Source of the DNA: Oceanispirochaeta sp.
Lineage (GTDB): Bacteria > Spirochaetota > Spirochaetia > DSM-2461
Direction of reading: 5' to 3'
Length of the DNA stretch: 64,000 nt
Assembly (NCBI GenBank): GCA_963666275.2
Contig: CAXXOA010000001.1
Span: 1,760,001 to 1,824,000 of the forward strand
Below are positions 1-64,000 of this stretch, in pieces; within the stretch, counting starts at the first letter, position 1, and every line of letters starts with the position of its first letter. The notes beneath the pieces were generated by a model that searched no databases, was not told the origin of the DNA, and saw only the letters and a program-made list of their open reading frames with translations. The position numbers were made by a program, and so were the translations under genes.

Positions 1-241
1 ACATAACAGCTTCAGAATAATCATCCGGATCCGCAGCTATTACCATTTCTGTATCTTCCTGGAATGAGTTATGAACTATAACCCTACCCAGTTCAAGTAC
101 TCTCTTGATTTCTTCCCAGGAGAGGGGATCCCCGTGGATATCCTTAATCTCAAAGTTACCGTCCAGGCAGACTTTCAATCCTCTGTATTCCGATTTGTAT
201 TCTGCTATATCCGGGCGGATAACAATTTCTTTTAGTTTCAT
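1..241 (-). CDS. Hypothetical protein with a BRCT-like N-terminus (runs off the window; not in the ORF track)
   Basis: ATG at 241, just after the stop of the upstream gene. Manual translation MKLKEIVIRPDIAEYKSEYRGLKVCLDGNFEIKDIHGDPLSWEEIKRVLELGRVIVHNSFQEDTEMVIAADPDD resembles the BRCT pattern. Confidence 0.6.
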   Translation of the reverse strand, partial: MKLKEIVIRPDIAEYKSEYRGLKVCLDGNFEIKDIHGDPLSWEEIKRVLELGRVIVHNSFQEDTEMVIAADPDDYSEAVM

Positions 242-249
242 CGTTTTTC

Positions 250-2073
250 CTACTTTTTTAGAGCATTAACAGTTATATTCTCACTGAGAACACCCGGTTT
301 AAATAGCCGGTAGGGAAATTCTTTTTTGTTGATGGATTTGTATTCCTCATGAATATTAAAAAGAGTCTCTGCTTCCACCAGGGTCAGATCGAAATCATAA
401 AATGTTTCACTTTCCTGCTTCATGTCCTCAGTAAATGTACCGGATACCAGCAGACATTTTTCTACGGTAAATCCTTTATTTTCATAGTGTTTATAATAGG
501 AGTTCATCTGCCGGGTAACAGTTGAAAACTTACTGTAACTTTCTTTGGAAGATTTACACTCCACAATAATGAGTTTGTTATCACCCAAGTCTAGAACAAT
601 GTCGGCTTTTTCATTTTTGCTGTTTATGGCTGTCCGGAGTTCTTCATTGACGTTGAACCCTAGGCGTTCAAATATCATTTTTGTTGTTCCTTCGAATTCA
701 AAGCCAACATTGATATTGTGAATACCCTGATTCTTTAATCCATCATAATCATTGTTGGCAATCAGGATATAATTTTCCAGATAGAGATTTTCCGACTTTC
801 TGTAATTCCCTAAAACGGCATTTACTTTGTTCTTGCCTCTGTAGGAAATTTTATGATCAGTGCAGAAAGATATCAGAGTATTCTGGGGGAGTAGGTAGAG
901 AATATCTCGGGGTCGGATATTGTAATCCAGCATATTTTCAGCATTGAGTTCAACTGTTTTTTGTATCTGAAATTCTTCCCGTATCATTTGTTCAATTTCT
1001 TTGGAATGAGCAGTTAAATCTCTGAGCAATTTGTCATAACCGTCCCGGGCTATACCTAGATTGGAATCAGTGTCCTGTTCCAGCAGATAGTCAATCAGAA
1101 AGTTTATTCTCTCTTCAATTGTTCTTCCGGTGTTCGGCAGGTGAATTTCCAATTTATTTTCGATAATGTCTTTCAGAAAATCTTTTCTATCCTGCAGCTT
1201 ATCGTTTTGGGAGAAAATCTCATCAGTAAGGATATCATAGATGCTTACTCCCTGTTTTATGATTGCTTCTATCTTGCTGTGTCTCTCTGTTTCCTTAATT
1301 CCATGGAGTTTTTTGACCATGTTGATATTTTTATCAGGGAGTGCTTTCAATATTCGTCTAGTAAATTTATCCGGCAGCTGAATCCCTTTGATGTCTCTCA
1401 GGATTGATATGAACTCATCGGGGATATAGATGGTGTTTTCATTCTTCTTGTAGAAAATTGTGCTTTCATCTTTTGCCAATGTGATGATGTCGTCAATATT
1501 CAGATTATCCAATTCTTTTTCACCGACAACAAGGTAATATAAAGCTCTGGATTCTTCGCTAGATAGTCCAAGTGATGATTTTAGTGTTTGAAGTATTGAA
1601 AGTTCATCAAGGGTTATTTTTTCCTGTGCTCCGTTTTTAAGGTCATTTGTGAAAGCTGTCGATGCACATGCTTTGAATATTTTATAATCCCTTATTCTGG
1701 ATGGATCAGCATCGAAAGGGTTTTCCCCTTTGTCAAACAGAGCTTTAAAATCTTTAATAGTGGATTTTAATTCCTTCACTTCTGCACGGAATAATTCATT
1801 GAACCAGTCCCGGCTCATAATGCAGTTCCCGTCTTTTATGATTATATCTGTAATGAGATCAAGTAGTAGGTTGTTGTTAAGTACGGTCATAAGGCGGTTG
1901 GCGTATAATTTATTAATAGCCGGGTGGGTGAATGCTTTTACAAAATGTTCTGCATCTGTTTTCTTTTCTAGTTCAATTTTTTCATCTATCTGGGAAATTA
2001 TATCGTTCAGGACTTTGTAAAATGGATTGATTTCGATTTGATTGCATTTATTGACTATTTTGAGAAGCTTCAT
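250..2073 (-). CDS. Large protein with a C-terminal PD-(D/E)xK (Mrr-like) endonuclease domain; candidate defence gene
   Basis: C-terminal FE...IFERLGF...KADIVL...IIVECKS motif; AGAGG RBS before the ATG at 2073; AT-rich. Confidence 0.7.
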   Translation of the reverse strand: MKLLKIVNKCNQIEINPFYKVLNDIISQIDEKIELEKKTDAEHFVKAFTHPAINKLYANRLMTVLNNNLLLDLITDIIIKDGNCIMSRDWFNELFRAEVKELKSTIKDFKALFDKGENPFDADPSRIRDYKIFKACASTAFTNDLKNGAQEKITLDELSILQTLKSSLGLSSEESRALYYLVVGEKELDNLNIDDIITLAKDESTIFYKKNENTIYIPDEFISILRDIKGIQLPDKFTRRILKALPDKNINMVKKLHGIKETERHSKIEAIIKQGVSIYDILTDEIFSQNDKLQDRKDFLKDIIENKLEIHLPNTGRTIEERINFLIDYLLEQDTDSNLGIARDGYDKLLRDLTAHSKEIEQMIREEFQIQKTVELNAENMLDYNIRPRDILYLLPQNTLISFCTDHKISYRGKNKVNAVLGNYRKSENLYLENYILIANNDYDGLKNQGIHNINVGFEFEGTTKMIFERLGFNVNEELRTAINSKNEKADIVLDLGDNKLIIVECKSSKESYSKFSTVTRQMNSYYKHYENKGFTVEKCLLVSGTFTEDMKQESETFYDFDLTLVEAETLFNIHEEYKSINKKEFPYRLFKPGVLSENITVNALKK

Positions 2074-2288
2074 GTCATACCTCTGGAAATGGAAGGATGT
2101 ATTCAATGATATTCTTAACAATAAACATTATCAACAATAAAAAATAAAACATTTTTCCAGAATAATAATTTATTACCTAGATGGTAATAATAATATTTCT
2201 ATAAAAAACCCTTGATCTGTTTTTAAATTAATCTTAACGTATGTATAGTGCTGGTAGGGGCACTCGAAAGAGTGAAGGAGTAATCCTT

Positions 2289-2393
2289 ATGAAAAAATCC
2301 AGTACGAAAGACCTTACGGAAGATGAGTTGCAGGAGCTGTTAAAGCGGATAGCAGCCATTGCTGCGAAAAGGCGGAAAAACCGGAGTAAGTGA
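2289..2393 (+). CDS. 34-aa peptide resembling the C-terminal helix of the prophage repressor (not in the ORF track)
   Basis: GAAGGAG RBS; MKKSSTKDLTEDELQELLKRIAAIAAKRRKNRSK; TG-TATAGT -10-like box at ~2242-2249; terminator follows. Confidence 0.7.
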   Translation: MKKSSTKDLTEDELQELLKRIAAIAAKRRKNRSK

Positions 2394-2420
2394 CTGGAAA
2401 GGTTACTCTCCGGTTTTTTT
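2376..2420 (+). terminator. Intrinsic terminator after the 34-aa ORF
   Basis: CCGGAG...CTCCGG stem followed by a T-run. Confidence 0.6.
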
Positions 2421-2431
2421 ATATATATAAA

Positions 2432-2456
2432 AAGGCTCCTACAAAATAGGAGCCTT
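2432..2456 (-). terminator. Hairpin terminator for the minus-strand 2480-3164 genes
   Basis: AAGGCTCCT-acaaaat-AGGAGCCTT, with an A-run on the left that is a T-run on the minus strand. Confidence 0.6.
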
Positions 2457-2479
2457 GAAATCAAAAAAATATTTTATGA

Positions 2480-2899
2480 CTAATCGTTGTCTCTTTTATT
2501 ATTGGTACGGACTATCTGTGCAGCATATCCAAGTACAAAACCAACAAGGATCTTCAATATATCCTTAAAGAAATTAAATATCTTATCAATAATTGCATCG
2601 TTATGATCTGAAAGATACCAGATTAGAGCTCCACCACCTAAAAGCAGAATAGCTATCAGAACAGCGCCAAGCTTTACGATCAGTTTTTTGAAATCGAATG
2701 ATTTCTCTATAAACTGGCTTTGAACATCAAGTTCCCTGTTTGCTATTTGGGTTGCTTCTTTGCTTGATTCCCTTGAGGCTTCAAGTTCTTTGGCAACATT
2801 TTCTTCACGCAGACGTTCTATTTCTGTCCTGCTCATTTCTATATCGAGAAACTTATTTATATCTACTTTTTCTGGTAGGTTCTGATTATCTTTTGGCAT
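2480..2899 (-). CDS. Coiled-coil plus two-TM membrane protein (prophage accessory gene)
   Basis: 139 aa; charged N-half, then two hydrophobic segments; AT-rich. Confidence 0.7.
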   Translation of the reverse strand: MPKDNQNLPEKVDINKFLDIEMSRTEIERLREENVAKELEASRESSKEATQIANRELDVQSQFIEKSFDFKKLIVKLGAVLIAILLLGGGALIWYLSDHNDAIIDKIFNFFKDILKILVGFVLGYAAQIVRTNNKRDND

Positions 2900-3164
2900 T
2901 CTTACTTACCAATGAGTTTTGTATTCTTTCTAAGCGGTTAATAGCTTTCCCCATACTACTGTTAGGATCAATATCTATGGAATGGAAAGCTCTACTCTTC
3001 ATGCTGTTCTGAAGAGCATTTTTCCTGATACGTGTTGCAAGAATCCCTTTACCAAGACGATAAGAAAAACGATAGAAATATGGATGCTCTACTTGTCTGC
3101 TGATAGAGAGCATATCATTCATTTCATGCATTGTAACTCTCTTTGTTTGCATATTCATCTCCAT
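2886..3164 (-). CDS. Small basic hypothetical protein coupled to the membrane protein gene
   Basis: 92-aa ORF overlapping the next gene by 14 nt. Confidence 0.55.
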   Translation of the reverse strand: MEMNMQTKRVTMHEMNDMLSISRQVEHPYFYRFSYRLGKGILATRIRKNALQNSMKSRAFHSIDIDPNSSMGKAINRLERIQNSLVSKNAKR

Positions 3165-3294
3165 ATGAAATTCTAAATTAAGTCAACTTAAACTACAACT
3201 GTTTAACAGACCTGTCAATTAGTACCGGATAACAATACTTACTGTATAACTCATATTAGTAAATAAATCAAAATTATTACTGGTTACGGAAAAG

Positions 3295-3651
3295 TTACTC
3301 CCCACCTTTCTTATTTCTTAAAGAAGTAACAACAGCCCCGGCCTCAATCAAATCCAGAAACCTGTCCAGATCCTGCAGCTCCTCCTCAGAAAGGTCATCA
3401 ATCCACTTGTGCATCATAGATTTTAACTCGGACATCCCTTCATATTTGTTTGCTTCAGCATCGGTTAAAAACTCAACACTAACACCAAGTTCTTTTGCTA
3501 TAGCTACTGATTCAGACGCTGATGGTTCAGTATCTCTTTTTATCCAGTTACTTACAGTGCTTCTTGGTCTATCCACAATTCTTGATATATCGGCTTGAGA
3601 TAAACCCTTTTTGTAGAGCAGTGGTAATGTCTTTTCCCAAAATGTACTCAT
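3295..3651 (-). CDS. XRE-family HTH prophage repressor (CI-like, no peptidase domain)
   Basis: GLSQADISRIVDRPRSTVSNW...IAKELGVSVEFL HTH_3 pattern; divergent from the early operon; short acidic helical C-terminus. Confidence 0.88.
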   Translation of the reverse strand: MSTFWEKTLPLLYKKGLSQADISRIVDRPRSTVSNWIKRDTEPSASESVAIAKELGVSVEFLTDAEANKYEGMSELKSMMHKWIDDLSEEELQDLDRFLDLIEAGAVVTSLRNKKGGE

Positions 3652-3672
3652 GTTTATTTTCTCGACACATTG

Positions 3673-3759
3673 TACCATTTTTGGGATAAAAAGATAAAAT
3701 TATTATTGACATAAAACCAATAATGGTACATTAATAGTTTATGAATACCAAAATTGGGA
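3673..3759. promoter_or_regulatory. Genetic switch with three operator-like WACCA-N4-TGGKA sites and a TTGACA promoter
   Basis: TACCAttttTGGGA 3673-3686, AACCAataaTGGTA 3715-3728, TACCAaaatTGGGA 3746-3759; TTGACA at 3706-3711. Confidence 0.7.
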
Positions 3760-3914
3760 CAAAGAATATAAAGATCAACGGAAATATTCACATCCGGATT
3801 AAGACAAGAGCTGCAATTGAAGACAGGAAGATACAAGAGGTTGTTGAAGAGGCAATATCTAATTACCTGATTTCAAAAGAGCATGATAAAAACCACAACA
3901 AAATGAGTAGTTAA
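3741..3914 (+). CDS. 57-aa ribbon-helix-helix-like protein in the Cro position (not in the ORF track)
   Basis: MNTKIGTKNIKINGNIHIRIKTRAAIEDRKIQEVVEEAISNYLISKE: alternating beta strand plus two helices, Arc/CopG-like. Confidence 0.72.
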   Translation: MNTKIGTKNIKINGNIHIRIKTRAAIEDRKIQEVVEEAISNYLISKEHDKNHNKMSS

Positions 3915-3959
3915 GAAATAAAGAAATAGCGCAATATTGCGCTTTTTAAAGGAGCCGTT

Positions 3960-4289
3960 ATGAACATCCCCGACATTGAAGATTTCAAAAGATTGGAAAA
4001 GAAAGTCTCAGCCACTCAGTTCATGATGAAAGAACTCCTGGACCTGGTAGGAGATCCTGTCCTTAACCTTGATGATGTAGCTGCCAGAGAAGGAATTTCC
4101 CGCTCCATGCTTATGAGGGAACGGTGGCGGATACCCAATTTCGGACAGTCCGACTTTGCTACCGGAAGAAAACGCTGGAGATTGAGCTCCTACTGCAAAT
4201 GGCGTGAACGGGATGAACTGGCACGGAAAGAGGAGTGGGATCTGATGCGTATTCATGATCGGGAAAAGATTGTGATGGGGCAGTTTTAA
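3960..4289 (+). CDS. Excisionase/AlpA-like HTH DNA-binding protein
   Basis: LNLDDVAAREGISRSML...RKRWRLS pattern; AAGGAG RBS. Confidence 0.6.
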   Translation: MNIPDIEDFKRLEKKVSATQFMMKELLDLVGDPVLNLDDVAAREGISRSMLMRERWRIPNFGQSDFATGRKRWRLSSYCKWRERDELARKEEWDLMRIHDREKIVMGQF

Positions 4290-4296
4290 ATTATTC

Positions 4297-4367
4297 GGTA
4301 CCGACCCACAGCAGGTTTCAGACATGCCTGCAGGCGTGGTCAGGCGGTTCAAGTCCATCCGGTGCCA
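4297..4367 (+). ncRNA. tRNA-like element 1 (acceptor stem and T-arm, non-canonical centre)
   Basis: GGTACCG/CGGTGCC 7-bp stem plus A; GGCGG-TTCAAGT-CCATC T-arm (one mismatch); central GCAGG/CCTGC hairpin. Confidence 0.6.
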
Positions 4368-4490
4368 GAAAAATCCAACCGTAACCGGTCATTGCGGCAA
4401 TGGTGATCCTGCTCCCGTAGCGAAGGGGGATTCGCTCAGGATTTTAGAAACCGGTACCCTTCACGGTGTTTCGGCCCGGAGGGTTTATTC

Positions 4491-4565
4491 AGGCTGGTTG
4501 TGTAGTGGCAATGCCCCAGGGATTGAGAGGCCCCCGGCCCCCGGGTTCGATTCCCGGTCAGCCTA
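4491..4565 (+). ncRNA. tRNA-like element 2 (acceptor, D-arm, T-arm; irregular anticodon arm)
   Basis: AGGCTGG/TCAGCCT plus A; GTGT-AGTGGCA-ATGC D-arm; CCGGG-TTCGATT-CCCGG T-arm. Confidence 0.7.
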
Positions 4566-4623
4566 TTCTTCCTTGGAATGGAATAGTTTTTCGATGTCTT
4601 GGCCGAGACGGATCCGGCCACAA

Positions 4624-4690
4624 TGGCAGGTAATGCGGTAGGAGGGTTTTCTCCTTTTCCCTTCTGGGGGTTCGATTCCCTCCCTGTCAA
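4624..4690 (+). ncRNA. tRNA-like element 3 (acceptor stem and T-arm, no D-arm)
   Basis: TGGCAGG/CCTGTCA plus A; GGGGG-TTCGATT-CCCTC T-arm; central AGGAG/CTCCT hairpin. Confidence 0.62.
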
Positions 4691-4818
4691 ATAGATGAGC
4701 CTGACCAGCTCATTCATTGCGACACATGCCCTGCGGCCGCAGGTGAACAGGTTGAAGTTGTGTGACGGGTGCAGAGAGAGGCACATCTTATAAATCCATA
4801 AATCATGTGAGGTCAAAC

Positions 4819-5052
4819 ATGAAAAAGACTCAAAGCCTGACCTGCGGGTTCATGCTGGTAAGAAACGGGCAATTCGGCCCCTGTGGGAATAAAGCAACTA
4901 TGTACTTTAAAAAAGCCCCCCTTTGTGATGAATGCTCGGAATATGTGAAAGGCCGGGGAGAGAACATCTTTCCTATTACGGAAGAGTTCGAGAAAAAGGC
5001 TCATGCTTCGGAAGAACGGAAAGCCAAAAAGATGGAGGGAATACACGCATGA
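4819..5052 (+). CDS. Small Cys-rich (zinc-finger-like) phage protein
   Basis: C...C...CDEC; GAGG RBS; ATGA overlap with parA. Confidence 0.6.
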   Translation: MKKTQSLTCGFMLVRNGQFGPCGNKATMYFKKAPLCDECSEYVKGRGENIFPITEEFEKKAHASEERKAKKMEGIHA

Positions 5053-5813
5053 AAACTATTGCATTCAGTTCCATCAAAGGCGGTACGGGTAAATCATCCA
5101 ATGCCATTATGCAGGCCAACTATCTGGCCCAGGCTGGAAAGAAGGTTTTGTGTATCGATATGGATATTCAGAACTCCATGACATTCTACTATGTTGATGA
5201 TCCGGAAGCTGTAGAATACAACTCAATAGCAGAAGCTCTTCACCGGGGAGATCTGATGGATAATGTACTGGAGACTATCTATGCCAATATTCATCTTATT
5301 CCTTCTTCATTTAACCTGGTGAATCTGAGGACTATCAGTATCCTGACTCTCAAACGGCTGTTAAGCCAGGTATCCGAGAATTATGATTTTTGCATCATAG
5401 ATACAGCTCCTACGTGGGACAACATTACTTTGAATGCCCTGTTTGCGGCAGACAGGATAGTAACTCCCTGCTATCTGTCTCAATGGGATTGGAAAGGAGC
5501 CTTGTTTTTCCAGAATCAGATTATTCAGGATCTGGGTGAAGAACACCTGCAAAAATGGAATCTTTTAGTGAACTCCTGGAAACCTCCCAGAACGGATAAT
5601 CCAGATAATATTCTGAACCAGTTGGATACGCTGTTCTTGAATAGTTTTGATAACATCCTTGAAATCCGGATCCCCCATGAAAGCCTGATAAAAAAGTATA
5701 TCGACACTGGGGAGCGGATCTCCATGGCAAAGGATAAGAGCCGTCTATTCCTGGCGGCAGAAGCCCTCTCTCAGCTCTTAACAGGGGAGCGGTTGAATGT
5801 GGAGGCTTTCTGA
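5049..5813 (+). CDS. parA: ParA family ATPase
   Basis: Deviant Walker A KGGTGKS, IDMDIQ, IIDTAP. Confidence 0.92.
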   Translation: MKTIAFSSIKGGTGKSSNAIMQANYLAQAGKKVLCIDMDIQNSMTFYYVDDPEAVEYNSIAEALHRGDLMDNVLETIYANIHLIPSSFNLVNLRTISILTLKRLLSQVSENYDFCIIDTAPTWDNITLNALFAADRIVTPCYLSQWDWKGALFFQNQIIQDLGEEHLQKWNLLVNSWKPPRTDNPDNILNQLDTLFLNSFDNILEIRIPHESLIKKYIDTGERISMAKDKSRLFLAAEALSQLLTGERLNVEAF

Positions 5814-6658
5814 TGGCCAGGGGATTAACTGTAAAGGCGAATCCCGGCAAAGAGAAAATGACGGGAGGACTGTCTCTGAATCAGCTGAGTGAGCAGATCA
5901 GGGAGCTACGGGCAAAGGTTCCTGTAATTACTTCTCCAGAGAATATTCCTACCGGAGAGCCCTTTGTCAGTCTCTTTCCGATCCAGCAGAGAAACCTGGA
6001 ATCCATTATGGAATCCATCGGGCAGAACGGGTTTGATCCCCGGAAGGCTCTGATAGTCGGGATTTTTCCGGATGGTACCAGCTTTCTTGTGGATGGTCAT
6101 ACAAGACTGTCCGCAGTGAAGGCTCTGGGGCTGGAAGAAGTCCCTATGTGGCACCAGACATTTGATAGTGTGGATGATGCAGTGGATTGGGCACTTCATG
6201 AGCAGATCGATCGTCGGAATCTTTCTGAGTCCGAGCTGTATGACTATGTATTGAAAGTAGATCAGATGAAATCCAGAGGGAGGGGTGACAGTGCATATAA
6301 AGGAAAATCTTCAGAGAGAACTGCCGATATCGTCGGTACTTCTCCCCGGAAAGTGGAGCAGATCAGGACTGTTGAGAGGGATGCTTCTGAACAGCAGAAA
6401 GAGGCGATCAGGTCAGGTGACAAATCTGTTAATCAGACCTACCGGGAAATAAAGGGTAAAGATAAAGCGCAACATTGCGCTAATTCCAGAGAACCAGAAA
6501 GGAACTGGGTGGTCAAAACCTATATTGGGAAGGTTTCTCTTATCAGAAATGGTGAAGAGGTTGTGCTGGTGAATTATACCACCATGGAGACATTGTATGG
6601 TGCCCCAGCTGAGAAGTTGCGGAAGGTGGTGGAACAGTATCTGGAGAAGATTTTGTGA
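5813..6658 (+). CDS. parB: ParB-like protein (ParB N-terminal domain plus HTH)
   Basis: LVDGHTRL..EQIDRRNL motifs; translationally coupled to parA. Confidence 0.88.
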   Translation: MARGLTVKANPGKEKMTGGLSLNQLSEQIRELRAKVPVITSPENIPTGEPFVSLFPIQQRNLESIMESIGQNGFDPRKALIVGIFPDGTSFLVDGHTRLSAVKALGLEEVPMWHQTFDSVDDAVDWALHEQIDRRNLSESELYDYVLKVDQMKSRGRGDSAYKGKSSERTADIVGTSPRKVEQIRTVERDASEQQKEAIRSGDKSVNQTYREIKGKDKAQHCANSREPERNWVVKTYIGKVSLIRNGEEVVLVNYTTMETLYGAPAEKLRKVVEQYLEKIL

Positions 6659-6909
6659 ACTCTCCCTCCCATATCAGCCGGGATCATTTTTTTCGTATTG
6701 CAGAGGAAATATACCGCTGGGATCTTGTTCCCAGGGAGAAAGATATCCTGGAGGGGATGGCTCGGAAGTTTACCGGAAGTGTAGTTCTGGATAACTGGGA
6801 ATTGTTTCAGAAACGGTTTCCAGGGCATCCGGCGTGGGAGTTTGAGGAATGGTATAACGTGATTATTTCTTACGAGGAGGAAGAGGATGACGATGAAGGA
6901 GATTCTTGA
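6655..6909 (+). CDS. Hypothetical phage protein
   Basis: GTGA overlap with parB; acidic tail. Confidence 0.6.
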   Translation: MNSPSHISRDHFFRIAEEIYRWDLVPREKDILEGMARKFTGSVVLDNWELFQKRFPGHPAWEFEEWYNVIISYEEEEDDDEGDS

Positions 6910-7120
6910 GTCCGGACAAAAACTGGATTCAGAGGATTTATATACATTTAGATGTAACTTAAATGAGTTTCAAAGAGATCTTGCTGTCATCCTTCTACTG
7001 GATCGATTGACTAGTGAAGGTAAAACTGCTGTCCAGATCTATAACATGCTTGCCAAAGAGGAGGAACAGTTCTTTGGAGTTTTGAACGAAAAGACCGGAG
7101 GGAACTCATGCACTGTATGA
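6887..7120 (+). CDS. Hypothetical phage protein
   Basis: In the operon; GAGGAGG RBS. Confidence 0.6.
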   Translation: MTMKEILESGQKLDSEDLYTFRCNLNEFQRDLAVILLLDRLTSEGKTAVQIYNMLAKEEEQFFGVLNEKTGGNSCTV

Positions 7121-7707
7121 GCTGTGAGCATTTTAAAGAGACCTGTGAATTGGAACAGATATACGCATCAGGCTGTCTGAAAAACTGTCCTATTCTGGGT
7201 AGGTCTGAACCGATCATCAATCCTTCCGGTGCAAACTTCCAGATAATGAAAGAGGTGATCCGAAATCCTGACGGTATTGAGAAAGTGAAAGTTATTCCCT
7301 ATGAAAAACCGGGAAAAAGTGGATGGTATGCGAGGATCTGGCTCTGTTATGAAGGGAAAGGCCTGGTGATAGATTCCGGTTTTACTCCGACCCTTCCTCT
7401 GGGGGCTATCTGGTTCGCCTGGCAGAAAGCGAAAAGGGAGATAGAGAGAATCGGGCATAAAGGGTTGGAAATGCTATTGCCCTATGTTTGCGCCCGTATC
7501 GGGTTTGATTATTCCAGTATTGAGTATCAGGCGATTCAGAAGAATCCTCCTCCAGAAGTTCCGAAACCGGAACCGACTCCACCGCCTCCGAAACCTGCGG
7601 CAAAGAGGATGTTTGTTCCTGTCTCCGAAGAGAATCTTCTGCCGGTTTCTGATCCTGCTAATGATGATAAAAGCCGGGGAGATCAGATGGACCTGTTTGC
7701 GTGTTGA
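7108..7707 (+). CDS. Hypothetical phage protein with a Cys-rich N-terminus and Pro-rich linker
   Basis: GGAGG RBS; C-terminal QMDLF resembles a beta-clamp-binding motif. Confidence 0.65.
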   Translation: MHCMSCEHFKETCELEQIYASGCLKNCPILGRSEPIINPSGANFQIMKEVIRNPDGIEKVKVIPYEKPGKSGWYARIWLCYEGKGLVIDSGFTPTLPLGAIWFAWQKAKREIERIGHKGLEMLLPYVCARIGFDYSSIEYQAIQKNPPPEVPKPEPTPPPPKPAAKRMFVPVSEENLLPVSDPANDDKSRGDQMDLFAC

Positions 7708-7722
7708 GAGGAGTACTGAGTT

Positions 7723-8022
7723 ATGAGAAGTAGAGAAAGAGTAAGAGCAATCGATTCCTATATAAAAGCGAATTATCCAACTGACGGCCCCGATAGGGTA
7801 TCTGAAGCCTTGGGGGAGCCACGGGAGTATGTTATGGCCCGGGCGCACCATCTGAAAATCAGAATGCCTGGAAATCCCAGAAAGAAGAAAGCTAAGAAGC
7901 CGTCGAAAACGGGAATTATCAGGAGATTGGAACTGGATAATATGACTCTAAGAAAAGAGTTGATTAGGCAAACTCATATTAACCATCTTCTAAAAAAGAA
8001 ACTGGAGCTGACAAATGCTTAA
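7723..8022 (+). CDS. Hypothetical basic phage protein, possible HTH
   Basis: GAGGAG RBS; DRVSEALGEPREYVMARA. Confidence 0.6.
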   Translation: MRSRERVRAIDSYIKANYPTDGPDRVSEALGEPREYVMARAHHLKIRMPGNPRKKKAKKPSKTGIIRRLELDNMTLRKELIRQTHINHLLKKKLELTNA

Positions 8023-8191
8023 AGATGATATGGATCTGTTTAGAAAGAAGGAAAATCCAAGTCAAAAGGATTACAGAGACCTGGTGGCATTCACATTAAG
8101 GTTAATGAGGCAGCTTAAAAAAGAGAGAGACCTTCGGTCTAAACTCTCTAAGAAGAATAAACAACTGGCGGACCGCTTGGGGACGCTGTAA
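8015..8191 (+). CDS. 58-aa coiled-coil phage protein (not in the ORF track)
   Basis: GGAG RBS; MLKDDMDLFRKKENPSQKDYRDLVAFTLRLMRQLKKERDL...; fills the operon gap. Confidence 0.55.
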   Translation: MLKDDMDLFRKKENPSQKDYRDLVAFTLRLMRQLKKERDLRSKLSKKNKQLADRLGTL

Positions 8192-8285
8192 GCGAGGAAG
8201 TAGATAAGATGGAAACCAGGAGAAACACAGATTGAGTTCCCACAAGGGAACTGGTAAAGAATGTCCCCAGACCGGGGACTCTTTT

Positions 8286-9395
8286 TTGACTGAAAATGAA
8301 TTTGCTATGGATCTCGATGATGATTTCATCGTTGTAACAGTCGGCTTGTATAAGTTTTTTATGGCTCATGGAAAGGATGGTCTGGATGCAAAACAGCTCT
8401 ATGACCATCTTGTATTCACGTCCAGAGTCCAGGGTTCAAAGAAGGTTAAAGCGAACCTCCAGTATATTAAAAATGGCCTTGGATGGGGCAATGCAAAAAT
8501 CAAAAAGGCCAAGTCATTTCTTCGTGGTGCTGGTCTGATCGAGTACGTTAAAACTAAAGGTGAATTGGGTCTTTTTGACGGACAGAGTATTATCATCAAA
8601 ACACGGTGGGATGAAGAATCCATGGCCGTCTGGGTGGAAAGGAAGAGGGCCAGAGAGGCTGGTCAATCTGTGGGTGCTGAAAATCAGTCTGAGGAAAACT
8701 TTGTTGAATCCACAGGGTCAGAAACTGAACCTGTGGAACATATGGTGTCTGAAATTGGAACCACACCAGATATCCAGAGGGTCAATTATCGGACCGGTGG
8801 GTTCACGGACCCTCTGGTTTCAAGACACAATTATAAAGGTGTTATAACAAATAATCCTTCCGCAAAGTCTCCGAAAGAGAAAATCAAGGAGGTTGTGGAA
8901 AACTCCGACTCTCCACCGTCTCCGGCGTCCCTTCCGCCTGCGGCGGGCATTACTTCCGTAAATGAGATGAAGAAGTTCCTTCTGGGTATGGTGAAAAAAC
9001 GCGATCCAGAATCTATGCTCTATTTTACTCCTGCCGAATCGGAACAGATCGGTATAGCCTACAGTCGGTTCGGATCCGAATGGCTGATAGAGGTTTTTCA
9101 CGACTACCTGCAGAGGAAGGAGATCTCCCAGATCAATAAGTTTCATAGTGCGGATGTTCCCCGATTTATCAAGAGAGCCATGGACAAAAGCCCCAAACAG
9201 CCGGTGAAGGTGTCGAAAGAACCGAAGTATCACAACTGCCCCGTATGCGGGAAAACCTGGTCAGCTTCCTCAACCTTGAGTATGTGCCCGAAATGCGGTC
9301 TGGAGCTGGAAAACTTCAGCAATCATCAGGAGATTGAAGAGCATCGGAAATGGTGGGAGAGTCCGGATAATCCAAGGCGGCAGGCTGTAGGATGA
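8286..9395 (+). CDS. Putative phage replication initiator (N-terminal wHTH, C-terminal zinc ribbon); start uncertain (TTG 8286 or ATG 8307)
   Basis: LQYIKNGLGWGNAKIKKAKSFLRGAGLIEY winged-HTH pattern; CPVC...CPKC; position in the early operon. Confidence 0.6.
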   Translation: MTENEFAMDLDDDFIVVTVGLYKFFMAHGKDGLDAKQLYDHLVFTSRVQGSKKVKANLQYIKNGLGWGNAKIKKAKSFLRGAGLIEYVKTKGELGLFDGQSIIIKTRWDEESMAVWVERKRAREAGQSVGAENQSEENFVESTGSETEPVEHMVSEIGTTPDIQRVNYRTGGFTDPLVSRHNYKGVITNNPSAKSPKEKIKEVVENSDSPPSPASLPPAAGITSVNEMKKFLLGMVKKRDPESMLYFTPAESEQIGIAYSRFGSEWLIEVFHDYLQRKEISQINKFHSADVPRFIKRAMDKSPKQPVKVSKEPKYHNCPVCGKTWSASSTLSMCPKCGLELENFSNHQEIEEHRKWWESPDNPRRQAVG

Positions 9396-9589
9396 CTGAA
9401 ACGGGAGGGGAAATGGACTATTTGACACCTGAAATTGAAGCGCATATCGAAGAGTTGAAAGAACGATTGAGGAAAACACCTTATGGAGATGTGGGATTGG
9501 TATTCACCATGTCAGGCGGTCAGGTGACGCTGATTAAACCAATCAATCTACCAGTAATTCGACCGGGTAAAAATCATGGAAAATCTTGA
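9392..9589 (+). CDS. Small hypothetical protein
   Basis: Overlaps both neighbouring genes. Confidence 0.55.
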   Translation: MTETGGEMDYLTPEIEAHIEELKERLRKTPYGDVGLVFTMSGGQVTLIKPINLPVIRPGKNHGKS

Positions 9590-10472
9590 CAAAAATCTAG
9601 TTTCACGGGGAAAACAGCGTGTATTCAGAAATGAACGATATCGCCATATCTGTCAAAGATTTATTACCTGGTGTGCTGAACAGGAGATCCCGGAATCTAT
9701 AGGGAATGAAATTTTGTGGTTGGAATCCCTTCATGATCAGGGATTGAATGCATCGACAATACGACTTTACGGATATGCTGTTAAGGCCTATTTACTGGAC
9801 AATGTTGATACTGAAAGCATGACCATGGATGAGAAACTGTTCCATCAGTTCAAGATTGAGTATGAGTTCCGGACATTCAAGATGCCCAGAGTTTCAAATC
9901 GCAAGGCCGAAGAGTATCTAATCAATCATGAGGAGCTTCATGAAGTTCTAAATCACTCGAAGCTCAAGACCAGGATGATCATAGAATTTCTTGCCAGCAC
10001 CGGCTGCAGAGTCTCGGAAATGACCGGTATTCGGTTGAGGCATATACGGAAAGTGAGAGATTCGGAATATCGAATCCGAGTGATGGGCAAAGGCCGTAAA
10101 GAGCGGGTGATACGTATTAACGGCGGTTTAAGAAAGAGAATATCCAAAGCCTTCCCGGAAACTGAAACCTATCTATTCGAATCTGCTCCTGGTAGGAGTT
10201 ATTCCCGCCAGGGGATTCACGACCTGGTAAAGAGAGCAGGTGAAAGAGCGAAAATCTTCGGATTGCATCCCCATTCATTCAGGCATTTTTATGCCACTTT
10301 CCTGATTGATAAGACCGGGAATATAGATGCTGTATCCCGATATCTTGGGCATTCCGATGTGTCCACAACGCTCGGAATGTATTACCACAGTAAGGATCTT
10401 TCCCTGGAGGAATTGAATCTGAATCTTTACGGTGATCGTGGAAGAAATAAAGGAGTTGCTGCACATGCCTAG
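9576..10472 (+). CDS. Tyrosine recombinase (XerC/D-like)
   Basis: TGCRVSE, GKGRKER, HPHSFRH, LGHS...Y: full R-K-H-R-H-Y catalytic set. Confidence 0.93.
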   Translation: MENLDKNLVSRGKQRVFRNERYRHICQRFITWCAEQEIPESIGNEILWLESLHDQGLNASTIRLYGYAVKAYLLDNVDTESMTMDEKLFHQFKIEYEFRTFKMPRVSNRKAEEYLINHEELHEVLNHSKLKTRMIIEFLASTGCRVSEMTGIRLRHIRKVRDSEYRIRVMGKGRKERVIRINGGLRKRISKAFPETETYLFESAPGRSYSRQGIHDLVKRAGERAKIFGLHPHSFRHFYATFLIDKTGNIDAVSRYLGHSDVSTTLGMYYHSKDLSLEELNLNLYGDRGRNKGVAAHA

Positions 10473-10848
10473 AAAAGCTAAGAGACCATGTTCTCATGTG
10501 GGTTGTCCCCGATATGCAATGGATGGATCTTCCCGTTGTGAGTTACATCAGAATGAGGTTCAGTACAAAAGAAGAAAACCGAGACCATCGTACTTATGGA
10601 ACTCTGATTCTAAATGGAAAAAGCTTCGTGTTAAGATCCTGAAAGAGCATGGAATCCCTGAATCACAATGGCAAAATTATGTAATTGATCATCGGCCCCC
10701 GTATGATCCCAAGGTTGAACCTGATCACACGAAATATACACTGGTTCCCATGACACGATCAGATCACTCCAAGAAAACTAACCGGTATGATGGAGGCTGG
10801 GGGAACAAAAAGAAACTCCCAGGGGGAGGGGGGATCGAATCTCTATGA
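10465..10848 (+). CDS. HNH-type terminase accessory protein (HK97 gp74-like)
   Basis: MPRKAKRPCSHVGC N-terminus; VIDHRPP...HSKKT; lies immediately before terS. Confidence 0.75.
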   Translation: MPRKAKRPCSHVGCPRYAMDGSSRCELHQNEVQYKRRKPRPSYLWNSDSKWKKLRVKILKEHGIPESQWQNYVIDHRPPYDPKVEPDHTKYTLVPMTRSDHSKKTNRYDGGWGNKKKLPGGGGIESL

Positions 10849-10910
10849 GGATTTGCAGAACCCTCCACGTCCACAGGAAAAATACCGTGATGTCAGTTGA
10901 GGGGAACCCA
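10821..10910. other. Probable cos/packaging initiation region
   Basis: G-rich GGGGGAGGGGGGATCGAATCTCT at the end of the HNH gene and the HNH-terS gap, the usual cos position in HK97-like phages. Confidence 0.45.
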
Positions 10911-10927
10911 AAGGAGGGAAAACGGGA

Positions 10928-11458
10928 ATGAATTATAGAAAGCCGCAGGATCTGAAAATCTTAACTGGGACCTTCCGGGAAGATCGTGATCAGGGAACGA
11001 TTAAAACGGAAACCGACCTTCCAGACAGAGTGGAGACTCCTTCACACCTGGGATCTTCCGGAAAGAAGCAGTGGCGGAAATTGGTTAAGCTGCTCAAGGA
11101 TGAAGAGCTCCTGAAGAAGGTAGATCTGGGGTGTCTGGAAGCCTGCTGTCTTGCCTATGATGAAATGGTCCAGAGTAGTTATGACATGAAGAACCACAGG
11201 AAGAAAATGGAACAGGCCGAGCAGGAACTGCACTTGGCTGCCGACAAGGACGAGTTGAAATCTAAGTTAAGCCTGATTGATCATTACTCCCGGCAGATCG
11301 ACAAAGAGCGGAATGCCAAAAACAAAGCTATGGGGCTGTACCATAAATTTATGAATGAGTTTGGCTTGTCTCCAGGAAGCCGAAAGAGACTGGATATTAC
11401 AGATGATAAACAAGAAGAGTCTGAGTTTGAAAAAATGTTTATAAAAGCAAATGCTTAA
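10928..11458 (+). CDS. Terminase small subunit (P27 family)
   Basis: KPQDLKILTGTFREDR; PSHL...W; EFGLSPGSR. Confidence 0.88.
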   Translation: MNYRKPQDLKILTGTFREDRDQGTIKTETDLPDRVETPSHLGSSGKKQWRKLVKLLKDEELLKKVDLGCLEACCLAYDEMVQSSYDMKNHRKKMEQAEQELHLAADKDELKSKLSLIDHYSRQIDKERNAKNKAMGLYHKFMNEFGLSPGSRKRLDITDDKQEESEFEKMFIKANA

Positions 11459-11517
11459 ATTGCCTTTTATATATTTTTAAGATTAGAATAATAAATATTA
11501 AGATATGGAGGTATAAT

Positions 11518-11748
11518 ATTAGTCATTCAAAAATTATTATTAATTCTATTGCACATACAAATCCAAAGGAATTATATCCGTTTTTCAGAAAGAACTCATT
11601 TGATGATTTCTTAAATCAAGTAACAGTTCAAATTGAATCATTTTTATGTAATACAAGAGTTTATATGTACTCAGATAACTGTAAATCTCTTGAATCATAT
11701 CAAAAACTTCTGGAATTGGAAATAGATACATTATCAGAATATAGTTGA
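11518..11748 (+). CDS. 76-aa AT-rich accessory ORF with an apparent ATT start (not in the ORF track)
   Basis: GGAGGT at 11507-11512, 5 nt before ATT; 76 open codons; TTGCCT-18-TAGAAT promoter at 11460-11489. Confidence 0.5.
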   Translation: MSHSKIIINSIAHTNPKELYPFFRKNSFDDFLNQVTVQIESFLCNTRVYMYSDNCKSLESYQKLLELEIDTLSEYS

Positions 11749-11927
11749 CACAAAAAATATATGGCTTTAATGTTAAACCATAAACAGTAATATTCCGTAA
11801 CGGGAACAATAGCGGAAAGACCGGATTCCCGTTGCGAACAATGACAGTACTATCATCGTAAAGATGATGTGTTAAATGGAAAGACCAAAGACACATCAAG
11901 CGTAAAGCTTGGTGTGTCTTTTTTTTT
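11745..11927 (+). promoter_or_regulatory. Promoter, structured leader RNA and intrinsic terminator before terL
   Basis: TTGACA-17-TAATGT; four hairpins; AAGACACATCAAGC/GCTTGGTGTGTCTT stem plus T9. Confidence 0.7.
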
Positions 11928-11947
11928 GCCTTCAGGAGTTTGACGGA

Positions 11948-13630
11948 TTGGAAAAGACATACCGCCAGTACATTGATGATGTGATTACCGGGAAGGAAGT
12001 CGCCTGTAAATGGGTGAAACTTTCCGTTCAACGTCATGCAGATGATCTGGTGAAATCAGAAACAGATGAATCCTTTCCGTACTGCTTTGATGAAGAAGCC
12101 GCCGCCCGGATCATCGATTTTATCGGGTTCTGTAAGCACGTAAAGGGAGAATTGAAAGGGCAGTTCATCCACCTGGAGCCAGCCCAGCAGTTTGTACTGG
12201 CCTGCGTGTTCGGCTGGAAGCACAGGGTAAGCGGATCCCGTCGATTCCGTTATGTGTATGAAGAGAAGGCCCGTAAAAATGCCAAGTCCACAATCCTGGC
12301 GGGAATTGGGTTGTATATGCTGTTCCTGGATCAGGAAGGCGGATCAGAAGTCTATTCGGCAGCGGTGGATAAAGACCAGGCAAAAATAGTCTGGGGCGTA
12401 GCTCGTGAGATGATCGGCCAGTCCAAAGACTTCAAGAAAATGCTGAAAGACTATACCGGGTCCATTGTACACCCGTCTTCTGCCAGCTCCTTTAAACCCC
12501 TGTCTCGGGACAACAAGAACAAGGACGGTTTGAACGTCCATTGCGCCCTAGTGGATGAGTACCATGCTCATCCTGATGATTCCATTCTGGAACTGCTCAA
12601 GGGCGGTATGGGTAGCCGTACCCAGCCTCTCCTCTGGGTTATTACCACCGCCGGATTTAATCGAAACTGTGCCTGTAAGCGGGAGCGGGACAGGGTTGAG
12701 CGGATCCTTCAGGGGATTGAAGAGGATCCGGAATACTTTGGAATTATTTATACCCTGGATGAAGGGGACGACTGGAAGGATCCGGAAGTGTGGCAGAAAT
12801 CAAACCCTCTTTTGGATGTTGCTGTTACCAGGGATTTTCTGGAGTCACTGCTACGGGATGCGAAAGTTCGGCCTGAAAAAGAGAATAACTTTAAGGTGAA
12901 ACATCTGAATCTCTGGGTGGATGCCCATACCAGGTGGATCAATCATGAAACCTGGATCAAATGCCGCCGGGATTTCGAAGAAGAGCAGTTGATAGGAAGG
13001 AAGTGCGTGGCCGGATTTGACCTTTCGACCACTACCGACTTGGCCGGGTATGGGCTTTGTTTCCCACCGGTCCATGAAGATGAACCGTATAAGTTCCTCT
13101 GGCGGTTTTTTATGCCCGAAGAGACTCTGGATAACAGAAGCGAAGATGTTCCCTATAGAGCCTGGGTCAATTTGGGGTATATCACAGCGACCTATGGGAA
13201 TGTGATCGACTATAACGAGATTGAAGCCAGCATCCGGAAGGATGCAGAAACGTTTGATATTGAAGAACTGAATTTCGACCCCTGGGGCGCCCAGGGAATT
13301 ATCAATGATCTGACAGCGGAAGACATGAATTGTGTCCGGTTTAGTCAGGGGATGAAGGATATTTCTCCGGCTGTGAAGCATACGGAACGGGGGATCCTCT
13401 CCCAGGAAGTTTCCTATAGCGGAAATCCTGTAATGGATTTTATGGTGTCCTGTGCGGAAATCTACCGGGATTCCAATGACAATGTGAAGCTTGTTAAACC
13501 GAAACGGGAAGAAACATCCTCCCGGATTGACGGTGTGATCATGATGGTCATGGCCTATTATAGGGCGTTCTTACTCCAGGGGGTTCAGGCTGAATCAGTA
13601 TATGAGGCACGGGGGATGAGATGGATATAG
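11948..13630 (+). CDS. Terminase large subunit
   Basis: ARKNAKS Walker A; VDEYH Walker B; GFDLS; SRIDG; AGGAG RBS before the TTG at 11948. Confidence 0.95.
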   Translation: MEKTYRQYIDDVITGKEVACKWVKLSVQRHADDLVKSETDESFPYCFDEEAAARIIDFIGFCKHVKGELKGQFIHLEPAQQFVLACVFGWKHRVSGSRRFRYVYEEKARKNAKSTILAGIGLYMLFLDQEGGSEVYSAAVDKDQAKIVWGVAREMIGQSKDFKKMLKDYTGSIVHPSSASSFKPLSRDNKNKDGLNVHCALVDEYHAHPDDSILELLKGGMGSRTQPLLWVITTAGFNRNCACKRERDRVERILQGIEEDPEYFGIIYTLDEGDDWKDPEVWQKSNPLLDVAVTRDFLESLLRDAKVRPEKENNFKVKHLNLWVDAHTRWINHETWIKCRRDFEEEQLIGRKCVAGFDLSTTTDLAGYGLCFPPVHEDEPYKFLWRFFMPEETLDNRSEDVPYRAWVNLGYITATYGNVIDYNEIEASIRKDAETFDIEELNFDPWGAQGIINDLTAEDMNCVRFSQGMKDISPAVKHTERGILSQEVSYSGNPVMDFMVSCAEIYRDSNDNVKLVKPKREETSSRIDGVIMMVMAYYRAFLLQGVQAESVYEARGMRWI

Positions 13631-15600
13631 TGATTGACCTGAACAAGATCCGGGCATTTCCCCGTTCTATCGTGTCCTGGGCGGGCAATCTGGTTCCACG
13701 GAAACGGGATATCACCGACTTCAAGTATCCCTTTATGAACCTGGTTTCACCGGACGGAAAGCCTCTAATGAATGAGACTGCCGCTCTGAATATATCGGCA
13801 GTCTGGAATGCGGTGGATCTCTTGTCAGGTCATATTGCCATGCTTCCTCTGATTCTCTATCGGAGAACCGGAAACGGCGGGAAAGAGCGGGCTTATGATC
13901 ACCCCCTATACCCGGCTCTTTCCATTGAACCGAATGAGTTGATGACTAGCTTTCAGATGCGTCAGGCTTCCGCCGTTCATCAGGAAATGTGGGGAGATTC
14001 TTATATCTGGGTATGCCGTCCCGGAAACGGGATTGTGGAACTCTGGCCTCTGAACCCTGGTGTTACTCATCGGGATAAAGAGGGGGAGAAAATTGTTTAC
14101 AAAACTATGGTGGACGGTCAGGGGTACACGATACCCAGGGAACAGATAATCCATATTCCCATTATGACCTTGAACGGGATAGATGGAATCAACCCGATTG
14201 CCAAGCGCCGCCGGTCCTTCTCCCTGATGCAGGCTGCGGAAGAGCAGGCGGAAAGCTACTATCTGAACAGCTCTAAACCGGCAGGTGTGCTGCAGCTTAA
14301 AAAGGCATTATCCGATGAAGCCTTCCGGAGATTGAAAGAGGAATGGACCCAGATGTATGGCGGAGGTGCAGGGAACCATCACAGGACGGCCATTCTGGAA
14401 GAAGAGGGCGAGTTCAAGCCGATCCAGTTCAATGCAGAAGAAATTCAGATGCTGGGAAGCCGGGAATTCTCGGTAACAGAAGTTGCCAGGTGGTTCAATC
14501 TTCCGCCCCATAAGATCAAAGATCTGAGCCGGTCTACCTTCTCTAATATTGAGCATCAGAACATCGACTATGTTCAGGATTCGCTTCTGCCCCGGCTGGT
14601 GCGGATCGAGCAGGCCATGACAAAGACCCTGCTGACCAAAGGGGAACAGAAAGAGTACTTCATCGAGTTTCTGGTAGACGGCCTGCTCCGGGGAGATTCC
14701 AAAACCCGGTATGAGGTGTATCAGATAGCCCGACAGAATGGAGCCATGAGCGCTAATGAGTGGCGGCAGAAAGAGAATATGAACCCTATTGACGATCCGA
14801 GCGGTGACGCTTACTTCATGCCCTTGAATATGATCGAGATGAAACAGGCTCTTCTTCCTGAAGAGTCCAATACGGATATATCGGCTAGGGGTATTCGGCC
14901 CAGCCAGAAGAGAGGCGTGGATCAGCGGCGGATGGTGACGGATCGCTTCAAGAACCGGTATAAGAGCCTTTCCAGAAGCATACTGGAAGAGGAAATCCCG
15001 GCAGTCAGAGAGATCCTTTTGGCTGTGGGTGACAACCTGGATGAACTGACGGATGCTCTGGAGTCTTTCTATGAGCGGTTTGCCGGGAATGCTTCCCGTA
15101 TGTCTGCCGGTTTGATTCAGGTAAATGCTGATGAAATCCGCTCTCTGGCAGAGATGGAGGTCGGATCCTCCATTGCGGATTCTGATTATGAAGCTTTTCT
15201 GAATCGGTTTATTGAAAACTTCGGTCTCCGGTATTCCATCCGGAGCAAACAGGAACTGCGGAGCCGGGAGACAGTAGAGGATATGGCGGCTCAGACGGAA
15301 CACTGGAAGGATGTCCGGGGAGATCAGATGTCTCAGGAGCGGATCCTGGTGGAAAGCGCTATTTCCCGGACCGTCTGGCGGGCTGTGGGGGTTACGAAAA
15401 TTAGATCCGTTGCCAGAGGGGAGAGTTGCCCCTACTGCAATGATCTTAACGGGAAGGTTATCGGTGTAGAAGAAAGCTTTCTCCAGCCGGGCCAGTTTAA
15501 ACCTGACGGAGCTGAAGCACCCCTCCGGGTGTCCAGTATAAAAAATCATCCGCCCTTTCATGACGGGTGTGATTGCGGCATCGAGCCGGTAGTGGAGTGA
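13621..15600 (+). CDS. HK97-family portal protein with a C-terminal MuF-like (minor head) domain
   Basis: Portal motifs (ISAVWNAVDLLS, IIHI, VARWFNLPPH, TFSNIEHQ, MSANEWR) plus a ~240-aa extension with CPYC...HPPFHDGCDC. Confidence 0.9.
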   Translation: MDIVIDLNKIRAFPRSIVSWAGNLVPRKRDITDFKYPFMNLVSPDGKPLMNETAALNISAVWNAVDLLSGHIAMLPLILYRRTGNGGKERAYDHPLYPALSIEPNELMTSFQMRQASAVHQEMWGDSYIWVCRPGNGIVELWPLNPGVTHRDKEGEKIVYKTMVDGQGYTIPREQIIHIPIMTLNGIDGINPIAKRRRSFSLMQAAEEQAESYYLNSSKPAGVLQLKKALSDEAFRRLKEEWTQMYGGGAGNHHRTAILEEEGEFKPIQFNAEEIQMLGSREFSVTEVARWFNLPPHKIKDLSRSTFSNIEHQNIDYVQDSLLPRLVRIEQAMTKTLLTKGEQKEYFIEFLVDGLLRGDSKTRYEVYQIARQNGAMSANEWRQKENMNPIDDPSGDAYFMPLNMIEMKQALLPEESNTDISARGIRPSQKRGVDQRRMVTDRFKNRYKSLSRSILEEEIPAVREILLAVGDNLDELTDALESFYERFAGNASRMSAGLIQVNADEIRSLAEMEVGSSIADSDYEAFLNRFIENFGLRYSIRSKQELRSRETVEDMAAQTEHWKDVRGDQMSQERILVESAISRTVWRAVGVTKIRSVARGESCPYCNDLNGKVIGVEESFLQPGQFKPDGAEAPLRVSSIKNHPPFHDGCDCGIEPVVE

Positions 15601-15603
15601 ACT

Positions 15604-16236
15604 ATGGGAATGCAGAAGAGAAGTAAGCCCTGTGAATTCCGGACGGAACAGCAGGAAGAGGGAAAACAGCGGGCTGATGGCGTTGCTATTTTGTATGAAG
15701 AGACAACCGTCCTGTATGAGGATGATTCTATCCGGTATGAAGAGGTTATTACCAGGGGTGCCGCAGAAGAAAGTCTGAAGAAAGATGATGTCCGGGCAGT
15801 CTGGAATCATAACTATGACATTGTCCTGGGCAGGAGTTCCGCGGGTACCCTCAGTCTGGAGGAGAAAGAGGACGGTGTTCATGTGGGAATCGACTTTCCC
15901 GACTCACAGGAAGGCCGGGATAAATATGAATCGGTCAGCCGGGGTGATGTGAACCAGATGTCCTTCGGTTTTGACATTCTGAAAGAGGATGTTTCTGATG
16001 ACCGGAGCGGAGAGAAAAGGATCATTCGGAGCCGGGTGGACAAGATCAAACTGTGGGAAGTTTCTCCGGTAACCTTTCCGGCTTATGAGAATACGTCAAT
16101 TAATGCCAGAGACAGGGTTTCCACTCTCAGAGAAAAGGCAGCGGCCTTGTCCCCAGCGGGGGAGAATGAAAGTGAAGTCCGGTCCAGGGAAATAGAAATC
16201 ATGAAGATGAGGAGTGAACAGTCATGGAAGAACTGA
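15604..16236 (+). CDS. HK97-family prohead protease
   Basis: WNHN..VLGR; QMSFGF; LWEVSPVTFPAY. Confidence 0.93.
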   Translation: MGMQKRSKPCEFRTEQQEEGKQRADGVAILYEETTVLYEDDSIRYEEVITRGAAEESLKKDDVRAVWNHNYDIVLGRSSAGTLSLEEKEDGVHVGIDFPDSQEGRDKYESVSRGDVNQMSFGFDILKEDVSDDRSGEKRIIRSRVDKIKLWEVSPVTFPAYENTSINARDRVSTLREKAAALSPAGENESEVRSREIEIMKMRSEQSWKN

Positions 16237-17453
16237 TCAGGGAGATGGAAGAGTGTCTGGCCACCATGGAGCGGATAAACGGTCTGGTAGCCAAGGAAAA
16301 AAGAGGATATAAGGACGATGAAGAAGCCGAGTATTCCCGTTGCAAGAAACGGTACGGTGAGATTCAGGAACAGCTGAAAGAGAGGGACTACCTGAATCAG
16401 CAGGGCGAGCTTCGGGGCGCTCTCGGCGGGCAGACTGATGAAGGAGCCCAGGGAGGAGAAGAGAGATCTTTCGACTCCATCGGTGATGTTGTTTCTGCTA
16501 TCTATTCCGCAAGGTCACAGCGTGGTTTTATTCACGAGAAGAGGGATCTGTTGGTGTCAGATGGTCCTTCCGGAGCTTATCTGGTTCCGGATAAACAGCT
16601 GACAGATATTCTGAATGTGAAATCGGACATATCTATTGTCAGGCCTTTGGCTCTTGCTATTCCCGGGGATCCTGCCTATCCCGATCAGAAGATTACTATG
16701 CCCGCACTTAAAACCGGAGCTCTGGGAGAGTTCGGCGGATGGGCATTTGAAAGTCTTGCTGATGGCGTGGCTCCCTCAGCTGATAATGATCTGGATTTTG
16801 ATCAGATCGAACTGTCTCCGTTTGAGCAGGTAGGTACCATCAAGGTATCTGAAAAGCTTATGAGAAACACCAAGGGCTTGGATGCTTTCCTGAGAAAAAC
16901 CATTGGTGATGCCAAGAGCGCTATTGAGGACTATCAGTTCTTCAATGGTGCCGGGACTGCCGGTCCTACGGGTATTCTTAATTCTTCGGCTCTGCTGAAA
17001 TTGACCAGAGCCACCGTCGGTGTGATCGGGTTTGCGGATGTTAAGAACATTATCGCCCGGCAGCTGGACCTGAATAAAGCGGTATTTTCCATTACCAGAT
17101 CGGCTATGCCTCAGATTATGAGCCTTGCTGATGACAACGGAAATGCCATTTTTATTGCTGGAGATGCCACAAAGGGCATTTCTGACCGCCTGATGGGATT
17201 CCCCATTAAGTGGAGTACCCATACTCCCGGTGTCGGTGCCCCCGGAGACATTCTGATGAATAACTTCGGTTATTACCTGATTGGTGACGGAACCAGCTTC
17301 CGGATCGATGTGGGGTACTCCGGAGATGACTTTAAAAAGCGGATGGTTACCATGAGAGCCCTCTGGGATGTGGATGGTAAGTCCTGGGTTCTGGCTCCTG
17401 TACAGAGGATGGATGGCATTACTTATGCTCCGTTTGTCGGGCTCCTGGCGTAA
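16224..17453 (+). CDS. HK97-family major capsid protein
   Basis: N-terminal coiled-coil delta domain; GAYLVP; NGAGTAGPTGIL; follows the protease. Confidence 0.92.
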   Translation: MEELIREMEECLATMERINGLVAKEKRGYKDDEEAEYSRCKKRYGEIQEQLKERDYLNQQGELRGALGGQTDEGAQGGEERSFDSIGDVVSAIYSARSQRGFIHEKRDLLVSDGPSGAYLVPDKQLTDILNVKSDISIVRPLALAIPGDPAYPDQKITMPALKTGALGEFGGWAFESLADGVAPSADNDLDFDQIELSPFEQVGTIKVSEKLMRNTKGLDAFLRKTIGDAKSAIEDYQFFNGAGTAGPTGILNSSALLKLTRATVGVIGFADVKNIIARQLDLNKAVFSITRSAMPQIMSLADDNGNAIFIAGDATKGISDRLMGFPIKWSTHTPGVGAPGDILMNNFGYYLIGDGTSFRIDVGYSGDDFKKRMVTMRALWDVDGKSWVLAPVQRMDGITYAPFVGLLA

Positions 17454-17465
17454 GGAAGGTTTTGA

Positions 17466-17777
17466 ATGAAGATAATTATTGATTCTGAAAATATGCGGTT
17501 GAACTATGAGCCCCTTGAAAAGGGCAAAGAGTACGATGTGGATCCCCAGATTGCAAAAATCTGGATTGATACCAAAAGAGCGCACCCTGCAGGGGGCAGT
17601 TCTACAGGTGACAGCGGGGATACTGAAAAAGCCTCCGGTGATGATGCAGGTGATAGTTGTAATGCCGGAGAAGAAACTGACGGAGAAGTTGGTGACGGCG
17701 GAGTAACTCTGGGCAAACCTTCTGGCAAGCCTGCTCCCCAGACTACAGCCAATAAAAAGGCGAAGGAAGAAAAGTAA
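17466..17777 (+). CDS. Small head-associated protein with a low-complexity tail
   Basis: Follows the capsid gene; AAGGAAGG RBS. Confidence 0.6.
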   Translation: MKIIIDSENMRLNYEPLEKGKEYDVDPQIAKIWIDTKRAHPAGGSSTGDSGDTEKASGDDAGDSCNAGEETDGEVGDGGVTLGKPSGKPAPQTTANKKAKEEK

Positions 17778-17780
17778 TTT

Positions 17781-18347
17781 ATGGCGGTAGGGGATTTGAT
17801 CACCTGGGCAGAGGTTAAAAGCTTGCTTTCAATTGAGGACGAATACCAGAATGTAACCGAATTCATTATCAGTTCCGCTTCTCTGCAGGCGAAAAGGGTA
17901 ATGGGACGGAATATCCTTCTGCAGACTCTGACAGAACAGCGGCGTGGAACCGGTCAGCAGTCCTTCCTTTTAAAAGAGTACCCGATTAAATCCGTTACCG
18001 CTATTTATATTGATCTGACCTTTCAGTTCGGAGAAGACACAAAACTGGAATTGAACGAATACTGGCTGGATTCTGATCTGGGAGAGATAGAGCTTTTCTG
18101 GAGAGCTTTTCCCGTTCCGTCCTGCGGCAGGACTGTAAAGATTGAGTATCAAGCCGGATACGATGAAGTACCGGTGGATATTAAGCAGGCTATTCTGGAA
18201 ACGGTGAAATGGAACTTCAACCGAATTCTCTATGACGGTGTAGGTGTGAAGAATGAGAAAGTAGACGGGGTCAGTACGTCATTTGAAGTGCGGATCCCGA
18301 CTAATGCCAGGGAGATCTTTGAGGGTTACCGGAGGCCTCGTGTATGA
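17781..18347 (+). CDS. Head-tail connector protein
   Basis: LITWAEVKSLL; YQAGYDEVPVDIKQA. Confidence 0.8.
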   Translation: MAVGDLITWAEVKSLLSIEDEYQNVTEFIISSASLQAKRVMGRNILLQTLTEQRRGTGQQSFLLKEYPIKSVTAIYIDLTFQFGEDTKLELNEYWLDSDLGEIELFWRAFPVPSCGRTVKIEYQAGYDEVPVDIKQAILETVKWNFNRILYDGVGVKNEKVDGVSTSFEVRIPTNAREIFEGYRRPRV

Positions 18348-18853
18348 GTGATAAGGGTGTGAAAATCATTGATCACGGCTGGAATAAGTATAAAAAGCAG
18401 ATGAAAGCTCTCAATGGTTCATCCATCAGGTTCGGTTTTTTCGGTGGTAGTAATACAGGTTTTGCAAAAATTGCCTATACCCATGAAATGGGAGGAGTCA
18501 GACAGACAACACAAAAACAAAGATGGTATCTGCGTTCAAAAGGGATGGATGCGGGGAATGAAATTATTATTCCTGAAAGGTCCTATATCCGTTCATCCTT
18601 TGATGAGAACAAAGAAAGAATTCTCGGATGGATGGAAGATGCCTTTAAAAGAATCGGTGATGGAGGAGATAAAAAGTCAGTACTGAAATCTCTTGCTAAA
18701 AAATGCAAGGGAGTAATCGTTGAAAAACTGGAGTCAGGTGATTTTGTAGAGAATGATCCCTTTACAAGGGAGCAGAAAGGATATGGGAAAAAGCCTCTGG
18801 AAGATAAAGGGGCTTTAAAAGAGGCCATTGATTTTGTGGTTGATGCAGAATGA
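18344..18853 (+). CDS. Neck/virion morphogenesis protein
   Basis: IAYTHEMG; IPERSYIR; KPLEDKGAL. Confidence 0.7.
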   Translation: MSDKGVKIIDHGWNKYKKQMKALNGSSIRFGFFGGSNTGFAKIAYTHEMGGVRQTTQKQRWYLRSKGMDAGNEIIIPERSYIRSSFDENKERILGWMEDAFKRIGDGGDKKSVLKSLAKKCKGVIVEKLESGDFVENDPFTREQKGYGKKPLEDKGALKEAIDFVVDAE

Positions 18854-19200
18854 TGTTGATGAAAGAGAAAGTTATGGTGACCAGGAAAGCAGGACACTGG
18901 GAGGGAAATACCTGGGTTGATGATCCTATTGATCCATTTCCCATAAGAGCGACAGTTTTGCCTTTGCCTGGTGATAGTACCGGATCCGGAGAAGATGGGA
19001 GACGGCGGAATTCTGTGATATCGGTGACAACGAAGAAAGCTCTTTATGCGGTATCTTCAGATCGGAATGCTGATCTCCTTGAATGGAACGGAGAACAGTA
19101 TGAAGTGAAGAGCGTAAAGCCCCTGGGGACGGGAACAAGGCTGGCCCACTACAAGGCAACCGCAGAATCACTGGAGGATCATATCGATGCTCCTCTCTGA
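18850..19200 (+). CDS. Head-closure/adaptor protein
   Basis: Position; ADLLEWNGEQYEV. Confidence 0.65.
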   Translation: MMLMKEKVMVTRKAGHWEGNTWVDDPIDPFPIRATVLPLPGDSTGSGEDGRRRNSVISVTTKKALYAVSSDRNADLLEWNGEQYEVKSVKPLGTGTRLAHYKATAESLEDHIDAPL

Positions 19201-19666
19201 TCTGAAGGAAGTAATGGAAAACTGGGTATCCGGGCAGTTTGCGGGGAAGGTAGTCTGGGCTAAAAGTGATGCCCCAATACCTCCCAGACCATTTATTCTA
19301 CTGGATCTCAAAAATCCTGTGCCGGTTAACAAACCCTACCAGGGGGCGGCGGATAATCTGGGGAAAATATCCCGTTATACGACACAACAATTCAGTGTAA
19401 CTATTAGCTGTTATGGAGAGGGTGCAAATCAAAGCCTTTTCAATTTGAGAGAAAGTCTTGATCTGCTTTCTGTTCAGAGTCTTTTCCGGGATTCCGGAGT
19501 GTCCTATTTAAAGGATCAGATGGATCTTCAGGACAGTACGGCAATGACGGGAACACGGTATGAGGAACGGGCGGTTTATGAACCGGCTTTTATATATGAA
19601 TCGGTCCAGTCTGAAGAGGTTGGATTTATTGAAGAAGTAAATATTGAGGGGGATATCCATGGGTGA
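19187..19666 (+). CDS. Tail terminator/neck protein
   Basis: Position before the sheath gene; APIPPRPFI. Confidence 0.6.
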   Translation: MLLSDLKEVMENWVSGQFAGKVVWAKSDAPIPPRPFILLDLKNPVPVNKPYQGAADNLGKISRYTTQQFSVTISCYGEGANQSLFNLRESLDLLSVQSLFRDSGVSYLKDQMDLQDSTAMTGTRYEERAVYEPAFIYESVQSEEVGFIEEVNIEGDIHG

Positions 19667-20729
19667 TGCGGATAGGATAGTTGATCTGTCGATTAGCCGT
19701 GCCACGGCTGTCGTTAGTCAGGCAGGGTTCGGTATCATTGCCGTATTTGATGAATTTGCATCGGACAAAACGACTGTGGCTTTTTCGGAAAGGGTACGGT
19801 ATTACGGGGGAGCGGATGAAATGACCGCCGACGGTTGGAGGTCTGATGACCCTGCCATGATGGCGGCCAGTGTGATTTTTATGCAGAATCCGTCACCGGC
19901 TGAGATTGTGGTCTGCCGGAAGGATGCTGCCGAAACCTGGGTGGAAGCGGCAGCGGCTGCCAAGCTGGAAAATGATGACTGGTACGGCATGATTTTTACA
20001 AGCCGTCTGCAGGCGGATCAGGAAGCTATGGCGGCCTGGGCGGAAGCAAACGGGAAGATTCTCGGTCTTTCTTCCTCCGATGCCAATGTGAAGGATGCCG
20101 GGATTTCGACTGACATAGCCAGCCATTTAAAGACAAACAATTATGACAGGTCTTTTGTGATCTATCATCCCGACGCTGGCGGGGATGATGAACCTTTTGC
20201 GGATGCCGCCTGGATGGCTAACCGCTTTCCCTATACACCCGGGAAAACAACCTGGAAGTTCTGCACTCTGAGTGGTGTCCCTGTGTACTCGCTCACTACC
20301 GGTGAAGTGAATGCTGTTCTGGGGAAAAACGCGAATATCTATACATCTGTTAAAGGTCTATTCATAACCGAAGAGGGGACCGTCGGTAGCGGCGAGTATA
20401 TCGATGTTATCCGGGGGATTGATTGGCTCTATGCCAGGATGCAGGAGAACATCTTCCAGCTGAAAAAAACAGCGACTGACAGAGGAGAAAAGGTCTCGTT
20501 TGAAGACTCCGGTATCAGTCAGATCGACAGCGTTATGAAAGAGACTCTGGATACAGGCGTGGATAATGGCCTTCTGGCGGCGGATCCGGCACCTATTACA
20601 TCTGTTCCTCTGGCGGCGGAGGTTTCAACTGTTGATAAAGGGAATCGCACTCTGAGCAACGCTACATTTGAAGCGTACCTGGCAGGGGCTATTCATATAT
20701 CGAAAATCAGAGGCGTTGTAACGCTGTAG
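19659..20729 (+). CDS. Tail sheath protein (DUF3383-like)
   Basis: QAGFG; TWKF..LSGV; GEYIDVIRGIDWL; LAGAIH. Confidence 0.85.
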   Translation: MGDADRIVDLSISRATAVVSQAGFGIIAVFDEFASDKTTVAFSERVRYYGGADEMTADGWRSDDPAMMAASVIFMQNPSPAEIVVCRKDAAETWVEAAAAAKLENDDWYGMIFTSRLQADQEAMAAWAEANGKILGLSSSDANVKDAGISTDIASHLKTNNYDRSFVIYHPDAGGDDEPFADAAWMANRFPYTPGKTTWKFCTLSGVPVYSLTTGEVNAVLGKNANIYTSVKGLFITEEGTVGSGEYIDVIRGIDWLYARMQENIFQLKKTATDRGEKVSFEDSGISQIDSVMKETLDTGVDNGLLAADPAPITSVPLAAEVSTVDKGNRTLSNATFEAYLAGAIHISKIRGVVTL

Positions 20730-20739
20730 GAGGTTATCC

Positions 20740-21162
20740 ATGGATTATGATCCTAAAAAAGTTGTAGTGACGTTCTGCGGTGTTCCCATAACAGGTTATG
20801 CCAATGGTTCTTTTATCAAGATTGAACCGGCAGAAGACGGATTCAAGAAGCATGTGGGAGCAGATGGGGAGGTTTCCCGTTCCAAGGTGAATGATGAAAC
20901 CTGCAATGTCACCCTTACTCTTTCACAAACCAGTAAATCCAATGGCACCTTGTCGGGGCAGTATCAGCTGGATAGAAAATCCGGAAAAGGAAAAGGCCCA
21001 TTGCTTATTAAGGATTTGCTGGGAGCTACCGTTCTTTTTGCAAAGGTGGCCTGGATTAGGAAACAGGCCAGCGTGGATTTCGGTGATGAGATTAACAGCA
21101 AGGAATGGTTATTTGATACCGGCAAAGCGTCGTTTGTAAACGGCGGTAATGAACTGCAATAG
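20740..21162 (+). CDS. Tail tube protein (DUF3277-like)
   Basis: YDPKKV; VGADGEV; TLSQTSKSN. Confidence 0.8.
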   Translation: MDYDPKKVVVTFCGVPITGYANGSFIKIEPAEDGFKKHVGADGEVSRSKVNDETCNVTLTLSQTSKSNGTLSGQYQLDRKSGKGKGPLLIKDLLGATVLFAKVAWIRKQASVDFGDEINSKEWLFDTGKASFVNGGNELQ

Positions 21163-21168
21163 GACTGA

Positions 21169-21666
21169 TTGATGAAAGCGCAAAAGAAAAGAATAGACGG
21201 CTATGTATATAAGGTCACTCCATTCACGGGTAGGTCTTCTTTCCGGATCCAGATGAAGCTGGCCAGGCTTCTCTCTCCATCCCTGGGCTTGCTGGCTGGA
21301 ATGTTTTCCGGTGGGAAAAAAGCTATTAAAGAACTGGCGAAGAATCCGGACAACAAGGATCTCCAGATGAAGAGTCTGCTTGATCTGGATTTGGATGGGG
21401 AACTGATTGGGAAGGCTTTCAGCGGCCTTTTTAATCAATGCTCAGAGGATGAACTCCTTGATCTCTTGTTGATGATTCTGGAAAAGACTGAACGGGGGGA
21501 TGAAGGAAATGAAGTTTTCATCACTGAAGAATCTTTTGATGCTTTCTTTGCACAGAATCTTCTCAGTGCTTTCAAGGTTGCTGTCTTTGTTATTCAGGTG
21601 AATTATCCTGATTTTTTCGCACTGGCGGCTCTTACTGGAAGCGAAACGGATCAAACCGATGGTTAA
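21169..21666 (+). CDS. Tail assembly chaperone (gpG-like)
   Basis: Between tube and tape measure genes; ends NYPDFF at a slippery site. Confidence 0.75.
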   Translation: MMKAQKKRIDGYVYKVTPFTGRSSFRIQMKLARLLSPSLGLLAGMFSGGKKAIKELAKNPDNKDLQMKSLLDLDLDGELIGKAFSGLFNQCSEDELLDLLLMILEKTERGDEGNEVFITEESFDAFFAQNLLSAFKVAVFVIQVNYPDFFALAALTGSETDQTDG

Positions 21667-21887
21667 GGGCCGCTGTTGAAAAGAATCCAAATCTGGGAGA
21701 TGTAGGAAATCTTTCAGATGAAATGAGAGAAGAATGGCCGGTCTGGCGGATTGTCCTGGAAGGACGGTCACTGCATGAAGTGGATTCGTGGAGTTATGTG
21801 GATATCCTGAAATTCAATGACCTTATGGATATGAGGCAGGATTATGAATCGGCAATGAATGCCTGGCAGAACAGGGACTTGGAATGA
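21612..21887 (+). CDS. -1 frameshift extension of the tail chaperone (gpGT-like; not in the ORF track)
   Basis: T TTT TTC heptamer at 21612-21618; -1 frame open for 91 codons to a TGA overlapping the tape measure ATG. Confidence 0.75.
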   Translation, partial: FFRTGGSYWKRNGSNRWLRAAVEKNPNLGDVGNLSDEMREEWPVWRIVLEGRSLHEVDSWSYVDILKFNDLMDMRQDYESAMNAWQNRDLE

Positions 21888-23605
21888 CATTAAGAGAGCT
21901 GATTAACAAGATTAGTTTCCAGGTGGATGAAAAGGGCTTTGAGAAAGCTGAAAAGAAGTTCACCTCTTTGGCAAATAAAGCAAAGTTTGTCTCAGCTGCT
22001 GCTGCGGGAATTGCCTTCGGTATGGTCCGGGGAGCTGCAAAGATTGAATCTATGACAGCCCAGTGGGAAACCTTTCTCGGTTCACATGAAAAAGCAAGAG
22101 CCATGCTGAAGGATATTCAGTCATTTTCTGCATCCACGCCCTTCCAGCTTGAGGACTTGAATGAAGGATCCCAGCGGCTTAAAGCCTTTGGAGTGGAAAC
22201 GGAAAATATCATCGGGACCATGAGAATGCTCGGAGATACTGCCGGTGGTAATGCGATGAAGCTGGACTCCCTTACCCGTGCCTATGGAAAAACAACGGCA
22301 AAGGGTAAAGCTTCCATGGAAGAGCTGAACATGATGATTGATGCGGGAGTTCCGATACTAGGAACTCTGGCAGGTATGTATGGTAAATCTGAGGAACAGA
22401 TAATCAAAATGGCTTCCCAGGGGGCTATTTCTGCCGACATAATCACATCTGCCTTTCAGAAAATGACTTCTGAAGGCGGCCAGTTTTACAAGGGAATGGA
22501 GCGTCAGAGTCAGACTCTGGAAGGAAGGCTGTCCACGATGAAGGATAATTTCTTTCTGTTCGGGGCCAGTATTGGAGAAACCCTTCTTCCGGTAGTCGGA
22601 AAAATTGCTGATAAAACAACCGCCCTGGTTCAGTCTTTTTCAAATATGAATGAAACAGCCAGAAAGGCCATAGTTTTCTTTACATTATTGACAGCCGGGA
22701 TTGCCCCGATGCTGTTGATTATCGGTAAGGTGATCAGTCTTGCCGGGAAAGCTGTTGCTGTTGCCAAAATGCTGAAATCTGCTGTGATTGCCGTGAATGT
22801 CGCTTTATCAGCCAATCCTATTATTTTGATCATTGCTGGCGTTTTGGCTCTTATTGCCGTATTCGTGTTGCTGTTACGGAATTTCGATAAGGTAAAGGCG
22901 AAAGCGCAGGAGTTCTGGCAGAATGTTGTCCGGCTTTTTGAGATGGGGAAAGAGCTGGCCGGTCTGGCTTTTCAGGTTCTGATCAAACAAATGATGCTCT
23001 GGTTTCTTATGTTCTGGAACTGGTTTTCAGAAAAGTTTCCCGGTCTTTCTGCCGCCGTCGAAATGACTTTTTCCTATATCAGGGAACTGGTCTCTAGTAT
23101 CGTCGGTTTTTGGAAAAATATTTTCCAGGGATTGTTTGCCATTTTCAGGGGTGATATTGACGGATTCAAGGACCATTTTTCCCAGGCGTTCGGTTTCATT
23201 AAGGATTATTTTGCAACAATTGTCTCTGCTATGGGCGGTTATATTGATCTTCTCTGGGGCTGGCTGCAGCCTATCTATGACTTTATGACAGGAATATTTT
23301 CAAAAGGCATAGAGAAAATCCAGGGCGGTATTCAGAAAGTCGGAAATTTCCTTGGATTAGGTGAAGGTGGAGCCTCTGCAGAGCCTGCGGCTCATTCTTA
23401 CTCATCAGTTGTTCGGCCTGGAGTAACAAATAATAACAGCCGTTCTGTCAGTGTCCAGTCATCCATCTCTCTGGCCGTCCCTGAAGGAACCCCGCAGTTT
23501 CAGCAGCAGTCTATCCGGGAGAGTGCCGAGAGAGCAGTTCAAGCTGCTTGGGATCGCCAGTTGAAAGGGGTTATGGCAAATGCTGCAGGCGGGGAGGTTC
23601 GTTGA
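21884..23605 (+). CDS. Tail tape measure protein
   Basis: STPFQL; KGKASMEELN; Ala/Gly-rich; TM segments and aromatic periodicity. Confidence 0.9.
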   Translation: MTLRELINKISFQVDEKGFEKAEKKFTSLANKAKFVSAAAAGIAFGMVRGAAKIESMTAQWETFLGSHEKARAMLKDIQSFSASTPFQLEDLNEGSQRLKAFGVETENIIGTMRMLGDTAGGNAMKLDSLTRAYGKTTAKGKASMEELNMMIDAGVPILGTLAGMYGKSEEQIIKMASQGAISADIITSAFQKMTSEGGQFYKGMERQSQTLEGRLSTMKDNFFLFGASIGETLLPVVGKIADKTTALVQSFSNMNETARKAIVFFTLLTAGIAPMLLIIGKVISLAGKAVAVAKMLKSAVIAVNVALSANPIILIIAGVLALIAVFVLLLRNFDKVKAKAQEFWQNVVRLFEMGKELAGLAFQVLIKQMMLWFLMFWNWFSEKFPGLSAAVEMTFSYIRELVSSIVGFWKNIFQGLFAIFRGDIDGFKDHFSQAFGFIKDYFATIVSAMGGYIDLLWGWLQPIYDFMTGIFSKGIEKIQGGIQKVGNFLGLGEGGASAEPAAHSYSSVVRPGVTNNNSRSVSVQSSISLAVPEGTPQFQQQSIRESAERAVQAAWDRQLKGVMANAAGGEVR

Positions 23606-24222
23606 TGGATGAAGAGGCAGCCACTCTTTACTTCAATACGGATAGAGAGTATCTGATTGGGGATCTCAACCTGGATCTCATCCTGTCAGAAGAAGAGCAG
23701 TTGAGCGGCAGGGCTACATCTAATCCGGTAGAAGAAGGGTATGACGTTTCCGATTCGATTGAAACGGATCCGACCGTTTTGAAGCTGAGCGGGTTCATTA
23801 CGAATGCCCCGGTTAAAGATGTGGATGGTTCCCTGGCGACCAGGTACCAGGATGCTGTAAGAACTCTGAAAGAGATCCGGATGAACAAGCTGCCGGTGAC
23901 AATTGTGGCTACTCAGGATGTCTATGAAAACATGGCTATTGAGCAACTGACGATTCCCCGGAATGCGGATCTGGGAGAGTCGGTAGAGTTTAGTTTAACC
24001 CTGAAGCAGATTTCCATTGTGAATTCTCAGTCCGCTGTGATCCCTGTTGCGGTCCTGGATGATAGGCAAGCGCAAGTCGATGCGGATATGGGGCAAACCA
24101 CAGATAACACGGCAGAAGCCCTGGGAGATGAAGAGGAGCAGAAAAGCTGGTTTGAAAAAACCAAAGAGAACCTGGAAGAACAGAATCAAACCCTGGATGA
24201 GAGGTTAGCCCAGTATGGTTAG
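23605..24222 (+). CDS. Baseplate/tail tube initiator protein
   Basis: TSNPVEEG..VSD; YENMAI; position. Confidence 0.7.
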   Translation: MDEEAATLYFNTDREYLIGDLNLDLILSEEEQLSGRATSNPVEEGYDVSDSIETDPTVLKLSGFITNAPVKDVDGSLATRYQDAVRTLKEIRMNKLPVTIVATQDVYENMAIEQLTIPRNADLGESVEFSLTLKQISIVNSQSAVIPVAVLDDRQAQVDADMGQTTDNTAEALGDEEEQKSWFEKTKENLEEQNQTLDERLAQYG

Positions 24223-24547
24223 TATCCCTTTGTTCCCGGAAGTGTCTTCCGGATTTGTTCAGAAGATCGAACTGGGCGGAGTTTTCTATCTCATCCGGAT
24301 CCGATGGAACAGCCGAACAGAGAGCTGGTTTCTCCATGTATTCGATGCTGACGGGAATCCTTTGGTTACAGGGAAGCGGCTTGTTCCGAATTATCCCTTA
24401 ATGGAAATCCATACGGATAAATTTTCCGGAGAACTGATGGTGATTGATAAACAGAATGATCTGACAAATGCGGTCATAACATATGAGAACCTGGGGAGAC
24501 GGTTCCTGCTGGTATATCTCTCAAAGGAGGAAGCCGATGGCCTTTAA
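24215..24547 (+). CDS. Baseplate small (plug-like) protein
   Basis: RWNSRTESW; position. Confidence 0.65.
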   Translation: MVSIPLFPEVSSGFVQKIELGGVFYLIRIRWNSRTESWFLHVFDADGNPLVTGKRLVPNYPLMEIHTDKFSGELMVIDKQNDLTNAVITYENLGRRFLLVYLSKEEADGL

Positions 24548-25364
24548 ACGGATTGTAATTTGTCAAATCGGATCCCCTGGTGAGATAGGTGTTCAGATTT
24601 CAGATTTGAAAATCAAGTTTGAGGTTAAGAAAAGTGATAAAGAGAGCCTCAATGAAGCGTTAGTGACTATCTATAACCTGTCTGATCACACAATAGGTAT
24701 GATTTCCGGGAAAGGGAAATCCATGGTTCTCCGTGCAGGGTATGAGGATGAGGGTGTGAAAGGGTTATTTTTCGGTACTGTAAAAGATGTCAGTACGAAA
24801 AATGCTGCACCTGATCGGGAAACGGTTATTACTGCCTATGACGGCTATAAAAACGGGAAAGAGCGGGTTATTTCCGTTTCCTATAAACAGGGAACAAGTC
24901 GGAAGGCAGTATTCCAGGATCTGATTCAGGCTCTTGGATTGCCGGTAATAGGAGCAGATCTGATAACCGGATCCTTTTCAAATGGGTTTTCCTACATTGG
25001 GAAAGTTACAGGAGCCCTGGAGAAGGTTGTAAAAGCTGTGGGAGGTTTGGGATGGTCAATCCAGAATGAATCCTATGTGATTTTCAAACAGGGAGAGCCT
25101 GCCAGTGTATCAGGTTTGTATCTCTCACCTCAAACCGGCCTGATCGGATCCCCCGAGGATATTTCCGAAGAATCCGAGGAGGGGGGTGAAGTTCAGAAAC
25201 GGTACAGGGTCACTTCGCTTTTATTTCCGGAGATTCTGCCCAGGAGCAGGGTGGAGGTTTCATCCAAGAAATTGAACGGCTATTTCAAAGTTGAATCGGT
25301 GATTTTTTCCGGGTGCAATATATCTGAGAAATTTCAGGCTGTTGCGGAGGTGAGTCCTGTATGA
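24537..25364 (+). CDS. Baseplate hub protein
   Basis: IYNLS; LRAGY; WSIQN; TGLIGSP. Confidence 0.75.
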   Translation: MAFKRIVICQIGSPGEIGVQISDLKIKFEVKKSDKESLNEALVTIYNLSDHTIGMISGKGKSMVLRAGYEDEGVKGLFFGTVKDVSTKNAAPDRETVITAYDGYKNGKERVISVSYKQGTSRKAVFQDLIQALGLPVIGADLITGSFSNGFSYIGKVTGALEKVVKAVGGLGWSIQNESYVIFKQGEPASVSGLYLSPQTGLIGSPEDISEESEEGGEVQKRYRVTSLLFPEILPRSRVEVSSKKLNGYFKVESVIFSGCNISEKFQAVAEVSPV

Positions 25365-25960
25365 ATGAAAATCTTTATGATGTTCTGAAAGATTCTATCG
25401 GGGCTTTTCTCGAAGATCTACACACGGCGATGCCCGGTATCGTCGAATCCTACGATCCCGGTACAAGGACGGCATCGATTGTCCCGGCTATGAAAAAGAA
25501 ATTTAAAACAGGGCAGGAACTAGCCATGCCGGTTATCCATGGGGTACCCGTGGAGTTCTCCGCTTCAAAGAATGCCTCAGTAAGTTTTCCCCTGGAGAAA
25601 GGGGATGAAGGGCTGCTGATCTTTTCAGAGAGATCGATAGATCAATGGATGGAAAGCGGCCAGGCCGAGGCTCCGGAAGACACTCGGCGGTTTTCCCTGG
25701 ATGATGCATATTTTTCTCCTGGTTTTTTTTCCAGAAAGAACACAAGGCCGGGAGCATCTGCAGGTTTGGTTGCAGAGTATAAGAAAACCAAACTGGAGAT
25801 ACTGGATTCAAAAATAGTTATGGGTTTCGGTCTGGTTACCAGTATTACATTTTCAGAGGCCGGAATGGAGATTGTATCAGCTTCCGGGAAGTATTCAGCA
25901 TTGACCCATTTACATAACGATGCGGAACAGAGGCCGACAACGCCTCCTCTGCCGGTATAG
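25361..25960 (+). CDS. Baseplate spike (Gp138/gpV-like)
   Basis: HTAMPG; KGDEGLLIFSERSID.W; C-terminal HLH. Confidence 0.8.
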   Translation: MNENLYDVLKDSIGAFLEDLHTAMPGIVESYDPGTRTASIVPAMKKKFKTGQELAMPVIHGVPVEFSASKNASVSFPLEKGDEGLLIFSERSIDQWMESGQAEAPEDTRRFSLDDAYFSPGFFSRKNTRPGASAGLVAEYKKTKLEILDSKIVMGFGLVTSITFSEAGMEIVSASGKYSALTHLHNDAEQRPTTPPLPV

Positions 25961-25968
25961 AGGTTGTT

Positions 25969-26325
25969 ATGAAAGATCTGTTATTGGATGAAATGGGAGA
26001 TATCACTATCAGCAGTTTCGATATGGTTTTTACAGATACCGAGAGTGTTTATGTATCCCAGAAACTGGGCTTTAAATTAACCCTGGTTGAAGGAGAGTGG
26101 TTTCTGAATCGATCAAAAGGGATTTCCTATTTCAAGAATGTATTTAAAAAGAATCCTGATTTGAAGATAGTCGGGGATCTATTTAAAAGAGAAATCCTGT
26201 CTGTATCGGAAGTATCGAAGATAAAATCATTCCTTTTATCACTGACAGCAAAACGGGAGTTATTCCTGGATTTTACAGTACTTCTTGCTTCTGGTGAAAC
26301 TTTGAATTATGAGGGGGCCTTATGA
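25969..26325 (+). CDS. Baseplate wedge/sheath initiator
   Basis: GEWFL...GISY. Confidence 0.7.
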   Translation: MKDLLLDEMGDITISSFDMVFTDTESVYVSQKLGFKLTLVEGEWFLNRSKGISYFKNVFKKNPDLKIVGDLFKREILSVSEVSKIKSFLLSLTAKRELFLDFTVLLASGETLNYEGAL

Positions 26326-27764
26326 CATACGGATTGACTCCTGAAGGTTTTATTCCAAAACCATTGCAGGTGATCCTGACAGAAATGCGGAACGAATATA
26401 AAGGATTGTATGGTGATGATCTGGATGTTTCAGATGAATCCGTCATGGGTCAGTGGATCGGTGTTTCCGCCAAAAGGGAAGCTCTGCTCTGGGAAGAGAT
26501 GGCAGAAGTATATGCGTCCCGAGATCCTTCCTCTGCAGAAGATGCCCCATTGGATGGTATTTGTGATTATACCGGAGTGAAGAGGTTGAAGGCCAGAAAG
26601 ACCTATGTTCCCGTACTTCTGAAAGGGAAAGAAGGAACCTTAGTGGAAGCCGGAAAAAGAGTGAATCAGTCCTCAGCAACCGACAAGGTGGATTTTCTCT
26701 TGCGTGATGATGTGACAATTTCGGCATCGACTGTTCAGGAAGTTCTTTTTTCTTTTCCGGAGGTGAAAAACTCAACCTTGTATTCCATCTCCCTGGATGG
26801 TGAGTCGTTTGAATATACTTCATCGGCTGAAGCTTCCTTGAATGAGATCATCCAGGCTTTGTATCTGCAGATAACAGAAACCTGGGATGGTGAATGTGTT
26901 GTTAAAAATGATGAAACCATCCTGACATACAATTATGATGAATCCTTTTCTGCAGAGTGTAATGAAGAAATTTCTATGGATGAATTCTGGACGCCCGGAA
27001 TAGCAGATGCCGAATTTACTGGCAAATATCCGGCCCCTGCAGGAACTGTTGATACGATTGTCAGCGCTGTTACAGATTGGGATGAAGTAAAGAATGCCGT
27101 CCAGGGAATCACCGGAAGAGACACTGAAACTAATGCGGAGCTGCGGATCCGCCGGAGGCAGTCTCTCCGGTCGAGTGGAAATGCCACTGATGAAGCAATC
27201 AGAAGCGCCTTGCTCCAGGATGTGGAAGGTGTAGCTGATGCAATAGTGTTTTCCAACCGGAAAGATGGTCCCGATGCAAAAGGACGCCCCGGCCACTCCT
27301 TTGAAACAGTTGTAGAAGGTGGGGATGAAGATGAAATTGCTGCCAAGATCTGGGAGAAAATGGGAAGCGGAATAGAACCCTACGGCCAGATCAGTAAAAC
27401 CGTTCTTGATTCAACCGGTAAAGAGCAGACAATAGGATTTTCACGACCAGTTGCCAAATATCTCTGGATAAAAATTGAATACACCCTTTATGCGGAAGAG
27501 GACTTCCCCGAGAACGGTGAAGAGCTTATGAGGCAGGCAATCCTGGATTTCGCTTTTGATGAATATATCAAAGGGCAGGATGTTATTCGGAAACGGTTAA
27601 TCGGTCCGGTTTATCAGACCTCCGGCATCGAGGAAGTCAATGTATATATCGCTGTTACTACAGCTCCAGAAGATACCCCGTCCTACTATCAAAATAATAT
27701 AGCCATCGATGAAACAGAATACGCTGAAGCATCTGCCGGCAGAGTTATTCTGGAGGCTATCTGA
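26322..27764 (+). CDS. Baseplate J/gp47 family protein
   Basis: YGLTPEGF; GRDTETNAELRIR; IGFSRP. Confidence 0.88.
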   Translation: MTYGLTPEGFIPKPLQVILTEMRNEYKGLYGDDLDVSDESVMGQWIGVSAKREALLWEEMAEVYASRDPSSAEDAPLDGICDYTGVKRLKARKTYVPVLLKGKEGTLVEAGKRVNQSSATDKVDFLLRDDVTISASTVQEVLFSFPEVKNSTLYSISLDGESFEYTSSAEASLNEIIQALYLQITETWDGECVVKNDETILTYNYDESFSAECNEEISMDEFWTPGIADAEFTGKYPAPAGTVDTIVSAVTDWDEVKNAVQGITGRDTETNAELRIRRRQSLRSSGNATDEAIRSALLQDVEGVADAIVFSNRKDGPDAKGRPGHSFETVVEGGDEDEIAAKIWEKMGSGIEPYGQISKTVLDSTGKEQTIGFSRPVAKYLWIKIEYTLYAEEDFPENGEELMRQAILDFAFDEYIKGQDVIRKRLIGPVYQTSGIEEVNVYIAVTTAPEDTPSYYQNNIAIDETEYAEASAGRVILEAI

Positions 27765-28378
27765 TGGTTCAGATTGATAAATATGATGATGTCATACTTC
27801 CTCTGATCATATCCAAGCTTAGGGACAAAGAAAAATTCAGAGGGATGGTGAGTATTGGTAATGCCAGGGCTGACACAATGGAAACAGCTATGGTTTCTCT
27901 GATAAATGACTCACTGGAAAACTCTTCTGGTGTTCAGTTGGATATAGCCGGTGAAATTGTCGGGATGGAAAGAGGGAACCGGGATGATGAATCCTACAGG
28001 TCTCTGATCTTTCTGAAGATACTGATCAATATCAGCAGCGGAGAACCGGAAACACTTATCCAGGCTATCAAGCAGCTGTATGGTGCCAGTGATGTGGATT
28101 ATCATCCTGTATACCCTGCAAAAGTTCGAGTCTGGCAGGATGGAGAGTTTGGAATTTTCATCACCTATGACATGGATAGTGTTTCCGGAGATGAATTGGC
28201 TTTTATGGACGGGAATACTTTTCTAGGTAGAACGGTGGATGAATCTTCACAGGATCTTCTGGTGGGATTGCTTCCATCCGGAGTGGATTTGATGCTGGCT
28301 CATACAGTAATAGACCAGAAAGATAATGAGCTGGCTTTTTTAGATGGGAATGACCTTATAGGAGTTTTATATGAGTAG
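27764..28378 (+). CDS. Baseplate protein (DUF2612/gp48-like)
   Basis: GVQLDIAGEIVG..R...DDESYR. Confidence 0.75.
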   Translation: MVQIDKYDDVILPLIISKLRDKEKFRGMVSIGNARADTMETAMVSLINDSLENSSGVQLDIAGEIVGMERGNRDDESYRSLIFLKILINISSGEPETLIQAIKQLYGASDVDYHPVYPAKVRVWQDGEFGIFITYDMDSVSGDELAFMDGNTFLGRTVDESSQDLLVGLLPSGVDLMLAHTVIDQKDNELAFLDGNDLIGVLYE

Positions 28379-29111
28379 AAAGACGGTACTGGAATACCCA
28401 GCGGAATCCTCTCCTGGGGATAGTAATATTCTTTACCTGGTAAACGGGCTAACAGACAGGAATATAACGCTCCGGAAATTGAAGGATTATATCCTTGGAA
28501 GTGTTAACCGCTTGGTAAAAGACACCCCGGAAACAGACTCGGATACGGTGCTTACAGCTAATGGCGTGAATAATCTGATTGCCCGAGTTGGGAAGCTTTA
28601 TGTTCAATATCCCTTTATGCCGACTCCGGATGAATTCTATGGAGTTGGCTCTTGGTTGAATATATCAACAAGAGCTGTTGGTTATGGGATTTCCGATACA
28701 AACAGCGGCGATCCAACCAGTTATATTAGCAGGGAAGCTGCTGGTCAGGGGATGGACTTTGCAGATACGGATTTAGCTGTGGATGATCAGATTTCAGGTG
28801 GAACTTATGACGGAAAGTATATCCGGTCGGTCGAGAGTTATTCTGGATTGTTTTTTCGTGTGGAAGGGGGGAACGCTACAGGATTTGAACAAGAAATACA
28901 ATTAGATCAATTACAAGATCATGATCATTATATTTTAGGGCGCTTCAGAGATACTACTTCAGGTGCATCAGCACAATATAAAGGTCTTAATGCTGGTGGA
29001 ACTTATAATTCGAATCAACACACAGATGGATTGTTTGGTAGTAATGCTAGGTATGGAGAAGAGACGAATCCAATAAACAGATCAAATCGTATTTGGTTAA
29101 GGACGGCATAA
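28371..29111 (+). CDS. Short tail fibre/receptor-binding protein
   Basis: Position; GLFFRVEGG, QDHDH, ETNPINRS..IW collar-like motifs. Confidence 0.7.
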   Translation: MSRKTVLEYPAESSPGDSNILYLVNGLTDRNITLRKLKDYILGSVNRLVKDTPETDSDTVLTANGVNNLIARVGKLYVQYPFMPTPDEFYGVGSWLNISTRAVGYGISDTNSGDPTSYISREAAGQGMDFADTDLAVDDQISGGTYDGKYIRSVESYSGLFFRVEGGNATGFEQEIQLDQLQDHDHYILGRFRDTTSGASAQYKGLNAGGTYNSNQHTDGLFGSNARYGEETNPINRSNRIWLRTA

Positions 29112-29638
29112 TGGAATATATATTCAATCACGATGGAAAGATTCAACATAGCTGTGGAGCGACTCTCCCCAAAGGGGCCATAAAAGTAACTGGGTGGAAT
29201 GGCACTCCTGGAGAACCCTGGGAGTGGTATAAAAAAGGTATTCGGATATCTGATGATGAATTGGTGGCTGATGGTCTCCGGAAGGATTATCGGGGGACCT
29301 ATTATGATCAGGATAAACAAGAGCACAAGATCAACGCCTTAGACAAGGAGCCTGAACCCACATGGACAAAAGAAAACTGGTCACACAATACCGATGTTCT
29401 CGATCTGGAGACTATGACTTGGAAAGAAGACGCTAAAGCCAAGTCTAAATTCGAGAATGCTATCCTCAGAGGCAAAAGAGCATCCGAGTTCTCCCAGTTT
29501 GATAAATACCAGCTGCCTCTTCTCTGGGCAAACCTGACAGAATCTCAACAAACAGAATATACCGAGTGGAGAAACGCCTGGTTAAACGCACCTGAAACAA
29601 AGATTCAGCCTGAGCGGCCAGTGTGGTTTCAGAGATAG
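29111..29638 (+). CDS. Tail fibre assembly chaperone
   Basis: C-terminal W..LTE.QQ.EY..WR.AWL..P pattern. Confidence 0.7.
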   Translation: MEYIFNHDGKIQHSCGATLPKGAIKVTGWNGTPGEPWEWYKKGIRISDDELVADGLRKDYRGTYYDQDKQEHKINALDKEPEPTWTKENWSHNTDVLDLETMTWKEDAKAKSKFENAILRGKRASEFSQFDKYQLPLLWANLTESQQTEYTEWRNAWLNAPETKIQPERPVWFQR

Positions 29639-29702
29639 CCATGTTGGTTTTTGGGAATTGAGTTCTCCCATTTTATCAACTGGGAGGATCGGGAGGGGAA
29701 TA

Positions 29703-29960
29703 TTGAGTGATGATGAACTGAAAGAAATCCGACCAACTTGCCGGGAAAGGTTTCTGGAGCTAGAACGTGACATGATGGGAGTTCCAGGAGATGAGTATGG
29801 AATACGGAGGAAAGTAGGAGTGATGTGGACGGCTCATTTGAAAAGGAAAGAAACAGAAACTATCAAAAAAGTTGCATGGGATAAGTTACTGCAAACTGGA
29901 TTGGCATTACTGCAGTCAGGATTACTGGTGTATTGGATTTCTGGAGGCAGGGCTTCATGA
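29703..29960 (+). CDS. Small protein with a C-terminal TM segment (lysis module)
   Basis: GGAGG RBS before the TTG at 29703; hydrophobic C-terminus. Confidence 0.55.
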   Translation: MSDDELKEIRPTCRERFLELERDMMGVPGDEYGIRRKVGVMWTAHLKRKETETIKKVAWDKLLQTGLALLQSGLLVYWISGGRAS

Positions 29961-30511
29961 TCTGGCCATGTCCTGGAAATACTCATATAACAACGCCCTG
30001 GGATGATCCCAGACCAGTTTCTAATCCAGGTAAACATGTTCATGGTGGAATTGATATAGGAACTCCCATTGGATCCACAATCGTTGCTCCTGAAGATGGT
30101 GGGCTGTACCTGTACTTTTCCATCCGGAAGGAAAGCGGTCAGTATTGGCCATCTGGTGAGATGAGTGACTTCCCTTACAGGAATTACTTTTATGATATGT
30201 TCGGCGGAATTGCTGTCCTCCGGGGGAAGTCAGGACTGATCCACTTGTTTGCTCATCTTTATATGAATCCGATGCATAATAAAAACAGGCATGACTGGGT
30301 TTACATAGAGCAGAAAAAGGATACTCGATTCCCTATTTTCTGTTTAATGGCCGGGGAGATACAAGTAAAAGCAGGAGAGAAAATTGGGGAGTCCGGGAAT
30401 AGCGGGTTTTCATCAGGACCGCATATTCATTATGAAACTCATTATGGTTTCAGGTGGCAGAATTGGGGGGATCGTCCAGATCCGGAGAAATTTAACTGGG
30501 AGGTAGCATAA
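29957..30511 (+). CDS. M23 peptidase endolysin
   Basis: HGGID and GNSGFSSGPHIH zinc motifs; adjacent to the holin. Confidence 0.85.
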   Translation: MIWPCPGNTHITTPWDDPRPVSNPGKHVHGGIDIGTPIGSTIVAPEDGGLYLYFSIRKESGQYWPSGEMSDFPYRNYFYDMFGGIAVLRGKSGLIHLFAHLYMNPMHNKNRHDWVYIEQKKDTRFPIFCLMAGEIQVKAGEKIGESGNSGFSSGPHIHYETHYGFRWQNWGDRPDPEKFNWEVA

Positions 30512-30924
30512 TGGGGTTGTTTGGGAAAATATTTCAAGCTGGTGGTGACACCATTAAAGGAACTCTGGAAGGGGCTGGAGAACTGGCAAAAGATGTCAGG
30601 ACTGCTATTACCGGGGAGATTCCAGCAGAAAAACGGGCTGAAATAGAAAGTAAGCTATTTGAGATTGAAGCAAATATCAAGAAATCTCAATCTGAGATTA
30701 TTATTGCTGAAGCAAAAGGAGAGAGCTGGCTGCAGAGAAATTGGCGGCCAATGGTTATGCTGTTTTTCGCAGTCCTCATCGGAATGACGTTTTTCGGGCT
30801 ACGACCGGAAGGAGTTACGGATGAGATTTTTATCGAGCTTATGGGACTTTTAAAAATAGGTCTTGGAGGGTATGTTATTGGTCAGAGTGCAGAGGTGATT
30901 GCGGATAAGTGGAATAAACAATAA
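30511..30924 (+). CDS. Holin (3TM/GTA-type)
   Basis: AEAKGESWLQRNWRP; LGGYVIG. Confidence 0.8.
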   Translation: MGLFGKIFQAGGDTIKGTLEGAGELAKDVRTAITGEIPAEKRAEIESKLFEIEANIKKSQSEIIIAEAKGESWLQRNWRPMVMLFFAVLIGMTFFGLRPEGVTDEIFIELMGLLKIGLGGYVIGQSAEVIADKWNKQ

Positions 30925-30933
30925 TCATATTGA

Positions 30934-31575
30934 TCAATAATTATTTAGGAATTTTTCAGCCATATCTTTCCCGCATAAGGTAAAGTGACTTGCCCATAAA
31001 TGATAAAGATCACGCCGATTGTAATCGGTAGTATCGTGAAGTATTAACCCAAGCTCTTGTGCGAGTTTTGCTTGTTCTGCTCTTATTAGATCCATATTGG
31101 CTTGACTTGCTGCATACTCTTCAGCTTGATTTATCTGTACTTGTGCAATTTCTGTTGGTAACTCATCCAAATCAAAATAATTTTTAAGATATGTATAGAG
31201 TCCAATAAATCTTTCATTGTATTGCGCAGCAAGATCCGGTTTATCATCAGCTTCACCCTGAAACCAAAAAAGTCCAGCTATCCTATACTTTTCAAGATTT
31301 TGTTCCTCTATTGAGCTTTCTACTTTTGCAATATCTTCTATAAGATTATTTTGAATTCCATCATTATACCATTGTGTTATTGAATCTCCTGGATGCTTTT
31401 GATGAATAACAACTATGCTTGGATCATATTCGGTTAATACCTCTCGAATCCCATCAGCCCACATTTCATGAGCATTGGATTGGCCAAAGCATAAATATAC
31501 CTCGGTTGTATTATGAGAAAAATTACATGACATAATTAATAGCGAGATCAGTATGAATAAGAACAATTGTTTCAT
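30934..31575 (-). CDS. SGNH acetylesterase (SASA/CE6-like) lipoprotein, accessory gene
   Basis: Lipobox LIMSC; GQSNA, WFQGEAD, DLYH motifs; AT-rich; opposite strand to the late genes. Confidence 0.8.
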   Translation of the reverse strand: MKQLFLFILISLLIMSCNFSHNTTEVYLCFGQSNAHEMWADGIREVLTEYDPSIVVIHQKHPGDSITQWYNDGIQNNLIEDIAKVESSIEEQNLEKYRIAGLFWFQGEADDKPDLAAQYNERFIGLYTYLKNYFDLDELPTEIAQVQINQAEEYAASQANMDLIRAEQAKLAQELGLILHDTTDYNRRDLYHLWASHFTLCGKDMAEKFLNNY

Positions 31576-31782
31576 AAGAAATAAAGTATCAGATGTAGTA
31601 GAAATAAACAATTTCCTGACTTAATGAAAACAAAAGATCAGCATTTATTGATAATAATCTGGTAGATAAATGGTTGACAGTATGATAGTTAAGAATTGTC
31701 TTTATTTCTGATTTAATTGCTGCAAAATAGGAATATAATTTGGTTATAGACAGTTGTTTTCTATAATAAGACATCTTTAATG

Positions 31783-31798
31783 CCGGTCACCGGCACGA
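31783..31798 (+). repeat. attR-like copy of a tRNA 3' end
   Basis: CCGGT-CACCGGC-A fits a 3' T-stem, acceptor strand and discriminator; 12 bp repeated at 35767-35778. Confidence 0.6.
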
Positions 31799-31799
31799 G

Positions 31800-31843
31800 A
31801 AAAAAGGCTGATTTAATGCTACGCAGTAAATCAGCCTTTTTTT
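31800..31843. terminator. Bidirectional intrinsic terminator
   Basis: AAAAAAGGCTGATTTA...TAAATCAGCCTTTTTT. Confidence 0.85.
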
Positions 31844-31941
31844 ATGACCTGTCATATTAAACTCACCAGAAAAAATCAAACGTTCCAATCTTAAAAGCAT
31901 ACGACGATGAACTAAAAATGCTCGCTCCCAAAGCCTACTAA

Positions 31942-32340
31942 CTGTATGATATAGATGGCTACCGCATCAAAAAACAGAACAAATCAGGCCAGGAAACCCA
32001 CTTCCTGTTCGATACATCAGGAAAGGTTCTGGAGGAGATAAACCTGGAAACAGGAGAGGTCATCAGTTCGGTATTTCTCAAAAGCCGCCATCTGGCCAGG
32101 GTCACAGAAGAGGAAACTCTCTTTTACGGCACCGACCATCAGGGTTCCACGGTTCTGCTTACCGATCAGACTGGCAAAATGGTCTGGTCGGGAGAGGCAA
32201 CGCCCTTCGGAGACGGTGTGGTCAGGAAATCTGGGAACCGGCCGGATCTTGATGTGAAGTTTACAGGGAAGGATCTGGATGAGGATACGGGGCTGTATTA
32301 CTTTAATGCCAGCTATGATAGGTGCTTATGGTTTAGTTAA
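31942..32340 (+). pseudogene. Truncated Rhs core fragment, near-copy of 33666-34033
   Basis: 368-bp collinear repeat; in-frame TAA before it and no start; breaks off after GLYYFNA. Confidence 0.85.
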
Positions 32341-32445
32341 AATATACTGGAAGAAATAGGCAATCTGTATTTGACAATGTTAAACAAACTATTAAGCCAT
32401 TGAGTGTAGATGTAGCTAAAAATATTCAACGACCAAGGTATTGAT

Positions 32446-32676
32446 ATGATGGATATACTTATTCTTATAATAGCTGGATTAATAAATTTTCTAGGTTGTA
32501 TTTATTTAGTATTTTTCAGTCCAAAAAAAATTGAAAGGGAGAGAATAGATCTTGATAATCTTTCAAAGAAAAAAATAATAAAAAATATATCTATTATGGG
32601 CAATATTGGAATTGTTGTAGGTTTTGGACTTTTTATATTGGCCGGTATTGCTTTTCTATATGAAAGACTATCATAA
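32446..32676 (+). CDS. 76-aa two-TM protein, cassette-like
   Basis: Very AT-rich; its stop lies inside the TCATAAC of an attC-like site. Confidence 0.65.
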   Translation: MMDILILIIAGLINFLGCIYLVFFSPKKIERERIDLDNLSKKKIIKNISIMGNIGIVVGFGLFILAGIAFLYERLS

Positions 32677-32750
32677 CCATGAGCTCACCTCCCCAACTGC
32701 TGAATTATCCATACTGGATCCAGTAAAAACGGTCAGGTGCAGCGTTCATG
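32671..32750 (+). other. Degenerate integron attC-like site
   Basis: TCATAAC-CATGA-GCTCACCT...AGGTGCAGC-GTTCAT-G; R' lost after the G. Confidence 0.55.
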
Positions 32751-32760
32751 AAGTAACGTT

Positions 32761-33090
32761 TCAAATACAAAGAATCTGATGTTCTTCTAAGAAATTATGA
32801 TCTTCTTCCAGCAATTGTAGGAATCGGGAAGCAGGTCCCTGTGGTTTGTTCCTTCCGGATTCCCAAGCTTCAACAGTTTTGACCGAGACCCCGATTGCTT
32901 CGGCAAAAATCATCTGGGAAAGATTCAGAGATTCCCGGATCTGTTTTATTTTATTTGCATTGTATTCCGGCACAGGAGACACCGTTAATTTTCGTCTTTT
33001 TGCCGGTTTCAGATTCCCTTTGCTGACTTCCAGGGCTTCATTCAGCCCTGTCATTATTGAATCAAAATAGCTGTTTTCTTTATTTTTCAT
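32761..33090 (-). CDS. HTH antitoxin (HigA-like)
   Basis: IKQIRESLNLSQMIFA...TVEAWESGRNKP.GPA. Confidence 0.88.
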   Translation of the reverse strand: MKNKENSYFDSIMTGLNEALEVSKGNLKPAKRRKLTVSPVPEYNANKIKQIRESLNLSQMIFAEAIGVSVKTVEAWESGRNKPQGPASRFLQLLEEDHNFLEEHQILCI

Positions 33091-33439
33091 CCTTGCCTCC
33101 CTGTTTTCTCAGGTTTGCCTTTATCTGTTCTATAGCTGATTTAATCAGCTTCTTTTCTGAGGGAGAAAGATTTGGTTTCTCACTCTTTTTGAAGCAGGCA
33201 ATCATGTAAATCTGTTCAAAGTAGGCAAAATCAACATAAAGGGTCCTTACACTTCCGCTTTTTCCCTTCCCGGGCAGTGCCCACCGCAGTTTTCTCAGTC
33301 CGCCTGTACCCTGAATCATATCTCCAGCCTCTGGATGCTCACAAAGAAAGACTTCCAGTTCTTTCAGCTCTTCGTCAGTTAGTCTGGCATCGGTCCATTG
33401 TTTTTCAAAATTAGGCATGTAGACAAATTCACGAGTCAT
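33080..33439 (-). CDS. RelE/HigB-family toxin
   Basis: PEAGDMIQGTGGLRKLRW...GKSG..R; toxin upstream of antitoxin. Confidence 0.9.
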   Translation of the reverse strand: MTREFVYMPNFEKQWTDARLTDEELKELEVFLCEHPEAGDMIQGTGGLRKLRWALPGKGKSGSVRTLYVDFAYFEQIYMIACFKKSEKPNLSPSEKKLIKSAIEQIKANLRKQGGKDEK

Positions 33440-33445
33440 AAATTA

Positions 33446-33475
33446 ATACTACACCCCTATACAGTAGGGTGTCAA
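33446..33475 (-). promoter_or_regulatory. TA promoter with a palindromic operator; leaderless mRNA
   Basis: Minus strand TTGACA-18-TAGTAT, 6 nt before the ATG; ACACCC/GGGTGT inverted repeat. Confidence 0.7.
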
Positions 33476-33653
33476 TATTTCCTTTCTTAGAGCTGATAAT
33501 TATAGGTTTTTATGATATGAAGCAATATGATGTTTCAAATACAAAAAATCTGATTTTCTGCCAGGAAAGTATGATCTTTTCCAGCAGTTGAAGGAACTGT
33601 GAATCAGAATCCTATTATAAAAATACAGAAGTTCTCTAAAATTACTCACTCCT

Positions 33654-34973
33654 TTGTATTATCCCCTGTATGATAGAAACCGTTACCGCATCAAAAAACA
33701 GAACAAAGCGGGCCAGGAAACCCACTTCCTGTTCGATACATCAGGAAAGGTTCTGGAGGAGATAAACCTGGAAACAGGAGAGGTCATCAGTTCGGTATTT
33801 CTCAAAAGCCGCCATCTTGCCAGAGTCACAGAAGAGGAGACCCTGTTTTACGGCACCGACCATCAGGGTTCCACGGTTCTGGTTACCGATGAGGCTGGCA
33901 TAATGGTCTGGTCGGGAGAGGCGACGCCCTTCGGGGACGGTGTGGTCAGGAAATCGGGGAACCGGCCGGATCTTGATTTGAAGTATACAGGGAAGGATCT
34001 GGATGAGGATACGGGGCTGTATTACTTTAATGCAAGGTGGTATGATGCGGGGACGGGGAGATTCATATCTGAAGACCCCGCCAGGGATGGCTCAAATTGG
34101 TTTATTTATGTTTCAAATAATCCTTTGAAATTCACTGATCCAACAGGTTTATGGCGTACCCGAGAAGAGAGGCAGGCTGACCGTCAGGAAAGAAGAGATA
34201 GAAGAGAAGCAAGACGAGAACAAAGAAGCAATGATAGGGCTAAGGAAAATCTTGATAAAGCTAATGAGCAATTTGGAAAAGCTCAGAATGCTAGAACTGC
34301 GCTGGGTAGAAGATGGCATGCTTCTCGTGGAAGAATGTTTCAGGGATATGGAACACAACATATACAAAATAATTTGAATGAAGGTAGGCAAGTATCAGAT
34401 TCCGTATATGAAGCTTGGGGTAAATCATTTGAAGCTATGACTAACCTTTATGGTGAACAAGGTTCAGATTCTGCTTCTTCTGATTCTAGTGGTATTGGTT
34501 ATTATGATGGCTATATGCTTCAAGGAAACTCTAAGATGCCAGGGATGGCAAGAGAGGCATGTTTCTTTCGAACATACCAATCAATGGCAGAGCATTATCT
34601 GGGTGAAGCATTGACTGCTTTAGATATTGCAAAGTCTTATTTCTCACTAAGAAAATCAGGAGATATTGAAATGGGATATTTTGTACGGCAACCAGTGAAC
34701 GTGATTAATGATGCACTTCAAAGATTAGGAGCTGGTGATTTAGAGGCTATATATCTCGGGTCTGGTAGCTATTCTGATGATATGAAAATCCCTTCCGGAA
34801 CAACATACTTACGACTTGTCGGAAACCATCAGACTGATTCGTCAAAAGTTCATTCAGTTTTGGGGGATGCTACTGGTACGCCAATTTGGGACCCATCAAC
34901 CGGAGAGCCTCTGGAGAGCAGACATTATTTCCGTTGGAGTGCATTCGAAATTAAAAGGAGAGGATTCTATTAA
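33654..34973 (+). CDS. Rhs repeat-associated core plus C-terminal toxin domain (orphan module)
   Basis: YTGKDLDEDTGLYYFNARWYD..GRFISEDP; NNPLKFTDPTGL cleavage motif; AT-richer C-terminus. Confidence 0.9.
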   Translation: MYYPLYDRNRYRIKKQNKAGQETHFLFDTSGKVLEEINLETGEVISSVFLKSRHLARVTEEETLFYGTDHQGSTVLVTDEAGIMVWSGEATPFGDGVVRKSGNRPDLDLKYTGKDLDEDTGLYYFNARWYDAGTGRFISEDPARDGSNWFIYVSNNPLKFTDPTGLWRTREERQADRQERRDRREARREQRSNDRAKENLDKANEQFGKAQNARTALGRRWHASRGRMFQGYGTQHIQNNLNEGRQVSDSVYEAWGKSFEAMTNLYGEQGSDSASSDSSGIGYYDGYMLQGNSKMPGMAREACFFRTYQSMAEHYLGEALTALDIAKSYFSLRKSGDIEMGYFVRQPVNVINDALQRLGAGDLEAIYLGSGSYSDDMKIPSGTTYLRLVGNHQTDSSKVHSVLGDATGTPIWDPSTGEPLESRHYFRWSAFEIKRRGFY

Positions 34974-34996
34974 AATATAGAACTAGGAGTATTATC

Positions 34997-35515
34997 GTGA
35001 GACGGCAATTATTTATTATTTATTTTGCAACAATTTCTATTTTAGCTTGTACTTCTGAGGATTTTTCAGAGGAAGAGTATATTGATAAATCAATTGAACT
35101 TATTGGTAGCTGGCAGGGAGATCAAAGTCAGAATTTTAATTTTGAAAAAGATACTATATGGGGTAGAGCAAAACTATCTTGGTACTGGCCACCGAACTCA
35201 TTTTATTTTGATTATATTGATGAGCGATGGGAACTGATTATTGCAGATAATGGAGCGTTTCAAATTGAAGAAGTTAATACTAGTATTGACTCAATCTCTT
35301 TATATCTAAAAATCAAACCCACAAATTCATCACAAATAATCGAAGGGTGGGTTAATTTTCACTTTATAGAAGATGGGAAATTATGGATTGAAATAGAAGA
35401 AAATAGCCTAATATTTCCCGCAGCAGATTTATGCGGACAGGATAACATTTATTATAGAACTTCAGGACCGACAGAGGCATTTAAAAGATCCTTTAGCAAT
35501 ACTCCAGGAATATAG
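34997..35515 (+). CDS. Lipoprotein, probable immunity protein
   Basis: AGGAG RBS; lipobox ILAC; directly after the Rhs toxin. Confidence 0.7.
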   Translation: MRRQLFIIYFATISILACTSEDFSEEEYIDKSIELIGSWQGDQSQNFNFEKDTIWGRAKLSWYWPPNSFYFDYIDERWELIIADNGAFQIEEVNTSIDSISLYLKIKPTNSSQIIEGWVNFHFIEDGKLWIEIEENSLIFPAADLCGQDNIYYRTSGPTEAFKRSFSNTPGI

Positions 35516-35678
35516 ATGTTTTTAACAGTATACAACATCTTTATGACGGTCCTGATTTATAGAAAAAATGGAATAATAAGGAAAATTTGTATAACAAATA
35601 TTAAAACTTATGCATCTAAAAATATCGAAAAAGAGCTTTTTTGGATAAATAAAAATATTGTATTCCGTGTAATGAATT

Positions 35679-35736
35679 TCATAACACCTATGCTCACCTG
35701 CAGGCTTGCCTGTCTGGTGCAGCATCTATGTTATGT
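35679..35736 (+). other. Integron attC-like site (58 bp)
   Basis: TCATAAC-N5-TGCTCACC...GGTGCAGCA-N5-GTTATGT, with one extrahelical base. Confidence 0.72.
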
Positions 35737-35766
35737 AGGGGCAGGAATATCGAATTCACTTTCTGA

Positions 35767-35778
35767 TCACCGGCACGA
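35767..35778 (+). repeat. Second att-like copy TCACCGGCACGA marking the islet end
   Basis: Identical to 31787-31798; host genes resume downstream. Confidence 0.6.
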
Positions 35779-36006
35779 TAAATCCATCTTTCCACTTTCG
35801 TGAAATTTTACCGAATTTTCATTCGACAAAATCACAATCATCAGTATAAAATACTCCGGGAAAATTGCTTTCTTCCCGTGGTTGTAAGCTCCTTGAAATC
35901 AGATTTATCAAAGAGTATTTTAAGGGATCTTCATAGAAAAACCACAGGGTTTATCCCATATTTCTGGAGAAATACCGTAAAATATCAGTAAAAGTGAAAG
36001 GATTTT

Positions 36007-36498
36007 ATGGGACAGTTAAAATTTAAAAATTCCGAAGCCGCCGATTCATCAACCCGGCAGGAAGGATACTGGAATATCCTGATTGTTGACGATGATCCGG
36101 AAATACATATTATGAGCCGCCTGGTCATGAAAGACTGGAAATACAGGGATCAGGGATTCAATCTGCTTTTTGCCAGTTCTTCCGCTCAGGCTAAAAAGAT
36201 TCTTCAGGAGGAAGACAGGGAGATTTCTCTGATCCTGCTGGATGTGGTCATGGAAAATGACAATTCAGGTCTTGATCTTGTCAGATACATAAGAGATATT
36301 CTAAAAAACCCGTTTGTACAGATTATTCTGCGGACCGGTCAGCCCGGAAAGGCTCCGGTTAGAAAAGTTATTACCGAATATGATATAAATGATTATAGAG
36401 AAAAGAATGAATTGACCGCAGATAAACTGTTTGTCACGGTTACGGCAGCACTCAGAAGTTATGAGCTGCTGCAGAAAGCACTTAAAAAAAATATTTGA
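36007..36498 (+). CDS. Response regulator receiver protein
   Basis: ILIVDDD; LLDVVME; RTGQPG. Confidence 0.9.
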   Translation: MGQLKFKNSEAADSSTRQEGYWNILIVDDDPEIHIMSRLVMKDWKYRDQGFNLLFASSSAQAKKILQEEDREISLILLDVVMENDNSGLDLVRYIRDILKNPFVQIILRTGQPGKAPVRKVITEYDINDYREKNELTADKLFVTVTAALRSYELLQKALKKNI

Positions 36499-36512
36499 AA
36501 TGAGGCATACCA

Positions 36513-37190
36513 TTGAAACTGATTCAGAATATGTGTAACGGTTTTATAAAATTTCTCCTTGTTACTAGCTGTAAAATCGACAGAAGCGAATTGAAAAAAA
36601 TCCCCCAGAAGGGGCCCTATATCCTTGTGGCCAATCATATAAATTTCCTCGAAGCCCCGCTGCTTTATATCTTTATGAGGCCCAGAAGGACAATTGCCCT
36701 GGCGAAATCGGAACTCTGGAACAGCCGTATGGGGGCCTTTCTGATGAATCTCTGGGAGGTTGTTCCCATTCAAAGGGGACAGACCGACTTCAAAGGGATG
36801 AAAATGGCCATGGATGTACTGAAGTCCGGTGATTTTCTCTGTCTGGCACCGGAAGGCACCAGAAGCAAAAACGGAAAACTTCTGAAAGGAAAGGGTGGGG
36901 TTCTGCTTTTTGCCCAGAAAAGCGGTGTTCCCATTATCCCTGTGGCCCATTACGGGGGAGAATCCTTTTTTACAAATCTGAAAAAGCTGAAACGGACCCC
37001 GGTGAAACTGAAAGTCGGAGAACCTGTTCAGATCATTCCGGAAGCACTGAAGACCAAAGATCATAGGGAACGTCAGGAAATTACCGATGAAATCATGATT
37101 ACCCTGGCCAGACTGCTCCCCGAGGAGTATCACGGGTATTATACGGGGCAGACGGAAAAGACTCTGAAATACCTAAAGGCAGTCGATTAA
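36513..37190 (+). CDS. 1-acyl-sn-glycerol-3-phosphate acyltransferase family protein
   Basis: NHINFLE; APEGTRS. Confidence 0.88.
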   Translation: MKLIQNMCNGFIKFLLVTSCKIDRSELKKIPQKGPYILVANHINFLEAPLLYIFMRPRRTIALAKSELWNSRMGAFLMNLWEVVPIQRGQTDFKGMKMAMDVLKSGDFLCLAPEGTRSKNGKLLKGKGGVLLFAQKSGVPIIPVAHYGGESFFTNLKKLKRTPVKLKVGEPVQIIPEALKTKDHRERQEITDEIMITLARLLPEEYHGYYTGQTEKTLKYLKAVD

Positions 37191-37263
37191 AGATCAGATA
37201 AGGGACAGGAAAATTTTCCTTTTTTATATATTATTGTTATAGTAATATATAGGAGGTCCTGAA

Positions 37264-38241
37264 ATGACAGACAGTAAAAAAACGGACACCGCTATTTTTG
37301 CAGGCGGCTGCTTCTGGTGTATGGTAGGCCCTTTTAAACAGGAAGAGGGGGTTGAAAGTGTTTCTTCCGGCTACATCGGCGGAGAACTTCCCCATCCTAC
37401 ATATGAAGAGGTCTGCTCTGGCAGTACAGGCCATTATGAAGCTGTTAAAATCCAGTATAACCCAGAAAAAATCTCCTACAGCCGGCTTCTGGATATCTTC
37501 TGGAGACAGATCGATCCCACAGATTCCCGGGGCCAGTTTGCCGACAAAGGGACTCAGTATAAGACGGCTGTTTTTTACATGGATCCGACACAAAAAGCCG
37601 AGGCATTGGCGTCAAAAGAAAAACTGGAACAGTCGGGTATCTTTTCAAAACCCATCGTTACGGAAATCCTGGAAGCCTCCACTTTTTATGATGCAGAAGA
37701 GTACCATCAGGATTATTATCTGAAATCTCCGGATCACTACAAAAGATACAGTCATTTTTCCGGTCGGGAAGGTTTTTTAAACCGAGTCTGGACCGGGACT
37801 ACCTGGAAGAAGCCTGCCCGGGAGACATTGAGAGAGAATCTGACGGAACTACAGTTTCAGGTAACCCAGAACAGCGCCACTGAGCCGCCATTCGAAAATC
37901 CCTATTTTGATAAAAAAGACGAAGGCCTCTATGTGGACATTGTCACAGGTGAGCCCCTTTTTTCTTCACTTGATAAATACGATTCCGGCTGCGGCTGGCC
38001 CAGTTTTACCAAACCCCTGGAGGGCACGGAGATTATCGAGAAAACGGACAGATCCCACTTTATGACCAGGGTGGAAGTCCGGAGCCTTTACGGAGACTCC
38101 CATCTGGGCCACGTTTTTAACGACGGTCCCGCCCCGGGAGGCTTACGCTACTGTATCAATTCCGCTTCCCTGAAGTTCATCCCCCGGGAAAAACTCTCCG
38201 AACAGGGGTACGGGGAGTATGAAAAACTCTTTACAGAGTAG
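37264..38241 (+). CDS. msrAB: Bifunctional methionine sulfoxide reductase MsrA/MsrB
   Basis: GGCFWC; GCGWPSF; RYCINS. Confidence 0.95.
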
Positions 38242-38328
38242 TATATTGCTCATATGGAGCAAGCTCTGTAGAATGCTCTCGCAGTTATGAATATTGCAAT
38301 ACGATTCTGTTAAGGTGTGTAAGGAAAT

Positions 38329-39084
38329 ATGTCGTCAAAAACTCTGACCCGAAAAGTGGATAAGGCCATTCTCAAGTTCGAACTGATAGAACCGGGAGAC
38401 AAAATCCTCATTGCGGTTTCAGGCGGAAAAGATTCTCTGTCTCTTGCCTATTTTCTGGGACACAAACGCAAATCTTTTCCCATACCCTTTGAAGTCGGGG
38501 CTGTTCATATCGATTCTGATTTTGACGGCTGCGGGAAAAATCCCGATATGGCAAAACTGATGGAGAGGTGGGAAATTCCCTTTGAAACCGTGGAAATCCC
38601 TATTATGGGCCGGCTCAAACCGGGAAAAACCATGAACTGCTACTGGTGTTCCACCCAGAGAAGGATGGAGCTGATCCGCTATGCGGGTGAACACGGGTAT
38701 AACAAGATAGCCCTGGGGCATCATATGGATGATATGCTTGAAACTTTCTTTATGAATATGATCTATAAATCAGAGCTTTCCACCATGCTGCCCAAACTGA
38801 AATACGACAGATACCCCTATACGGTCATCCGTCCTCTGGCCTATGTGAAAGAGAGCGAAATCATTGAGTTTGCCCAGGAGAAGGGACTGCTGGAAGCCGC
38901 GGGAACCTGCTCCTACGGGACGACTTCTCATAGACTGGATGTCCGTCATATAATAGATGAAATGGCAGCACGGGAAGGGAATCATGTGAAAGACAATATT
39001 TTTGAATCCCTGAACAACCCGAATCACCGGTACATGCCCTATACGCTGCTGGAAGAAATCCGGAATAACAAGAAAGACATTTAA
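38329..39084 (+). CDS. ttcA: tRNA 2-thiocytidine biosynthesis protein
   Basis: SGGKDS PP-loop; CYWC; GHHMDD; IRPL. Confidence 0.85.
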   Translation: MSSKTLTRKVDKAILKFELIEPGDKILIAVSGGKDSLSLAYFLGHKRKSFPIPFEVGAVHIDSDFDGCGKNPDMAKLMERWEIPFETVEIPIMGRLKPGKTMNCYWCSTQRRMELIRYAGEHGYNKIALGHHMDDMLETFFMNMIYKSELSTMLPKLKYDRYPYTVIRPLAYVKESEIIEFAQEKGLLEAAGTCSYGTTSHRLDVRHIIDEMAAREGNHVKDNIFESLNNPNHRYMPYTLLEEIRNNKKDI

Positions 39085-39097
39085 ACAGGATATATAT

Positions 39098-40405
39098 TTG
39101 GAACCCATATTTGAGCGACTGGAAGAGAGGGATATTCTCTCTCTGAAATGTGAACGATCTCTACTCGTAGGTATTCAGGAAGAGAATGAAAGCCTGGAAG
39201 CCGCTGTAAGCCATCTGGAAGAACTGAAAAGTCTGGCTGATACCATGGGGATTCCCGCTGTGGAAACCATGATGGTCCGTCTGAGAAAAGCCCAGCCCCG
39301 TTACCTCGTCGGTACGGGCAAGGTGGAGGAAATAGTTCAGACCGCTCATGACTGTCAGGCAGATCTTGTCATTTTTGATTATGATCTCTCCCCCTCCCAG
39401 CAGAGAAATCTGGAACGGGAAATGAATATTACAGTGATTGACAGGGAAGAGGTGATCCTGGATATCTTTGCCGACAGAGCGTCCACAAGAGAGGCTGTTC
39501 TGCAGGTCGCTCTGGCCAGAATGCAGTACAGCCTTCCCCGGCTGACCCGGGCCTGGACCCATCTTTCCCGCCAGAGAGGAGGGGCCAAAGGAACCAGAGG
39601 GAAAGGGGAAACCCAGCTGGAAAGCGACCGCCGGATGGTTCTGAACAAGATCAACTCCCTGAAAAAGGAACTGGCCCATGTCAGGAAGAACAGGGAGATT
39701 CAGAGAAAAAAACGGCGCTCTCTCCCGGTACCGACACTCTCGATCGTGGGATACACCAATGCGGGAAAATCCTCCATTCTGAACATGATGACAGGTTCGG
39801 ATGTCCTGGCTGAAGATAAACTGTTTGCCACACTGGATCCCACGTCCCGGCGGGTCACCCTTCCGGGAGGCCGGGAAATTGTCATTACAGATACGGTCGG
39901 TTTTATCCGCAAACTGCCTCATGGACTGATAGAAGCCTTCAAGTCTACCCTGGAAGAGGCTGTTCTCTCTGATGCCATTGTCCATGTCATTGATGTGAGC
40001 AACCCCGAGTGGCCCCATCATAAACAGGTCACCGAAGAGGTTCTGTCCGAACTGGGAGCCGGTGATAAACCGGTTCTTATGGTTTACAACAAAATCGATA
40101 AACTGGAAGATCCTGAAAGCTTCCGTCTCTTCCTGGGTAATGAAAAGAACGAGGCTGTCCTTTTGTCGGCCAGAACCGGTTCTGGGAAGGAAGAACTTGA
40201 AAAAGGACTCAATACTGTGCTGGAGGCGGAACTGCCTGTCAAAACCTTGTTGATTCCTCCGGACAAGTGGGATATAGTGGCTTATATACGCAGGAACAGT
40301 GTTGTTCTGGATGAATCTTACTTGGATCAGGGTGTCAGACTTGAAGCTATCCTTTCTGCAAAAGATCAGAATCTTCTCAAAGAATACGAGTGGGAAGAGG
40401 AATAG
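39098..40405 (+). CDS. hflX: GTPase HflX
   Basis: GYTNAGKS; LFATLD; DTVGFI; NKID. Confidence 0.95.
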   Translation: MEPIFERLEERDILSLKCERSLLVGIQEENESLEAAVSHLEELKSLADTMGIPAVETMMVRLRKAQPRYLVGTGKVEEIVQTAHDCQADLVIFDYDLSPSQQRNLEREMNITVIDREEVILDIFADRASTREAVLQVALARMQYSLPRLTRAWTHLSRQRGGAKGTRGKGETQLESDRRMVLNKINSLKKELAHVRKNREIQRKKRRSLPVPTLSIVGYTNAGKSSILNMMTGSDVLAEDKLFATLDPTSRRVTLPGGREIVITDTVGFIRKLPHGLIEAFKSTLEEAVLSDAIVHVIDVSNPEWPHHKQVTEEVLSELGAGDKPVLMVYNKIDKLEDPESFRLFLGNEKNEAVLLSARTGSGKEELEKGLNTVLEAELPVKTLLIPPDKWDIVAYIRRNSVVLDESYLDQGVRLEAILSAKDQNLLKEYEWEEE

Positions 40406-40442
40406 GGTATTAAATAAGGAAAAACCAGCCGATAATAGGCTT

Positions 40443-41711
40443 ATGAAGCTTCCGAATTTTCGTTTTCTGGTTTTTCTCAAAAAGAAACGTTCTCTCCTTA
40501 TACCGCCACTGCTGCTTATACTCCTTTTATTTCAGTTCCTGACTCCCGAAAACAGCGAGCTCACTGCCGCGGGACCTGTCAAAGCTTCAGGCGCCGCGAT
40601 CTCTCAGGAGCTGGATAAGACTGATCCGGAACCGATACAGCTTGAAAAAATCCAGACCGAGCTGAAAAGCGGCAGTACCCTTCAGACCCTGCTTCTCAAT
40701 GCGGGAACCGATTACGAAGAAGCCTACAATATCATTCAGACTCTTTCCCCCCTGGTGGATCTCACCAGAATGAAAGCCGGACAGAAGGTTGAAATATACT
40801 TCAATGACAAGAGCGTCGACCGGGTGGTACTGCCTGTTTCCATAGACAAGGAAATCCGCCTTCAGAGAAAAGAGGGGGAGGATAAACTATTCACAGCCCG
40901 GTCGGTTTTAAAAGATCTGACTATCTATCCCATGAGGAAAGAGTTTGAAGTCAACTCCAGCCTCTATCAGGCGGCACTGGATGCGGGAATTCCTGACTCC
41001 ATCATTATGGATCTGATTCAGCTCTTTTCATTTGATGTGGATTTTCAGCGGGATATTCAGAAAGGGGACCATTTCACCGCAGTTTACGAACTGATCTACA
41101 ACGAAGCCGGTCAGGTTGTCGACACGGGAGAGATCCTGGAAGCCTCACTGACCAATAACGGAAAGGATTTTCAGATCTATCGTTTTACCTCCGTGGACGG
41201 CCGTTCCGACTATTTTGATGAAGACGGACACACTGTCCGGAAAACCCTTCTGAAAACCCCCATTAATGGCGCCTATATTACATCGAACTTCGGCATGCGG
41301 ACCAATCCTTTCTCGGGATACAACACCATGCATAAGGGTGTGGATTTCGGCGCTCCCAGAGGAACTGCCATCAAAGCCTCCGGTGATGGAACAATTACCT
41401 TTGCCGGGTGGAGCGATATCTACGGGAATTTTGTCATGATCCGCCATGTTAACCACTACGAAACAGTCTACGCCCATATGACGGCGTTTGCCCGGGGCAT
41501 ACGGAAAGGCGTCAGAGTGGATCAGGGACAGGTTATCGGTTACGTAGGGTCAACAGGGATGTCCACAGGGCCCCATCTTCACTATGAAGTGCGCTATTAC
41601 GGCAAACAGGTCAATCCGTCTACCATGAAATTCCCTCCCGGAAGAGTCCTGGAAGGAGAAGAACTCCGTCTGTATACAAATCTTCTTCACAGCAGGTTTG
41701 CGGCTTTTTAA
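40443..41711 (+). CDS. M23 (MepM-like) peptidoglycan endopeptidase
   Basis: HKGVD; STGPHLH; N-terminal TM. Confidence 0.9.
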   Translation: MKLPNFRFLVFLKKKRSLLIPPLLLILLLFQFLTPENSELTAAGPVKASGAAISQELDKTDPEPIQLEKIQTELKSGSTLQTLLLNAGTDYEEAYNIIQTLSPLVDLTRMKAGQKVEIYFNDKSVDRVVLPVSIDKEIRLQRKEGEDKLFTARSVLKDLTIYPMRKEFEVNSSLYQAALDAGIPDSIIMDLIQLFSFDVDFQRDIQKGDHFTAVYELIYNEAGQVVDTGEILEASLTNNGKDFQIYRFTSVDGRSDYFDEDGHTVRKTLLKTPINGAYITSNFGMRTNPFSGYNTMHKGVDFGAPRGTAIKASGDGTITFAGWSDIYGNFVMIRHVNHYETVYAHMTAFARGIRKGVRVDQGQVIGYVGSTGMSTGPHLHYEVRYYGKQVNPSTMKFPPGRVLEGEELRLYTNLLHSRFAAF

Positions 41712-41757
41712 ATTAACTTTAATTGTAAATCATCATTCTCAGGGATATAATAAAAGC

Positions 41758-42216
41758 ATGAAAACACTTTTGAAATATCTGTTTTTTTTCACAATCACTT
41801 TTGTCTTCTTTTCCTGTTCCTCCATGGACGGATCGTTTTTTGAAGAATCGGGAACAGCCCTTGCGGATCAGATCAATGAGGGTATGAAAGAAACTCTGGT
41901 AGAGGAGTCTCTCTATCCTTTTGCTTTTGAATCAGAAATCCTTGTTTCTGAGAATCAGGTACAGCTCCTGTGGTCGGGTTTGATTGACAGTGGATACAGG
42001 ATCCCTTCTCCCCGTACAGTCACGAACAGACCGGCTGTGCTGGAGGACTATCTCCTATTCAGCGAATCCTGGGAGATGCGGACTTTCTTTGAAAAGTATC
42101 TGAAAGAGGACGACAGGCTTGTGGAAGTGGAAGGAACAGGCAGTTCTCTCTATTTTCTCATCCGCAGAGATGAAAAAGAGTTCTCACTCCTCGGAATGAA
42201 GGAGGAGGCCAAATGA
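41758..42216 (+). CDS. Hypothetical lipoprotein
   Basis: Lipobox FFSC. Confidence 0.7.
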   Translation: MKTLLKYLFFFTITFVFFSCSSMDGSFFEESGTALADQINEGMKETLVEESLYPFAFESEILVSENQVQLLWSGLIDSGYRIPSPRTVTNRPAVLEDYLLFSESWEMRTFFEKYLKEDDRLVEVEGTGSSLYFLIRRDEKEFSLLGMKEEAK

Positions 42217-43220
42217 AGAAAATCCTTTTAATTACCTTCCTTGCTGGACTGAGTTTTGCTCTGAATGCCCTGGAAGGGGAGATTGTATACGTGGAAGGAT
42301 CGGTAGATATCAAGTACGCCACAGGCGATCTTGACTGGGCCGATATCGGTATGTACATAGAAACAGGTGACAGCATTGTCACAGGTGCTGACGGTTATGC
42401 CGAGCTGGAAATGGAAGACGGTTCTACAGTCAAAGTGAGCGAAGATTCCATCTTTGCCCTTTCCTCCTATGAATCCCGGGGAAATCAGAGAAACTCCTTT
42501 AACTGTGTCCTTGGATCTGTTCAGTATAAGTTCACCCAGGCTGTGAAGGCCAATGAACCGAGGATCACTACGCCCACAACAGTCTGCGGAATCCGGGGAA
42601 CTGAATTTACTGTGGTTTCAGGTCTGGACGGGTCGGCTCTCTATGTTGTGGATGACGGCAGTGTGGCTGTCTCCGCCCAGGGGGAAGAAGTTGTACTGGG
42701 AGCATTGGAAGGTGTGGAAGTTGCTCCGGGATCTACACCGGGTGAACCATTTCCCGTTCTCAGAGGGCAGATCGATTACAGTCAGGTCCGTTCCGATGCG
42801 GAACAGAGATTCCTTGAAAATCCCGCAGCCAGTATGAGAATCATGATCGGTCAGCTGGAAAACAATATAAAAGAACTTCAATTTTATGAAGAAGAATATA
42901 AGAAGAGCTTATTGAAGCAGACTGAGTTACGCGAGAAGCTTACATCAATGGAAGATGAAGCTAAAAAGACATTTTATGAAGAAATTATATTCCCAGAAGA
43001 AATTAAGACATCTAATATGAAATTAAATGTTCGATATTACGCATTATCTTCACTATCACTAAGAAGGTTTCTCGTAGGGAATATGTATATAAGTATTCGT
43101 ACTCAATATATTTCAAATGAAGAAAATAAAGTTTATCAGGATTTTCTAAAAGAATATCAGAAATTCCTAACCATGTATGAAAAAGGGATTATAGAATTCC
43201 TTGTGAAAGCTGATATATAA
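42213..43220 (+). CDS. Secreted FecR-domain protein with a helical C-terminus
   Basis: Signal peptide; GDSIVTG..DGS; TPTTVCGIRGTEF. Confidence 0.82.
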   Translation: MKKILLITFLAGLSFALNALEGEIVYVEGSVDIKYATGDLDWADIGMYIETGDSIVTGADGYAELEMEDGSTVKVSEDSIFALSSYESRGNQRNSFNCVLGSVQYKFTQAVKANEPRITTPTTVCGIRGTEFTVVSGLDGSALYVVDDGSVAVSAQGEEVVLGALEGVEVAPGSTPGEPFPVLRGQIDYSQVRSDAEQRFLENPAASMRIMIGQLENNIKELQFYEEEYKKSLLKQTELREKLTSMEDEAKKTFYEEIIFPEEIKTSNMKLNVRYYALSSLSLRRFLVGNMYISIRTQYISNEENKVYQDFLKEYQKFLTMYEKGIIEFLVKADI

Positions 43221-43231
43221 GGAGTTTAAAT

Positions 43232-43684
43232 ATGATAAATAAAAAAATTGTTTTCCTAATTGTTACTGTTTTCTTTGTAATTATTCTCAGTGGATGTGAT
43301 TTTTTACAGGAAGAAGATGAAACAGTAAGTATTTCAAAACGTATAGAACTATTTCAATCGGATCTGAATAATAGTAATTACAGTGGTCTAGATGATAATT
43401 TTCATCCAGATATGATTAGTTTTGATAATTACCAGGATTCTACTGTTATATCTTCGGGGCCCTTACAGATTTCCAATGCTCCTTTTACTTTTGGTTCTCC
43501 ATCGGTTTCTGATACAAACACCAGTGGAGAAAAAAGGGCTGAAGGTTCATTCGAGAACGATCTTGGTGCAACTGGAACCTATGATGCCATCATGAAAGAA
43601 GATGGTGATGAAAACTGGAAAATATTGGAGATTACAATAACGATAGGTTCCAGTGATTATACTCTTAGAACTATTGCTAATTAG
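43232..43684 (+). CDS. Hypothetical lipoprotein (possible NTF2-like fold)
   Basis: Lipobox LSGC; ends KEDGDENWKI. Confidence 0.7.
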   Translation: MINKKIVFLIVTVFFVIILSGCDFLQEEDETVSISKRIELFQSDLNNSNYSGLDDNFHPDMISFDNYQDSTVISSGPLQISNAPFTFGSPSVSDTNTSGEKRAEGSFENDLGATGTYDAIMKEDGDENWKILEITITIGSSDYTLRTIAN

Positions 43685-43779
43685 CTAGGAATTTTTTTGA
43701 AGTAAAATCGATGAAATGAAGGGAATGTGAATTATATAAATAATCATTCCTTTACCAAGAGTAATTGATTGCTAATGAG

Positions 43780-43815
43780 GAGAGGTATTCAAATTTGGAA
43801 TGCCTCTCTTTTTTT
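43780..43815 (+). terminator. Intrinsic terminator
   Basis: GAGAGGTATTC/GAATGCCTCTC stem plus T-run. Confidence 0.75.
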
Positions 43816-43936
43816 GCATTTTCCGCTATCCATTCCACACAATCCCCATAAATCCTGACAGGGATTCTCTTATATATACTGGAATTTTCCCCCTATACAT
43901 GATAATCTTTCCTGACTGAAATGTAAGGAATACAAT

Positions 43937-44569
43937 GTGGATATAGAAATTTTACCAGCTGGACCGATACAGACTAACTCATATCTGATTATAAATAAAA
44001 ATGAAAAAAAGGCCTTTGCCATAGATGCAGGCCCTGATTCCTATGACCTGATCCTGGGGGAAGCGGATAAAAACAATGTGTCTCTGGAAGGGGTTCTCAT
44101 AACCCATCCTCACTGGGATCATATTCTGGATCTTTATAAGTTCAATGAGAAAGGGATCCCTGTCTATGCAGGGGAAGATGCTGTTGAAATGATCGAAAAT
44201 GTAGCATTGCAGGAATCCATGTCCTTTCCCGGAATGGAGTTCCATGCGGCAAAGGTCGATACGATTCTGAAACACGGGGATACTCTCTCTCTGGCGGGAT
44301 ATGAGCTTGAAATCAGAAATGCCCCGGGCCATTGTCCCGGCAGTATTCTTGTCTTCTCCTCCAGCGCCGGATGCTGTTTTACAGGAGATGTTATTTTTGA
44401 CGGTTCTGTAGGGCGGACAGACTTTGCCGGAGGGGATATGTCCACGCTTATGACAAGTATACGCGAGCAGGTTTACACACTTCCTGATGAAACCATCCTC
44501 TATCCCGGGCATGGTTCGTCTACCCTGGTAGGGAAGGAAAAAATAAGTAATCCTTTTATAACAGCGTAA
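43937..44569 (+). CDS. MBL-fold hydrolase (glyoxalase II-like)
   Basis: THPHWDH; PGHCPG; TGD; PGHG. Confidence 0.9.
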   Translation: MDIEILPAGPIQTNSYLIINKNEKKAFAIDAGPDSYDLILGEADKNNVSLEGVLITHPHWDHILDLYKFNEKGIPVYAGEDAVEMIENVALQESMSFPGMEFHAAKVDTILKHGDTLSLAGYELEIRNAPGHCPGSILVFSSSAGCCFTGDVIFDGSVGRTDFAGGDMSTLMTSIREQVYTLPDETILYPGHGSSTLVGKEKISNPFITA

Positions 44570-44696
44570 ATTGCGGGCTATAGAGGGATTTATAATCTTA
44601 TTTTCTCTCTATAGATAAAAAATGCTCTGCAAAATACAGATTTAATACACCATTTTCTGTTTCTACATAGGGAAAATGGGACTTTAGGAGGGGTGC

Positions 44697-45614
44697 ATGC
44701 CTGTAAAGATACCAGATGCCCTGCCGGCAAATGAGATACTGACCAACGAAAACATATTTATAATGACAGAAACCAGAGCGGCCCATCAGGATATCCGTCC
44801 TCTGAAAATTCTGATACTGAATCTTATGCCTCTGAAGATCAACACTGAGGTTCATCTTTTGAGGCTCCTGGCCAACAGTCCGCTTCAGGTGGAGGTAGAC
44901 CTGATCCATCCTTCCACCCATACATCAAAAAACACTCCCCAGGAGCACATGCAGGTTTTTTATAAAACCTTCAGTGAGGTGAGCCATAAAAAATACGACG
45001 GTATGATCATCACCGGTGCGCCTGTGGAAACCATGGAATTTGAAGAGGTTAACTACTGGGGCGAAATCAGTGAGATTCTGGAGTGGTCCAAGTGCAATGT
45101 CACCTCTACTCTGCATATCTGCTGGGCTGCCCAGGCGGGGCTCTATTATCACTACGGTGTAAAAAAACATCCCATTGATGAAAAGATGTCCGGCGTTTTC
45201 TCCCACAAAGTCAATAATAGCAAAGTAGCTCTTGTTAGGGGATTTGATGATAACTTTCTGGCTCCCCATTCCAGGCATACCGAAGTCAGAAGGGAAGAGA
45301 TCGAACATATCAGGGATCTTGAAATTATTTCCGAATCGGAAGAAGCGGGAATCTATATTGTTATGGATAAGACAGGGAAACAGATTTTTGTGACCGGACA
45401 TTCCGAGTACGATCCGCTGACCCTGAAAGAGGAATATGAAAGGGATCTTGCCAAAGGGATGGATCCGGTGGTACCCAAAAACTACTTTCCCCATGATGAT
45501 CCCTCAAGAGAACCCAATGTCAGCTGGAGGAGCCATGCAAACCTCCTCTTTTCCAACTGGCTGAACTACTATGTCTATCAGGTGACACCCTACGATATCG
45601 ACTCAATTCAGTAG
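44697..45614 (+). CDS. metA: Homoserine O-succinyl/acetyltransferase
   Basis: [25 protein letters not shown]. Confidence 0.95.
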
Positions 45615-45640
45615 AATCCGTTTTTTGAATATTGTTAATG

Positions 45641-45691
45641 AAAAGGCCCTTTGTTTTATCGGATAATTTAGATGAAACAAAGGGCCTTTTT
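45641..45691. terminator. Bidirectional terminator between convergent genes
   Basis: AAAAGGCCCTTTGTTT...AAACAAAGGGCCTTTTT. Confidence 0.85.
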
Positions 45692-45719
45692 GTCTGGTAT
45701 TGATAAAGGAAAGAAAAAT

Positions 45720-47714
45720 CTATTTCCAGGGGAGACGGGCAAAATACTGCTGTGCTTCGTTTTCGTCTTCCACCTCTTTTTCCGCTTCCATGGCTTCCAG
45801 AAGTTCTGAAGGGATTTCATCCAGAAAGGGGGAAGGGGAGGAGTCTATCATCTCCCGCATCTGCCGTCTTTTCATGCATGACGTGATATAGAGCTTTTTC
45901 CTGGCCCTTGTGATGGCCACATAAAAGAGGCGTCTCTCTTCTTCCAGGTTAGCCGGGTCTTCACTGATGGAGCGTTCGTGGGGGATGATGTCCTTTTCCA
46001 CTCCCGCCAGAAACACCACGTCAAACTCAAGCCCCTTGGAGGCATGGATTGTCATGAGGTTGACCTTTCCGGCATCATTCTCTTCCGTATCGTCCCGGGT
46101 GATCAGGGTGATCCTGTTGAGCCATTTCTGCAGGGTCGGCTCCAGGTTGTCGGGGTTTTTCTCCCACCGGGCCATAAAATCCAGAAACATGGTGATATTG
46201 TCATTTTTCCACTTGGCCACTTTATCATTATTGGAGTGTTCCTGAAGGAGATACTCCCAGTAGTTGATCTCCTCTACCAGTTCAATGGCTGTGGCTGCCA
46301 GGGCACTGGATTCGGCAAAGCGGTCCCTGAAGTCTTCGATAAGGTCTACAAACTCGGCAATGCCGTTACGGAGTTTGGAGGTCAGCCTTTCATCCCCGGA
46401 AAAAAGCAGTCCCGTCATGGCGGAATAGAGGGATTCCCCCCGTTTCTGGGATATCTCTATCAGCGTTTCCAGAGCTTTTTTCCCGATACCCCGTCTGGGT
46501 GTGTTGATAATCCTCAAAAGATTCACATCGTCGTCAGGGTTATTGATTACCCTGAAGTAGCCGATGATATCACGGATTTCAGCACGCTGGAAAAAGCTGG
46601 TTCCTCCCGACATGGTGTAGGGGATATTGTTGCTCAAAAGAGCATCTTCAATAGCCTTGGAGAGGCTGTTGGTCCGGATAAGTATACCGAACTGATCGTA
46701 CTTCATATGTTCTGTCATCCGAAGGGACGCAATGGTGGAGGCTATGAAATCCCCTTCATCCCTGTCGTCTTCGGGAAGACAGTGTTTGATCGTCATTTCA
46801 TGGTGGGACATTTCGGTCCACAGCTCTTTCAGTTTTCTGTTGGTGTTGTTGGCAATAACCGCATTGGCCGCCTTCAGTATTGTTCCGGTAGACCGGTAGT
46901 TCCGTTCCAGTTTTATCTCTTTCAGTTCGGGATAGTCCTTTTCAAACTGGAGAATATTTCCGTAGTTGGCTCCCCGCCAGGAGTAGATCGACTGATCGTC
47001 GTCTCCCACGCAGCAGAGATTTCTGTTGGTCTGGGCCAGCAGATGGAGCATTTTGTACTGTATACTGGATGTATCCTGAAACTCGTCCACCATGATGTAC
47101 TGATAGCGGTTCTGATACTGTTCCCGGATCTCCAGATTTTCTTCCAGCAGCCGGATGGGCAGAACGATAAGATCGTCAAAATCCACGGCATTGTAGATTT
47201 TCATATGCTCTTCGTACTCTCTGTAGAGCGGGATATGCTGGTCGATTGTATTGTCCCACTGCTGCCTTTCGGTTTTGAGCGCCCCGAACAGGTTGGCAAG
47301 CTCCATCAGCTCAGGGTTTTCATATTTGAGTTTCAGCTCCCTGGCCGCTTCTTTCAGACAGGAAATTTTATCGCCCGTATCGTAAATGGAGAAATTCGGC
47401 CTGTATCCCATTTCCGCGTAGTGTTCCCTGAGGACTTTGACTCCGAAAGCGTGAAAGGTGGAGACAGTCAGATTGGTGAGTTTCTTTCCCGTCAGGGATT
47501 TTACCCTTTCTTCCATCTCCCTGGCCGCCTTATTGGTAAAAGTCATGGCCAGAATATGGGACTGGGGAATCCCGTGGTTCAGCATATTGGCTATACGGCT
47601 TGTAATTACACCGGTTTTACCGCTTCCCGCTCCTGCGATAATCAAAAGAGGTCCGTTAATGGTATCGACTGCGAGTTTCTGTTCCGGATTCAGTCGGAGT
47701 TTACTTAAATCCAC
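45720..47714 (-). CDS. UvrD/Rep/PcrA family DNA helicase
   Basis: AGAGSGKT; VDEFQD; TIHASKGLEF; YVAITRA. Confidence 0.95.
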   Translation of the reverse strand: MDLSKLRLNPEQKLAVDTINGPLLIIAGAGSGKTGVITSRIANMLNHGIPQSHILAMTFTNKAAREMEERVKSLTGKKLTNLTVSTFHAFGVKVLREHYAEMGYRPNFSIYDTGDKISCLKEAARELKLKYENPELMELANLFGALKTERQQWDNTIDQHIPLYREYEEHMKIYNAVDFDDLIVLPIRLLEENLEIREQYQNRYQYIMVDEFQDTSSIQYKMLHLLAQTNRNLCCVGDDDQSIYSWRGANYGNILQFEKDYPELKEIKLERNYRSTGTILKAANAVIANNTNRKLKELWTEMSHHEMTIKHCLPEDDRDEGDFIASTIASLRMTEHMKYDQFGILIRTNSLSKAIEDALLSNNIPYTMSGGTSFFQRAEIRDIIGYFRVINNPDDDVNLLRIINTPRRGIGKKALETLIEISQKRGESLYSAMTGLLFSGDERLTSKLRNGIAEFVDLIEDFRDRFAESSALAATAIELVEEINYWEYLLQEHSNNDKVAKWKNDNITMFLDFMARWEKNPDNLEPTLQKWLNRITLITRDDTEENDAGKVNLMTIHASKGLEFDVVFLAGVEKDIIPHERSISEDPANLEEERRLFYVAITRARKKLYITSCMKRRQMREMIDSSPSPFLDEIPSELLEAMEAEKEVEDENEAQQYFARLPWK

Positions 47715-47732
47715 AATTCCTGCCTTTCCTGT

Positions 47733-48215
47733 TTAGTGTATTTCCTTAATGAAGAGAGACGAGGCTCCCTGGCCGAATAAAACAATAAGGGTCACTATCG
47801 TACCTGAAATCATCACGCCCGTCAAAACACTGAGGAGAGTTTTTTTTCTGTCCAGTCCGAGAACCCAGGCACCCAGTGTTCCCGTATAGGCTCCTGTGAC
47901 AGGAAGGGGAATGGCAACGAAAAGAGTCACACCCCAGTATCCGTAACGTTCGACTTTTTCATGAAGTTTGTGCCTGGCCTTTTCGATGAATCTGTCGAAA
48001 ATCCGGCGGTACCAGGCCCATTTATGGAATAGTTTATGAAAGGTTCCCAGAAACATATAGACGATCGGACCAACCAGGGCGTTCAGGAAAACGCATAGAG
48101 GCCAGGCGATATAAACGGGAATATCGTTTGTGAGGGCAAAAGGGATTGCCCCTCTCAATTCTGAAATGGGAAGAAGTGATAGAAAAACTGTCCAGAACCA
48201 TATATGATTGATCAT
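47733..48215 (-). CDS. Small multidrug export family membrane protein
   Basis: PISELRGAIP; FVAIPLPVTGAYTG. Confidence 0.85.
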   Translation of the reverse strand: MINHIWFWTVFLSLLPISELRGAIPFALTNDIPVYIAWPLCVFLNALVGPIVYMFLGTFHKLFHKWAWYRRIFDRFIEKARHKLHEKVERYGYWGVTLFVAIPLPVTGAYTGTLGAWVLGLDRKKTLLSVLTGVMISGTIVTLIVLFGQGASSLFIKEIH

Positions 48216-48316
48216 TCAAACTCCTTTGACTTAAGATGAACTTTTAACAAAAACAGAGAGTCTACTCAAGAGTCCATAATAGGGTATATTACATTTCGTA
48301 TAAAGGGAGAGTCTAT

Positions 48317-49213
48317 ATGAAACTGGATCTGATGTCCTGGAAAACTAATCCTCAGCCCGCCGACGGTGCCTGGGGAACCATGCTGCTGGCAGAGGGGCTG
48401 CCTCAGGGAGAAGCACCGGAAAACTGGGTTTTCTCCCATTCCGAAAAAGTCGCGGGCATAGCCCGTGCCTACGCCGAAGCGGGAAGCCGTATCATCCTGA
48501 CCAATACCTTCGGCGGGAACTCCATCAAACTGCAGCACAGCGGAAATGAAGATAAAATGGCAGAGATTAACAGGGAAGCCGCCAGACTGACCAGTCAGGC
48601 CGGGGGAGGAGACTATTTCACAGCCGGTGATATCGGTCCTACAGGAAAAATGGTCTTTATGGGGGAAGTGTCTCCCGAAGATGTGGAAGACTCCTATGCC
48701 CGTCAGGCCGAAGCCCTCAGAGAGGGGGGGGCGGATCTGTTTGTTATGGAGACATTCACAGACCTGATTGAGATGGAAGCGGCTCTGAAAGGGGTTCTCA
48801 AAGGCGGAGCGGGGAGTCCTGTTATCTGCTCCATGACCTATGATCCCATGGGGGACGGAACCTACAGGACTGTTATGGGGCACTCTCCTTCGGATGCGGT
48901 GAAAGTTCTGGAGGATACGGGAGCGTCTGCTATCGGTGCCAACTGCGGCACAGGAGTGGAAGCCTATGTGGGACTGGCAAAAGAGCTTGTCGGTCTGACG
49001 GACCTTCCGGTCTGGATAAAAGCCAATGCGGGGCTGCCGGTACTGGAAGGGACAAAAGTGGTGTATCCCATGACACCCGAAGAGTATGGAAAATATGTTC
49101 CGGCTCTTCTGGAAGCCGGTGTGGCCGTTGTGGGGGGATGCTGCGGAACCACTCCTGATCATATAAAACAGATCGTAGAACAGATCCGTCTCTTTCAGGG
49201 CAGAGGGAACTGA
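48317..49213 (+). CDS. Homocysteine S-methyltransferase domain protein (split MetH-like)
   Basis: DGAWGT; GANC; GGCCGTTPDHI. Confidence 0.9.
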   Translation: MKLDLMSWKTNPQPADGAWGTMLLAEGLPQGEAPENWVFSHSEKVAGIARAYAEAGSRIILTNTFGGNSIKLQHSGNEDKMAEINREAARLTSQAGGGDYFTAGDIGPTGKMVFMGEVSPEDVEDSYARQAEALREGGADLFVMETFTDLIEMEAALKGVLKGGAGSPVICSMTYDPMGDGTYRTVMGHSPSDAVKVLEDTGASAIGANCGTGVEAYVGLAKELVGLTDLPVWIKANAGLPVLEGTKVVYPMTPEEYGKYVPALLEAGVAVVGGCCGTTPDHIKQIVEQIRLFQGRGN

Positions 49214-50043
49214 TAGCGGGATAAATCCCGGAGGAATTTATCCATCATACGGAAGGCATTCTCATCCAGAGTCTCTATGGTATCTGCCGGTGTATGATTG
49301 ATCTCCCAGGAATGGGGCCTCCGGGATTTATCTGCTTTCCAGGCTGAGGCTTCCTTCCAGGGCAGGACAGAGAGCTGCAGGGCGGGAAAGCCGCTAAGCT
49401 GAAAGCCCAGATCGTCTGAAAAAAGGTCGACCACAGCCATGTCTGTCTGTCTGCTGTATTTGAAGAAGAGGTCGGAAACCGAGTGATAAAGGTTTTCAAC
49501 AGACCGGATCACAGGATTCCCGATCAGCTCCTGTTCATTTTCGGACTTGTACTTCAGATCACTCCGGCCCCAGATCAGTGTATCCCCGATGCCGCACATA
49601 TCCAGCACAGTAAAAAAGTAGCCCTGACCCATTTTTTCCATCCAGAATTTACCCAGATTGTAGGCTCCCTGTTCAAAGATGGAGGATTCTCCAGTTAACT
49701 CTTCCCTGTCTGTAAAAAGAATCAGCGTATTGTGGGGATAATCCAGGGATTTCAGATACTCGATATGCTGAAGGAGCATAAAAACCGCCGCGCTGTTGTC
49801 ATTGGCGCCGGGGGTTCCCTCTACCCGGTCGTAATGGGCCGTAAGGACTTTGACATAGTGATCCTTCAGAAAAGGTTTTTTCCCCTTCACAGGGATAAGG
49901 AAATGGATCCCCCCCCTGTCTATTTTACTGTATTCCACTCCCTTCCAGTCCAGCAGAGTCTCCAGAAACTGACGCCTGTCGCATTCGGGGCGGCAGAAAC
50001 CCTGGAGAAAATCATTTCTGCTGTACTCTCGGGATCCTGTCAT
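49195..50043 (-). CDS. M28 family peptidase
   Basis: AHYD; GANDN; DREE; HTPAD. Confidence 0.85.
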   Translation of the reverse strand: MTGSREYSRNDFLQGFCRPECDRRQFLETLLDWKGVEYSKIDRGGIHFLIPVKGKKPFLKDHYVKVLTAHYDRVEGTPGANDNSAAVFMLLQHIEYLKSLDYPHNTLILFTDREELTGESSIFEQGAYNLGKFWMEKMGQGYFFTVLDMCGIGDTLIWGRSDLKYKSENEQELIGNPVIRSVENLYHSVSDLFFKYSRQTDMAVVDLFSDDLGFQLSGFPALQLSVLPWKEASAWKADKSRRPHSWEINHTPADTIETLDENAFRMMDKFLRDLSRYQFPLP

Positions 50044-51164
50044 ATCCGTCCTATCCTGATGGCTTCCACAGGACAGACTTCATGGCAGCAGTAGCAGCGG
50101 ATACATTTCTGATAGTCTATGGCTACCTTCTTTCCCTTTCCTTCACCCCTGAAGCTGAGGGCTGCTGCGGGACAGATCTCAAGGCATTTCCCGCAGCGGA
50201 TACATTTTCTGTGAATGAAGAAGGGCCGGGGAACATAGAGGTTCCGGATAAACTGATAGATCCCGGAGGGAAGCATCTTTTTTATGAAACCTGTATCTTT
50301 GAGAATCTTCACCCTTTTATAATCTTCCATGACAAGCTCAGCCGGTTTCAGGAGAGGATACTCTATCTCATCCGGATTTTTCAGCCAGATCTGTCTGTCC
50401 AGGGCATCCTTCAGCAGGGGGATCAGCTCAGGTTCATATCCCATTATGGAAGCAAATGCCCAGTCCAGAGCCAGCAGATTGTCCGAGGCTCCCAGGAGCT
50501 CTACCTTTCTGGGATATCCGCTACCCGGACCGGGACCTTCCATGGCAAGGATCCCATCCATAATGGCAAAATCCGTTCCGGCGCCCTGAAAAAGATCCAC
50601 AATCATGGCGGCAAAATCCTCTTTTTCGGGGAAATTCATGTGAAACCGGGATTTGTTCAAACCGGGGATCAGACCGAAAAGATTTTTTATGGCCCCCGTA
50701 TAGTACATCATTTCGTGAGTTTTCATTTTGGGAAGGGAAATCAGAACATCCGCTTCCTCAAGATAGCTGGTGGGAGAGAATCTTGTCTGTTTTCTGCCAT
50801 CCGGATTCAGAAGCGTACCGACTGTATTGAAAACAACCCACTCTGCGCCTTCCTGATCGACCGCATCTTTTATGCCGCATTTTTTCCCCGCCAGATCGGC
50901 AGATCCCACTCCCGGGGAGTCACCTACAAGAATCCGGGCGGCTCCTCTTGTCCTGAGCTCTTTTATAACAGCCCTGACAAGCTCCGGATGGGTGGTAACC
51001 GCTTTCTCCGGAGGGGATCCCGAAAGGATATTGGGTTTCAAAAGGACCGTCTTTCCCGCTACTTCCGGAAAAGCAGAATTTTGAAGGAGTTTTTTCAGGG
51101 AACTCTGAATATTTTCGGGACTGTAATCGGAACATCCTGTAATTGCAACCTGAGGTTTAATCAT
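50040..51164 (-). CDS. DUF362 domain protein with two [4Fe-4S] clusters
   Basis: LLKPN; PKMKTH; CIRCGKC..CP and CIRCYCC..CP. Confidence 0.88.
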   Translation of the reverse strand: MIKPQVAITGCSDYSPENIQSSLKKLLQNSAFPEVAGKTVLLKPNILSGSPPEKAVTTHPELVRAVIKELRTRGAARILVGDSPGVGSADLAGKKCGIKDAVDQEGAEWVVFNTVGTLLNPDGRKQTRFSPTSYLEEADVLISLPKMKTHEMMYYTGAIKNLFGLIPGLNKSRFHMNFPEKEDFAAMIVDLFQGAGTDFAIMDGILAMEGPGPGSGYPRKVELLGASDNLLALDWAFASIMGYEPELIPLLKDALDRQIWLKNPDEIEYPLLKPAELVMEDYKRVKILKDTGFIKKMLPSGIYQFIRNLYVPRPFFIHRKCIRCGKCLEICPAAALSFRGEGKGKKVAIDYQKCIRCYCCHEVCPVEAIRIGRI

Positions 51165-51268
51165 ATTGTATTATCGGTCCTTATCTCTTGATTTTTAAAC
51201 AGACTCCAGAGTATTGTAGTTTAACAAATAAAATCAATCCTTATTGATAGTTATAGTGAGGTATTATT

Positions 51269-52924
51269 GTGGTACAACCGCTTAAAAAACTGGAATCCTT
51301 TCAGAAAAGACGGGGACCTGTAGTTCTCTGTATTATGGACGGAGTCGGATATGGAGAATATGAACAGGGTGATGCTGTAAAAGGAGCTATCACCAATACT
51401 CTTGATGAACTGTCAGCTACCTGTCCCGTGACAAAGCTCAAGGCTCATGGTAAAGCCGTGGGACTTCCTTCAGACGATGATATGGGGAACTCCGAAGTCG
51501 GTCACAACGCGATCGGATGCGGCCGGGTTTTCTCCCAGGGGGCGAAACTGGTTTCCAACTCCATTGAAACCGGAGCCATGTTTACCGGAGAAATCTGGAC
51601 CAAGCTGATAAACAATGCAAAAGATAAAGATTCTACCCTCCATTTTATCGGACTTCTGTCTGACGGAAATGTTCACTCCCATATAGATCACCTGAAAGCC
51701 ATGGTTACCAAAGCCAAAGAGGACGGAGTGAAAAAAGTCCGTGTTCATGCGCTGCTGGACGGTAGGGATGTAGGGGAAACTTCCGCTCTTGACTACTTCG
51801 ACCCCACAGAGGCTTTTCTGGCTGAACTGAGCGATGAGAATTTCGACGCCTGTATCGCTTCCGGAGGCGGAAGGATGCAGATTACCATGGACCGCTATCA
51901 GGCGAACTGGTCAATGGTTGATAAAGGATGGCAGACCCATGTGCTCGGAGAAGGGGAACTCTTCTCATCCGCCCATGAAGCCATTACCGAACTGAGAAAG
52001 AGGGATGAGGTCATTGATCAGGATCTGCCTCCTTTCGTTATCGGAGAGGACGGAAAACCTGTAGGAACCGTAGAAGACGGAGACAGTGTTATCCTCTTCA
52101 ACTTCCGCGGAGACAGAGCCCTTGAAATTACAGCCGCCTTTGAAAGCGGCGATGATTTTGACAAGTTCGACCGTGTCAGAGTTCCCGATGTGGAATATGC
52201 GGGTATGATGGAATATGACGGAGACCTTCATGTTCCCAAACAGTACCTTGTGAATCCTCCCACCATTGACAGGACTATGGCTGAATACCTGGTGGCTTCA
52301 GGAGTTAAACAGTTCTCCATCAGTGAGACTCAGAAATTCGGCCATGTGACCTATTTCTTCAACGGAAACAAATCAGGCAAGTTCTCCGAAGAACTGGAAA
52401 CTTACGTGGAGATCCCCTCGGATGTGGTTCCTTTCGAACAGAGACCTGCCATGAAATGTGCGGAGATAACAGACAAGCTTCTGGAAGTGATCGAAGCCGG
52501 GGAGTACGATTTCATTAAACTCAACTTCCCCAACGGCGATATGGTAGGCCATACAGGAAGCTATCAGGCTGTTGTATGCTCCATGGAAGCTATGGACCTG
52601 AATATCGGCCGGCTCAGAAATGCTGTTCAGAAAGCCGGAGGTGTCCTGATCCTGACGGCAGACCATGGTAACTCCGATGATATGTATGAACATAACAAGA
52701 AAACCGGAGAGGTTGTCATGAACGAGAAGGGAAAACCGAAAGCCAAAACTTCCCACTCTCTCAATCCCGTTCCCTGTATCATTTTTGATCCTGAATACAA
52801 GGATGACTACAGTAAAGATCTGAACGAGGGTCTGGGAATCAGCTCTGTGGCAGCAACATGTCTTAATTTCCTGGGATACGAAGCTCCCGAAGATTATGAC
52901 AGGAGTATCATTACCGTTAAATAA
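51269..52924 (+). CDS. gpmI: 2,3-BPG-independent phosphoglycerate mutase
   Basis: MGNSEVGH; DMVGHTG; TADHGN. Confidence 0.95.
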   Translation: MVQPLKKLESFQKRRGPVVLCIMDGVGYGEYEQGDAVKGAITNTLDELSATCPVTKLKAHGKAVGLPSDDDMGNSEVGHNAIGCGRVFSQGAKLVSNSIETGAMFTGEIWTKLINNAKDKDSTLHFIGLLSDGNVHSHIDHLKAMVTKAKEDGVKKVRVHALLDGRDVGETSALDYFDPTEAFLAELSDENFDACIASGGGRMQITMDRYQANWSMVDKGWQTHVLGEGELFSSAHEAITELRKRDEVIDQDLPPFVIGEDGKPVGTVEDGDSVILFNFRGDRALEITAAFESGDDFDKFDRVRVPDVEYAGMMEYDGDLHVPKQYLVNPPTIDRTMAEYLVASGVKQFSISETQKFGHVTYFFNGNKSGKFSEELETYVEIPSDVVPFEQRPAMKCAEITDKLLEVIEAGEYDFIKLNFPNGDMVGHTGSYQAVVCSMEAMDLNIGRLRNAVQKAGGVLILTADHGNSDDMYEHNKKTGEVVMNEKGKPKAKTSHSLNPVPCIIFDPEYKDDYSKDLNEGLGISSVAATCLNFLGYEAPEDYDRSIITVK

Positions 52925-52943
52925 GATCTGAAAGGATTTTCAG

Positions 52944-52984
52944 GCCTGCTGTTTCTTTTTCTGAAGGAGCAGCAGGCTTTTTTT
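52944..52984 (+). terminator. Intrinsic terminator
   Basis: GCCTGCTG...CAGCAGGC plus T-run. Confidence 0.75.
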
Positions 52985-52987
52985 ATG

Positions 52988-55210
52988 TCAGGGAAGTTTT
53001 CCCGCTTCTATTTTTTCCAGAGCCCAGAGGGTGAACTTCTGAACTTTCCTGTCCGGATCAGCCATGAGTTCCTCCAGAATCTTTTCATTATCCTGATCTT
53101 TCAGTTTTACCATGGCCCGGATCGCCAGTATCCTGATCTCCCTGTTGATATCCTTCACAGCGGGGACAAGACCTCTCCAGGCCTTTTTTGTATTGATGAG
53201 AATCAGTTCTTCCGCGGCCAGTTTCCTTGTCTCTTTTTTCCGGTTCTTCAGCCTGTTTATGCAAAGATCCACATACCCTGTCTCTTCAAGGATATGGGAG
53301 ACCGTTTTATGAAGGCCTGTTGCATCTGGATCTCTGAGGAAAAGGAGCAGCTGCTCTTCCAGGGGCTCGCTGGCGGATATGAAATACTCTGTTAGGGATT
53401 TACGCAGAGCGGGTGTGCCCGTTTTAAAATACTCCAGAATGATCCTGATCTCTTCAGGGGTTCCCTTGTTTTTCAGAGCATGATGGATGGATTCCTCCAG
53501 CTCCGGTTTCTTTTCGATAAGAGGAACAAGCTCTGACAGGGCTTTGATATTCCGGCCGGCTCCCCAGGCATCTATGATTGTCCGGCAGACTTCCTCTGTT
53601 TCGTTTTCGTCATAGAGAATCTGATGGAGTTCCGTAAAGGTCTCCTCTCTGTTCCAGAGGATCAGATCCCCCGCTGTTTCGGCCCTTACTGCCTCTTCCG
53701 GATCTGAAAGCAGAGGAACGATCTTTTCCAGTGATCCTGTACTCTGCAGACGGCTGAGGGATTCTACAGCGACAATCCTTGTCCGGGGATCCGCATCGCT
53801 CAGGGCCTCTTCCATCTGGGGGATAAAGCGGGATATCTGCGAAACCGCCAGAAGCGACATAAGAGCATTTCTGGCAGAACCGTCGCTGAGGGTGAAAATG
53901 ATCTCAGCCAGTTCCAGAAAATCTTCCCGGGACCAGCGGGAGGCATTGATTCCCAGTTCTTCCATCTCTGCCCGGGAAAAGAGGGAGAGATTTTCGAGTA
54001 TAAAGAGTATGGTGCTTTTTTCATTATAGTGACAGAGAACAGACAGGGCTCTTTTCCTTACCCGGGGGGAATTCTCACTGTTCCTCACAATTTCATGCAT
54101 ATCCCTGAGGGAGAAGGAGAGGGGGAGCCGTTTAAAACTCCGGATGAGCTCTCCATCACAGCTGAAGGTTTCATCTTTCAGAAAATGGATCAGGTCTCCG
54201 TAAATCTTCAAGGCACTTTCAGCGGGAATATGATGAAATATCACTTTAAGATACTCTTTATTGTTTTTTTGCTCCTGGAGGATCTTCTGGAGCAGGGCAA
54301 AGCTCTCTTTGCTTGTGAGTTTCAACAGGTTCAGGATGGCTGTTTTCTTAATTGTATAGAGGTAGGGCGATTTTTCCTGGATTGCCATGGTGGAAGCAAT
54401 CAGCTTTTCCGGGATCCGGCTGATTCCTCCGGACTCCATCAGTTCCATTGCCATGCAATAGGAGCCTTTGGAGTGGAAATTCTCAGGTTTATCAAGGAAT
54501 GAGTTAATGCCGCAGCGTGAGGATGCATTCAGAAGATCCCGTCGTCTGTTGAAGTCCTCCATATCCGAAAGACTGGCTTTCCGGATCAGTTTGTCCAGGC
54601 ATCCCTCCTGTTCCAGGTACATAGAGGCGTTCAGAGCGATCCCCGGGTCGTTCTCAAGAAGAAAACGGTAGGCCAGGTCATGATCCATGACAGAATCTTT
54701 TTCAAGGAGTTCAATGCAGTGAATCTTCTCTACTTTGGTAAGATTGTCGGGAGACACCGAGAAGAGGTCTGCAAAATCTTTCCGGATTCTCTGCCGGGCA
54801 GTCTTTCTGACTTCCCAGACCGGATCTGTCAGATACATTCTGAAAAGCCTGTTGTAAAGCTTCTGCCGATCCGCAGAAACAAACCATCTGGCAATAAGGG
54901 CTCTGATCTCCGCGTGGCTGTCCGATAGACCTTCCCATACCATCCTGACGGCTTTGGGTGAATCAGACCAGAGAAGAATCGCATAGGCCTGCTTCCTCAG
55001 CCGGGGAGAACTGGTGGAGGAAAAAAGCAGAAGTGTGTCTTCCCAGGGAAATAGCAGTTTTTTCCAGGAGTGATCCTCCTCGGGAATTTCCCATTCTGAC
55101 AATAGTTCCTCCAGCCACGGGGCGGGCAACGCTGATTCCATAAGCTGCTGGAGTTTCAATTTTCCCTGTTCATTATTTTTCAGTTGGAAGAGAGGATGCT
55201 TGCTATTCAT
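52988..55210 (-). CDS. HEAT-repeat protein
   Basis: Repeated L.D....VR..A helical motifs. Confidence 0.85.
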   Translation of the reverse strand: MNSKHPLFQLKNNEQGKLKLQQLMESALPAPWLEELLSEWEIPEEDHSWKKLLFPWEDTLLLFSSTSSPRLRKQAYAILLWSDSPKAVRMVWEGLSDSHAEIRALIARWFVSADRQKLYNRLFRMYLTDPVWEVRKTARQRIRKDFADLFSVSPDNLTKVEKIHCIELLEKDSVMDHDLAYRFLLENDPGIALNASMYLEQEGCLDKLIRKASLSDMEDFNRRRDLLNASSRCGINSFLDKPENFHSKGSYCMAMELMESGGISRIPEKLIASTMAIQEKSPYLYTIKKTAILNLLKLTSKESFALLQKILQEQKNNKEYLKVIFHHIPAESALKIYGDLIHFLKDETFSCDGELIRSFKRLPLSFSLRDMHEIVRNSENSPRVRKRALSVLCHYNEKSTILFILENLSLFSRAEMEELGINASRWSREDFLELAEIIFTLSDGSARNALMSLLAVSQISRFIPQMEEALSDADPRTRIVAVESLSRLQSTGSLEKIVPLLSDPEEAVRAETAGDLILWNREETFTELHQILYDENETEEVCRTIIDAWGAGRNIKALSELVPLIEKKPELEESIHHALKNKGTPEEIRIILEYFKTGTPALRKSLTEYFISASEPLEEQLLLFLRDPDATGLHKTVSHILEETGYVDLCINRLKNRKKETRKLAAEELILINTKKAWRGLVPAVKDINREIRILAIRAMVKLKDQDNEKILEELMADPDRKVQKFTLWALEKIEAGKLP

Positions 55211-55231
55211 AAAACCTTACCTGACTTTTTG

Positions 55232-55693
55232 TTAAAAAAGTAAATCAGAACAGATTCTGCTCAGAGACTGAAGATCGTGACACTTCTTACTGCCGAAGGA
55301 ATCTGGGGAGATACTGTTCAGTATCAGAATATCAGATATCTGCATATTTTCAAACAGAGGAATCACATAGCCGCTGTTCATGGCGGGATTGATGAGGATT
55401 TCTTCAAGAAAAGTCCCTTTTTTCCGATTCACTACCAGGCTCTCCCGGCAGTGATGAATGAAATCCAGCCATCCGCTGGCCGCATAGATCGTTTCAGGGA
55501 CGTCATAAATTCCCAGAGAATGGGCAAGGCTGTAATCTCTGGAGGTTCCGCTCCGGCTGTACCAGGCTGCCAGATCACTAGAGGACTGGTAGAAGGCCGA
55601 TTGAAGCATCTTTTCAAGGATCCCCTGCTTCCCCTGTCTCAGATCCGGTCTGAGGGGAAGCAGAGGGGAATCGGTTCTTAAATGGACTGGCAT
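55232..55693 (-). CDS. Hypothetical protein with a GAF-like domain
   Basis: Between glpK and the HEAT gene; YVIPL...ILILNS. Confidence 0.55.
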   Translation of the reverse strand: MPVHLRTDSPLLPLRPDLRQGKQGILEKMLQSAFYQSSSDLAAWYSRSGTSRDYSLAHSLGIYDVPETIYAASGWLDFIHHCRESLVVNRKKGTFLEEILINPAMNSGYVIPLFENMQISDILILNSISPDSFGSKKCHDLQSLSRICSDLLF

Positions 55694-55694
55694 A

Positions 55695-57188
55695 TCAAAC
55701 TTCCCCTGACATAAGGCATTTTTTCACGGCTTTTTTCCAGCCTTCATAGAGGGCCCTGCTGTCCTCTTCACACATGACAGGTTCAAATACCCTATCTACA
55801 GACCAGACTCTCTGGATCTCCCGGGAATCTTTCCAGTAACCTACTGCCAGACCGGCGAAAAAAGCTGCTCCCAGAGCCGTTGTCTCGATGATCTGGGGGC
55901 GAATGACGCTGCTGCGGTTCAGATCACTCTGAATCTGCATGAGGATATTACTTCGTGCGGCGCCGCCATCCACTCTGATCCCTTTCAGGTCGATGCCTGA
56001 ATCTTTCTGCATTATATCAATAATTTCCTTGGATCGGAAAGCGATAGATTCCAGAGCGGCGCGGCAGATATGCTCTATTGTGGTGGCTCTGGTCATTCCC
56101 GTCAGTTCCGCACGGGCTTCCATGGACCAGTAGGGAGCTCCCAGTCCCTGGAAAGCCGGAACCAGATAGACTCCTTCGGACGCTGTGACTTTTTCGGCCA
56201 GTTCATCGCACTGGGGAGCCGATTCGATCAGTTTGAGATTGTCTCTGAGCCACTGTATGATGGCTCCTCCCATAAAAATACTCCCTTCCAGGGCATAGGT
56301 AATGGTCTGTCCCATTTTCCACCCGATCGTGGTAAGAAGGCCATTGGGCGAATCCACAGGCTTGTTTCCCGTGTTCATAAGCATGAAACAGCCGGTTCCG
56401 TAGGTATTTTTCACATCCCCGGGATTCAGGCACATCTGACCGAAAAGGGCCGCCTGCTGATCTCCTGCCACACCGGCGATCGGAACAGCCGCTCCGAAAA
56501 GATCTTTATCCGTATGGCCGTAGATTTCGCTGCAGCTTCTGATCTCCGGCAGAAGAGAGGCGGGAATATCCAGAAGAGACAGGAGTTCCCTGTCCCAGCA
56601 GTCTTCATGAATATTGTATAGCAGGGTTCTGCTGGCATTAGTTGCATCGGTCACATGAACCTTTCCGCCTGTGAGCTTCCATATAAGCCAGGAATCCATC
56701 GTACCGAAAAGGAGTTTTCCCTGTTCCGCTCTCTCCCGGACACCCTCAATATTATCCAGGATCCAGCGGATTTTGGTTCCCGAAAAGTAGGCATCCAGGG
56801 GGAGACCTGTCTTTTTTCTGAAAAGAGGTTCATACCCCTGATCGATAAGGGTATTGCAGAGATCTGAAGTCCTTCTGCACTGCCATACAATGGCATTGTA
56901 GACGGGGATACCAGTCTCTTTATCCCAGATCATTGTGGTTTCTCTCTGATTTGTAATGCCGATAGCCGCTATATTCTCTTCAAGGCTGAGGTTTCGGGAC
57001 TCCAGCAGCTGAAGCATCATATCCCTCTGGCAGTCCCATATCTCCAGGGGGTTGTGTTCCACCCAGCCTGATTGTGGATAATACTGGGGGAATTCCTGCT
57101 GAGTCATGCCGCAGATAGCGCCGGATTTATCAACAAGAAGGGCTCTGGAACTAGTGGTCCCCTGATCCAGTGAAAGGATGTATTTCAT
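55695..57188 (-). CDS. glpK: Glycerol kinase
   Basis: DQGTTSSR; GITNQRET; GDQQAAL; TYGTG. Confidence 0.96.
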   Translation of the reverse strand: MKYILSLDQGTTSSRALLVDKSGAICGMTQQEFPQYYPQSGWVEHNPLEIWDCQRDMMLQLLESRNLSLEENIAAIGITNQRETTMIWDKETGIPVYNAIVWQCRRTSDLCNTLIDQGYEPLFRKKTGLPLDAYFSGTKIRWILDNIEGVRERAEQGKLLFGTMDSWLIWKLTGGKVHVTDATNASRTLLYNIHEDCWDRELLSLLDIPASLLPEIRSCSEIYGHTDKDLFGAAVPIAGVAGDQQAALFGQMCLNPGDVKNTYGTGCFMLMNTGNKPVDSPNGLLTTIGWKMGQTITYALEGSIFMGGAIIQWLRDNLKLIESAPQCDELAEKVTASEGVYLVPAFQGLGAPYWSMEARAELTGMTRATTIEHICRAALESIAFRSKEIIDIMQKDSGIDLKGIRVDGGAARSNILMQIQSDLNRSSVIRPQIIETTALGAAFFAGLAVGYWKDSREIQRVWSVDRVFEPVMCEEDSRALYEGWKKAVKKCLMSGEV

Positions 57189-57337
57189 AGCAAAACTCCA
57201 GAAAATCGTCTTTTTTTATTATTTTGAACTGAAACTGTTTTTATTATCCGTTTGCTGGCTGAATTTGTCTACGATTTTATCACCCGGGAAAAAATATATC
57301 TTTCTAAATAGCAAAATGACCGATAATATTAAGTAAT

Positions 57338-59527
57338 ATGGAGCTTCAGAAGGTAACAACCGGTTTATACTGGCTGGAAATACCAGAAAAAAACTTTTAT
57401 CTCATGTGCGGTTGTCCCATGGACAGCATTAAACACCTGACCAATAAAGGAATTATTCATCCTGTGGCAGGGGCTGAACAATACACGGAAACAGGCCCCA
57501 ACGCCATACTTTTATCAGATCTTCCCGTACAGAATGGATACTTCAGCAATCTGGCGGAATTCCCCATACTCCATATGATGTACAAACAGGGAATGGTTTT
57601 ACCGGGTCATCCCGGGAATGACGGCCGTAAACCCTGGATCATCGGAACGAGAGGTCAGGTTGAAGCCCAGAAAAATTATATTTTCCGCGGAAACTACGGA
57701 CTGGCCTCTCCGGAAGAATTCCATTGCGCCGGATGTGATGACACCCGGGCCGATGATCTGTGGAAGCTAAAAATGAAGTTCAACTTCAATACCATTCATG
57801 ATCCGGAAAAACTGATTGACTCTACTGTCGTTGGATCCCGTCCTGTAGAACTGAAGCCGGATATCTTCCTGGAAAGGAATGGTCTCAACCTCTACACTCT
57901 TTCATTCAACGGAGAATCCATTACTATCGATCTGAATCTGAAAGAGGAAGAGTTATACGAACCTCCCTATTCTCTGGATTACACAAGCATTAAACGGGAA
58001 TATTTTTCGGTTGTCCATGTGGGAGAAGGGAACGGCTGGGACAATACAAGGCCCTGCATGGGCAGTATCCTGACCTTCAAGGGGAAAATCTATCTCATCG
58101 ATGCGGGACCCAACATCGAGTACTCTCTCAATGCCGTGGGAGTCAGCGTGAATGATGTGGAGGGAATCTTCCATACCCATATTCACGATGATCACTTTGC
58201 CGGACTGACCTATCTTGTCATGGCGGACAACAAGGTAAAATATTTTGCCACCCCCATGGTGATGGAGACTGCAAGAAAAAAACTGACATCCCTGATGGGG
58301 CAGGATGAACAGGTCTTCGACGAAGTTTTCCATACGATTCCTCTCGAATGGGACAAATGGAACAATTTTGATGATCTGGAGATCAAACCTCTTTTTTCAC
58401 CCCATCCCGTGGAAACTTCCATCTTTTATTTCCGGGCTCAAGGGAAGGACGGATACAGGAGTTACGGACATCTGGCAGATATCATTACAAGTAAGGTTCT
58501 GAAAAGCTTTATCAGCGAGGATCCTTCAGAAGGGATCTCTCAGGAGATGTACGACAGGATCTGGAAAGGATATCTGGAAAAGGCCGATATCAAAAAAATT
58601 GACATAGGCGGCGGTTTTGTCCATGGGGATGCCTCAGATTTTGCGGATGATCCTTCAGATCTGGTTCTATTGAGTCATACAGACAGGCCACTGACAAGGG
58701 AAGAGAAAACTGTGGGCAGTGCCACAAGTTTCGGAGAGCAGAATATACTGATTCCCGCCCGGTCCGACTACAAGATGGAACATGCCTATAATATTCTGGA
58801 AGACTATTTTCCCCAGCAGGACAGAAAGGAACTGGAGCTTCTTATAAACAACAGTGAGATCCATTTCAATTCGGGAGACCTGCTGGCGGAATACGGCGAA
58901 ATGCTGGATTATGTCTATCTCATTCTCTTCGGTAAAGTGGATTTTCAGTTTAAAAACCGGAAACACCATTATGAGATGACTTCTGGGAGTATGATAGGGA
59001 TCACCAACAGTCTATGGGGCAAGCCCACGGTAGGGATCTACAGGGCCTCCTCCTATGTGGAGACACTGAAAATTCCCATTGACATCATGAAGGCATTTCT
59101 CAGTAACCACGATCTGCTCGAAAATTTGAGAGATACAAGCCGGATAATGCAGAATCTGCGTCATTCCTCCCTCTTCGGATCCCGTATTTCCAGCCGGAAA
59201 CTGCTGAAACTTTCTCAGAAAGCCGGGATCATTCATCTGCTGCCGGGAGATAGAATCCCCAACGGCTGGCCCGAAGATCTCTATTTCCTCAACAAGGGAC
59301 GGGTGAATATCCTCTACAATGGAAAATTGGCCGCCACCTTGAAAAGAGGGGAAACATGGGGAGGATACACCTCTTTTCCGCGTACAGAAGGTTTTGATAT
59401 CTCCGCCAGTGTTACGGAAGATCAGCATGTGGAACTCTACCGCTTCTCCCGGGAAGTCCTGAAGGAAATTCCCGTGATCAAGTGGAAATTGTTCCAGAAG
59501 TACTGCTGCTGGACGACTTCAGGCTGA
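57338..59527 (+). CDS. MBL-fold hydrolase with C-terminal cyclic-nucleotide-binding domains
   Basis: HTHIHDDH; SPHPVET; two cNMP-like repeats (VYLILFGKV, LYFLNKGRV). Confidence 0.75.
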   Translation: MELQKVTTGLYWLEIPEKNFYLMCGCPMDSIKHLTNKGIIHPVAGAEQYTETGPNAILLSDLPVQNGYFSNLAEFPILHMMYKQGMVLPGHPGNDGRKPWIIGTRGQVEAQKNYIFRGNYGLASPEEFHCAGCDDTRADDLWKLKMKFNFNTIHDPEKLIDSTVVGSRPVELKPDIFLERNGLNLYTLSFNGESITIDLNLKEEELYEPPYSLDYTSIKREYFSVVHVGEGNGWDNTRPCMGSILTFKGKIYLIDAGPNIEYSLNAVGVSVNDVEGIFHTHIHDDHFAGLTYLVMADNKVKYFATPMVMETARKKLTSLMGQDEQVFDEVFHTIPLEWDKWNNFDDLEIKPLFSPHPVETSIFYFRAQGKDGYRSYGHLADIITSKVLKSFISEDPSEGISQEMYDRIWKGYLEKADIKKIDIGGGFVHGDASDFADDPSDLVLLSHTDRPLTREEKTVGSATSFGEQNILIPARSDYKMEHAYNILEDYFPQQDRKELELLINNSEIHFNSGDLLAEYGEMLDYVYLILFGKVDFQFKNRKHHYEMTSGSMIGITNSLWGKPTVGIYRASSYVETLKIPIDIMKAFLSNHDLLENLRDTSRIMQNLRHSSLFGSRISSRKLLKLSQKAGIIHLLPGDRIPNGWPEDLYFLNKGRVNILYNGKLAATLKRGETWGGYTSFPRTEGFDISASVTEDQHVELYRFSREVLKEIPVIKWKLFQKYCCWTTSG

Positions 59528-59572
59528 GCTCCTCTCTGGAAAAAAAATCCAAAATACAATAAAGTCCTCCCT

Positions 59573-60858
59573 ATGAGTAAAACCGAACACTTTGATGTTG
59601 TTATAATAGGCACAGGCCCCGGAGGTCTCGGGGCGGCTTTCCGTCTTATAGAAGCCCGGCCGGATCTGAAAATCCTGATGCTGGAGAAAGAGAATTTCTC
59701 CACCGGTGGATTAAGAAATGACTGCAAAATGAATTTTACCTTTCCCATCGGATTTCCCCTGGATAACTGGTCCCGGGAGGAAGCGGATTTCTATCTGGAA
59801 CAGGTGGAAGCCATTCTGAAACCGGAACTACTGCCAAGGACAAATCTTGATATCTATAAGAACAGAGCCAAATCCCTGGGAGTGGATCTGCTCAATATTA
59901 GACAGTCCCATCTGGGGACGGATGGCGGTCTGGAGCTTATCAAGAAACTCTGTGCCCGCTTGGAAGAGCTGGGAGTGACCATCAAACTCGGTACAGAGGC
60001 TCTGGGAGTTGTTCCTGAAAGCAAAAGCCTTGAAACCTCGGAAGGCCCGTTTCTGTTCGACCATATGATTGTGGCTCCCGGACGGCACGGCTTTCAGTTC
60101 CTGCAGAATATAATGCGGTCACTGGGAATCTTTTTTATAGATAATATCGTTGATATCGGTATACGGGTCGAGACCAGGATGGAACACTATCCGATTGTGA
60201 AAGACTACTATGACCCCAAATTCCATTTTCCAGGCAAAGTACGAACCTTCTGTACCAACAGCCGCAGTGCCTATGTGGTCCAGGAAAAATACGAGTCCCG
60301 GGGGGGGCAGCCATTCTACAGCGTGAACGGTCATGCCTGGTCCGCCCAGAAAAAAAAGCAGAACGATCTTGTCAATTTTGCCATGCTTAAAACCATAAAG
60401 CTCACGGAACCTCTTGCCAGCGGTCATCGATTCGCAGAAATACTGGGACTCCAGGCCGCTCTTCTGGGGGGAGGGAAACCCATTATGCAGAGGGTCGGAG
60501 ATTTCCGTATTGCCAAACGGTCCAAACAGGGATCTTTCAATCATGATCTCTATGATTTCGAACCCACACTGAAAGGGGCTACCCCCGGGGATATCTCCCT
60601 GGCCATGCCCTCCAAGATCCTCCGGGCCATCTGGAAATCCATGAAACAGCTGGATACCATCGTCCCCGGCGTTCTTCATCCCAGTACAATCATGTACTAC
60701 CCGGAAATTAAAATGTATGCCAATAAACCCAAATTCCTGGACAGATATTTCCGTGTCCACGACAGTATCTATATGATCGGTGACGGTGCGGGAACAAGCC
60801 GCGGGATTACCGGAGCCTGGGCCAGCGGAATTCGGGCGGCAGAAGGAATATTGAATAA

Positions 60859-60862
<4 letters not shown>
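59573..60862 (+). CDS. FAD-dependent oxidoreductase
   Basis: IIGTGPGG; HLGTD; IGDGAGTSRGI. Confidence 0.88.
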
Positions 60863-62430
<1,568 letters not shown>

Positions 62431-62508
62431 AAAAGTTCTGAAACCGGTGTAACGATTCAACAGGGCATGTGTTTAATCTAATAAAAACCAGAAACAGGAT
62501 CCGGAAAC

Positions 62509-63474
62509 ATGAATACCGAACTGATAGAAGAAACCGATACAAGAAATGCAGCCATTCTAATCAGTAATATACGAAATGAGATAGGCAAAGTCGTTGTGGG
62601 CCAGGAGAAAGTCGTTAACAGGCTTCTTCTGGGGCTCATATGCAATCAGCATGTCCTTCTGGAGGGGGTTCCAGGACTGGCAAAGACTCTTCTGGTCACA
62701 ACCCTCGCCAGGGTCATGGATGCCGATTCGGGGAGGATTCAGTTTACACCGGATCTTCTTCCGGCTGACCTGACGGGAACTCTGATCTATAACCCTGCGG
62801 ATGCCTCTTTCTATCCGCGAAGGGGACCGGTATTTACAAATATTCTGCTGGCAGATGAGGTGAACAGAGCCCCGGCAAAAGTTCAAAGCGCCCTGCTTGA
62901 GGCCATGCAGGAAAGACAGGTAACCATCGGGGATGAAACCTATCCGATGGAAAATCTGTTTATGGTTCTTGCCACTCAGAATCCTGTGGAACAGGAGGGG
63001 ACCTATCCGCTGCCGGAAGCTCAGGTGGACCGGTTTATGATGAAGCTCCTTGTCAGTTATCCCGAACGGGAGGAGGAACTGGGAATTATCCGTTCCCACA
63101 GCAGAAGTTCCACTCTCTATCAACCCGAATCAGTCTGTTCCGCCCGGGAAATCCTTGAGCTCAGGGATCTCACCGAGAAAGTCTATCTCGATTCCCGGCT
63201 GGAGGAGTATATTGTTGATATCATCCGGGCTACCCGGGAAGAAAACGGATATATCCAGTACGGAGCGTCCCCGAGAGCGTCCATTTTCCTCTGCCAGGCT
63301 TCCCGGGCTCTGGCATTGATGAATGGCAGAAATTATGTTTCCCCTTCGGATATAAGGGACATTGCTCCGGATATTCTCAGACACAGGATCATCATCAGTT
63401 ACGAGGCTGAGGCTGAAGGGATCACATCGGATGATCTGATTCAGGAAATACTTAAAAATCTTCCGGCCCTCTGA
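62509..63474 (+). CDS. moxR: MoxR family AAA ATPase
   Basis: GVPGLAKT; RIQFTPDLLP; DEVNRA; GASPRA. Confidence 0.93.
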   Translation: MNTELIEETDTRNAAILISNIRNEIGKVVVGQEKVVNRLLLGLICNQHVLLEGVPGLAKTLLVTTLARVMDADSGRIQFTPDLLPADLTGTLIYNPADASFYPRRGPVFTNILLADEVNRAPAKVQSALLEAMQERQVTIGDETYPMENLFMVLATQNPVEQEGTYPLPEAQVDRFMMKLLVSYPEREEELGIIRSHSRSSTLYQPESVCSAREILELRDLTEKVYLDSRLEEYIVDIIRATREENGYIQYGASPRASIFLCQASRALALMNGRNYVSPSDIRDIAPDILRHRIIISYEAEAEGITSDDLIQEILKNLPAL

Positions 63475-63488
63475 TATCAGGATTTCCC

Positions 63489-64000
63489 ATGATTGATAAA
63501 GACCTCCGTAAAAAAATGGAACGTATCCGGGTCATGACCCGGAAAAAGATCACGGCCTCATTTGCAGGAGACTATCAGAGTGCGTTTAAAGGCAGAGGGA
63601 TGGAGTTTGAAGAAGTCAGACCCTATCAGCCGGGAGATGAAATTCGTTTTATTGACTGGAATGTCACCGCCAGGAGCACAGAACCCTGGGTAAAGCTCTT
63701 CCGTGAAGAGAGAGAGTTGACCATGTTCCTTATGGTGGATCTCTCTGCTTCCGGGCTGTTCCCCCTGTCCGGTAAAACAAGAAACGAAGCGGCCGCAGAA
63801 CTCTGTGCCATGCTTGCCTATACAGCCATAAGCAATAATGACCGTGTGGGAATGAGTGTCTTTACCGACCGGATAGAGAAATTCATCCCTCCGGGAAAGG
63901 GAAGCCGCCATGTGCTTCATCTTGTGGAAGAGGTTCTCTCCCATACCCCCGGGGGGACAGGGACATCCCTCAAAAATGCCCTTGAATATGCGGCGGCCCT
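63489..64000 (+). CDS. DUF58 family protein (partial; not in the ORF track)
   Basis: Manual translation FKGRGMEFEEVRPYQPGDEIRFIDWNVTAR; follows moxR. Confidence 0.9.
   Translation, partial: MIDKDLRKKMERIRVMTRKKITASFAGDYQSAFKGRGMEFEEVRPYQPGDEIRFIDWNVTARSTEPWVKLFREERELTMFLMVDLSASGLFPLSGKTRNEAAAELCAMLAYTAISNNDRVGMSVFTDRIEKFIPPGKGSRHVLHLVEEVLSHTPGGTGTSLKNALEYAAA

Follow-up and report, generated by a model that had tools for sequence, protein, structure and literature searches.

tRNA-shaped elements in the early operon of an Oceanispirochaeta prophage as candidate RNA-processing modules

We analyzed a 64,000-nt stretch of DNA (the window) that carries a prophage of Oceanispirochaeta sp., ∼35 kb in length and integrated in tRNA-Leu(UAA). 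Inside the early rightward operon of this temperate phage, three tRNA-shaped elements (E1, E2 and E3) lie between co-oriented genes. Our best explanation, to which we assign a probability of roughly 0.45, is that they are tRNA-derived, non-decoding processing modules, similar to the t-elements of plant mitochondria, and would be cleaved by RNase P and RNase Z. Both E2 and E3 occupy the corresponding position in two related prophages (G007 and G008), and what is kept are the features read by tRNA end-processing enzymes, namely a 7-bp acceptor that stacks on the 5-bp T stem, the GGTTCRANNCC motif and a discriminator A. Normal codon reading by any of the three is predicted not to occur.

Position and anatomy of the elements

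The gene order runs from a divergent CI-like repressor through an RHH/Cro-like gene and an excisionase-like (xis-like) gene to E1, E2 and E3, followed by a structured leader, a gene for a Cys-rich protein, parA and parB (Table 1). The best PDB match of the xis-like protein was the RdfS excisionase (E 0.26). A scan of positions 3200–5200 for sigma-70-like sites returned none; it missed even the expected early promoter and is hence uninformative.

Table 1. Features of the locus and of the prophage, in window coordinates
Feature	Position	Strand	Remarks
xis-like gene, 109-aa MerR/excisionase-type HTH protein (weak annotation)	3960..4289	+	phrog_66, E 5.9e-4
E1, tRNA-shaped element, D-armless	4297..4367	+	7-bp acceptor, T-arm, discriminator A
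Spacer that arrived with E1	4368..4490	+	hairpins and candidate pseudoknot; no Rfam match
E2, tRNA-derived element, acceptor, D and T arms complete	4491..4565	+	kept in G007 and G008
A+U-rich hairpin CTATTC..GGAATAG, then TTTTT	4563..4591	+	overlaps last 3 nt of E2
Hairpin (T)GGCCG-AGACGGATC-CGGCC(A)	4600..4620	+	just 5′ of E3
E3, D-armless tRNA-shaped element	4624..4690	+	kept in G007 and G008
Structured leader of the Cys-rich–parAB genes	4691..4821	+	begins 1 nt past E3 discriminator
Leader hairpin ATGAGC[CUGACCA]GCUCAU	4695-4713	+	starts 5 nt past E3 discriminator
Leader long stem	~4719-4766	+	
Leader hairpin GUGC-AGAGAGAG-GCAC	4769-4784	+	
Leader hairpin CAUGU-GAGGUCAA-ACAUG	4804-4821	+	encloses SD and AUG
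Cys-rich 77-aa protein (C-x12-C-x13-C-x2-C)	4819..5052	+	no family match; 3′ of leader
ParA	5049-5813		downstream of Cys-rich gene
ParB-like protein	5813-6658		downstream of ParA
Second tyrosine recombinase of the prophage	9576-10472		

All three elements have the upper half of a canonical tRNA (7-bp acceptor, 5-bp T stem, GTTCRA loop) together with a discriminator A, confirming the coordinates and anatomy given in a preliminary description of this DNA. In E1, the acceptor GGTACCG/CGGTGCC is paired at 7/7 positions with one U·G, the T stem (GGCGG-TTCAAGT-CCATC) at 4/5 with one C·A mismatch, and the long, interrupted central arm (CCAC/GTGG and GCAGGU/GCCUGC) carries the 9-nt loop UUCAGACAU. E2 is the most complete, with a 7/7 acceptor (AGGCTGG/TCAGCCT, including G7·U66), a fully paired T-arm (CCGGG-TTCGATT-CCCGG, 5/5), a D-arm (GTGT/ATGC) whose 4-bp stem is 100% paired and whose loop holds G18G19, and the tRNA bases U8 and A14. 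Where an anticodon arm would be expected, a comparative fold placed a 6–7-bp stem with a conserved 10–11-nt loop (AUUGAGAGGC). E3 combines a 7/7 acceptor (TGGCAGG/CCTGTCA, with G3·U) and a 5/5 T-arm (GGGGG-TTCGATT-CCCTC, one G·U) with a central hairpin that abuts the T-arm and has a 12-nt pyrimidine loop, so that central loops measure 9–12 nt in E1 and E3. Neither E1 nor E3 has a D-arm with G18G19, though GG occurs in the E3 linker, UAAUGCGGU. The T-arm motif is GGTTCAAGTCC in E1 and GGTTCGATTCC in E2 and E3, which is of the GGTTCRANNCC type and fits GGTTCRANYCC. As had been noticed before, TTATTC stands directly 5′ of both E1 (4291–4296) and E2 (4485–4490). No CCA is encoded in E1–E3, as in the tRNA genes of the host (60 of 61 without it), and the minimum free energies were ordinary (z-scores of −1.57, −0.58 and −1.07 for E1, E2 and E3).

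A scanner set to accept G-TTCRANN-C with no more than one mismatch in the 5-bp T stem and a 7/7 acceptor stem recovered 59 of the 61 tRNAs called by ARAGORN and, elsewhere, gave 10 non-tRNA matches in 5.27 Mb. Markov-simulated sequence yielded 4, 6 and 5 matches per 2.6 Mb. About 10 are thus expected genome-wide by chance, and a single match is therefore meaningless. E1 and E3 account for two of the 10 matches; they are on the same strand and flank E2 within 400 nt.

No host tRNA was >69% identical to any element, which led us to reject an origin from one particular host tRNA, and the likeness to host tRNAs was confined to T-arm and D-arm words. We also discarded G3·U70 as an AlaRS-type identity mark, as it is present only in the E3 copy of the window and is not conserved.

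Conservation and tRNA calls in related prophages

We compared three full loci, the window and the two related prophages, a set in which covariation counts are small. Among them, E2 is 71–81% identical, flanking-gene DNA 62–67% and the E2–E3 spacer 32–53%; E3 of the window shares 61–62% with its counterparts in G007 and G008. The acceptor, D and T helices of E2 are 100% paired in all three loci with three compensatory pairs, and the acceptor and T helices of E3 are 100% paired with four. Since all pairs are kept, with seven compensatory pairs, the tRNA upper half of E2 and E3 appears to be under selection. Shuffle controls matched the observed covariation in 17/500 cases for E2 and 7/500 for E3, which is suggestive, not proof. 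In the loop of E2, 8 of 10 bases are identical in the three loci (AUUGAGAGGC in the window and G007, UUUUAGAGGCA in G008), and the E3 loop is unconserved between the window and G007/G008.

The G·U pairs in the stems of E2 and E3 point to pairing as RNA rather than DNA. Indeed, the G·T positions at E2 7–72 (three of three copies) and T-stem 55–71 (two copies) would pair only as RNA, which argues against the elements being inverted repeats that serve as recombination or attachment sites, for example for the second tyrosine recombinase or for tRNA-targeting satellites. Integrases commonly target tRNA gene arms, the adjoining cassette is swapped in a relative, and TTATTC direct repeats flank the E1 insertion, as such a DNA-level role would have it. 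However, the T-loop consensus is preserved in the direction in which the operon is transcribed, and the att core of the prophage lies elsewhere, away from E1–E3 at the 3′ end of tRNA-Leu(UAA). We consider a DNA-level role highly improbable.

E1 was present only in the window phage among the three full loci and was not matched by the E3 model. Together with its spacer it forms a ∼195-nt insertion (4290–4484) with TTATTC at both flanks. In metagenome contigs, an E1-like 3′ end (...TGCCA) precedes the same spacer; in a close relative, the entire E1–E2 cassette is exchanged for other sequence; and a contig of organism B, which carries a 593-nt replacement cassette, covers the E3 region at ∼92% identity. 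The preliminary description had spoken of an array of three: all three are present here, but they form no conserved unit. A protein-coding explanation was rejected, as the ORFs of the region (4324–4641 and 4466–4633 on the plus strand, 4436–4816 and 4008–4358 on the minus strand) gave no Pfam or PHROG match and are unconserved, and the insertion is missing from G007 and G008.

Further searches added no full locus. Viral contigs searched with the xis-like protein, its alignment and two DNA patterns gave no relative (12 pattern matches were due to chance), and neither did genome contigs searched with the Cys-rich protein. With the xis alignment, genome contigs returned only L020, which coincides with the G007 locus, and metagenome contigs a single 1.6-kb contig (L021) whose end falls on the xis-like stop codon. 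Phage and plasmid records gave no blastn or tblastn match. Among 401 genomes of the phylum, only G431 had a distant xis-like gene, with no tRNA-like element beside it, and the E3 model gave four weak matches (24–27 bits) in 151 genomes of the class, none of them tRNA-shaped.

Part of the region may represent tRNA genes in turnover, given the tRNA-Leu(CAG) fragment in the G007 spacer and the swapped cassette. This fragment, an exact 14-nt 5′ piece with a 10-nt partial duplicate (E 0.005), would also suit a view of all the elements as functionless relics, that is, decaying or rearranged phage tRNA genes from a former, possibly tRNA-Leu, cluster. So would the lack of a full E1 orthologue, the mismatch in the E1 T stem, the cassette turnover between relatives, the near-identity of the E2 D-arm to that of host tRNA-Gln(CUG), and the ordinary tRNAs that were the next-best matches of the E2 model (≤43.6 bits). 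Yet decay would bring stem mismatches, whereas the acceptor and T helices of E2 and E3 remain 100% paired, with the seven compensatory changes, and E2 is more conserved than the neighboring genes and far more than the spacer. We regard the relic explanation as unlikely overall; it suits E2 and E3 less well than E1 and the spacers. Neither G007 nor G008 has an intact tRNA at this place.

In the window, ARAGORN called only one of the three elements, E2, as tRNA-Leu(gag), using a mismatched 3-bp anticodon stem. No match at the gathering score was found in the whole window with all 4227 Rfam families, and in E-value mode the output was limited to fragments of T-arms and to mascRNA matches below threshold, with RF00005 absent. 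The RF00005 gathering threshold (29 bits) was passed by the G007 copy of E2 alone, marginally (32.6 bits) and in a fold whose anticodon stem has 3 bp and which contains a 10-nt insert; the E2 copies of the window and G008 fell below it, and E1 and E3 never passed. A canonical anticodon arm, defined by a 5-bp stem, a loop of 7 nt and one anticodon shared by the orthologues, was found in none of the elements, in agreement with the preliminary description apart from the ARAGORN call of E2.

Could E2 alone be an unusual working tRNA, such as a decoder of Leu type whose anticodon loop is enlarged? ARAGORN calls all three orthologues, the G007 copy passes RF00005, the body carries U8, A14 and G18G19 as well as the T-loop and discriminator A, and one register reads GAG (window and G007) or UAG (G008), both Leu CUN anticodons. 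The ARAGORN anticodons nevertheless differ between the window, G007 and G008 (Leu(gag), Ile(gat) and Lys(ttt)), two of the three copies are below the Rfam threshold, and the covarying stem leaves a loop of 10–11 nt. Furthermore, bacterial tRNA-Leu has a long variable arm, present in 6/6 host tRNA-Leu genes and not in E2; the host already has tRNA-Leu(GAG) and tRNA-Leu(UAG); and the large genes of the phage read through with no recoding. A decoding role for E2 is thus quite improbable. The earlier proposal that a tRNA scaffold is kept for something other than decoding emerges as the best reading for E2 and E3, with a conserved upper half and an inconsistent anticodon arm.

A proposed processing model and possible roles of the released RNAs

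The processing model assumes that one transcript spans the xis-like gene, E1–E3 and parAB. Host RNase P would cut this transcript at the 5′ ends of the elements (4297, 4491 and 4624) and host RNase Z past their discriminators (4367, 4565 and 4690). Cleavage would end the xis-like mRNA a few bases past its stop codon and generate the 5′ end of the hairpin-capped leader of the Cys-rich–parAB mRNA, and tRNA-shaped RNAs of 67–75 nt would be released, with CCA addition possible. The host has a type A RNase P RNA (266.8 bits), RNase Z (346 bits) and two enzymes of the PolyA_pol family (CCA-adding type). A search of RNA sequencing runs for the stretch gave no match.

The placement of the elements suggests mRNA cutting, because the first element lies 7–9 nt past the xis-like stop codon (7 nt to E1 in the window, 9 nt to E2 in G007 and 8 nt to E2 in G008) and E3 heads the structured leader. 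This leader is the best-conserved segment of the locus (72–80% identity), and 8 of its 31 predicted pairs show a compensatory change in the three loci. Just ahead of E3, the hairpin at 4600–4620 has the same position in G007 and G008, with a stem that differs in sequence. The hairpin that follows E2 resembles either a weak intrinsic terminator or a 3′-trailer hairpin; a consensus scan did not flag it, its G–C pairs being too few. If it acted as a terminator, it could place E3 on a separate transcript.

A different possibility, which we consider doubtful, is that the released RNAs themselves matter, with an RNase P/Z-excised tRNA scaffold presenting its loop as a decoy or sponge against a tRNA-targeting defence or toxin, or as a regulator. 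The conserved loop and intact D-arm of E2, which a pure cut mark would not need, hint at this; E2 keeps a complete tRNA body as well. The E1 loop (U-UUCAGAC-AU) is close to the loop of host tRNA-Leu(CAG), UUCAGGG, and the E2 loop (A-UUGAGAG-GC) to that of host tRNA-Leu(GAG), UUGAGGG. An early-operon location would suit counter-defence, and the E1–E2 cassette is exchangeable between close relatives, as is often so for accessory anti-defence loci. Evasion of tRNA-cleaving defences by phage tRNAs is established (PMC10264068, PMC11464382, PMC11555353).

Several observations weigh against such a role. Loops of 9–12 nt break the 7-nt anticodon-loop geometry read by known anticodon nucleases, and the E3 loop of the window differs from that of G007/G008. 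The best duplex energies of seven loops in the three phage genomes were within the shuffled range, and exact loop complements were limited to the antisense strand of each element itself. The target search with the central loops therefore gave nothing above shuffled loops, and the earlier suggestion of antisense regulators found no support in these genomes. The decoy idea retains a weak hint in the Leu-like heptamers, but their register is ambiguous, being one of two or three per loop, and may reflect coincidence or ancestry. Cutting of mRNA accounts for the placement of the elements at least as well as cargo or decoy functions and is simpler.

A more specific scenario, which seems to us rather improbable, would make the slot 3′ of the xis-like gene a cassette in which decoys with a tRNA body can be exchanged. 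There, E1 and E2 would show tRNA-Leu-like heptamers (UUCAGAC, UUGAGAG/UUUAGAG) in enlarged loops on intact tRNA bodies that RNase P/Z could excise and that could be tagged with CCA, and would soak up or misdirect a defence or toxin acting on tRNA-Leu or on tRNA upper halves, and E3 would be the fixed processing module of the operon. If true, such a cassette would be a class of RNA-only anti-defence elements on a tRNA scaffold.

Relation to known systems and significance

Marks for cutting that resemble tRNAs are textbook knowledge for mitochondria and a few eukaryotic long RNAs. A study on plant mitochondria describes t-elements as non-canonical cloverleaves with a conserved GGTTCRANYCC arm in longer transcripts, whose ends are mapped mRNA 3′ and 5′ ends made by RNase P and RNase Z, and which can carry non-encoded C, CC or CA once excised (Forner et al. 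2007, PMC1920247). The T-arm motif is common to these t-elements and to E1–E3, which likewise lie at gene boundaries in a presumed mRNA precursor. The t-elements described there are organellar and had their ends mapped by experiment, whereas E1–E3 belong to a phage and have predicted ends; in addition, E2 retains a complete D-arm and its central loop is conserved, and there is no sequence relationship.

The MEN-beta/mascRNA family (RF01684) offers a eukaryotic parallel, a tRNA-like fold that ends a long RNA, undergoes cleavage by both RNase P and RNase Z, and receives a CCA tail. RF01684 was the best Rfam model on E1 (18.6 bits) and scored 17.1 bits on E2, far below its gathering score of 42.5, so the likeness is one of shape only. 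The tRNA-like domain of tmRNA also has an acceptor and T-arm without an anticodon arm, as do E1–E3. The Rfam tmRNA model covered only 17–18 nt of two T-arms (15.8 and 11.7 bits, gathering 47), and we rejected tmRNA identity: ARAGORN called none, the elements measure 67–75 nt, and they have no pseudoknots and no tag reading frame.

Among phage RNAs, the C4 RNAs of P1 and P7 and the CI RNA of P4 are small RNAs excised by RNase P from an operon transcript as part of the early program. Their mode of action is antisense pairing with sites of their own operon, and they do not have a tRNA shape with a T-loop. E1–E3 would be alike as RNase P-excised early RNAs, but they have no Rfam match or complementary site, and the repressor of their phage is a protein of the CI type. 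A C4-type identity, which had been raised for the elements, is not borne out by the 4227 Rfam families in gathering or E-value mode. The tRNAs that evade defence (PMC10264068, PMC11464382, PMC11555353) resemble E1–E3 in being accessory and variable, with an altered anticodon region and a kept body; those described are working tRNAs with 7-nt loops, whereas E1–E3 have loops of 9–12 nt or missing arms and are predicted to be non-decoding. A paper on AcrIIIA1 (PMC11662646) was set aside, its topic being host tRNA fragments with no bearing on E1–E3. Open-access full text and bioRxiv gave no report of conserved anticodon-less tRNA look-alikes built into phage early operons.

With two conserved modules and a swappable cassette adjoining a highly structured leader, the locus is a compact test case. 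If the elements are processed as predicted, annotation pipelines would mislabel them as odd tRNAs or miss them (ARAGORN called one of three, Rfam none of three), and temperate phages would divide and time their early messages through the essential tRNA-maturation enzymes of the host.

Prophage setting and exchange of the E1–E2 cassette

The elements lie in a prophage of ∼34.7 kb that includes window bases 1–31796 and has a 14-nt direct repeat, CCGGTCACCGGCAC, at its ends. One copy is the 3′ end of the host tRNA-Leu(taa) (contig C1, 1756975–1757060), the other lies at window 31783–31796, and each has a similar terminator hairpin after it. Arms of tRNA genes are common integrase targets, and an integrase-like reading frame begins directly after this tRNA, whose 3′ end borders the prophage. 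The same tRNA-Leu is found ∼6 kb upstream of E2 or the homologous region in two related genomes, G007 and G008. Given the gene order from the CI-type repressor to TerS and TerL, the earlier label of a prophage early operon is fair.

Features of the prophage early region, with pairwise DNA identities among the three loci (window, G007, G008)
Feature	Window position	Strand	DNA identity	Remarks
CI-type HTH repressor	3295–3678	−
RHH (Cro-like) gene	3741–3914
xis-like HTH gene, 109 aa	3960–4289	+	62–67%	Weak support: phrog_66, E 5.9e-4; best fold match RdfS excisionase, E 0.26
E1	4297–4367	+		Between xis-like and Cys-rich genes
E2	4491–4565	+	71–81%	Between xis-like and Cys-rich genes
E2–E3 spacer			32–53%
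E3	4624–4690	+	61–62% (window vs. G007/G008); 90% (G007 vs. G008)	Between xis-like and Cys-rich genes
Leader	4691–4821		72–80%
Cys-rich gene, 77 aa	4819–5052	+	62–67%
ParA, then ParB-like gene	5049–6658			3′ of Cys-rich gene
DnaD-like gene				After ParB-like gene
Second tyrosine recombinase	9576–10472			After DnaD-like gene
TerS and TerL				After second recombinase

Besides the tRNA-adjacent integrase, this integrated prophage encodes ParA, a ParB-like protein and a second tyrosine recombinase, which may reflect a phage that can persist as a plasmid, or else a system for dimer resolution. Between the RHH and xis-like genes, a palindrome (AGCGCAA-nn-TTGCGCT, window 3928–3943) is kept in all three phages (∼1127–1142 in the G007 locus, L004; ∼1471–1486 in L006, another related locus) and is followed by TTTTT in the window. 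An operator is one possible role, a terminator or attenuator before the xis-like gene another.

Of the family's 38 genomes, three carried the xis-like gene and the elements (the window's host, G007 and G008, all from a single genus); these were not found in further collections (viral, genome and metagenome contigs, phage and plasmid records, and a phylum sample). All three loci share the order xis-like gene, E2, spacer, E3, conserved leader, Cys-rich gene, ParA. The three-element array of the preliminary description is not conserved as a unit; E1 belongs to a window-only insertion of ∼195 nt, made up of E1 and its 123-nt spacer, with TTATTC on both sides. This spacer contains a possible H-type pseudoknot with a 6-bp closing helix (window 4404–4444; AUCCUG-CUCCC-GU-AGCGAA-GGGGG-A-UUCGCU-CAGGAU), whose sequence was present only in the window and one near-identical metagenome contig.

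Alignment of public contigs to the window returned a 32-kb contig of a close relative, 'organism B', that matches window 3950–4287 (xis-like gene) and 4594–5100 (E3, leader and Cys-rich gene); each piece has 42 differences, and both flanks are ∼88–92% identical. In place of the window's 306 nt at 4288–4593 (E1, spacer, E2 and a hairpin), it carries 593 unrelated nt. Window 4288–4593 is an exchangeable cassette, whereas E3 is part of the backbone. Two metagenome runs yielded 156-nt contigs over 4394–4480 (1 difference) and 4495–4609 (8 differences), the loose ends of which resemble the 3′ end of E1 and the 5′ end of E3.

Detection and conservation of the tRNA-like folds

The anatomy previously described for E1, E2 and E3 matched the sequence in all three cases. 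ARAGORN left E1 and E3 uncalled and called E2 as tRNA-Leu(gag). Rfam gave zero matches at gathering score across the window; E-value mode returned sub-threshold matches only, to mascRNA (18.6 and 17.1 bits) and tmRNA T-arm fragments (15.8 and 11.7 bits). Thermodynamic z-scores of the elements were ordinary. A purpose-built acceptor-plus-T-arm scanner retrieved 59 of the 61 ARAGORN tRNAs and 10 additional matches genome-wide, roughly the number expected by chance (4–6 per 2.6 Mb in Markov simulations), so a single match proves nothing. E1 and E3 are, however, two of these ten, on the same strand and flanking E2 within 400 nt. Another match on the minus strand (12515–12588), antisense to the TerL gene, is most likely one of the ∼10 chance matches expected per genome.

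In the acceptor, D and T helices of E2, 100% of cells were paired, with three compensatory pairs and one more in the central stem; moving the 3′ partners by 1–3 columns left 32–55% of cells paired, and 17 of 500 shuffles reached the observed value. The acceptor and T helices of E3 were likewise 100% paired, with four compensatory pairs (slid control, 47–69%; 7 of 500 shuffles). Several conserved pairs are G·U, which argues for pairing as RNA. With three sequences each, these results suggest selection on the stems and fall short of statistical proof.

Departure from ordinary tRNAs

ARAGORN assigned three different anticodons to the three E2 orthologues, and G007 E2 alone passed RF00005 (32.6 vs. 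29 bits), via a 3-bp anticodon stem with a 10-nt insert; that E2 is an unusual working tRNA seems very improbable. By alignment, its central stem has 6–7 bp (window CCAGGG/CCCCGG, with one A·C; G007 UCGGAG/CUCCGG; G008 CUGCGGG/CCUGCGG) and its central loop 10–11 nt, with 8 of 10 bases constant across the loci. A model built from E2 scored the three copies at 87–102 bits vs. ≤43.6 bits for ordinary host tRNAs, including tRNA-Gln and tRNA-His types. The D-arm of host tRNA-Gln(CUG) nearly equals that of E2, so E2 is a tRNA-derived element with a rebuilt anticodon arm. E3 is without a D-arm and its central hairpin lies directly against the T stem; the central loop reads UUUUCUCCUUUU in the window vs. 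UAUCCAGCUAU and UAACCAGCUAU in G007/G008. No E1–E3 similarity was found by model search, and no host tRNA exceeded 69% identity to any element.

Released RNAs could themselves be the function, as decoys or cargo carriers, which we consider unlikely. E2 retains an intact body and conserved loop, and the E1 and E2 loop heptamers resemble the loops of host tRNA-Leu(CAG) and tRNA-Leu(GAG); this likeness is weak support, however, since each loop permits two or three registers keeping U33 and a purine at 37. The proposed antisense role found no backing, as the central loops had no target above the shuffled-loop background in the three phage genomes. Phage tRNAs that evade tRNA-cleaving defences are treated in published work (PMC10264068, PMC11464382 and PMC11555353).

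The elements might also be decaying tRNA genes, a quite unlikely origin to which the G007 E2–E3 spacer (L004 1656–1678) is relevant. It holds an exact 14-nt 5′ end of tRNA-Leu(CAG), TGCCTGGATGGTGA (E 0.005), preceded by a 10-nt partial duplicate and followed by sequence resembling a decayed anticodon arm, and this exact match shows tRNA gene debris inside the slot. The E2 body and loop, the Leu-like heptamers, this fragment and the absent antisense target are why we retain all three alternatives.

The structured leader and proposed punctuation of the early transcript

Among non-coding segments, the leader 5′ of the Cys-rich and parAB genes is the most strongly conserved. It begins directly after the E3 discriminator, with the first hairpin 5 nt downstream, and folds into four conserved helices with eight compensatory pairs among the three loci. 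One hairpin has an invariant 7-nt loop, CUGACCA, another a purine loop, AGAGAGAG, and the last encloses the SD and AUG. No Rfam family matched the leader, which may itself be a regulatory RNA.

In each of the three loci, the first element starts 7–9 nt 3′ of the stop codon of the xis-like gene. An encoded CCA is absent from 60 of 61 host tRNA genes and likewise from the elements, and genes for RNase P RNA, RNase Z and two CCA-adding-type enzymes are present in the host genome. This placement, the adjoining leader, the CCA-less gene style and the host enzymes suggest processing. Searches of open-access full text and bioRxiv returned no paper on conserved tRNA look-alikes that lack an anticodon and form part of phage operons. 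P1 C4 and P4 CI are RNase P-processed phage immunity RNAs. The closest worked-out parallel is the plant-mitochondrial t-element (PMC1920247). We tentatively favour, with a probability of about 0.45, tRNA-type punctuation of the early transcript, which would be cut at the elements, and these predicted cleavages would release tRNA-shaped RNAs.
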